Shown: positions 1 through 11,088 of the stretch, piece by piece
How the letters are laid out: every line of letters starts with the position of its first letter
Numbering within the stretch: position 1 is the first letter of the stretch
DNA from: Candidatus Uhrbacteria bacterium GW2011_GWC2_41_11
GTDB lineage: Bacteria > Patescibacteriota > Patescibacteriia > UBA9934 > GWF2-40-263
Length of the DNA: 11,088 bases
Assembly: GCA_000996355.1 (NCBI GenBank)
Contig: LCAH01000007.1
Coordinates: 1 to 11,088 of the forward strand
Reading direction: 5' to 3'
The notes under the pieces: model-generated
What the model saw: the letters and a program-made list of their open reading frames with translations, nothing else
Told to the model about the DNA's origin: nothing
Databases searched by the model: none
Position numbers and translations under genes: made by a program

Positions 1-226
1 CATGCACCATCTGGTGCATGGCTTACGGGGACCCCAGTTTTTCTCGCTGTACTTGATTGAGTACAGCTCGATAAAACTTGCACCCCGTGCACCAAAACTA
101 GTCTAAACTGAGAAAGTCCTAACGATATCTTTCGTATGGAAACATTCCTGGTTCAAAAACAACTTTTCCGCAAGAGAAAAATTGGTTTTGTTCTCGTAAG
201 TGTTCACAACTGCATTCAATGCATTC

Positions 227-257
227 AAAAAACCTCAACCTCACGTTGAGGTTTTTT
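227..257. terminator. Intrinsic-terminator-like hairpin flanked by an A-run upstream and a T6 run downstream, 35 nt upstream of the ribA start codon. It may terminate an upstream gene or act as an attenuator in a ribA leader.
   Basis: Stem 233-239 (cctcaac) pairs with 245-251 (gttgagg); loop is ctcac. A227-A232 precedes it and T252-T257 follows. Confidence 0.6.
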
Positions 258-291
258 GAATCTTATTATTTATTCTTAAAAGGAAACCTGT

Positions 292-897
292 ATGCAACAT
301 CCATTTACCGAAACAATGCTTGCGACAAAATTTGGACATTTCAATATTCGAGTGTATGCGGACACACAAGGAAAAGAAACCGTTCTTCTTTCAACAGAAA
401 AATTAGATCCGTCCATTCCTGTGTGTGTTCGTATTCATAGTGAGTGCATGACTGGAGATACGTTTGGAAGTTTACACTGTGATTGTGGAGAGCAGTTGGA
501 TGCCTCGCTTCAAAAGATCAAGGAAGGAGAAAATGGCGTATTGATTTATCTACGACAAGAAGGACGTGGTATTGGTTTATTTGAAAAAATCAAAACGTAT
601 CAATTACAGAAAAAAGGATATGATACCTATGAGGCAAATGTTCTTCTTGGACATGAACCTGACGAGCGAACATACGAGAAAGCAAAAATGGCACTTGAGG
701 ATTTGGGTATTACCCGTATTCGGCTTCTCACAAACAATCCTTCAAAAGTGAATGACATGATGAATCTCGGCATAGAGGTGGTTGAACGTATTCCGCTTGT
801 GATGCCAGCAAATACCTATAATGAACGTTATTTTATTTCTAAACGGGATAAATTTCATCATTTTTTTCAAGAAACAATTGGAGCAAAAGTTAGATAA
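292..897 (+). CDS. ribA: GTP cyclohydrolase II (riboflavin biosynthesis), stand-alone form not fused to DHBP synthase
   Basis: A 201-aa ORF with RBS AAAAGGAAA 6 nt before the ATG. It contains the diagnostic [10 protein letters not shown]...[10 protein letters not shown] zinc-binding Cys triad motif and the RQEGRGIGL motif of GCH II. Length is typical for the family (about 200 aa). Confidence 0.9.
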
Positions 898-913
898 GGA
901 AAAGTGGTTTAAA

Positions 914-944
914 CAAAAAACTCACCACAGAAGATATAGTGAGT
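914..944 (-). terminator. Candidate terminator for the minus-strand lipoprotein gene (hairpin followed by T-run on the minus strand)
   Basis: Stem 920-925 (actcac) pairs with 939-944 (gtgagt) around a 13-nt loop. The A-run 914-920 on the plus strand becomes a U-run after the hairpin on the minus strand. The large loop makes this only moderate. Confidence 0.4.
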
Positions 945-951
945 CAGGTCG

Positions 952-2115
952 TTATTCGGTCTGGAGTAATGCCCAAACATTCAGAACAGATGAGGCATTG
1001 GCAATGCCTCCTTGAGAAAAGAAACTGTGACCGGTTTCTCCAAAAGGAATTTCTTTTCCATCTCCCTGAATGAGAAAATATCCTCCGGTTTCGTCGCAGA
1101 TTTTTCCTGTGTTCCACTTATGAACCTCACAGATTTCTTCCGGGGTCATAAACGGATCATCTGCAGCAGCGATCGTGAAGGTTTTGTAGGTATACAACGT
1201 TTCGGACGGCGCAAACGGTCTTTGAAACGAGAGGTTCAGACCAACCATATCCGCGGCGGCCGTGAAGGACTCCGGAAAATTCCAGGTTCCAATTTCCTCC
1301 AAAGACGGAGATGTTGTCATGAGTCCGCCATTCGGGAGAGAATAGAACATGGTTTGAGAAATAGCGTCTCTCAGGATGATTTCAATACCATCCTCTGTAT
1401 TCCGGAGATAAGGGGTCAGTTCTCGCATGGCCGTACTTGTGAGGACATATCCATACAATCCTTCCGCATATGCCCAAGAGGTTTCAGAAAGCGGCACGGG
1501 TGCGATTTCCAGAATACGTTCAATACCGTATGTGTGAAAACTGGCTCTGGATAATTCCAGCTCGTATTCCATCACAGGCAACATTTGTCCGGCCATGGAA
1601 TGAACAACCATGGTATCCAATGGATGGAAGAATGGACTTGCCGGATCACTCAGAGTTTCCAGGAGATCAATTTCCGCATCAATGAATTCGGAGAGTCCGA
1701 TCTGACCATATACAGCATCAGATGGAACCCCGCTTTCTCCATGTCCCGGATGTGCAACAAGGAGAATGCCTTTCAGTCGGCAAGACTCAGGCATAGCAAG
1801 CCGTGCTTCCGCATATTTAAGAAAGATAAGCGGTGCGTTGGTAAAGCCGTGAAATTCGATTGACCACCCCTTTGCATCGCTACAGGCATAGGGATTAGGA
1901 ATTTCCAATACCTGCATATCAAATGCATTCTTATATCCTGTCATCGAGACCGGAATACGCAGGTCTTTTGTTAAAAACGAATCAGCAGGTTGTTTTTGAA
2001 GAATTTGCTGACTTTTTTCATTGGTTTCTTTCGGGTCTCCACACCCAATTGTAAAGGAAGAGAAACAACCAAAAACCATCAACACCCAAAACAGCATTTG
2101 TTTTTCGTGCAGCAC
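952..2115 (-). CDS. Secreted lipoprotein with alpha/beta-hydrolase-fold motifs (putative esterase/lipase-like hydrolase)
   Basis: Long ORF 952-2148. The N-terminus has a signal peptide with lipobox (MLFWVLMVFGCFSSFTIGC-G). An HG oxyanion-hole-like motif (ILLVAHPGHGESG) is followed about 66 aa later by a nucleophile-elbow-like VVHSMAG (GxSxG-like). The start is ambiguous: GTG at 2115 has a GGAG 5 nt upstream, ATG at 2097 gives the signal peptide directly, and ATG at 2148 is the longest. Confidence 0.7.
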   Translation of the reverse strand: MLHEKQMLFWVLMVFGCFSSFTIGCGDPKETNEKSQQILQKQPADSFLTKDLRIPVSMTGYKNAFDMQVLEIPNPYACSDAKGWSIEFHGFTNAPLIFLKYAEARLAMPESCRLKGILLVAHPGHGESGVPSDAVYGQIGLSEFIDAEIDLLETLSDPASPFFHPLDTMVVHSMAGQMLPVMEYELELSRASFHTYGIERILEIAPVPLSETSWAYAEGLYGYVLTSTAMRELTPYLRNTEDGIEIILRDAISQTMFYSLPNGGLMTTSPSLEEIGTWNFPESFTAAADMVGLNLSFQRPFAPSETLYTYKTFTIAAADDPFMTPEEICEVHKWNTGKICDETGGYFLIQGDGKEIPFGETGHSFFSQGGIANASSVLNVWALLQTE

Positions 2116-2147
2116 AGCTTCTCCTTTTGTATTAAGTTTACAGACCA

Positions 2148-2172
2148 CTTTCTCGTGATATACACGAGAAAG
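2148..2172. promoter_or_regulatory. Perfect 10-bp inverted repeat with 5-nt spacer (ctttctcgtg-atata-cacgagaaag) in the divergent promoter region between the lipoprotein gene and the 2308 gene. Candidate operator for a dimeric transcription factor.
   Basis: Read directly: 2148-2157 is the exact reverse complement of 2163-2172. Confidence 0.45.
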
Positions 2173-2307
2173 CTACGATATAGAATCACATGGGTAATAT
2201 ATCGTCAATTTTCTAGAGGGTACTCATTCATACCATTGACTTTTTATACAAAAACGTCTATGTTCAGTTGTTCCTATTTTTGCCACACGAAGAAAAAGGA
2301 GAAGAAA

Positions 2308-2805
2308 ATGGAACAAAAAATCGTACGAATGGTAAAAATATCTGATTCTGATAGTGAGTTTTTGACACGTCTTGAAGGAATTGGATTTGGATTTGGTCTG
2401 GAAGAAGAAATCGAACAAGGATATGTTCTTGTCGAAACAATTCTTCCGGAAGGTTGGACATGGTACGAGAGTGAACATCCGTATCTCCGAGATCCGCGCG
2501 GGAATATTCGAAGTTTCTGCGATTGGTATCAAGGAGGTTACTGTCATTGGTTTCATAGGTGTCTTTCTCTCCAAAGTAATGGAGAGCGGACGCCCGGACG
2601 AGAAGACAAACAGGATGATTTCATGTTTTGGATCGAGGTTTTGAAGAAAGGAAGGCTCGTTCACAAAACTCGTTCTGTACGTACGTCGTATCACGACCGT
2701 GGAAAACGGATGGAAGATTTGCGTCCACTTTATGCGGAAGCTGAAGGATGGATGGACGAGCATTATCCCAATTGGCATAATGTCTTTGCCTACTGGGATG
2801 AGTGA
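2308..2805 (+). CDS. Hypothetical protein (165 aa), Trp/His-rich, no recognisable family
   Basis: ATG at 2308 is preceded by AAAAAGGAGAAGAAA (strong RBS). The composition is normal and includes GWTWYESEHPYL...CDWYQGGYCHWFH. It is the first gene of an apparent two-gene operon. Confidence 0.6.
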   Translation: MEQKIVRMVKISDSDSEFLTRLEGIGFGFGLEEEIEQGYVLVETILPEGWTWYESEHPYLRDPRGNIRSFCDWYQGGYCHWFHRCLSLQSNGERTPGREDKQDDFMFWIEVLKKGRLVHKTRSVRTSYHDRGKRMEDLRPLYAEAEGWMDEHYPNWHNVFAYWDE

Positions 2806-2835
2806 AAGATTGTTCTTTTTTTGAAAGGAAAGACT

Positions 2836-3372
2836 ATGAAGATTACCAGAGAAATGCTTTCCGAATCTTTGAAAACGATTCTCGATATGTTGGTGAAAGA
2901 TGCCAATCTGCCTGAACGCATGCGTTGGGGAACGCATGTTCAGGTGAGAGATATGTCTATTGGCGCGGGTGCTATGGGACGTTTCATTGATGGGATCTTC
3001 GAAGTATCTGTGGGTGAAAATACCTGGGTCTTTGATGGAAACATAAGTGAGACGTCTTGTTACATTGGTTGGAATGTGGAAATTGAAACTGAAACCGGCT
3101 CGGTCACAGCTGTGCCAGTCATGAAGACACATTATAAGAGCGGACCAAAACCTCTCGATCCTGTATTGTTCGGTTTTGAACCACGAACCATTGGATCTTT
3201 GGGTCCATTGCGTCGATTTATTCCGTCCAGCGATGATGATGATCTGAGAGATCAAATAGATCTCGTCATCAAGAATTATGGTTTTTCTTTTGTGTATGGA
3301 ACACTAGAGGAAGTTCGTCGAGGTCGTGCAATATTGTACAAATGCTTGAGTGGATTTATCCATTCAACTTAA
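2836..3372 (+). CDS. Hypothetical protein (178 aa)
   Basis: ATG at 2836 with AAAGGAAAG RBS, 30 nt after the previous stop. The ORF track starts this frame at TTG 2821; the ATG has the better spacing. It ends at TAA 3370-3372, immediately followed by a strong terminator. Confidence 0.6.
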   Translation: MKITREMLSESLKTILDMLVKDANLPERMRWGTHVQVRDMSIGAGAMGRFIDGIFEVSVGENTWVFDGNISETSCYIGWNVEIETETGSVTAVPVMKTHYKSGPKPLDPVLFGFEPRTIGSLGPLRRFIPSSDDDDLRDQIDLVIKNYGFSFVYGTLEEVRRGRAILYKCLSGFIHST

Positions 3373-3400
3373 AAACCACCTTTTCGGTGGTTTTTTCTTT
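3372..3400. terminator. Bidirectional intrinsic terminator shared by the convergent genes ending at 3372 (+) and 3415 (-)
   Basis: Stem aaaaccacc (3372-3380) pairs with ggtggtttt (3386-3394); loop is ttttc. It is flanked by an A-run and a T-run (T6 then T7). Confidence 0.85.
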
Positions 3401-3414
3401 TTTTAAAGGAAAAA

Positions 3415-4245
3415 TTAAACACGATCACGTAATTGTTTTTCACCTGGTCCAAATGTTTTGTGATCTTGTTTGCGGCGTGGATTTTGACGGAGATCTTTTT
3501 CTTGTTTTGCGAGAAAAGCAAATCGTCTCGCATCTATTTTATCCGAATATTCATACGCGGTTCGGAATGTCTCAAGAAATGCGGGGATTTCAACTTTTCC
3601 GTTTGTTGGAATCCAATCCTCGTCATTTTGTTGAGTCCATCCGGCTGATTCAATGGCGGAAACCTGTGCCTGATCCGCAAGATAAAGAGCAAGAACATCC
3701 GTAATTTCCATTGCTGTTGCCAATCCTTCCTTTCCTTGCATTTTCTCTTTTTGCAGTTTGTGATCTAAATCTACTAACTTTGATTTTCTTTTATCCATTT
3801 CTTGTTTCAATTCCTGTTTTGTGGCTCGTAGATCTACTCCTTTCTCAGTCAAAACTTTTTCATATCCTCTGATTTCTCCTAAGAATGCTTCTGCCTTTTT
3901 TGTATCGGCCTCTATCTGAAATCCGCTTTCCAAAAGTGCTTCAAATTTTTTTTCTTGTATTTTTCTTTCCTGATCCGCTTCTGTTGGTTCTTGATGTGAT
4001 TCGAACTGTCCTGTTTTTCTTCGTGGGAGAGTCGACAGTTTTGCAGAAACAAGATCAATAGCCTTTCTCATTTTTTCTAAAACGCCATGTAAACGATTTT
4101 TTTCTTTTTCCGTTTCCTGTGTTGCTTCTTTGAAGCGTTCTCCTAATCTTTCCTGGTCACTTTTTTCCACTCGTTTAATAACCTCCTTTTCCGCCGGTTG
4201 TTGTGGTCTTGTTTCTCCTTCTCCTCCGCTTTTAAAGAAAGCCAT
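3415..4245 (-). CDS. Hypothetical coiled-coil protein (276 aa), highly charged K/E/Q-rich
   Basis: Single long ORF with heptad-like E/K-rich segments (EKEKNRLHGVLEKMRKAIDLV..., KQELKQEMDKRKSKLVDLDHKLQKEK). A GGAT RBS-like sequence sits 6 nt upstream of the ATG at 4245. It ends at the shared terminator. Confidence 0.6.
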   Translation of the reverse strand: MAFFKSGGEGETRPQQPAEKEVIKRVEKSDQERLGERFKEATQETEKEKNRLHGVLEKMRKAIDLVSAKLSTLPRRKTGQFESHQEPTEADQERKIQEKKFEALLESGFQIEADTKKAEAFLGEIRGYEKVLTEKGVDLRATKQELKQEMDKRKSKLVDLDHKLQKEKMQGKEGLATAMEITDVLALYLADQAQVSAIESAGWTQQNDEDWIPTNGKVEIPAFLETFRTAYEYSDKIDARRFAFLAKQEKDLRQNPRRKQDHKTFGPGEKQLRDRV

Positions 4246-4283
4246 ATTGATTTATCCTATTCGTATTAAAGAAATTCACAGTC

Positions 4284-4481
4284 ATGATACCAAACCATAT
4301 GACACCAGAACAAATGGAAGAACTCCGGCTTGAGTATGAACGCATTGGAGAACGCATGCGGGAGCTTGCGGAAAAAGCAACAGACCTTGAGAAACGAATG
4401 TTTGATGTTTTGAAGGAAATCATGAAACAGGAGGATAACGAAAAAATAGAAGAAATTCGAAAGAATATTCTCGGAGGATAA
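4284..4481 (+). CDS. Small hypothetical helical protein (65 aa; an alternative start at ATG 4299 gives 60 aa)
   Basis: The amino-acid composition is typical of real alpha-helical proteins (EQMEELRLEYERIGERMRELAEKATDLEKRMFDVLKEIMKQ). The antisense frame (4232-4513 minus) is Ser/Phe/Arg-rich low-complexity, which is typical of the wrong strand. There is no clear RBS. Confidence 0.4.
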   Translation: MIPNHMTPEQMEELRLEYERIGERMRELAEKATDLEKRMFDVLKEIMKQEDNEKIEEIRKNILGG

Positions 4482-4506
4482 ATTTTAAATATATCGTTGT
4501 TGTCGT

Positions 4507-4535
4507 TTGACAAATGTGTTTATTTTTGGTAACAA
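4507..4535 (+). promoter_or_regulatory. Candidate sigma70-type promoter for the kinase-like gene
   Basis: TTGACA (4507-4512), a 17-nt spacer, then TAACAA (4530-4535), about 45 nt upstream of the ATG at 4580. Confidence 0.35.
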
Positions 4536-4579
4536 AAGCTCATTCGTCGGACTTTAACAATAGAGAGAAGGGGAAAACA

Positions 4580-5383
4580 ATGGACATTATCATCGGTCAA
4601 GAAATTGGTGAATATCGCACTGAATCCCTTGTTGCGCGTGGAACAAATTCAACCATTTATAGAGGCACTCATCTTCTCATGGGAGAGGAAGTTTGTCTCA
4701 AGCGGTATGACCTTGACATAAAGCCTGCAATTCCGATTGGGGAAGCGGATGTTTTGTCACGGTTGCAACATACGGAGATTCCAAAATTTCGGAATCTTCT
4801 TTCGTTAAAAGATGATTCTTATGTGGTTGTCACGCATTTCGTTTCCGGTTCCCCATTGGGTCAAGCCGTGCAAAAGCACGGAAATATGGATCCGGAAATC
4901 GTGGCATCATTCTTGGAGAGAATGTTGCATTTGCTCAGATATATGCATGTAGATCAGAGATGTGTGCATGGAGACATCAAGCCAGAGCATATTTTGGCAA
5001 GGACTGATCATTCGATTACGCTTGTTGGATTCGGCGTTGCGGAATTTTCTTCTGGAAATTGGGAAAAGAATCGAGGGTGGACAGACTTGTTCGCTCCACC
5101 AGAACAAGTTGAGGGTCGTCCGCTTGTTCCACAGATGGATCTTTACGCACTTGGAATGAGTATGGTGTATCTGCTCTGTGGTGGAAACGAGGAACAATTT
5201 AAGAATGGAGAAATTCCGGACGAAGTCCCCGACCCTATGGGACGATTCCTCTCTCGTTTGGTCATGAAGGATCCTGCCAAACGTTTGAACTGGACGCAGA
5301 TGGATCTTTTCAAGGAGTGGGTGGAGATCCGTTTCGAGTGTTTCAAGAGGTCGACGACAGAAGGAAAACTACTCTTTCTTTGA
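4580..5383 (+). CDS. Hanks-type (eukaryotic-like) Ser/Thr protein-kinase-fold protein with degenerate catalytic motifs. Possible pseudokinase or atypical kinase.
   Basis: ATG 4580 is preceded by AGAGAAGGGGAAAACA. Kinase subdomains appear in the canonical order: beta3 Lys (EVCLKRY), helix-C Glu (EADVLSRLQH), catalytic loop HGDIKPEH (HRDxKxxN with R to G and N to H), GFG in place of DFG (LVGFGVAEF), APE-like (FAPPEQVEG), and subdomain IX (DLYALGMSMVYLLCG). The glycine-rich loop is degenerate (ARGTNSTIYRG). It is a stand-alone 267-aa domain with no signal peptide or TM segment. Confidence 0.8.
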   Translation: MDIIIGQEIGEYRTESLVARGTNSTIYRGTHLLMGEEVCLKRYDLDIKPAIPIGEADVLSRLQHTEIPKFRNLLSLKDDSYVVVTHFVSGSPLGQAVQKHGNMDPEIVASFLERMLHLLRYMHVDQRCVHGDIKPEHILARTDHSITLVGFGVAEFSSGNWEKNRGWTDLFAPPEQVEGRPLVPQMDLYALGMSMVYLLCGGNEEQFKNGEIPDEVPDPMGRFLSRLVMKDPAKRLNWTQMDLFKEWVEIRFECFKRSTTEGKLLFL

Positions 5384-5396
5384 GTGATCTGACATG

Positions 5397-5425
5397 AGGA
5401 TTTCCGGCACGGAGATCCTTTTTTC
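5397..5425 (+). terminator. Intrinsic terminator after the kinase-like gene
   Basis: 9-bp stem 5398-5406 pairs with 5410-5418 (one G-U pair); loop is gca; followed by T6 (5419-5424). Confidence 0.7.
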
Positions 5426-5465
5426 TTGACGTTTTTTCTCTTTTTGCTAGGGTTGGATGTCGTTC

Positions 5466-5474
5466 TGGTAGAAT
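5466..5474 (+). promoter_or_regulatory. Extended -10 promoter element (TGgTAGAAT) upstream of the 5513 gene
   Basis: TG at 5466-5467 and TAGAAT at 5469-5474, about 38 nt upstream of the GTG start. A weak -35-like TTGCTA lies at 5442-5447. Confidence 0.35.
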
Positions 5475-5512
5475 GATGTGTTTCTTAAAACTGAATAAGG
5501 AAGGAGAAAGAA

Positions 5513-6529
5513 GTGTCGCGAGGAGGAACTGATTATGACCGTGACGTGTCGGATCGGTCCATGCGAACGAGTAGTGGCTTTACCACAGTCGCAGAGGAAG
5601 CGATGGCAACACGACAATGGTTCGACCCTGCTCTGTTGCCAAAAGGGAGAGTGATCAAGACACTTTGCAAGAGCCCGATCGCTCTTCCATTTGATGTAAC
5701 CGGATCCTTGGGGGGTCTCGCCAAGATCACCTATGACAAAATGCCCATGACTGCCGGAGAACTCAAGAAGCGTTCCTATCTTCAGGACTGTCAGATTTGT
5801 CCGATCGCGGTCGGAGATGTTGTTTCCGACAGAGGACCGCTCCAGATCGGGGAATTCGTCGTTCCGCGGGAACTTGACAGTTATCTTCAACGCCTTTGGC
5901 TCGAAGGGGGAGGTGGTCGTCAAGGATATGAGTCCTATGAATTCGTCGCCTATTTCCTTGCATACCATTGCGATATTCCAGAGGCCGACACACCATTCGT
6001 CATTTTTATAGGTGATGAACGGTTCCGGGAGGACCTTCATAGAAATGCGCTTCAAGCGTATTTCGGAGGTATTGAGCATGAAGACATGAATGCTTTCAAA
6101 GTGTTTGCCGACCTCAGGAGAAAGTTCAAGAACAATGTATTTCTGATTCACCGATATTACGATGACATGTGTACGGATAAAGAAGTCATTGACCAGTGGT
6201 CAGGAGTTCTTGGAGCCGATCACGTGATCAATCTCGGACACGGAAACGACACAGCTGTTGCAGACGTCATGCTCGGCATCTTTGCCCTGATGGGCGGGAC
6301 ACGAACTCTGGATCAGTATCTGGAAGATATGCGGGAACGCGGTCAGGATCAGACGCGTCTTGCCTTTGTTCGTAGGGCTCTGTCTGTTCTGAAGCCGCCG
6401 TCCTCAATCCAGAAAAAAGAGGAAGATGCAGATCAGTCGCAGCAGGTATTGGCGGCGGAAGAGAAGCAGAAAAGTCCGTCCCGCAAGAAGGGAAAATCCG
6501 TCTTCGATTCCTCGAATTGGGACGTCTGA
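5513..6529 (+). CDS. Hypothetical protein (338 aa) with an acidic/lysine-rich C-terminal tail. It is the first gene of the GC-elevated cassette and has no family I can assign.
   Basis: GTG start at 5513 with AAGGAAGGAGAAAGAA RBS. Composition is ordinary and GC is higher than the flanking regions. The overlapping minus-strand ORF 5447-6151 is judged spurious. The C-terminal region contains a glycine-rich turn (GIFALMGGTRTLDQYLED) that loosely resembles the PGGxGTxxE turn of LOG/SLOG-type Rossmann-like proteins. That is only a weak motif-level resemblance. Confidence 0.6.
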   Translation: MSRGGTDYDRDVSDRSMRTSSGFTTVAEEAMATRQWFDPALLPKGRVIKTLCKSPIALPFDVTGSLGGLAKITYDKMPMTAGELKKRSYLQDCQICPIAVGDVVSDRGPLQIGEFVVPRELDSYLQRLWLEGGGGRQGYESYEFVAYFLAYHCDIPEADTPFVIFIGDERFREDLHRNALQAYFGGIEHEDMNAFKVFADLRRKFKNNVFLIHRYYDDMCTDKEVIDQWSGVLGADHVINLGHGNDTAVADVMLGIFALMGGTRTLDQYLEDMRERGQDQTRLAFVRRALSVLKPPSSIQKKEEDADQSQQVLAAEEKQKSPSRKKGKSVFDSSNWDV

Positions 6530-6540
6530 AGACAATTTAA

Positions 6541-6593
6541 CCTGTGGGATGCTGGTGCTCAAAATTTTGCACTTGTCGTTCCACAGGTTTTTT
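6541..6593 (+). terminator. Intercistronic hairpin plus T6 between the two cassette genes (candidate partial terminator or attenuator)
   Basis: Outer stem cctgtgg (6541-6547) pairs with ccacagg (6581-6587). There is an inner stem gtgc/gcac (6556-6559 with 6569-6572), then TTTTTT 6588-6593. Confidence 0.4.
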
Positions 6594-6632
6594 AGAAAGT
6601 TTCGTTTTTAAGAATCAATCATCGGAGGAAAG

Positions 6633-8027
6633 ATGAATCATATCATTGGTCGCGGGATTGGACTCGGAGATGAGGGAAAGGGAAAGATCATAGCGGCCAT
6701 CGGACGGAAACTTGGCATTCGGACAGGTATACGCGACACTGGAGCCAATCAAGCCGTTCATCACCTTCCAGGACCTAATGGTATTTGGCATGGGTTTGCG
6801 CAATTTTGTTCCCATTCCTTTCAGAATGACGCGTGGACATTCCTCGCGCGGGGTATGGCGGTTGAGCTTGAGGCACTTGTGCGTGAGGCGGAAGTGCTGG
6901 TGACCAAAGGAGTCGTTGATCCTATTCGACGGGTTGTGATCGATGACCAGTGTGCGATTGTGACACCCATGCACAAAATGGTCGGACGTATGGAGGAATT
7001 GATTCGTAGGCGTGGTTCGTGCGGTATGGGCGCAGGAAGAACAATTCGCGATCGGGAGGCAGGAAAAGGAATTCGAGTTTCACATGTTCTGGACGGATCC
7101 GTTCGAGATCGGTTGCGGGAAATGGTGACAGAAACCATAGCCGAGGCGCGACAGTTACTTGAACAACATCCGACCGATGATATGCGTGCTGAATTTTCCT
7201 ATTTCATTCATCGGTGTAATCCGGACATGCTGGCCGAAACCTATGAACATATTCTTGCGTATTCTGGCGTACTGGTAGACCATGATCGTCGGTTATTTCT
7301 GCAGCGCATCCAGGAGGAACGGGTATTTTTCGAGGGGGCACATGGAACTTTGTTGGATGTCCGGTTCGGATTCCATCCGTATGTGACTCAGTCCAAGACC
7401 ACGTGGCAACATATCGAGGAGCTTGTCAGTCCTCAAATATCCTTGAAAAAACTTGGGATCTCGAGGTCTTATAGTCTTCGATATGGCATGGGACCTCTCA
7501 TAACAAAAGACCCTATCCTTTCGAAACATCTTCAGGATTCACGTAATCCTGAAGATTCTTGGCAGGGGTCAGTACACATTGGATGGCTTGACCTTCCGAT
7601 GTGGAGATATGGAATTCTGTTAAACGATCGACTCGATGGTATTGCCCTTACTTGTCTTGACCACCTAACTGGGTATCCAAGCATTCGAGTATGTACGTCC
7701 TATTTTTATGATGGAAAGCAGGACTCGCTCGATACATTCTTTGAATGGACGCGCACCAAACAAGGAACAGCCGAGATCCTCGGTTTCAAGAAGCCAGAAC
7801 TACCATTCGAGAGCGAAGAACGCACGCGGATTCTTCATCAATGTAGGCCTGGTAAGTGGATTGAATTTCCGGGGTGGAACAAGGACATCCGACAAGTAAG
7901 ACGGGTGCAAGATCTACCGAAAGCCGCCCGCAACTATGTTGACTTTCTTGAAAGCTGGGCAGGATTTGCTCTGCCCATTCGGATCATTTCGGTTGGTCCG
8001 GATGTTGAAAGCTCAATTTTTATCTGA
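6633..8027 (+). CDS. Divergent adenylosuccinate synthetase (PurA)-family GTP-dependent ligase. It is probably not the housekeeping PurA.
   Basis: ATG 6633 with GGAGGAAAG RBS. PurA motifs are present throughout: GDEGKGKI P-loop (catalytic Asp/Lys), GANQAVHH (compare GGHNAGHT), GSCGMGAGRT (compare GTTGRGIGP), FFEGAHGTLLDVRFGFHPYVTQSKTT (compare [25 protein letters not shown]), RSYSLRYGMGPL (compare KAYSTRVGAGPF), IGWLD...DGIALTCLDHL (compare TGWLD...SGFCLTKLDVL), FPGW and IISVGPDVESSI (compare IISTGPDRTETM). The aspartate-binding TTGRRRR loop is replaced by QGSVHI, and the conserved Gln of EGAQG is His. Confidence 0.85.
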   Translation: MNHIIGRGIGLGDEGKGKIIAAIGRKLGIRTGIRDTGANQAVHHLPGPNGIWHGFAQFCSHSFQNDAWTFLARGMAVELEALVREAEVLVTKGVVDPIRRVVIDDQCAIVTPMHKMVGRMEELIRRRGSCGMGAGRTIRDREAGKGIRVSHVLDGSVRDRLREMVTETIAEARQLLEQHPTDDMRAEFSYFIHRCNPDMLAETYEHILAYSGVLVDHDRRLFLQRIQEERVFFEGAHGTLLDVRFGFHPYVTQSKTTWQHIEELVSPQISLKKLGISRSYSLRYGMGPLITKDPILSKHLQDSRNPEDSWQGSVHIGWLDLPMWRYGILLNDRLDGIALTCLDHLTGYPSIRVCTSYFYDGKQDSLDTFFEWTRTKQGTAEILGFKKPELPFESEERTRILHQCRPGKWIEFPGWNKDIRQVRRVQDLPKAARNYVDFLESWAGFALPIRIISVGPDVESSIFI

Positions 8028-8057
8028 AATCCGTGACGCATACTCGCGGATTTTTTT
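8028..8057 (+). terminator. Intrinsic terminator after the PurA-like gene
   Basis: Stem 8027-8035 pairs with 8045-8053 (including one G-U pair); loop is acgcatact; T7 at 8051-8057. Confidence 0.7.
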
Positions 8058-8061
8058 GTAC

Positions 8062-8086
8062 AAAAAATCCGTCTTGTTCAGACGGA
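8062..8086 (-). terminator. Intrinsic terminator for the minus-strand zinc-ribbon gene
   Basis: Stem tccgtct (8068-8074) pairs with agacgga (8080-8086); loop is tgttc. The A6 run at 8062-8067 becomes a U6 run after the hairpin on the minus strand, directly downstream of the stop at 8094. Confidence 0.7.
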
Positions 8087-8093
8087 AAGTCGT

Positions 8094-8627
8094 TTAGGGT
8101 CCGGCACAGAGCGGGGGTTCTTGATTCCGGAATTTGGTACGCAATATGAGAAGATTTTTTTTCTCCTGCTCATATGCTTCCAATTCCACGGGATCTGTCG
8201 GTAGAACAAAGATGATTGTGTTGCAGTGTTGACAATACTGGTACGTTTTTTTCTCTCTCGGATCCGCAAGAAGCGGTCGTGAGAAACTTATGACATTGTA
8301 GACGAGCTCCTCGAGTTCGTTTCTCCAGGATTCTGGGATCATCGTGTTTTGTTGGAAGGAAGCGAACCCGCAGACAGGACACTGTTCAGGGCAGACATCC
8401 GGGTTCTGGAACGAAGTAAGAGCTTGTTCCCGAATTTGTTCCGGTGTTTTTCCACGATGTTCAGCTTCGAAGGATAGGGAGCATTTATTACATCCCAACC
8501 GTTCGAGAACTTCATAAGAATACCCTGTTTGCGTGCATCGGGTATTCCAGATTCCGATGAGCCGTCCTTCTTTACATGAAGGACAAGAATGGTTCATTAG
8601 TAAACCTTTCAATTGTTCCAGACTCAT
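8094..8627 (-). CDS. Hypothetical Cys-rich protein with two predicted zinc-ribbon motifs (177 aa)
   Basis: Strong RBS AGGAGGAAACCCC before the ATG at 8627. Cys pairs CPSC(15-18)...CNKC(46-49) and CPEQCPVC(80-87)...CQHC(133-136) are spaced as in zinc ribbons. Confidence 0.65.
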   Translation of the reverse strand: MSLEQLKGLLMNHSCPSCKEGRLIGIWNTRCTQTGYSYEVLERLGCNKCSLSFEAEHRGKTPEQIREQALTSFQNPDVCPEQCPVCGFASFQQNTMIPESWRNELEELVYNVISFSRPLLADPREKKTYQYCQHCNTIIFVLPTDPVELEAYEQEKKNLLILRTKFRNQEPPLCAGP

Positions 8628-8742
8628 GGGGTTTCCTCCTAAGTGTGTTTAAAAAGAACCTTTGAAAATCCTATGGAAGGATAATAAATATGTCAATATA
8701 AAATTGATTTTGTTATGATGAATTCATTCTTTTTTATTTTTT

Positions 8743-9303
8743 ATGAACGAGCAACTATTCGAATGGAAACAATACCGTAGATCCGAACCGATTCTCTCTA
8801 AAGAAGAGCGTACCAAAGAGCAGGAGTTACGGAATCCAAAAACGATTCTTGAATTTGTTGTGAATCAGGAAAATGGAGTTTTGACAGAAAATATCTGGGC
8901 AAAGAATGTCATCGACCCATCAGAAACCGTTTATCAATTGCTCAGGGATGAAAGAACCGGACAGCTTGCCATTATAAAATGGAAAAAAGGCGACATTGTA
9001 AAACCGCATCCTACTGAAGGATTCAAACGTGAATATGCGGAAAGCCATTATCGGACAAGTTATGGGCATGCCGGTCAATTTGAGGAAGTTGGTCTCTATG
9101 GATCTAGAACAGCCCTTCAAAAATCTATTCAAGAAGTTCGTGCCATTGGAGCAACTTATCAACCTCTTGCAGAATTGCAAAAGGCGATTGATGAAGGAAT
9201 AAGAAAACAAGATGCTGAAGATCAAGAGATGTTGGCAGGACATTCGAAATCTGAAGAAGATGGTGATGATGGACATGATTCCATGTTGGCACGCGCTGCT
9301 TAA
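8743..9303 (+). CDS. Hypothetical protein (186 aa) with an acidic C-terminal tail
   Basis: Single ORF with ordinary composition. The upstream region is AT-rich with no clear Shine-Dalgarno, so the start is less certain. It is divergent from the zinc-ribbon gene. Confidence 0.5.
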   Translation: MNEQLFEWKQYRRSEPILSKEERTKEQELRNPKTILEFVVNQENGVLTENIWAKNVIDPSETVYQLLRDERTGQLAIIKWKKGDIVKPHPTEGFKREYAESHYRTSYGHAGQFEEVGLYGSRTALQKSIQEVRAIGATYQPLAELQKAIDEGIRKQDAEDQEMLAGHSKSEEDGDDGHDSMLARAA

Positions 9304-9343
9304 TATCTAGGTTATCCTCTTGAGGAAAAGTTTTGTGTCAGTT

Positions 9344-10606
9344 ATGCTACGGAGCATGTCATTTTCTCTCTTCTCTTCTCGTATACGTTTGCCGCGAACA
9401 GTGACATTTCTCATTGTCCTTGTTTGTATTTTAACATCGTTTGTTTTTGGATTGTTTCTTGGACGCCAGCAAGGAGTTCGTCTGGCTGTTCCGTCTGGAG
9501 AAGGTCGTGTGTTGGGTCAAGGGGGGAAAACAATGACGGCATTGGAAAAAGATGTTGACTTCCAATTATTTTGGAATGTTTGGAATTTGGTAAAAGAAAC
9601 ATACTATCAACAACCTGTTTCTGATAAATCGCTCTTTTATGGAGCGGTCATGGGAATGGTTGCAGGATTACAGGATCCATATTCTGTGTTCTTTGATCCA
9701 ACAGCTGCAGAAGAATTCAATAAAGATTTGACAGGAAGTTTTGAAGGAGTCGGAGCGGAAATCGGTATCAAAAATCATCAGCTGCAAATCGTGGCTCCAT
9801 TGCCAGGAAGTCCAGCTGAAGCAGCTGGGATAAAATCAGGTGATAAGATTTTTTTGATTGACGGAAAAGAGACAGCCAACATGACCGTAGAAGAAGCCAT
9901 ATCTTTGATTCGCGGAGAACGAGGGACAACGGTCGTTTTGACAATTTCTCGAGACGGATTAAAAGATGTCATGGAAGTTTCGGTTGTTCGCGATACGATA
10001 AAAGTGAATAGTGTACGTGCGGAAATGCGTGAAGACGGCATCGCAGTTATTCACATGTATTTATTTAATGAAGACACGGAACCGTTGTTTACCGCGGCTG
10101 TGAATGAAAGTCTGAGTCATGGAGCACGAGGAATCATTCTTGACTTACGGAGCAACCCAGGTGGACTTTTAACAGCTGCGATTGATGTGGCAAGTGCATG
10201 GATTGGTAAAGATCCGGTTGTCATTCAACGCGTTCGTGATCGACAAGATGTGTTTCCCGGATCTGTCTCTGCTCGTTTGCAGGGAATTCCAACCGTGGTG
10301 CTTGTAAACGGCGGTTCCGCTTCCGGTTCGGAAATTGTTGCCGGAGCTTTGCAAGATTATGGTTATGCAACACTTATCGGAGAACAAACATTTGGAAAAG
10401 GATCTGTCCAGGATTATCGCGAGTTAGATGACGGGTCTGCAGTAAAAATTACCATTGCCGAATGGTTGACTCCATATGGACGTTCGATTAATCATGTGGG
10501 AATTGCTCCGGATGTGCAGGTTCCGTTTACGGAAGAGGATTTTAAAAATGGACGTGATCCACAATTTGATACAGCCATTGAATGGCTTCAAAAGGCTATC
10601 AAATAA
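9344..10606 (+). CDS. ctp: C-terminal processing (tail-specific) protease, S41 family, with PDZ domain and N-terminal membrane anchor
   Basis: PDZ region (GVGAEIGIKNH...GDKIFLIDGKE). S41 signatures ILDLRSNPGGLL, the catalytic Ser in NGGSASGSEI and the catalytic Lys in GEQTFGKGSVQ. One TM helix (VTFLIVLVCILTSFVFGLFLG). The start is uncertain among ATG 9344, GTG 9335 (GAGGAAAAG 4 nt upstream) and TTG 9320 (used by the ORF track). Confidence 0.9.
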   Translation: MLRSMSFSLFSSRIRLPRTVTFLIVLVCILTSFVFGLFLGRQQGVRLAVPSGEGRVLGQGGKTMTALEKDVDFQLFWNVWNLVKETYYQQPVSDKSLFYGAVMGMVAGLQDPYSVFFDPTAAEEFNKDLTGSFEGVGAEIGIKNHQLQIVAPLPGSPAEAAGIKSGDKIFLIDGKETANMTVEEAISLIRGERGTTVVLTISRDGLKDVMEVSVVRDTIKVNSVRAEMREDGIAVIHMYLFNEDTEPLFTAAVNESLSHGARGIILDLRSNPGGLLTAAIDVASAWIGKDPVVIQRVRDRQDVFPGSVSARLQGIPTVVLVNGGSASGSEIVAGALQDYGYATLIGEQTFGKGSVQDYRELDDGSAVKITIAEWLTPYGRSINHVGIAPDVQVPFTEEDFKNGRDPQFDTAIEWLQKAIK

Positions 10607-11088
10607 TGTCTTGTATGAATCATGTGCCTTCTCCGGAATCTATTCCACGGTCTCGACCGTCACGTTCAAGTTCAAAACGTGCAAAAAATATGGTTCATGA
10701 AGTATCAGCGGGCGGGCTTGTATTCAAACGAACTCCAAAAGGAATTTTGTTTGCCATGATGAAAGATTCGTATGGAAAATGGACGTTCCCAAAAGGACAT
10801 GTAGAATCTGGAGAAGAAAAAGAAGAGGCTGCTGCCCGGGAAAGCATGGAAGAACTGGGTCTAGAACAAATTCGACTTCTCGAATCATTAGGACAAATTA
10901 CGATTTGGTTTCGTGATCGTTTTGTAAAAAAAGGAGCGCTGGTTCACAAAGACATTCATTATTTTTTATTTGCGACTCTTCCGGACACAGAATTGTTTCC
11001 TCAAACATCTGAACATATCCAGGAAGCTGCATGGATTCCAGCAAAGGAATTATTGGAACGATCTTTTTATCCGGATCTTGTTCCTGTG
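10606..11088 (+). CDS. Nudix-family hydrolase (partial; continues past the window end)
   Basis: Frame-1 ORF from ATG 10606, overlapping the ctp stop as TAATG. A canonical Nudix box GHVESGEEKEEAAARESMEELGL (Gx5Ex7REUxEExGU) is present. The N-terminal 28 aa are Ser/Arg/Lys-rich; alternative starts are ATG 10615 or 10690. It is absent from the ORF track because there is no in-window stop. Confidence 0.8.
   Translation, partial: MSCMNHVPSPESIPRSRPSRSSSKRAKNMVHEVSAGGLVFKRTPKGILFAMMKDSYGKWTFPKGHVESGEEKEEAAARESMEELGLEQIRLLESLGQITIWFRDRFVKKGALVHKDIHYFLFATLPDTELFPQTSEHIQEAAWIPAKELLERSFYPDLVPV

Follow-up and report, generated by a model that had tools for sequence, protein, structure and literature searches.

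The open reading frame at positions 4580–5383, on the forward strand of the window (the whole 11,088-nucleotide stretch of DNA analyzed here), encodes a protein of 267 residues with a protein kinase fold and an active site in which both Mg ligands are replaced. It is a diverged member, devoid of J domain, of a family of J-domain–Hanks-kinase proteins encoded upstream of a vWA-fold protein. On the reading which we favor, and which appears on balance probable from the sequence, it is a pseudokinase serving as an accessory of the vWA-like and PurA-like pair encoded just downstream. The state of the kinase also follows the composition of the gene cassette across related loci: it is canonical where the third gene is of the PK-barrel-like type, and degenerate where this gene is PurA-like.

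Kinase fold and active site

The protein is deposited as GenBank KKR86861.1, under the name “Kinase domain protein,” from Candidatus Uhrbacteria (Parcubacteria, CPR). Its identical amino-acid sequence is present on 16 contigs from several groundwater samples, and of four contigs compared at the DNA level, each either matches the window exactly or shows 2 differences in 7,855 bases. The active-site substitutions described below are thus not assembly errors. The members of its protein cluster and the four compared contigs are all about 100% identical, at the protein and at the DNA level, which makes a dN/dS estimate impossible for this gene. A Shine–Dalgarno-like GAAGGGG lies 7–8 nt 5′ of the ATG.

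The Pfam Pkinase model (PF00069) covers residues 12–241 with an E-value of 1.2e-27 and 97 bits against a cutoff of 31.7, a match far above chance. The AF2 model, built on the family alignment, has a mean pLDDT of 86.7, and its sole disordered part is the activation segment (residues 156–166). Its best Foldseek matches are all ePKs, with a TM of about 0.75, and the search against PDB and BFVD returned generic kinases, with nothing more specific. Likewise, the PADLOC scan for defence systems gave only generic kinase-domain matches (PD-T4-6, mad6) for this protein, and none at all for the vWA-like and PurA-like proteins.

The functional residues were placed by alignment to the AMPK, MARK, and PAK structures and to 26 family members. 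The β3 Lys is K41 (in VCLK), the helix-C Glu is E55, and the APE motif is A172-P-P-E175. The catalytic loop (4967–4990) reads H130-G-D-I-K-P-E-H137, in which the catalytic Asp132 and Lys134 are present and His137 takes the place of the Mg-binding Asn; the HGD (non-RD) motif surrounding Asp132 is the family norm. The subdomain residues named in the initial annotation (β3 Lys, helix-C Glu, catalytic Asp, and APE) are therefore all located where it had put them. It had also read GFG in place of DFG, and HGDIKPEH with a His for the Asn. Both readings are borne out by the structure and family alignments, which put G150-F-G152 (5027–5035) at the DFG Mg-binding motif.

The Gly-loop (4634–4651) reads A19-R-G-T-N-S24, where the family counterpart is A-E-G-G-F-G; with one glycine, it departs from the GxGxxG pattern. 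The finding that had been announced as contrary evidence was an Asp one or two residues away from the DFG position, able to act as a substitute, together with a recognizable Gly-loop. Around G150, no Asp is found up to two residues away, the closest acidic residues being E155 (+5) and D143 (−7). A bioinformatic pseudokinase is defined by the lack of at least one of the β3 Lys, the HRD Asp, and the DFG Asp (PMC12599244), and the present protein falls into this class through its missing DFG Asp.

Family, gene cassette, and kinase state

The nearest relatives of the protein number 27 and are about 335 residues long, with 33–41% identity (E 1e-38 to 1e-54). One of them is named, as Candidatus Daviesbacteria, and an exhaustive HMMER search of 1.84 billion representatives brought up, beyond the protein's own cluster, no relative with more than 41% identity. 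A J domain, the module that recruits chaperones (Pfam PF00226, mostly with its HPD motif), precedes the kinase domain in all of them, with the exception of one fragment and of P0021, in which the N-terminal segment aligns and the HPD is lost. The kinase domains of these relatives look active (AEGGFG, VCIK, the helix-C Glu, HGDIKPQN, DFG or DYG, and APPE). Their intact HGDIKPQN and DFG strengthen the proposal, already made from the sequence, of a pseudokinase or of a non-canonical binding of metal or ATP. The description of the Gly-loop as a degenerate, one-glycine loop also stands, with one qualification: the first Gly position is already an Ala in the active-looking relatives, so that the changes proper to the window protein are G22T, F23N, and G24S. 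To these are added N137H, D150G, and the loss of the J domain. A J-domain HMM specific to the family was run with all filters off on the whole window in six-frame translation, and its best score was −1.1 bits; the J domain is thus absent and not split off.

The divergence of the protein can be measured in several ways. In a neighbor-joining tree, the family and the window protein are split from outgroup kinases in 175 of 200 bootstraps; the window protein sits on a terminal branch 2.2 times as long as the median, with no supported placement of a sister. Its score with the family HMM is 230, vs. 430–470 for typical members. Among the 88 positions conserved at 90% or more in the family, 50 are retained and 38 changed, and the family-specific C-terminal residues R251, F255, and R257 are kept.

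Degeneracy is not restricted to the window protein. About 11 of the 81 family representatives have lost at least one catalytic residue, most of them keeping the J domain, and the role of the family would thus not always need phosphotransfer. Examples are P0243 (HCDLNPKN, GFG) and P0280 (HGAINPDH, SFG), and further cases are P0219, P0222, P0241, P0263, P0265, P0267, P0336, P0343, and P0347. A Gly at the position of the DFG Asp is also found in P0219, P0222, P0241, P0243, P0336, and the viral PurA-type L143 (HGAILPEH, GWS), and the same Asn-to-His change occurs in P0280 and in four of the seven viral PurA-type kinase-like genes. Conversely, P0231, P0244, and P0262 are full-length members without J domain and with canonical motifs. 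In P0225 and P0265, a vWA-like segment lies N-terminal to the J-kinase and matches VWA_2 weakly (23.9 bits, below the cutoff). These proteins were considered as a “Rosetta stone” fusion of vWA and kinase, and set aside as weak support, since the segment is not detectably of the partner family.

In the window, the cassette has the order kinase-like, vWA-like, PurA-like, all on the forward strand. It is chromosomal, with ribosomal-protein and CTP-synthase genes nearby. The initial annotation had noted neither the vWA-like partner, nor the PurA-like gene that makes the arrangement one shared with phages, nor the missing J domain. The second gene (5513–6529) encodes a 338-residue protein without Pfam family, which is predicted to adopt a vWA fold and is homologous to the partners of the related kinases (E 1e-21 to 1e-36). 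It retains every residue invariant among its vWA-like relatives, including the MIDAS-like motif D61-x-T-G-S65 (5693–5707). It matches neither the Pfam vWA nor the TerY models, and a PDB sequence search with its profile gave no meaningful match. In eukaryotes, its homologues are joined to U-box and SAM domains. The third gene (6633–8027) encodes a divergent PurA-like protein of the adenylosuccinate synthetase family (PF00709, E 4e-67), which lies below the NCBIfam purA cutoffs and is orthologous to the PurA-like genes adjoining vWA-like genes in Parcubacteria (E 1e-96 to 1e-116). An identity as PurZ was rejected: the score of 33.5 bits falls short of the cutoff of 300, and GDEGKGK retains the catalytic Asp. 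In PHROGs terms, the three proteins correspond to phrog_2361, phrog_2971 (unknown function), and phrog_1211, respectively. No PP2C was detected among the 12 window ORFs scanned, and the Rfam and tRNA scans of the window gave no matches.

The closest relatives of the window vWA-like gene, with 44–56% identity, are also from Parcubacteria, in loci without kinase. There, a classical AAA ATPase (PF00004) lies 5′ of the vWA-like gene, together with a protein of about 225 residues in the full-length loci, and a PK-barrel-like gene and a PurA-like gene lie 3′. Neither an AAA ATPase nor a PK-like gene was found within 10 kb of the window cassette.

A gap of 129 nt separates the kinase-like stop from the vWA-like start. 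It contains a terminator-like hairpin of 11 pairs followed by a T-run (5396–5420, forward strand), which starts 13 nt past the stop and was found by a consensus scan yielding 9 sites vs. 5.6 expected by chance. The corresponding spacer amounts to 5–11 nt in three gene-called J-kinase loci and has a median of about 34 nt, as a rough estimate, in viral loci. This longer gap with its hairpin, set against the short spacers of the relatives, speaks against a partnership of the window's kinase-like and vWA-like proteins. On the 5′ side of the kinase-like gene, a helical ORF of 65 residues (4284–4481, forward strand) is predicted by gene callers on all source contigs. Its co-transcription with the kinase-like gene, suggested earlier, is possible, as no terminator-like site is seen in the 98-nt gap. 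The ORF has no family match and no homologue in the related loci, however, and its membership in the cassette is doubtful. That it could be a J-domain remnant was ruled out by the six-frame search with the family J-domain HMM.

The linkage of these genes extends far beyond the window. In the ten distinct genome or metagenome loci, a PK-barrel-like gene of about 310–340 residues follows the J-kinase in all ten, with an unannotated middle vWA-like gene (about 315 residues) in nine. Scans of IMG/VR, which holds predicted viral contigs, yielded 18 close relatives for the J-kinase and 395 for the vWA-like protein; for 80 of the latter, the loci were examined. A PurA-like gene is present in 64 of these 80 loci, and in 63 of the 64 it lies directly after the vWA-like gene on the same strand (median ORF gap of about 4 nt). 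The J-kinase and PK-like arrangement is found in 15 of the 80, and a kinase-like gene lies directly upstream in 7 of the 64 PurA-type loci. The vWA-like gene is downstream on the same strand in the nine genome or metagenome loci just cited, in 17 of the 18 viral J-kinase loci, and in all seven viral PurA-type loci with a kinase-like gene, as well as at the Dandelion locus, in P0243, and in the window. In GenBank, the phages that encode the vWA-like protein comprise 201 Mycobacterium phages (the genomes examined being cluster C Bixzunavirus), six Vibrio phages, and one 485-kb uncultured phage. In Vibrio phage Va1, the vWA-like/PurA-like pair adjoins anaerobic ribonucleotide reductase genes. The gene order of Mycobacterium phage Dandelion is that of the window, with gp267 kinase-like, gp268 vWA-like, gp269 a small protein, and gp270 PurA-like (34% identity with the window PurA-like protein). 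The first is annotated as “serine-threonine protein kinase” and the second as “hypothetical protein.”

Comparison of these loci reveals how the state of the kinase correlates with the third gene. The viral J-kinases are canonical in 18 of 18 cases (AEGGFG or AEGAMG, Lys, Glu, HGDxKPQN, DFG or DYG), and a PK-like gene is present in 16 of these 18 loci. By contrast, the kinase-like gene is degenerate in all seven viral PurA-type loci and in Dandelion gp267, with HGA or HCG for HGD, the catalytic-loop Lys gone, and DWC, GWS, or SFY for DFG. In most of the phage PurA-type pseudokinases, the N-terminus still has a J-like segment with HPD, and this J domain may be the working part of these proteins, a possibility that runs counter to a partner role carried by the kinase fold. 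The window protein is an unusual PurA-type member, without J domain and with the catalytic Asp, the catalytic-loop Lys, and the Lys–Glu pair retained; the catalytic Asp is lost in every other kinase-like gene of such cassettes. With its catalytic Asp and Lys still present, it may be an intermediate form. Its kinase domain shares 25% identity with gp267 over the C-lobe and is much closer to the canonical J-kinases.

Possible roles of the degenerate kinase

The favored assignment as a pseudokinase draws on the loss of both Mg ligands along with the conservation of K41, E55, D132, K134, and APE, on the placement within the J-kinase family, on the recurrence of degeneracy there, and on the correlation of kinase state with the third gene. 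As for the partnership, the linkage to a vWA-like gene, the intact ORF, the confident model, and the preserved invariant residues of the vWA-like partner point in the same direction. The protein would then act non-catalytically, and a loss of phosphotransfer looks plausible from the residues replaced. As the other PurA-type kinase-like genes are without catalytic Asp, phosphotransfer would not be needed in the PurA-type context. Because the Lys–Glu pair is intact, the kinase fold could possibly still bind a nucleotide without Mg. It may bind the vWA-like protein and perhaps gate it, with a possible dependence on nucleotide, and the vWA-like protein would itself be an accessory subunit of the PurA-like enzyme, on which some effect could be exerted in this way. 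Partnership between kinase and vWA proteins is an established theme, as in the TerY-P triad (PMC11090510) and in kinase–PP2C–vWA sets (PMC7159879). More generally, the vWA-like protein might act as an adaptor, connecting a client with effector or remodelling modules that can replace one another. This hypothesis fits the fact that the slot upstream of its gene is occupied either by a J-kinase or by an AAA ATPase. It fits as well the U-box and SAM fusions of the eukaryotic homologues and the concept of vWA co-chaperones (PMC7159879).

Among the alternatives, an atypical active kinase is the likeliest, though still unlikely. Transfer could be Mg-free, as in CASK, or could use His137 with another metal, the target being the vWA-like or the PurA-like protein. 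Asp132, Lys134, Lys41, and Glu55 are indeed all retained, where most other degenerate members lack one or more of these residues, and the recurrence of the Asn-to-His change across several lineages suggests selection rather than random decay. The precedent of CASK, a cation-independent kinase without DFG Asp (PMC4718504), adds to this reading and also weighs against that of a pseudokinase partner. Such an activity is difficult to reconcile with the Gly-loop, which has lost its tip Phe and two family Gly, and with the disappearance of the catalytic Asp from every other PurA-type kinase-like gene.

Somewhat less likely still, the gene could be a decaying, functionless remnant of a J-kinase gene, having shed its J domain and catalytic residues. 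The long branch, the 38 changed family-conserved positions, the absence of the J domain in every frame, and the 129 nt with the terminator-like hairpin ahead of the vWA-like gene would all agree with decay, as would the closest vWA-like relatives, which carry an AAA ATPase and no kinase. Against this, the 267-codon ORF is intact and has a good ribosome-binding site, the model is confident across the kinase domain save for the activation segment, and structural and family-specific residues are kept, including R251, F255, and R257. The loss of the J domain alone does not amount to decay, given the full-length relatives that lack it and have canonical motifs. Moreover, CPR bacteria have small genomes, from which dead genes disappear quickly.

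An improbable, and more far-reaching, variant would take the His137/Gly150 site as a selected state, in which the protein may be a Mg-independent sensor of purine nucleotides, or may perform another chemistry, and would switch the PurA paralogue through the vWA-like subunit. If true, this would reveal an unrecognized three-part control module of nucleotide metabolism in huge phages, cluster C mycobacteriophages, and CPR bacteria, the switched PurA paralogue being specific to phages and CPR bacteria. The broader suggestion that the kinase fold was repurposed, either for another reaction such as the AMPylation or glutamylation known from SelO and SidJ or for purine sensing that gates the PurA-like enzyme, is quite improbable. 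Alternative chemistry has been documented for pseudokinase folds such as that of SidJ (PMC12599244), a gene for a nucleotide-metabolism enzyme adjoins, and His recurs at the Asn position; positive evidence is lacking, however, and no new conserved cluster of acidic or basic residues emerged.

Finally, it is very improbable that the protein is an effector kinase which an episymbiotic CPR bacterium secretes to act on its host cell, a reading that goes back to the effector role suggested in the initial annotation: the general precedent of eukaryote-like effector kinases in bacteria and a weak, generic LegK1 match in NCBIfam (17.5 bits vs. a cutoff of 550) are all that favor it, and it is opposed by the hydrophilic N-terminus (MDIIIGQEIGEY...), in which no hydrophobic signal-like stretch is visible by eye, by the chromosomal location in a conserved cassette of cytoplasmic type with a vWA-like protein and a nucleotide enzyme, and by the presence of this cassette in phages, which argues for an intracellular role.

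Comparison with known systems

Pseudokinases and kinase–vWA pairs are both known kinds of proteins, and several described systems resemble the window cassette in part. The motif of CASK also reads GFG, and its catalytic-loop Asn is also replaced, by Cys where the window protein has His. The two proteins further share the retention of the β3 Lys and of the catalytic Asp despite the loss of the DFG Asp, which in CASK is compatible with cation-independent activity (PMC4718504). They differ by the Gly-rich loop, intact in CASK and degenerate in the window protein, and by their context, CASK being a eukaryotic multidomain scaffold of demonstrated activity and the window protein a stand-alone kinase domain.

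Degraded catalytic motifs are also a feature of the bacterial Hanks-type families ActPs1-3, GLW, CP1, DYD, and DLHK, and a DLHK member from Pseudomonas aeruginosa has GFG with a retained catalytic Asp (PMC12599244). When compared by their described features, K41 argues against the families that always lack the β3 Lys, and is compatible with CP1 and DYD, where it is lost in only part of the members. Neither of the two recent catalogues (bioRxiv 10.1101/2025.01.12.632604 and PMC12599244) mentions J domains, vWA partners, or CPR bacteria, and J-domain–kinase fusions linked to an unannotated vWA-fold protein are thus not described in them. Literature searches for J-domain–kinase–vWA or vWA–PurA links found no description either.

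The TerY-P triad similarly links a Hanks-type kinase gene to the gene of a stand-alone vWA (MIDAS) protein. In this triad, a TerY-like vWA protein is accompanied by a PP2C phosphatase and by a kinase that bears a zinc ribbon or OB fold at its C-terminus; the kinase–vWA pair is regarded as a phosphorylation-dependent switch (Anantharaman et al. 2012, as cited in PMC11090510; PMC7159879). No PP2C is present in the window, nor in those related cassettes in which Pfam marks are given for the called genes. Besides being degenerate, the window kinase has no C-terminal domain, whether zinc ribbon or OB fold, the J-kinase family having a J domain instead, and the vWA-like protein falls outside the Pfam vWA and TerY models. 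Membership in the TerY-P triad was therefore rejected, as PP2C, the zinc ribbon or OB fold, and the TerY-type vWA domain are all missing. Another likeness is with the AAA+ (MoxR)–vWA pairs, in which a vWA adaptor works with an NTP-dependent remodeller and vWA domains are considered as AAA+ co-chaperones (PMC7159879). An AAA ATPase indeed occupies the slot of the kinase-like gene in the closest vWA-like relatives; this ATPase belongs to PF00004, with no report of the MoxR family, and the window has no ATPase.

The closest counterpart in gene order is the gp267–gp270 set of cluster C (Bixzunavirus) Mycobacterium phages such as Dandelion, which has the same arrangement with a degenerate kinase-like protein (phrog_3043, phrog_2971, and phrog_1211). 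Unlike the window protein, which keeps its catalytic Asp and Lys and has no J domain, gp267 has a J-like domain with HPD and has lost both residues (HGAITPDN, DWC). Such comparisons amount to a natural experiment, in which the same kinase is canonical beside a pyruvate-kinase-like gene and degenerate beside a PurA-like gene. The vWA-like/PurA-like pair is widespread: besides 64 of the 80 loci inspected in IMG/VR, it is present in the genomes of about 200 mycobacteriophages, under the label “hypothetical protein.” The main value of the present case thus lies in a widespread, unstudied module of phages and CPR bacteria, more than in one bacterial pseudokinase. As these mycobacteriophages are culturable, an assay could give a function to this module and test what becomes of a kinase fold after the loss of phosphotransfer.

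A widespread vWA-like/PurA-like gene pair

The vWA-like gene (phrog_2971) followed by the PurA-like gene (phrog_1211), found at 5513-8027 of the window, forms a tight and widespread pair. In 63 of the 64 IMG/VR viral loci carrying both genes, they share a strand and are separated by about 4 nt; the pair was seen among loci L133-L212 and at L213 (5743-8389) and L215 (3998-6080). The pair is also present in about 200 Mycobacterium phages, those examined belonging to cluster C, and in Vibrio phage Va1 it adjoins anaerobic RNR genes. The vWA-like family is classed as of unknown function in PHROGs, and a literature search for the pair returned neither a function nor a description. The G+C content rises to 0.47-0.52 over the two genes (window 5500-8000), as compared with 0.37-0.42 in both flanks, as could be the case if the two genes had arrived together by horizontal transfer, a phage being one possible donor.

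Neighbouring reading frames

Several other ORFs of the window have no assignable family, at 952-2148 (-), 2821-3372 (+), 3415-4245 (-; coiled-coil, rich in Glu and Lys) and 8743-9303 (+). Between the convergent second and third of these lies a terminator-like hairpin of 10 pairs with T-runs on either side (3371-3395), which could serve as a bidirectional terminator. Downstream of the pair, a 177-residue ORF on the reverse strand (8094-8627) looks zinc-ribbon-like, with several CxxC pairs, and gave no match in Pfam and NCBIfam scans.

Other settings of the vWA-like family and kinase variants

The closest relatives of the window vWA-like gene, on four Parcubacteria contigs (L087, L088, L089 and L091), are embedded in a different cassette, which encodes in order an unknown protein of about 225 residues, an AAA ATPase (PF00004, about 640 residues), the vWA-like protein, a PK-barrel-only protein of about 307 residues and the PurA-like protein. 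The AAA ATPase fills the slot of the window kinase-like gene. A single-cell genome contig labelled Nanoarchaeota (SAG AM-311-M09, L013) carries, in this order, a J-kinase gene, two tandem vWA-like paralogues and a PK-like gene. This points to one of three sources: gene transfer linking CPR bacteria with DPANN archaea, a phage, or contamination. Protist homologues of the vWA-like family occur as fusions with a U-box (PF04564) or a SAM domain (proteins P0148-P0214), which suggests that in eukaryotes the family acts as an adaptor connected with ubiquitin ligases.

On the kinase side, the change from Asn to His in the catalytic loop, seen at 4988-4990 of the window, recurs in several degenerate members of the J-kinase family (viral loci L143, L154, L157 and L168; protein P0280), and this recurrence hints at a selected role of His rather than random decay. 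Two other family members, P0225 and P0265, have an extra segment N-terminal to the J-kinase with a DxSxS MIDAS-like motif; that of P0265, which is catalytically degenerate too (HGDIAPQN, NFK), weakly matches VWA_2.

The PurA-like protein compared with PurA

The PurA-like protein (6633-8027) scores 178 bits, against an NCBIfam purA cutoff of 395. It is not PurZ, since its GDEGKGK P-loop and catalytic Asp are retained. Relative to a solved PurA structure (3hid_A), GTTGRGIGP becomes GSCGMGAGR, GRSRRTGWLD becomes GSVHIGWLD and TKLD becomes TCLD. As these are the IMP-phosphate, aspartate and guanine-binding motifs, the substrates of the PurA-like protein may differ.

What the first reader, a model, noticed from the sequence alone, without database searches (positions are those of the whole stretch)
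5430..8090. Terminator-bounded, GC-elevated two-gene cassette (unknown 338-aa protein plus PurA-like enzyme): a candidate horizontally acquired nucleotide-modifying module
The two genes (5513-6529 and 6633-8027) sit between clean intrinsic terminators (5397-5425 upstream; 8028-8057 and 8062-8086 downstream). They have their own extended -10 element and show visibly higher GC than the flanks: about 50-53% in sampled 60-nt stretches against about 40-43% outside. That pattern is typical of an acquired island. The first gene has no recognisable family. Its C-terminal half has a hydrophobic strand followed by a Gly-rich turn (VADVMLGIFALMGGTRTLDQYLED) that loosely recalls the PGGxGTxxE turn of LOG/SLOG Rossmann-like nucleotide-processing proteins, but the conserved Gly and Glu are not both present. 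If that resemblance is real, a PurA-like C6-aminating ligase paired with a LOG-like phosphoribohydrolase would be a coherent two-step route to a modified purine base or nucleotide. This is speculation that rests on weak similarity.
Basis: partly seen in the sequence, partly recalled or inferred. Interest (0 to 1): 0.7.

Follow-up and report, generated by a model that had tools for sequence, protein, structure and literature searches.

The report
Kinase–vWA–PurA-like mobile gene module
The "unknown" 338-aa protein is a metal-binding von Willebrand-A (vWA) adaptor, not a LOG-like enzyme, and with the kinase-like gene upstream and an atypical PurA-like enzyme downstream it forms an uncharacterised cassette that recurs in bacteria, archaea, plasmids and large phages.

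Summary
Two intact genes lie at 5513-6529 and 6633-8027. Their GC is 49.3% against 41.9% for the rest of the window, and terminator-like hairpins flank them. The hairpin at 8062-8090 belongs to the convergent gene.

A PurA-like gene lies within 10 kb of the vWA gene in 45 of 79 genomic loci, nearly always downstream on the same strand. The pair also occurs in Bixzunavirus mycobacteriophages, a Vibrio phage, IMG/VR contigs and actinomycete plasmids. A kinase-like gene homologous to window 4514-5383 usually sits directly upstream, so the unit begins there.

These PurA-like enzymes keep the P-loop, Asp13 and His41. They replace every position I map as L-aspartate-binding and three positions I map as IMP-phosphate-binding. 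In a control set, only the 3 of 80 PurA loci with this signature had a vWA neighbour.

The function is unknown. I infer a vWA-adaptor-controlled, GTP-dependent ligase whose product is not adenylosuccinate.

The parts
4514..5383 (+). Kinase-like gene (289 aa from 4514; JGI aa, which corresponds to a start at 4580). It is a likely pseudokinase and lacks the J domain found in its relatives.
   Evidence: Pfam Pkinase 96.9 bits. Homologues lie directly upstream of the vWA gene in at least 43 of 79 loci. The catalytic loop reads HGDIKPEH (Asn to His), DFG is replaced by GFG, and the Gly-loop is degenerate. Most relatives carry an N-terminal DnaJ domain.
5396..5428 (+). Intrinsic-terminator-like hairpin plus T-run after the kinase gene
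   Evidence: -15.6 kcal/mol, z -3.1.
5444..5474 (+). Promoter-like site: TTGCTA, 19-nt spacer, then TGgTAGAAT (extended -10)
   Evidence: Read directly. Not called by the consensus scan.
5513..6529 (+). vWA/MIDAS-domain protein, 338 aa. The conserved N-terminal tail is MSRGGTDYDRDV. The MIDAS motif D61-V-T63-G-S65 is encoded at 5693-5707, and D168-E169 follow strand 4.
6539..6594 (+). Strong hairpin followed by U6 in the vWA/PurA-like intergenic region. It may be an attenuator, a terminator or an RNA-stability element.
   Evidence: -28.1 kcal/mol, z -5.0, 0 of 200 shuffles as stable.
6633..8027 (+). PurA-family enzyme, 464 aa, with remodelled substrate pockets. It belongs to the 'WQG' clade linked to vWA genes.
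   Evidence: Pfam PF00709 227 bits. It scores 178 bits against the NCBIfam purA equivalog cut-off of 395. Residue mapping to E. coli PurA is.
8026..8060 (+). Terminator-like hairpin plus U7 after the PurA-like gene
   Evidence: -12.8 kcal/mol, z -4.3.
8062..8090 (-). Terminator of the convergent gene 8094-8627. It is not part of the module.

Best explanation
Window 4514-8060 holds one copy of a widespread, horizontally mobile, uncharacterised module built around a distinct vWA/MIDAS protein family.

The upstream partner is either a J-domain (pseudo)kinase or a classical AAA+ ATPase. The downstream partner is a PurA-like enzyme, a pyruvate-kinase-barrel-like enzyme, or both. The window has the kinase-vWA-PurA-like form.

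Shown:
- the identity of each part;
- the two-way genomic linkage;
- loss of the canonical L-aspartate and IMP-5'-phosphate residues in the linked PurA clade;
- retention in that clade of the GTP/phosphoryl-transfer core.

Inferred mechanism:
- The vWA protein uses its MIDAS-bound metal to clamp an acidic or phosphorylated peptide.
- Candidate peptides are a partner's segment or the family's own conserved N-terminal G-x-Y-D tail.
- In this way it couples a regulatory or remodelling partner (kinase-like protein, Hsp70 recruited through the J domain, or AAA+) to the output enzyme.
- The output enzyme still activates a carbonyl oxygen with GTP, as PurA does.
- It passes that group to a nucleophile other than free L-aspartate, so the product is not adenylosuccinate.

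The biological role is not established. Patchy distribution, swappable parts and carriage by phages and plasmids favour a conflict or nucleotide-signalling role over housekeeping AMP synthesis.

The window's own copy is a divergent, possibly weakened variant. Its kinase lacks both metal-binding residues and the J domain. Its PurA-like protein departs from its own clade at five nearly invariant positions.
For: vWA identity:
- AF2 pLDDT 87.6.
- Foldseek E about 1e-6 and probability 1.0.
- D61, T63, S65, D168 and E169 are invariant.

Linkage:
- A PurA-like gene lies within 10 kb in 45 of 79 loci, downstream on the same strand in 42 of those 45.
- After re-clustering, a kinase-like gene is present in 43 loci, a PK-barrel-like gene in 47, an AAA+ gene in 23 and a PurA-like gene in 40.
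- Mycobacterium phage Caravan carries kinase gp251, vWA gp252 and PurA-like gp254.
- 201 Mycobacterium-phage records carry the vWA homologue.
- The pair is also in Vibrio phage pv27, two IMG/VR contigs, and Rhodococcus and Tsukamurella plasmids, where it reads J-pseudokinase, vWA, 'adenylosuccinate synthetase', NUDIX.

Reverse control. Of 80 PurA loci from metagenomes, the only 3 with the WQG signature are exactly the 3 with vWA and kinase-like genes upstream. None of the other 77, which carry the canonical GRxRR loop where the motif could be read, has a vWA neighbour.

PurA-like residues, mapped on E. coli 1ade:
- Kept: the GDxGKG P-loop (D13, K16), H41, Q224 in the clade, and D333.
- Replaced: N38 to Q, T128/T129 to S/C, R143 not conserved, V273 to H, T300/T301 to W/Q, R303 variable, R305 to F, K331 to C/H/N.

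Other:
- The NCBIfam purA equivalog cut-off is not reached.
- Kinase motifs are and J domains.
- MIDAS-mediated peptide capture by vWA co-chaperones is described in PMC7159879.
Against: - No experiment or structure of a complex supports any physical contact between the three proteins.
- Terminator-like hairpins lie after the kinase gene and between the vWA and PurA-like genes. The three genes may therefore not form one transcript.
- No classical toxin or effector domain and no PADLOC hit for the vWA or PurA-like protein was found.
- In Actinomadura the flanking genes are syntenic across four genomes, which looks like stable chromosomal inheritance rather than a defence island.
- The assignment of E. 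coli residues to aspartate or IMP binding rests on my recollection of the Honzatko/Fromm structural and mutational work. I could not confirm it in the paper library.
- I could not check whether this MAG has a canonical purA, so a salvage role for this copy is not excluded.
- The window's copy deviates from its clade (Q224-equivalent to His, GVGE to GAGR, RHG to RYG, FR to VH) and may be inactive.
Confidence: 0.6

Rival explanations
1. Abortive-infection or defence (or counter-defence) system of the TerY-P type. The vWA protein and the kinase-like protein sense infection. The PurA-like enzyme then acts as effector, either by depleting GTP or a 6-oxopurine nucleotide or by making a toxic or signalling nucleotide. 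This overlaps the best explanation and differs only by committing to a biological role.
For: - Patchy distribution across bacteria, archaea, plasmids and phages.
- Swappable parts: kinase or AAA+ upstream, PurA-like or PK-like downstream.
- Compositional anomaly.
- The kinase's best PADLOC hits are defence kinases: PD-T4-6, mad6 and MkoA.
- NrtR-like NUDIX regulators or hydrolases are frequent neighbours.
- One locus (L013) has two divergent copies.
Against: - No PADLOC model matches the vWA or PurA-like proteins.
- No PP2C phosphatase or known toxin domain is present.
- Neighbours in this contig are housekeeping genes: CtpA, L9, CTP synthase and L27.
- Actinomadura loci are syntenic.
- No phage-challenge data exist.
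Confidence: 0.3
2. Enzyme plus dedicated activase. The vWA protein, with an AAA+ ATPase or a J-domain protein recruiting Hsp70, is a maintenance or assembly chaperone for a metabolic PurA-like (and PK-like) enzyme. This would resemble CbbQ/CbbO for Rubisco or NorQ/NorD for NO reductase. The output would be ordinary purine-nucleotide metabolism in reduced genomes.
For: - Pairing of an AAA+ ATPase with a vWA protein is the classical co-chaperone arrangement (PMC7159879).
- AAA+ and J-domain partners appear as alternatives upstream of the vWA gene in the surveyed loci.
- Both downstream enzymes belong to nucleotide and energy metabolism families.
- The module is common in CPR and DPANN genomes.
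Against: - The AAA+ partner is a classical AAA (PF00004), not MoxR.
- Aspartate-pocket residues are replaced throughout the clade, which argues against ordinary PurA chemistry.
- From general knowledge, free-living actinomycetes that carry the module also have a canonical purA.
- Carriage by phages and plasmids is unexpected for a housekeeping activase.
Confidence: 0.2
3. One reading: a LOG-like phosphoribohydrolase paired with a C6-aminating ligase makes a modified purine base.
For: The two genes are indeed linked.
Against: - The fold is vWA, not LOG.
- No LOG or Lysine_decarbox Pfam hit appears for any of 47 family members, even at E up to 1.
- The 'GGT' is not conserved, and the segment lies largely in predicted helices.
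Confidence: 0.02
4. Chance neighbours: a housekeeping purA next to an unrelated hypothetical gene.
For: Source databases name such genes simply 'adenylosuccinate synthase' or 'adenylosuccinate synthetase'.
Against: - 45 of 79 loci show the linkage, and the reverse control is 3 of 3 against 0 of 77.
- The score is below the purA equivalog cut-off.
- The pockets are altered.
Confidence: 0.02

Closest known systems
TerY-P triad (TerY vWA protein, Ser/Thr kinase, PP2C phosphatase), described from my own knowledge by Anantharaman et al. 2012 and tested as a defence system by Gao et al. 2020
   Same: A stand-alone cytoplasmic vWA/MIDAS protein is encoded next to a Hanks-type kinase in a mobile, patchily distributed cassette.
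   Different: - No PP2C phosphatase is present.
- The vWA family here is not matched by any Pfam or PADLOC model at the thresholds used, including PADLOC's defence-system models.
- The kinase is usually J-domain-fused and often catalytically dead.
- The third gene is a PurA-like and/or PK-barrel-like enzyme.
AAA+/vWA co-chaperone pairs and vWA-MoxR ternary conflict systems (PMC7159879); CbbQ/CbbO, NorQ/NorD, BchI/BchD
   Same: A vWA protein with an intact MIDAS site is encoded next to an AAA+ ATPase and a third, variable component. The logic of peptide capture followed by remodelling is shared.
   Different: - In relatives the ATPase is a classical AAA (PF00004) about 650 aa long, not MoxR.
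- In the window it is replaced by a kinase-like protein.
- No VMAP, iSTAND or effector-associated domains are present.
Adenylosuccinate synthetase PurA (EC 6.3.4.4)
   Same: Same fold and family (PF00709). The P-loop GDEGKGK, Asp13, His41, Asp333 and the SxGP motif are kept.
   Different: - It scores far below the NCBIfam equivalog cut-offs.
- V273, T300, T301, R303 and R305 are replaced. By recollection these form the L-aspartate site.
- N38, T129 and R143 are replaced. By recollection these bind the IMP phosphate.
- In the window Q224 is His.
PurZ / PurZ0 (2-aminoadenine pathway of Z-genome phages)
   Same: A PurA paralogue carried by phages. PHROG 1211, which the window protein matches, is labelled with that function.
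   Different: - PurZ has Ser in place of Asp13 (PMC12884076), whereas the window and its clade keep Asp.
- The NCBIfam PurZ score is 33.5 against a cut-off of 300.
- None of the window proteins I scanned matched a DatZ-, MazZ- or DpoZ-type family.
- PurZ uses aspartate, whose pocket is lost here.

Membership tests
LOG/SLOG phosphoribohydrolase | Conserved PGGxGTxxE nucleotide-binding loop | tested here: not met
   In a 47-sequence alignment only D251, L254, G255 and Y269 are invariant in that segment, and 'GGT' varies. The segment lies largely in predicted helices 246-260 and 266-275.
LOG/SLOG phosphoribohydrolase | LOG-type Rossmann fold or profile match | tested here: not met
   All top structural matches are vWA domains. 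No LOG-type Pfam hit appears for any of 47 members at E up to 1.
vWA / MIDAS domain | vWA alpha/beta fold | tested here: met
vWA / MIDAS domain | DxSxS motif after strand 1 and an Asp after strand 4 | tested here: met
   D61-V-T63-G-S65 (a DxTxS variant) lies at the end of strand 54-61. D168 follows strand 162-167. All are invariant.
vWA / MIDAS domain | Match to a curated vWA sequence model | tested here: not met
   No Pfam vWA model hits any of 47 members. NCBIfam and PADLOC give nothing. The assignment therefore rests on fold and motif.
Adenylosuccinate synthetase (PurA, EC 6.3.4.4) | Family-level homology and the GTP/phosphotransfer core (P-loop, Asp13, His41) | tested here: met
   PF00709 227 bits. 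GDEGKGK and H43 align to D13, K16 and H41 of 1ade.
Adenylosuccinate synthetase (PurA, EC 6.3.4.4) | Equivalog-level score | tested here: not met
   TIGR00184 gives 178 bits against a cut-off of 395. NF002223 gives 178 against 402.
Adenylosuccinate synthetase (PurA, EC 6.3.4.4) | L-aspartate site (V273, T300, T301, R303, R305 of E. coli; roles from my recollection of published structures and mutants) | tested here: not met
   Clade consensus is RHG and NxWQGxFRxG. The window has RYG and SWQGSVHIG.
Adenylosuccinate synthetase (PurA, EC 6.3.4.4) | IMP site (N38, T129, R143, Q224) | tested here: not met
   N38 to Q, T129 to C and R143 not conserved across the clade. Q224 is kept in the clade but is His in the window.
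Adenylosuccinate synthetase (PurA, EC 6.3.4.4) | Catalytic activity IMP + Asp + GTP to adenylosuccinate | not testable with these tools
   This needs an enzyme assay or purA complementation.
PurZ | Asp13 replaced by Ser (PMC12884076) | tested here: not met
   The window has Asp in GDEGKGK, as do all 33 clade members.
PurZ | NCBIfam PurZ model cut-off | tested here: not met
   33.5 bits against a cut-off of 300.
TerY-P triad | vWA + Ser/Thr kinase + PP2C phosphatase | tested here: not met
   No PP2C phosphatase is in the window or the 21-kb contig. The vWA protein has no PADLOC hit.
MoxR-vWA systems | Adjacent MoxR-clade AAA+ ATPase | tested here: not met
   No AAA+ ATPase is in the window. In relatives the ATPase matches classical AAA PF00004.
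Active Hanks-type Ser/Thr kinase (gene 4514-5383) | Catalytic-loop Asp and Asn, DFG Asp, Gly-rich loop | tested here: not met
   HGDIKPEH keeps the Asp but has His for Asn. VGFG replaces DFG. The Gly-loop reads RGTNST. The fold-level Pkinase match is met.

The most novel reading that the evidence does not exclude
The PurA-like enzyme may be a protein-directed ligase. It would activate a 6-oxopurine nucleotide with GTP and join it to an amine of a protein held by the vWA MIDAS site. That protein could be the vWA's own conserved Gly-rich Y-D tail or a captured client.

This would be a previously unknown nucleotide-protein conjugation system. In eukaryotic homologues the equivalent position is taken by a fused U-box ubiquitin ligase domain. 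In prokaryotes the alternatives are kinase, AAA+ or a PK-like phosphotransferase.

The evidence is compatible with this reading but does not show it:
- The free-aspartate pocket is replaced by W, Q, H and F residues.
- The N-terminal tail is conserved from bacteria to eukaryotes.
- Every alternative partner acts on proteins.
Probability: 0.08. Interest if true: 0.9.

Novelty: new variant of a known kind. Interest (0 to 1): 0.62.

Why it matters
- Family size. The vWA family comprises about 2,000 clusters at 50% identity. No Pfam, NCBIfam or PADLOC model matched it, and eight full-text searches found no description of the module.
- Distribution. It joins CPR bacteria, DPANN archaea, actinomycetes, Chloroflexi, myxobacteria, planctomycetes, megaplasmids, about 200 mycobacteriophages and eukaryotic U-box proteins.
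- A third PurA paralogue class. It defines a class of PurA paralogues, after PurA and PurZ, whose substrate pockets say the product is not adenylosuccinate.
- Annotation. These genes are currently annotated as 'adenylosuccinate synthetase'. That will mislead metabolic reconstructions of reduced genomes, where purA is used to score nucleotide salvage.
- Tractable test system. Bixzunavirus phages in Mycobacterium smegmatis and Rhodococcus plasmids both carry the module and can be manipulated.

Tried and rejected
- My first clustering labelled the gene after the vWA gene in many loci as a second vWA. That was a single-linkage artefact of overlapping long ORFs. BLASTP shows no similarity to the vWA protein, and Pfam assigns it to the pyruvate-kinase barrel. 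I re-clustered with 70% coverage.
- The metagenome scan seeded with the PurA-like alignment was swamped by canonical PurA. I reused it as a negative control.
I repeated it with 14 sequences.
- The afdb50 fold library was unavailable.
- The IMG/VR scan found only two loci because the derived peptide patterns were narrow.
- The word-indexed protein search with the PurA-like protein found no relative closer than 42% identity. I therefore could not test whether the window-specific substitutions are conserved in a lineage.
- Literature searches for the triad and for E. coli PurA residue roles returned nothing useful.
- The search for flanking repeats, tRNA genes and Rfam elements as island hallmarks was negative.
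- I tested whether the NUDIX gene at the window's 3' end belongs to the module. It shows no similarity to the module-linked NrtR-like NUDIX proteins.
- I considered PurZ and rejected it because Asp13 is retained.

Full report
**Source of the window.** The window comes from a groundwater Patescibacteria (CPR) genome. The PurA-like protein is encoded identically on 18 contigs read by the look-up, among them GCA_003523645.1 DOFP01000007.1 and Rifle groundwater assemblies. Genes around the finding, in order:
- a kinase-like gene, 4514-5383 (+);
- the 338-aa gene, 5513-6529 (+);
- the PurA-like gene, 6633-8027 (+);
- a convergent Cys-rich gene, 8094-8627 (-);
- an unknown gene, then CtpA. A NUDIX gene, L9, CTP synthase and L27 follow on the longer contig.

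**Checking the observation.**
- Both ORFs and their ribosome-binding sites are as described.
- Cassette GC is 0.493 against 0.419 for the rest of the window. It is the GC maximum of the 21-kb contig.
- GC3 is 0.52 and 0.45 for the two genes, against 0.355 ± 0.074 for the other genes.
- The deviation is real and moderate. It extends to the kinase gene (GC3 0.44) and to gene 8094-8627 (GC3 0.455).
- Hairpins with T-runs lie at 5396-5420 and 8026-8054.
- The element at 8062-8090 terminates the minus-strand gene.
- The most stable structure of the region is at 6539-6589 followed by U6 (-28.1 kcal/mol, z -5.0).
- No repeats, tRNA genes or Rfam elements mark an island border.

**What the 338-aa protein is.**
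- Pfam, NCBIfam and PADLOC give nothing. PHROGs matches phrog_2971, function unknown.
- The word-indexed search found 793 homologues. A full profile search found 2082 clusters at 50% identity with E up to 1e-3, and 868 with E up to 1e-30.
- An alignment of 47 members shows invariant D61, T63 and S65 (DVTGS), E131, G134-G135 (LEGGGG), E140, Y142 and D168-E169 (GDE), plus a conserved N-terminus MGGxxYDRDV.
- The AlphaFold model is confident (pLDDT 87.6, pTM 0.83).
- The DxTxS motif ends strand 1 and D168 follows strand 4. These are the positions of the two MIDAS aspartates described in PMC7159879.
- No Pfam vWA model detects any of the 47 members, so this is a distinct family.
That reading is rejected.
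- An N-terminal G-x-Y-D motif recurs in several sub-families: MGGGGSYYDRD, MSESGDYDPG and MGGTYWSDDDY.
- Eukaryotic members carry C-terminal U-box or SAM domains. Some bacterial members carry a DUF2135-like insert.

**Linkage.**
- A genome scan returned 79 loci.
- A PurA-like gene lies within 10 kb in 45 of them. In 42 of those 45 it is downstream on the same strand.
- Clustering of neighbours (corrected) gives a modular picture. Upstream of the vWA gene is either a kinase-like gene (43 loci) or an AAA+ ATPase (23 loci), often preceded by a 229-aa protein (17 loci). Downstream is a pyruvate-kinase-barrel-like gene (47 loci), a PurA-like gene (40 loci), or both. NrtR-like NUDIX genes are frequent extras.
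- Main architectures:
  - KIN-vWA-PKL, mostly in DPANN and some CPR genomes;
  - c5-AAA-vWA-PKL-PurA, in Patescibacteria, Myxococcota and Planctomycetota;
  - NUDIX-KIN-vWA-PurA, in Actinoplanes, Actinomadura and Saccharibacteria;
  - KIN-vWA-PKL-PurA;
  - KIN-vWA-PurA, in Chloroflexales and in the window.
- In mobile elements:
  - Mycobacterium phage Caravan has Ser/Thr kinase gp251, vWA gp252, a small gene, then 'PurA-like adenylosuccinate synthetase' gp254. In all, 201 Mycobacterium-phage records carry the vWA homologue.
  - Vibrio phage pv27 and two IMG/VR contigs carry vWA-(PKL)-PurA.
  - Rhodococcus megaplasmids and a Tsukamurella plasmid carry J-pseudokinase, vWA, 'adenylosuccinate synthetase', NUDIX.
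- Reverse control. Among 80 PurA loci pulled from metagenomes with generic motifs, 77 lack the clade signature and have no vWA neighbour. Where the motif could be read they carry the canonical GRxRR loop. The only three with the signature (L095, L104, L111) are exactly the three with vWA and kinase-like genes upstream.

**The PurA-like enzyme.**
- It belongs to PF00709 (227 bits) but scores 178 bits against NCBIfam purA cut-offs of about 400, and 33.5 against 300 for PurZ.
- I mapped a 33-member alignment of vWA-linked PurA-likes on E. coli PurA 1ade. The numbering checks out at Q224, V273, K331 and D333.
- The clade keeps the GDxGKG P-loop (D13, K16), H41, Q224, D333 and SxGP.
- It replaces the following:

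| E. coli residue or motif | Clade |
|---|---|
| N38 | Q (GGPQAxH) |
| T128/T129 | S/C (GSCGxGVGE) |
| R143 | not conserved |
| V273 | H (RHG) |
| T300/T301 | W/Q |
| R303 | variable |
| R305 | F (NxWQGxFRxG) |
| K331 | C/H/N |

- By my recollection of the E. coli structural and mutational literature, V273, T300, T301, R303 and R305 form the L-aspartate site, and N38, T129 and R143 hold the IMP 5'-phosphate. I could not confirm these roles in the paper library.
- I therefore infer that the GTP-dependent phosphoryl-transfer chemistry is kept, while the nucleophile, and perhaps the acceptor, differ from those of PurA.
- It is not PurZ, which has Ser at position 13 (PMC12884076).
- The window's copy further departs from its own clade: EGAHG for EGAQG, GAGR for GVGE, RYG for RHG, and VH for FR.
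- Its closest database relative is only 36-42% identical.

**The kinase-like partner.**
- Most family members have an N-terminal DnaJ (J) domain.
- DPANN and CPR versions keep HGDxKPxN and D[FY]G.
- PurA-linked versions in actinomycetes, Chloroflexi, plasmids and phage have HGA or HTA and DWC or AGW, so they lack the catalytic Asp.
- The window's protein has HGDIKPEH and VGFG, a degenerate Gly-loop and no J domain. It is probably not an active kinase.

**Interpretation.**
- Shown: the parts, their conserved two-way linkage, their mobility, and the remodelled PurA pockets.
- Inferred: the vWA protein acts as a MIDAS-dependent adaptor. It would couple a regulatory or remodelling partner to a PurA-family GTP-dependent ligase that does not make adenylosuccinate. 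That partner is a (pseudo)kinase, Hsp70 recruited through the J domain, or an AAA+ ATPase.
- The biological role is open. A conflict or signalling role is favoured by the distribution and modularity. An enzyme-activase role is the main alternative.
- Nothing in PADLOC matches the vWA or PurA-like proteins. No paper in the library describes the module.

**Verdict.**
- The finding's coordinates and composition are largely right.
- Its central mechanistic guess is wrong.
- Its suspicion of a linked, acquired, nucleotide-related module is right and understated.
- The unit should be extended to 4514, and the two linked genes re-described as a vWA adaptor plus an atypical PurA paralogue.

Noticed in passing
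window 6539-6594: A very stable hairpin (-28.1 kcal/mol, z -5.0) followed by U6 lies in the 103-nt spacer between the vWA and PurA-like genes. It could be an internal terminator or attenuator that sets the ratio of the two products.
   Followed up: partly
window 4514-5383: The kinase-like gene lacks the Asn of the catalytic loop (HGDIKPEH) and the DFG Asp (VGFG). It also lacks the J domain that most homologues carry. The 65-aa coiled-coil ORF just upstream (4284-4481) shows no similarity to J domains.
   Followed up: partly
L011:11081-12037, L043:10840-11901 and 45 other loci: A protein of about 320 aa that resembles the pyruvate-kinase barrel (PF00224, 25-53 bits) is the commonest gene directly downstream of the vWA gene (47 of 79 loci). 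It is absent from the window. Its catalytic residues were not examined.
   Followed up: partly
L003 (GCA_003523645.1) 8345-9313 versus window 5513-6529: In the NCBI-derived contig the called vWA gene starts 16 codons late (322 aa). This removes the N-terminal MxxGGxxYDRDV motif that is conserved across the family.
   Followed up: yes
window 8094-8627 (-): A 177-aa protein with four CxxC-type pairs, resembling zinc ribbons, has no family match and no homologue in any related locus. Its GC3 (0.455) is raised like that of the cassette, so it may have arrived with it.
   Followed up: partly
P0054-P0120; P0101, P0108, P0115, P0116: Eukaryotic homologues of the vWA protein carry C-terminal U-box or SAM domains and keep the N-terminal MGG..YD motif. 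A bacterial variant of about 490 aa has a DUF2135-like insert of about 170 residues.
   Followed up: no
L013 (Patescibacteria SMAG_U2644) 58-6218: Two copies of the module lie back to back on opposite strands: PurA-vWA-KIN on the minus strand and vWA-PurA on the plus strand.
   Followed up: no
L170:8372-9019, L171:7212-7844, L051:8017-8769 and others: NrtR-like NUDIX proteins recur next to the module. Some have an NrtR winged-helix domain and some appear to have a degenerate Nudix box. They are related to one another. The NUDIX gene that starts at the window's 3' end (about 10606) is unrelated to them.
   Followed up: partly
window 223-261 and 292-897: A 17-bp perfect hairpin with a T-run lies directly upstream of a stand-alone GTP cyclohydrolase II gene. 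No Rfam family, including the FMN riboswitch, matches it.
   Followed up: no
window 952-2148 (-): A second GC-raised stretch (0.46-0.49) coincides with an unknown 398-aa gene that has no family match.
   Followed up: no

What the first reader, a model, noticed from the sequence alone, without database searches (positions are those of the whole stretch)
6633..8027. Highly divergent PurA-family ligase with altered substrate-binding residues
The 464-aa protein is clearly of the adenylosuccinate synthetase fold, because the PurA motifs are collinear along the whole length. It keeps the GTP/P-loop (GDEGKGK) and much of the IMP-site architecture. The Arg-rich loop that in PurA (E. coli ...GATTGRRRRTGWLD...) provides the arginines contacting L-aspartate is replaced by ...WQGSVHIGWLD... 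The Gln of the EGAQG motif, which contacts the purine 6-oxo in PurA, is His here (EGAHG), and the GTTGRGIGP phosphate loop is GSCGMGAGRT. Housekeeping PurA is among the more conserved bacterial enzymes, so this degree of divergence, together with loss of the aspartate-binding loop, suggests a paralogue with different chemistry. One possibility is a different amine donor or a different 6-oxopurine nucleotide. This would be analogous to PurZ of Z-genome phages, which repurposed the same fold. This is inferred from motifs only.
Basis: partly seen in the sequence, partly recalled or inferred. Interest (0 to 1): 0.8.

Follow-up and report, generated by a model that had tools for sequence, protein, structure and literature searches.

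The report
PurA-like enzyme paired with vWA protein
This gene is not an ordinary adenylosuccinate synthetase. It belongs to an unstudied branch of that enzyme family that has lost its aspartate pocket and is almost always encoded right after a von Willebrand A (vWA) domain protein, in phages and scattered microbes; this copy is an odd, possibly degenerate member.

Summary
Window 6633..8027(+) is an intact 464-aa protein of the adenylosuccinate synthetase (PurA) fold. It keeps the P-loop but has lost the arginine-rich aspartate loop.

It is neither housekeeping PurA nor PurZ. It belongs to a separate clade (100/100 bootstrap) with a fixed signature in E. coli numbering:
- N38Q, T129C, R143 lost, V273H
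- T300 aromatic, T301Q, R303 deleted, R305 hydrophobic
- D13, K16, H41, Q224, T239, R272 and D333 kept

Members of this clade lie immediately downstream of a vWA-domain gene in 219 of 225 loci. A J-domain (pseudo)kinase or an AAA ATPase usually lies upstream. A mini pyruvate kinase or a NUDIX gene is often present. The module occurs in about 200 Bxz1-like mycobacteriophages, jumbo phages, candidate phyla radiation (CPR) bacteria, DPANN archaea, Myxococcota and many actinobacteria. I found no functional study.

The likely chemistry is GTP-driven activation of a 6-oxopurine nucleotide followed by transfer to an amine other than free aspartate, working together with the vWA partner.

The window copy (Candidatus Uhrbacteria) is an outlier within its own clade. 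It alone lacks the clade-invariant His (Tyr284) and Arg (His315). Its partner lacks the near-universal N-terminal Gly. It may be degenerate or re-specialised.

The parts
6633..8027 (+). PurA-like gene (464 aa), a member of the vWA-paired PurA-like clade. NCBI annotates it as 'Adenylosuccinate synthetase' (KKR86863.1).
   Evidence: ORF; PF00709; below the purA and PurZ cut-offs; clade placement; source names.
6666..6686 (+). P-loop GDEGKGK (aa 12-18). It holds the Asp13 and Lys16 equivalents.
   Evidence: D13 and K16 are invariant in 119/119 relatives and in about 130 of 133 clade members.
6747..6764 (+). NQAVHH (aa 39-44). N38 is replaced by Gln40, as throughout the clade. The catalytic His41 equivalent is kept as His43. 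G40 is replaced by Val42.
7014..7037 (+). GSCGMGAG (aa 128-135), which replaces the canonical GTTGRGIG phosphate loop. T129 to Cys is a clade signature.
   Evidence: Cys in 120/133 and 108/119.
7329..7346 (+). FEGAHG (aa 233-238). The Gln224 equivalent is His237 here.
   Evidence: The clade has Gln in 128/133 and 118/119. The window is an outlier.
7476..7496 (+). LRYGMGP (aa 282-288). The clade-invariant R-H-G motif (V273 to His) reads R-Y-G here.
   Evidence: His in 130/133 and 119/119; the window is the only Tyr.
7557..7592 (+). SWQGSVHIGWLD (aa 309-320), the remodelled aspartate loop. T300 is Trp, T301 is Gln, R303 is deleted, R305 is Val and R306 is His.
   Evidence: Arg at the R306 position in 128/133 and 118/119; the window is the only His.
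7650..7667 (+). TCLDHL (aa 340-345). K331 is lost, but the guanine-specifying Asp333 equivalent is kept.
   Evidence: Asp in 108/133 and 118/119.
5513..6529 (+). vWA-domain partner gene (338 aa, GTG start). It has a MIDAS-type DVTGS motif at aa 61-65 (nt 5693-5707). Its N-terminus is MSRGG instead of the family's MGG.
4514..5383 (+). Ser/Thr-kinase-like gene (289 aa), related to the J-domain kinases of the module but lacking the J domain. The catalytic loop is HGDIKPEH, and GFG stands in place of DFG.
   Evidence: Pkinase 96.9 bits. Best match is the J-domain kinase next to the vWA gene of jumbo phage locus L013. Motif table.
5396..5420 (+). Terminator-like hairpin (11 pairs plus a T run) between the kinase and vWA genes. 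It suggests that the vWA and PurA-like genes form their own two-gene unit.
   Evidence: This is a consensus scan only.
8068..8086 (-). Terminator-like hairpin between the convergent PurA-like gene and the 177-aa gene.

Best explanation
The gene encodes a member of a distinct, uncharacterised clade of the PurA fold that works as part of a mobile module: (pseudo)kinase or AAA ATPase, then vWA protein, then sometimes a mini pyruvate kinase, then the PurA-like enzyme, then sometimes NUDIX.

What is shown:
- clade membership;
- obligate pairing with the vWA gene;
- retention of the residues that bind GTP and activate O6 of a 6-oxopurine (D13, K16, H41, Q224, T239, R272, D333);
- systematic replacement of every residue that holds L-aspartate and the ribose 2'-OH (T300, T301, R303, R305), and of three of the four ligands of the IMP 5'-phosphate.

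What is inferred:
- The enzyme still uses GTP to phosphorylate a purine lactam oxygen.
- It then passes the activated purine nucleotide to an amine that is not free aspartate.
- It does this in functional partnership with the vWA protein. The most specific candidate acceptor is the partner's nearly invariant N-terminal glycine on a flexible tail. A small amine is the alternative.
- In phages the module sits among nucleotide-salvage, NAD-salvage and RNA-repair genes, which suggests a role in phage-host conflict.

The Uhrbacteria copy is a minimal, horizontally acquired form that has drifted:
- it has no J domain and no mini pyruvate kinase;
- the partner lacks Gly2;
- the enzyme has Tyr284, His315 and His237 where the clade has invariant His, Arg and Gln.
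In this organism it is therefore either re-specialised or catalytically degenerate.
For: Separate clade:
- NJ bipartition supported 100/100. The window scores 372 bits against a clade HMM built without it, versus 216 bits against the canonical HMM.
- HMM score differences are bimodal: +126 to +396 for the clade, -282 to -409 for canonical.
- It fails the purA equivalog (178 vs 395 bits) and the PurZ model (33.5 vs 300 bits).

Pocket signature:
- Seen across 133 clade members against 18 canonical sequences and across 119 independent database relatives.
- R303 contacts the IMP 2'-O and aspartate, and the PurZ loop tip contacts aspartate, according to PMC8342488.

Pairing:
- The PurA-like gene lies downstream on the same strand in 142/148 loci found through the vWA gene and in 219/225 overall.
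- In the reciprocal test, 70 of 73 clade-type viral PurA-like genes have the vWA gene upstream. The other 3 sit at contig starts. None of 7 canonical viral PurAs has it.

Module composition:
-.
- Clean four-gene operons occur in L025, L029, L030 and L031.

vWA partner:
- vWA fold.
- N-terminal Met-Gly in 187/196 partners. The only true exceptions are the window and L013, which are exactly the loci with an aberrant or absent PurA-like gene.

Phage neighbours: NAMPT, NUDIX-NrtR, RNA ligase, Metallophos, a polynucleotide-kinase (PNK)-like kinase (AAA_33) and Thg1.

Horizontal origin: GC is 0.49-0.51 in the pair against 0.416 in the rest of the window.
Against: - No biochemical data exist for any member, so substrate, nucleophile and product are all inferred.
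- Eukaryotic vWA homologues fused to U-box domains keep the same MGGDYYDRDV N-terminus, yet no eukaryotic PurA-like gene appeared among the top 120 relatives. The N-terminal glycine may therefore serve a function independent of the enzyme.
- A mini pyruvate kinase in many operons would fit high-turnover small-molecule catalysis better than stoichiometric modification of one partner protein.
- L103 has an MGG-type vWA gene with no PurA-like gene within 7.7 kb.
- The co-loss pattern rests on only two loci.
- For the window copy, loss of clade-invariant residues could simply mean inactivity.
Confidence: 0.6

Rival explanations
1. The enzyme acts on small molecules. It converts a 6-oxopurine nucleotide (IMP, ITP, dIMP, GMP or XMP) into a 6-amino or N6-substituted nucleotide using ammonia or another small amine. 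This would, for example, rebuild adenylate pools or make a signalling or toxic nucleotide during infection. The vWA protein and the kinase or AAA protein would only regulate or scaffold it.
For: - The catalytic and purine-site residues are conserved.
- A mini pyruvate kinase that keeps the SFV, KIES and ARDDL motifs could regenerate GTP.
- A uridine-kinase-like gene lies upstream in L031 and L025.
- NUDIX lies downstream in 58/60 actinobacterial loci.
- Phage neighbours include NAMPT and NUDIX, which are NAD-salvage genes.
Against: - It does not explain why the vWA gene is obligatory and always immediately upstream.
- It does not explain why the partner's N-terminal Gly is near-invariant.
- Three of the four ligands of the IMP 5'-phosphate and the 2'-OH ligand are changed, so the nucleotide substrate is itself uncertain.
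Confidence: 0.3
2. In this Uhrbacteria genome the PurA-like protein is a catalytically dead remnant or pseudoenzyme of a laterally acquired module. It would be retained, if at all, for a structural role.
For: - The window protein is the only one of about 250 clade members with Tyr for the invariant His (V273 position) and His for the invariant Arg (R306 position). It also has the rare Gln224 to His change.
- The partner lacks Gly2.
- The module lacks the J domain and the mini pyruvate kinase.
- It sits on a long branch: mean distance 1.43 against 1.13 within the clade.
Against: - The ORF is intact and full length.
- D13, K16, H43, T252, R283 and D343 are all kept.
- The vWA partner keeps all 21 family-invariant residues, including the MIDAS motif.
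- An identical protein occurs on 18 contigs from several samples.
- His and Tyr are chemically plausible functional replacements.
Confidence: 0.3
3. It is the organism's housekeeping adenylosuccinate synthetase, merely fast-evolving as many CPR proteins are.
For: - Public records annotate it as adenylosuccinate synthetase.
- It has the full-length PurA fold with an intact P-loop.
- The rest of the genome could not be inspected.
Against: - It scores 178 bits against the 395-bit equivalog cut-off.
- It sits in a clade shared with phages, separated from canonical PurA at 100/100 bootstrap.
- All three canonical arginines of the aspartate loop are absent.
- The pair is GC-atypical for the window.
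- It is always linked to a vWA gene, which canonical PurA never is in these data.
Confidence: 0.04
4. It is a PurZ-type enzyme that makes a precursor for a modified DNA base such as 2-aminoadenine.
For: - Members are frequent in phages.
- The PHROG family name refers to 2-aminooxy adenylosuccinate synthetase.
Against: - The PurZ model scores 33.5 bits against a cut-off of 300.
- TM to PurZ is 0.45-0.58 with 12-14% identity, against 0.76-0.82 to long-type PurA.
- PurZ keeps the aspartate loop (PMC8342488), whereas this clade has lost it.
- No datZ, mazZ or dpoZ-type genes are in the window.
- The clade is also common in cellular genomes.
Confidence: 0.03

Closest known systems
Canonical adenylosuccinate synthetase (PurA, EC 6.3.4.4; E. 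coli 1ade/1cg0 series)
   Same: - Same fold over the full length: TM 0.76-0.82.
- Same P-loop, with Asp13, Lys16, His41, Thr239, Arg272 and Asp333.
- It probably has the same first half-reaction, GTP-dependent phosphorylation of a purine O6. This is inferred.
   Different: - 25-30% identity, in a separate clade.
- The aspartate loop is remodelled: T300 aromatic, T301Q, R303 deleted, R305 hydrophobic.
- Also N38Q, T129C, R131 and R143 lost, V273H, K331 lost.
- It is always encoded after a vWA gene, and it is mobile and phage-borne.
PurZ / PurZ0 (succino-amino-deoxyadenylate synthase of Z-genome phages; 6fm1, 7odx, 7vf6)
   Same: A phage-borne repurposing of the PurA fold, which serves as a precedent that the fold can change substrate.
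   Different: - PurZ is a short, archaeal-type enzyme that still uses aspartate and keeps its aspartate loop.
- The present clade derives from long-type PurA and has lost that loop.
- It fails the PurZ model and has low structural similarity to PurZ.
- Its gene partners are different.
'PurA-like adenylosuccinate synthetase' of Cluster C1 (Bxz1-like) mycobacteriophages, e.g. LRRHood gp256
   Same: - Same clade, about 33% identity.
- Same gene order: Ser/Thr kinase gp253, vWA-like gp254, a small ORF, then gp256.
   Different: - The phage proteins have the full clade signature (RHG, WQGKFR, EGAQG), and their partner starts with MGSG.
- They are known only as an annotation label. I found no functional study.
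AAA/MoxR-vWA partner pairs that service an enzyme (CbbQ-CbbO, NorQ-NorD, magnesium chelatase BchI-BchD)
   Same: - A vWA protein with a MIDAS motif is encoded next to an ATPase and an enzyme.
- Some loci carry an AAA ATPase in place of the kinase.
   Different: - The ATPase here is of the classic PF00004 type and is present only in a minority of loci. Most have a J-domain pseudokinase.
- A remodelling or activase role is an analogy from my own knowledge. It was not tested.

Membership tests
Canonical PurA (adenylosuccinate synthetase) | PF00709 fold over the full length | tested here: met
   227 bits; TM 0.76-0.82 to solved adenylosuccinate synthetases.
Canonical PurA (adenylosuccinate synthetase) | Reaches the curated equivalog score (TIGR00184 / NF002223) | tested here: not met
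   178 bits against cut-offs of 395 and 402.
Canonical PurA (adenylosuccinate synthetase) | Aspartate loop T300-T301-G-R303-x-R305-R306 | tested here: not met
   The window reads W-Q-G-(deletion)-S-V-H.
Canonical PurA (adenylosuccinate synthetase) | IMP 5'-phosphate ligands N38, T129, R143' and T239 | tested here: not met
   Gln, Cys, Gly and Thr: only T239 is kept.
Canonical PurA (adenylosuccinate synthetase) | GTP site and catalytic residues: P-loop, D13, K16, H41, D333 | tested here: met
   All are present.
Canonical PurA (adenylosuccinate synthetase) | Phylogenetic placement inside canonical PurA | tested here: not met
   The clade/canonical split has 100/100 bootstrap support.
Canonical PurA (adenylosuccinate synthetase) | Sole purA in a genome that has purB and an AMP branch | not testable with these tools
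   Only about 21 kb around the gene could be read. The genome-collection scan did not return this assembly.
PurZ | Reaches the NF038379 cut-off | tested here: not met
   33.5 bits against 300.
PurZ | Short archaeal-type architecture and close structural match to PurZ | tested here: not met
   TM 0.45-0.58 and 12-14% identity.
PurZ | Neighbouring datZ / mazZ / dpoZ genes | tested here: not met
   No such domains in the window ORFs.
vWA-paired PurA-like clade (Bxz1 gp256 type) | Scores higher against the clade profile than against the canonical profile | tested here: met
   372 vs 216 bits, with a clade profile built without the window.
vWA-paired PurA-like clade (Bxz1 gp256 type) | vWA-domain gene immediately upstream on the same strand | tested here: met
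   Window 5513..6529, 104 nt upstream.
vWA-paired PurA-like clade (Bxz1 gp256 type) | Signature residues N38Q, T129C, T300 aromatic, T301Q and R303 deletion | tested here: met
   Gln40, Cys130, Trp310, Gln311 and the deletion are all present.
vWA-paired PurA-like clade (Bxz1 gp256 type) | Clade-invariant His (V273 position) and Arg (R306 position) | tested here: not met
   Tyr284 and His315. The window is unique among 133 and 119 relatives.
vWA-paired PurA-like clade (Bxz1 gp256 type) | Kinase-like or AAA gene adjacent to the pair | tested here: met
   Kinase at 4514..5383, related to the L013 J-domain kinase. It has no J domain.

The most novel reading that the evidence does not exclude
The PurA-like enzyme is a protein-modifying ligase. 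It activates a 6-oxopurine nucleotide with GTP and joins its C6 to the alpha-amine of the invariant N-terminal glycine of its vWA partner. The result would be an N6-(peptidyl)adenylate, an N-terminal 'purinylation' of a protein. This would be a new kind of protein-nucleotide linkage, used by a phage-borne module together with a J-domain pseudokinase or AAA ATPase.

This reading fits four observations:
- the obligate gene pairing;
- the loss of exactly the residues that hold the aspartate carboxylates;
- the flexible, conserved Gly-x-x-x-aromatic N-terminal tail;
- the fact that the only two partners lacking Gly2 have an aberrant or missing enzyme.
Probability: 0.2. Interest if true: 0.95.

Novelty: new variant of a known kind. 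Interest (0 to 1): 0.75.

Why it matters
- **Annotation.** Hundreds of genes in phages, CPR bacteria, DPANN archaea and actinobacteria are labelled 'adenylosuccinate synthetase' although they cannot bind aspartate the way PurA does. Metabolic reconstructions of reduced genomes such as CPR would wrongly credit them with an AMP-synthesis step.
- **Biology.** A conserved four- or five-gene module has no described function. It consists of a J-domain pseudokinase or AAA ATPase, a vWA protein, a mini pyruvate kinase, the PurA-like enzyme and NUDIX. It is present in about 200 sequenced Bxz1-like mycobacteriophages and many jumbo phages. It sits among NAD-salvage and RNA-repair genes, which is the kind of place where phage counter-defence functions have been found.
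- **Precedent.** PurZ showed that repurposing this fold can rewrite nucleotide chemistry. This would be a second, independent repurposing with a different third substrate.
- **Testability.** It is directly testable with cultured phages of Mycobacterium smegmatis.

Tried and rejected
**Defence-system membership.** PADLOC models matched only the kinase, through generic kinase models (PD-T4-6, mad6, MkoA). They did not match the PurA-like or vWA genes. I did not take this as evidence of a known defence system.

**Literature.** Ten full-text searches were run on:
- PurA-like and phage;
- adenylosuccinate synthetase with mycobacteriophage, vWA, jumbo phage or counter-defence;
- PurZ and mycobacteriophage;
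- RlaP and RNA repair.
They found only genome announcements and a 2006 remark that PurA and Ro are 'specialist' mycobacteriophage genes. The 2016 NAR paper on RNA-repair systems was not in the library.

**Canonical purA and purB in the Uhrbacteria genome.** This could not be tested.

**Accelerated evolution of the enzyme alone.** Rejected. Both the vWA and PurA-like proteins of the window are the most divergent in their sub-clade: mean identity to the other loci is 41% (others among themselves 47%) for vWA and 36% (others 40%) for PurA-like.

**My first regex for vWA N-termini.** It wrongly scored many phage and actinobacterial partners as lacking MGG. This was corrected with a wider search.

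**RNA elements.** The Rfam and tRNA scans of the window found nothing.

**Complex prediction.** Structure prediction of the enzyme-partner complex was not possible with the tools available.
Full report
**1. The observation**

Window 6633..8027 (+) is an intact ORF of 464 codons plus a stop.

- It matches Pfam PF00709 (adenylosuccinate synthetase) at 227 bits.
- Its best solved relatives are ordinary PurA enzymes at about 25-30% identity, with Yersinia pestis 3hid at E = 8e-34.
- An AlphaFold2 model built on 58 homologues is confident (mean pLDDT 90.9).
- The model superposes on long-type adenylosuccinate synthetases at TM 0.76-0.82. It superposes on PurZ and PurZ0 only at TM 0.45-0.58 with 12-14% identity.

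I confirmed my recalled E. coli PurA sequence against PDB 1kjx (identical) and used it as the numbering reference. E. coli T300-T301-G302-R303-R304-R305-R306 aligns with W-Q-G-(gap)-S-V-H. The arginine-rich aspartate loop is therefore truly gone.

Two corrections apply:
- Gln224 to His also occurs in a canonical Chlamydiae PurA (P0053), so it is not diagnostic on its own.
- The IMP 5'-phosphate site is not well kept: N38 is Gln, T129 is Cys and R143 is Gly, and only T239 is retained.

**2. The organism**

Identical proteins lie on 18 contigs from groundwater metagenomes and on NCBI assemblies named Candidatus Uhrbacteria bacterium GW2011_GWF2_41_16 and GWC2_41_11. There the gene is annotated 'Adenylosuccinate synthetase'.

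- The wider locus carries ribosomal proteins L9 and L27, CTP synthase and MraY, so this is a cellular CPR genome.
- The vWA and PurA-like pair has GC 0.51 and 0.49 against 0.416 for the rest of the window.
- It sits in a stretch of ORFs that match no family in the libraries searched, between ribA and an S41 protease.
- This pattern is compatible with lateral acquisition.

**3. Neither canonical PurA nor PurZ**

- The protein reaches only 178 bits on the NCBIfam purA equivalogs (cut-offs 395 and 402) and 33.5 bits on the PurZ model (cut-off 300).
- I built an NJ tree of 35 clade sequences and 33 canonical PurAs, the latter including seven canonical viral ones. The split between the two groups was recovered in 100 of 100 bootstrap replicates.
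- In that tree the window protein sits inside the non-canonical group, next to Myxococcota-type relatives.
- Against a profile of that group built without it, the window scores 372 bits. Against a canonical profile it scores 216 bits.
- Across 80 viral loci the difference between the two profile scores is cleanly bimodal.

**4. The clade signature**

I compared 133 clade members with 18 canonical sequences and then checked 119 independent database relatives. Numbering is E. coli.

*Conserved:*
- the P-loop, Asp13, Lys16 and His41;
- Gln224, Thr239 and Arg272;
- Asp333, the guanine-specifying residue.

*Changed in a fixed way:*
- Gln34 to Asn;
- Asn38 to Gln (131/133);
- Thr129 to Cys (120/133);
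- Arg131 and Arg143 lost;
- Val273 to His (130/133 and 119/119);
- Thr300 to Trp, Tyr or Phe;
- Thr301 to Gln (127/133);
- Arg303 deleted (130/133);
- Arg305 to Phe, Trp or Leu;
- Lys331 lost.

Arg306 is kept (128/133 and 118/119).

According to PMC8342488, Arg303 of E. coli PurA contacts both the 2'-oxygen of IMP and the aspartate substrate. The same paper reports that the tip of the equivalent loop in PurZ contacts aspartate and is strictly conserved there. The clade has therefore kept the machinery for binding GTP and activating a purine lactam. It has replaced the machinery that holds L-aspartate and part of the ribose-phosphate.

**5. The obligate partner**

The 338-aa ORF just upstream (5513..6529) has no Pfam, NCBIfam or PADLOC match. 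It does match phrog_2971, a family of unknown function.

- It is 48% identical to the gene upstream of the closest PurA-like relative (L007, E = 3e-92).
- It carries a MIDAS-type DVTGS motif at aa 61-65.

I used an alignment of this vWA-like protein as a probe.

- At least 477 species genomes encode it. These include CPR groups, Planctomycetota, Myxococcota, Bdellovibrionales, DPANN archaea and many Pseudonocardiaceae and Nocardiaceae.
- 61 viral contigs also encode it.
- A profile search of 1.84 billion cluster representatives gave 2,019 hits at E <= 1e-3.
- In the phage collection, both genes occur in about 200 Cluster C1 (Bxz1-like) mycobacteriophages. The order in LRRHood is Ser/Thr kinase gp253, vWA-like gp254, small gp255, then 'PurA-like adenylosuccinate synthetase' gp256.

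The pairing is close to absolute.

- A PurA-like gene lies downstream on the same strand in 142 of 148 non-redundant loci and in 219 of 225 loci overall.
- Four of the six exceptions are contig ends or fragments.
- In the reciprocal test, 73 clade-type viral genes were found using a PurA-like alignment. Of these, 70 have the vWA gene upstream and the other 3 start within about 640 nt of the contig end. None of 7 canonical viral PurAs has a vWA gene.

**6. The rest of the module**

*Kinase-like gene.*
- It lies upstream in 87 of 148 loci and in 62 of 112 viral loci.
- In 108 of 132 non-redundant copies it has an N-terminal J domain with the HPD motif.
- In 100 of 132 the catalytic Asp is replaced by Ala, so most are predicted pseudokinases.

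*Alternative and optional parts.*
- In some loci a classic AAA ATPase plus a ~200-aa protein replaces the kinase (L007, L015, L017).
- In CPR, archaeal, Myxococcota and Planctomycetota loci a ~305-aa protein sits between the vWA and PurA-like genes. It matches the pyruvate kinase barrel above the Pfam threshold and keeps the SFV, KIES and ARDDL motifs.
- L025, L029, L030 and L031 are clean four-gene operons.
- L031 and L025 add a uridine-kinase-family gene upstream.
- In actinobacteria a NUDIX gene follows in 58 of 60 loci.

*Recurrent phage neighbours*:
- NAMPT and NUDIX-NrtR;
- calcineurin-like phosphoesterases;
- AAA_33 (PNK-like) kinases;
- RNA ligase, RlaP, Ro60/TROVE and Thg1;
- polynucleotide kinase.

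These are nucleotide-salvage, NAD-salvage and RNA-repair functions.

**7. The N-terminus of the partner**

- Among database relatives with a full N-terminus, 153 of 174 start with MGG and 161 have Gly at position 2.
- Among 196 non-redundant partners in the loci, 187 start Met-Gly followed by an aromatic residue a few positions later.
- The remainder are fragments, GTG or TTG starts, or plain MG starts. The exceptions are two: the window (MSRGG) and the jumbo-phage locus L013 (MSESADY).
- L013 is the one well-sampled locus where the module (J-domain kinase, vWA, mini pyruvate kinase) has no PurA-like gene.
- The window is the one locus where the PurA-like protein has lost clade-invariant residues.
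- The first ~10 residues of the partner model have low confidence, so the tail is probably flexible.

This is suggestive co-variation between the partner's N-terminal glycine and the enzyme. It rests on only two loci, and three observations weaken it:
- L103 has an MGG partner with no PurA-like gene within 7.7 kb.
- Eukaryotic homologues fused to U-box or SAM domains keep MGGDYYDRDV.
- No eukaryotic PurA-like gene appeared among the 120 best relatives.

**8. The window copy is an outlier**

| Position (E. coli) | Clade | Window |
|---|---|---|
| V273 | His in 130/133 and 119/119 | Tyr284, unique |
| R306 | Arg in 128/133 and 118/119 | His315, unique |
| Q224 | Gln in 128/133 and 118/119 | His237 |

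Further differences from the clade:
- Gly36 is Ala and Gly40 is Val.
- The module lacks the mini pyruvate kinase, because the gap between the two genes is only 104 nt.
- The kinase lacks a J domain and has GFG for DFG, although it keeps HGD.
- The kinase's best match is the L013 J-domain kinase.

Both the vWA and PurA-like proteins of the window are the most divergent of their sub-clade. The partner nevertheless keeps all 21 family-invariant residues.

A terminator-like hairpin follows the kinase gene (5396-5420). This suggests that the vWA and PurA-like genes form their own two-gene unit.

**9. How it most likely works**

*Shown:*
- clade membership;
- obligate pairing with the vWA gene;
- which residues are conserved and which are replaced.

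*Inferred from the established PurA mechanism, from my own knowledge.* In PurA, Asp13 acts as base, His41 as acid, GTP phosphorylates O6 of IMP, and the alpha-amine of aspartate displaces the phosphate. By analogy:
- the clade still performs the GTP-dependent activation of a 6-oxopurine nucleotide;
- the nucleophile is not free L-aspartate;
- recognition of the ribose-phosphate is altered.

Two acceptors are plausible.

(a) The alpha-amine of the partner's N-terminal glycine. This explains the obligate pairing and the loss of the residues that bind carboxylates.

(b) A small amine, with the vWA protein and the (pseudo)kinase or AAA protein as regulators. This fits the mini pyruvate kinase as a GTP regenerator, and the uridine kinase and NUDIX genes.

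I favour a partner-coupled reaction in general (confidence 0.6). I give (a) about 0.2 and (b) about 0.3.

For the window copy specifically, there is about a 0.3 chance that it is catalytically dead.

**10. Comparison with what is known, and novelty**

- Known relatives are canonical PurA and PurZ, and membership of both fails on tested defining features.
- The closest named thing is the annotation label 'PurA-like adenylosuccinate synthetase' in Bxz1-like mycobacteriophages. I found no functional work on it in ten full-text searches.
- A 2006 paper merely lists PurA and Ro as specialist mycobacteriophage genes.
- Analogies to AAA/MoxR-vWA enzyme-servicing pairs, and to the vWA-kinase-phosphatase triads described for Ter systems, are from my own memory and were not tested.
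- I rate this a new variant of a known kind: a second, independent repurposing of the PurA fold. If acceptor (a) is right, it would be categorically new.

Noticed in passing
window 5513..6529 and related loci L007-L235: The vWA-like partner family has no Pfam model. There are about 2,000 cluster representatives at 50% identity. Nearly every member starts Met-Gly, followed by an aromatic residue a few positions later. The window (MSRGG) and L013 (MSESADY) are the only clear exceptions.
   Followed up: yes
proteins P0184-P0250: Eukaryotic homologues of the vWA-like protein are fused at the C-terminus to U-box (PF04564) or SAM domains. Sources are EukProt transcriptomes, Pelomyxa and contigs with low-complexity N-rich sequence. 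They keep the same MGGDYYDRDV N-terminus. One such gene (P0205) lies on a contig with no PurA-like neighbour.
   Followed up: partly
L031:8966-9877, L030:8931-9845, L013:8843-9757, L024:1398-2351: A ~305-aa 'mini pyruvate kinase' lies between the vWA and PurA-like genes in CPR, archaeal, Myxococcota and Planctomycetota loci. It has only the PF00224 barrel domain and keeps the SFV, KIES and ARDDL motifs. It persists in L013, where the PurA-like gene is absent.
   Followed up: partly
kinase genes upstream of the vWA gene, e.g. L031:6824-7912 and L012:4523-5653; window 4514..5383: Most module kinases carry an N-terminal J domain (HPD in 108/132). The catalytic Asp is replaced by Ala in 100/132, so they are predicted pseudokinases. 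The window kinase has no J domain, keeps HGD and has GFG instead of DFG.
   Followed up: partly
window 952..4481: A run of five ORFs has no match in Pfam, NCBIfam, PHROGs or PADLOC. They are 398 aa (-), 165 aa (+), 183 aa (+), a 276-aa Glu/Lys-rich ORF (-) and 65 aa (+). They lie between ribA and the kinase, and the same set is present on all related contigs L001-L006.
   Followed up: no
window 8094..8627 (-) and 8743..9303 (+): A 177-aa protein has four CxxC pairs (CPSC, CNKC, CPVC, CQHC), which suggests two zinc ribbons. It is convergent with the PurA-like gene. A 186-aa ORF follows. Neither matches any family.
   Followed up: no
window 292..897: A 201-aa protein contains only the GTP cyclohydrolase II domain. 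One public record names it the bifunctional 3,4-dihydroxy-2-butanone-4-phosphate synthase / GTP cyclohydrolase II, and it is too short for that.
   Followed up: no
window 5500..8000: GC content is raised: vWA gene 0.508 and PurA-like gene 0.490, against 0.416 for the rest of the window. This fits lateral acquisition of the pair. The nearest relatives come from high-GC Myxococcota and Planctomycetota-type contigs.
   Followed up: partly
L008 (contig_128780) 5742..17706: On a phage-like contig the module is flanked by a Ro60/TROVE-vWA gene, a HAD/PNK3P phosphatase and an 1880-aa protein with 2',5'-RNA-ligase and NUDIX domains. Other phage loci carry RNA ligase, RlaP, Thg1, NAMPT and NUDIX-NrtR next to the module.
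   Followed up: partly
L016 and L022: Some CPR contigs carry two or three copies of the vWA gene, with or without the PK-like and PurA-like genes, side by side or divergently oriented. This suggests duplication of the module.
   Followed up: no
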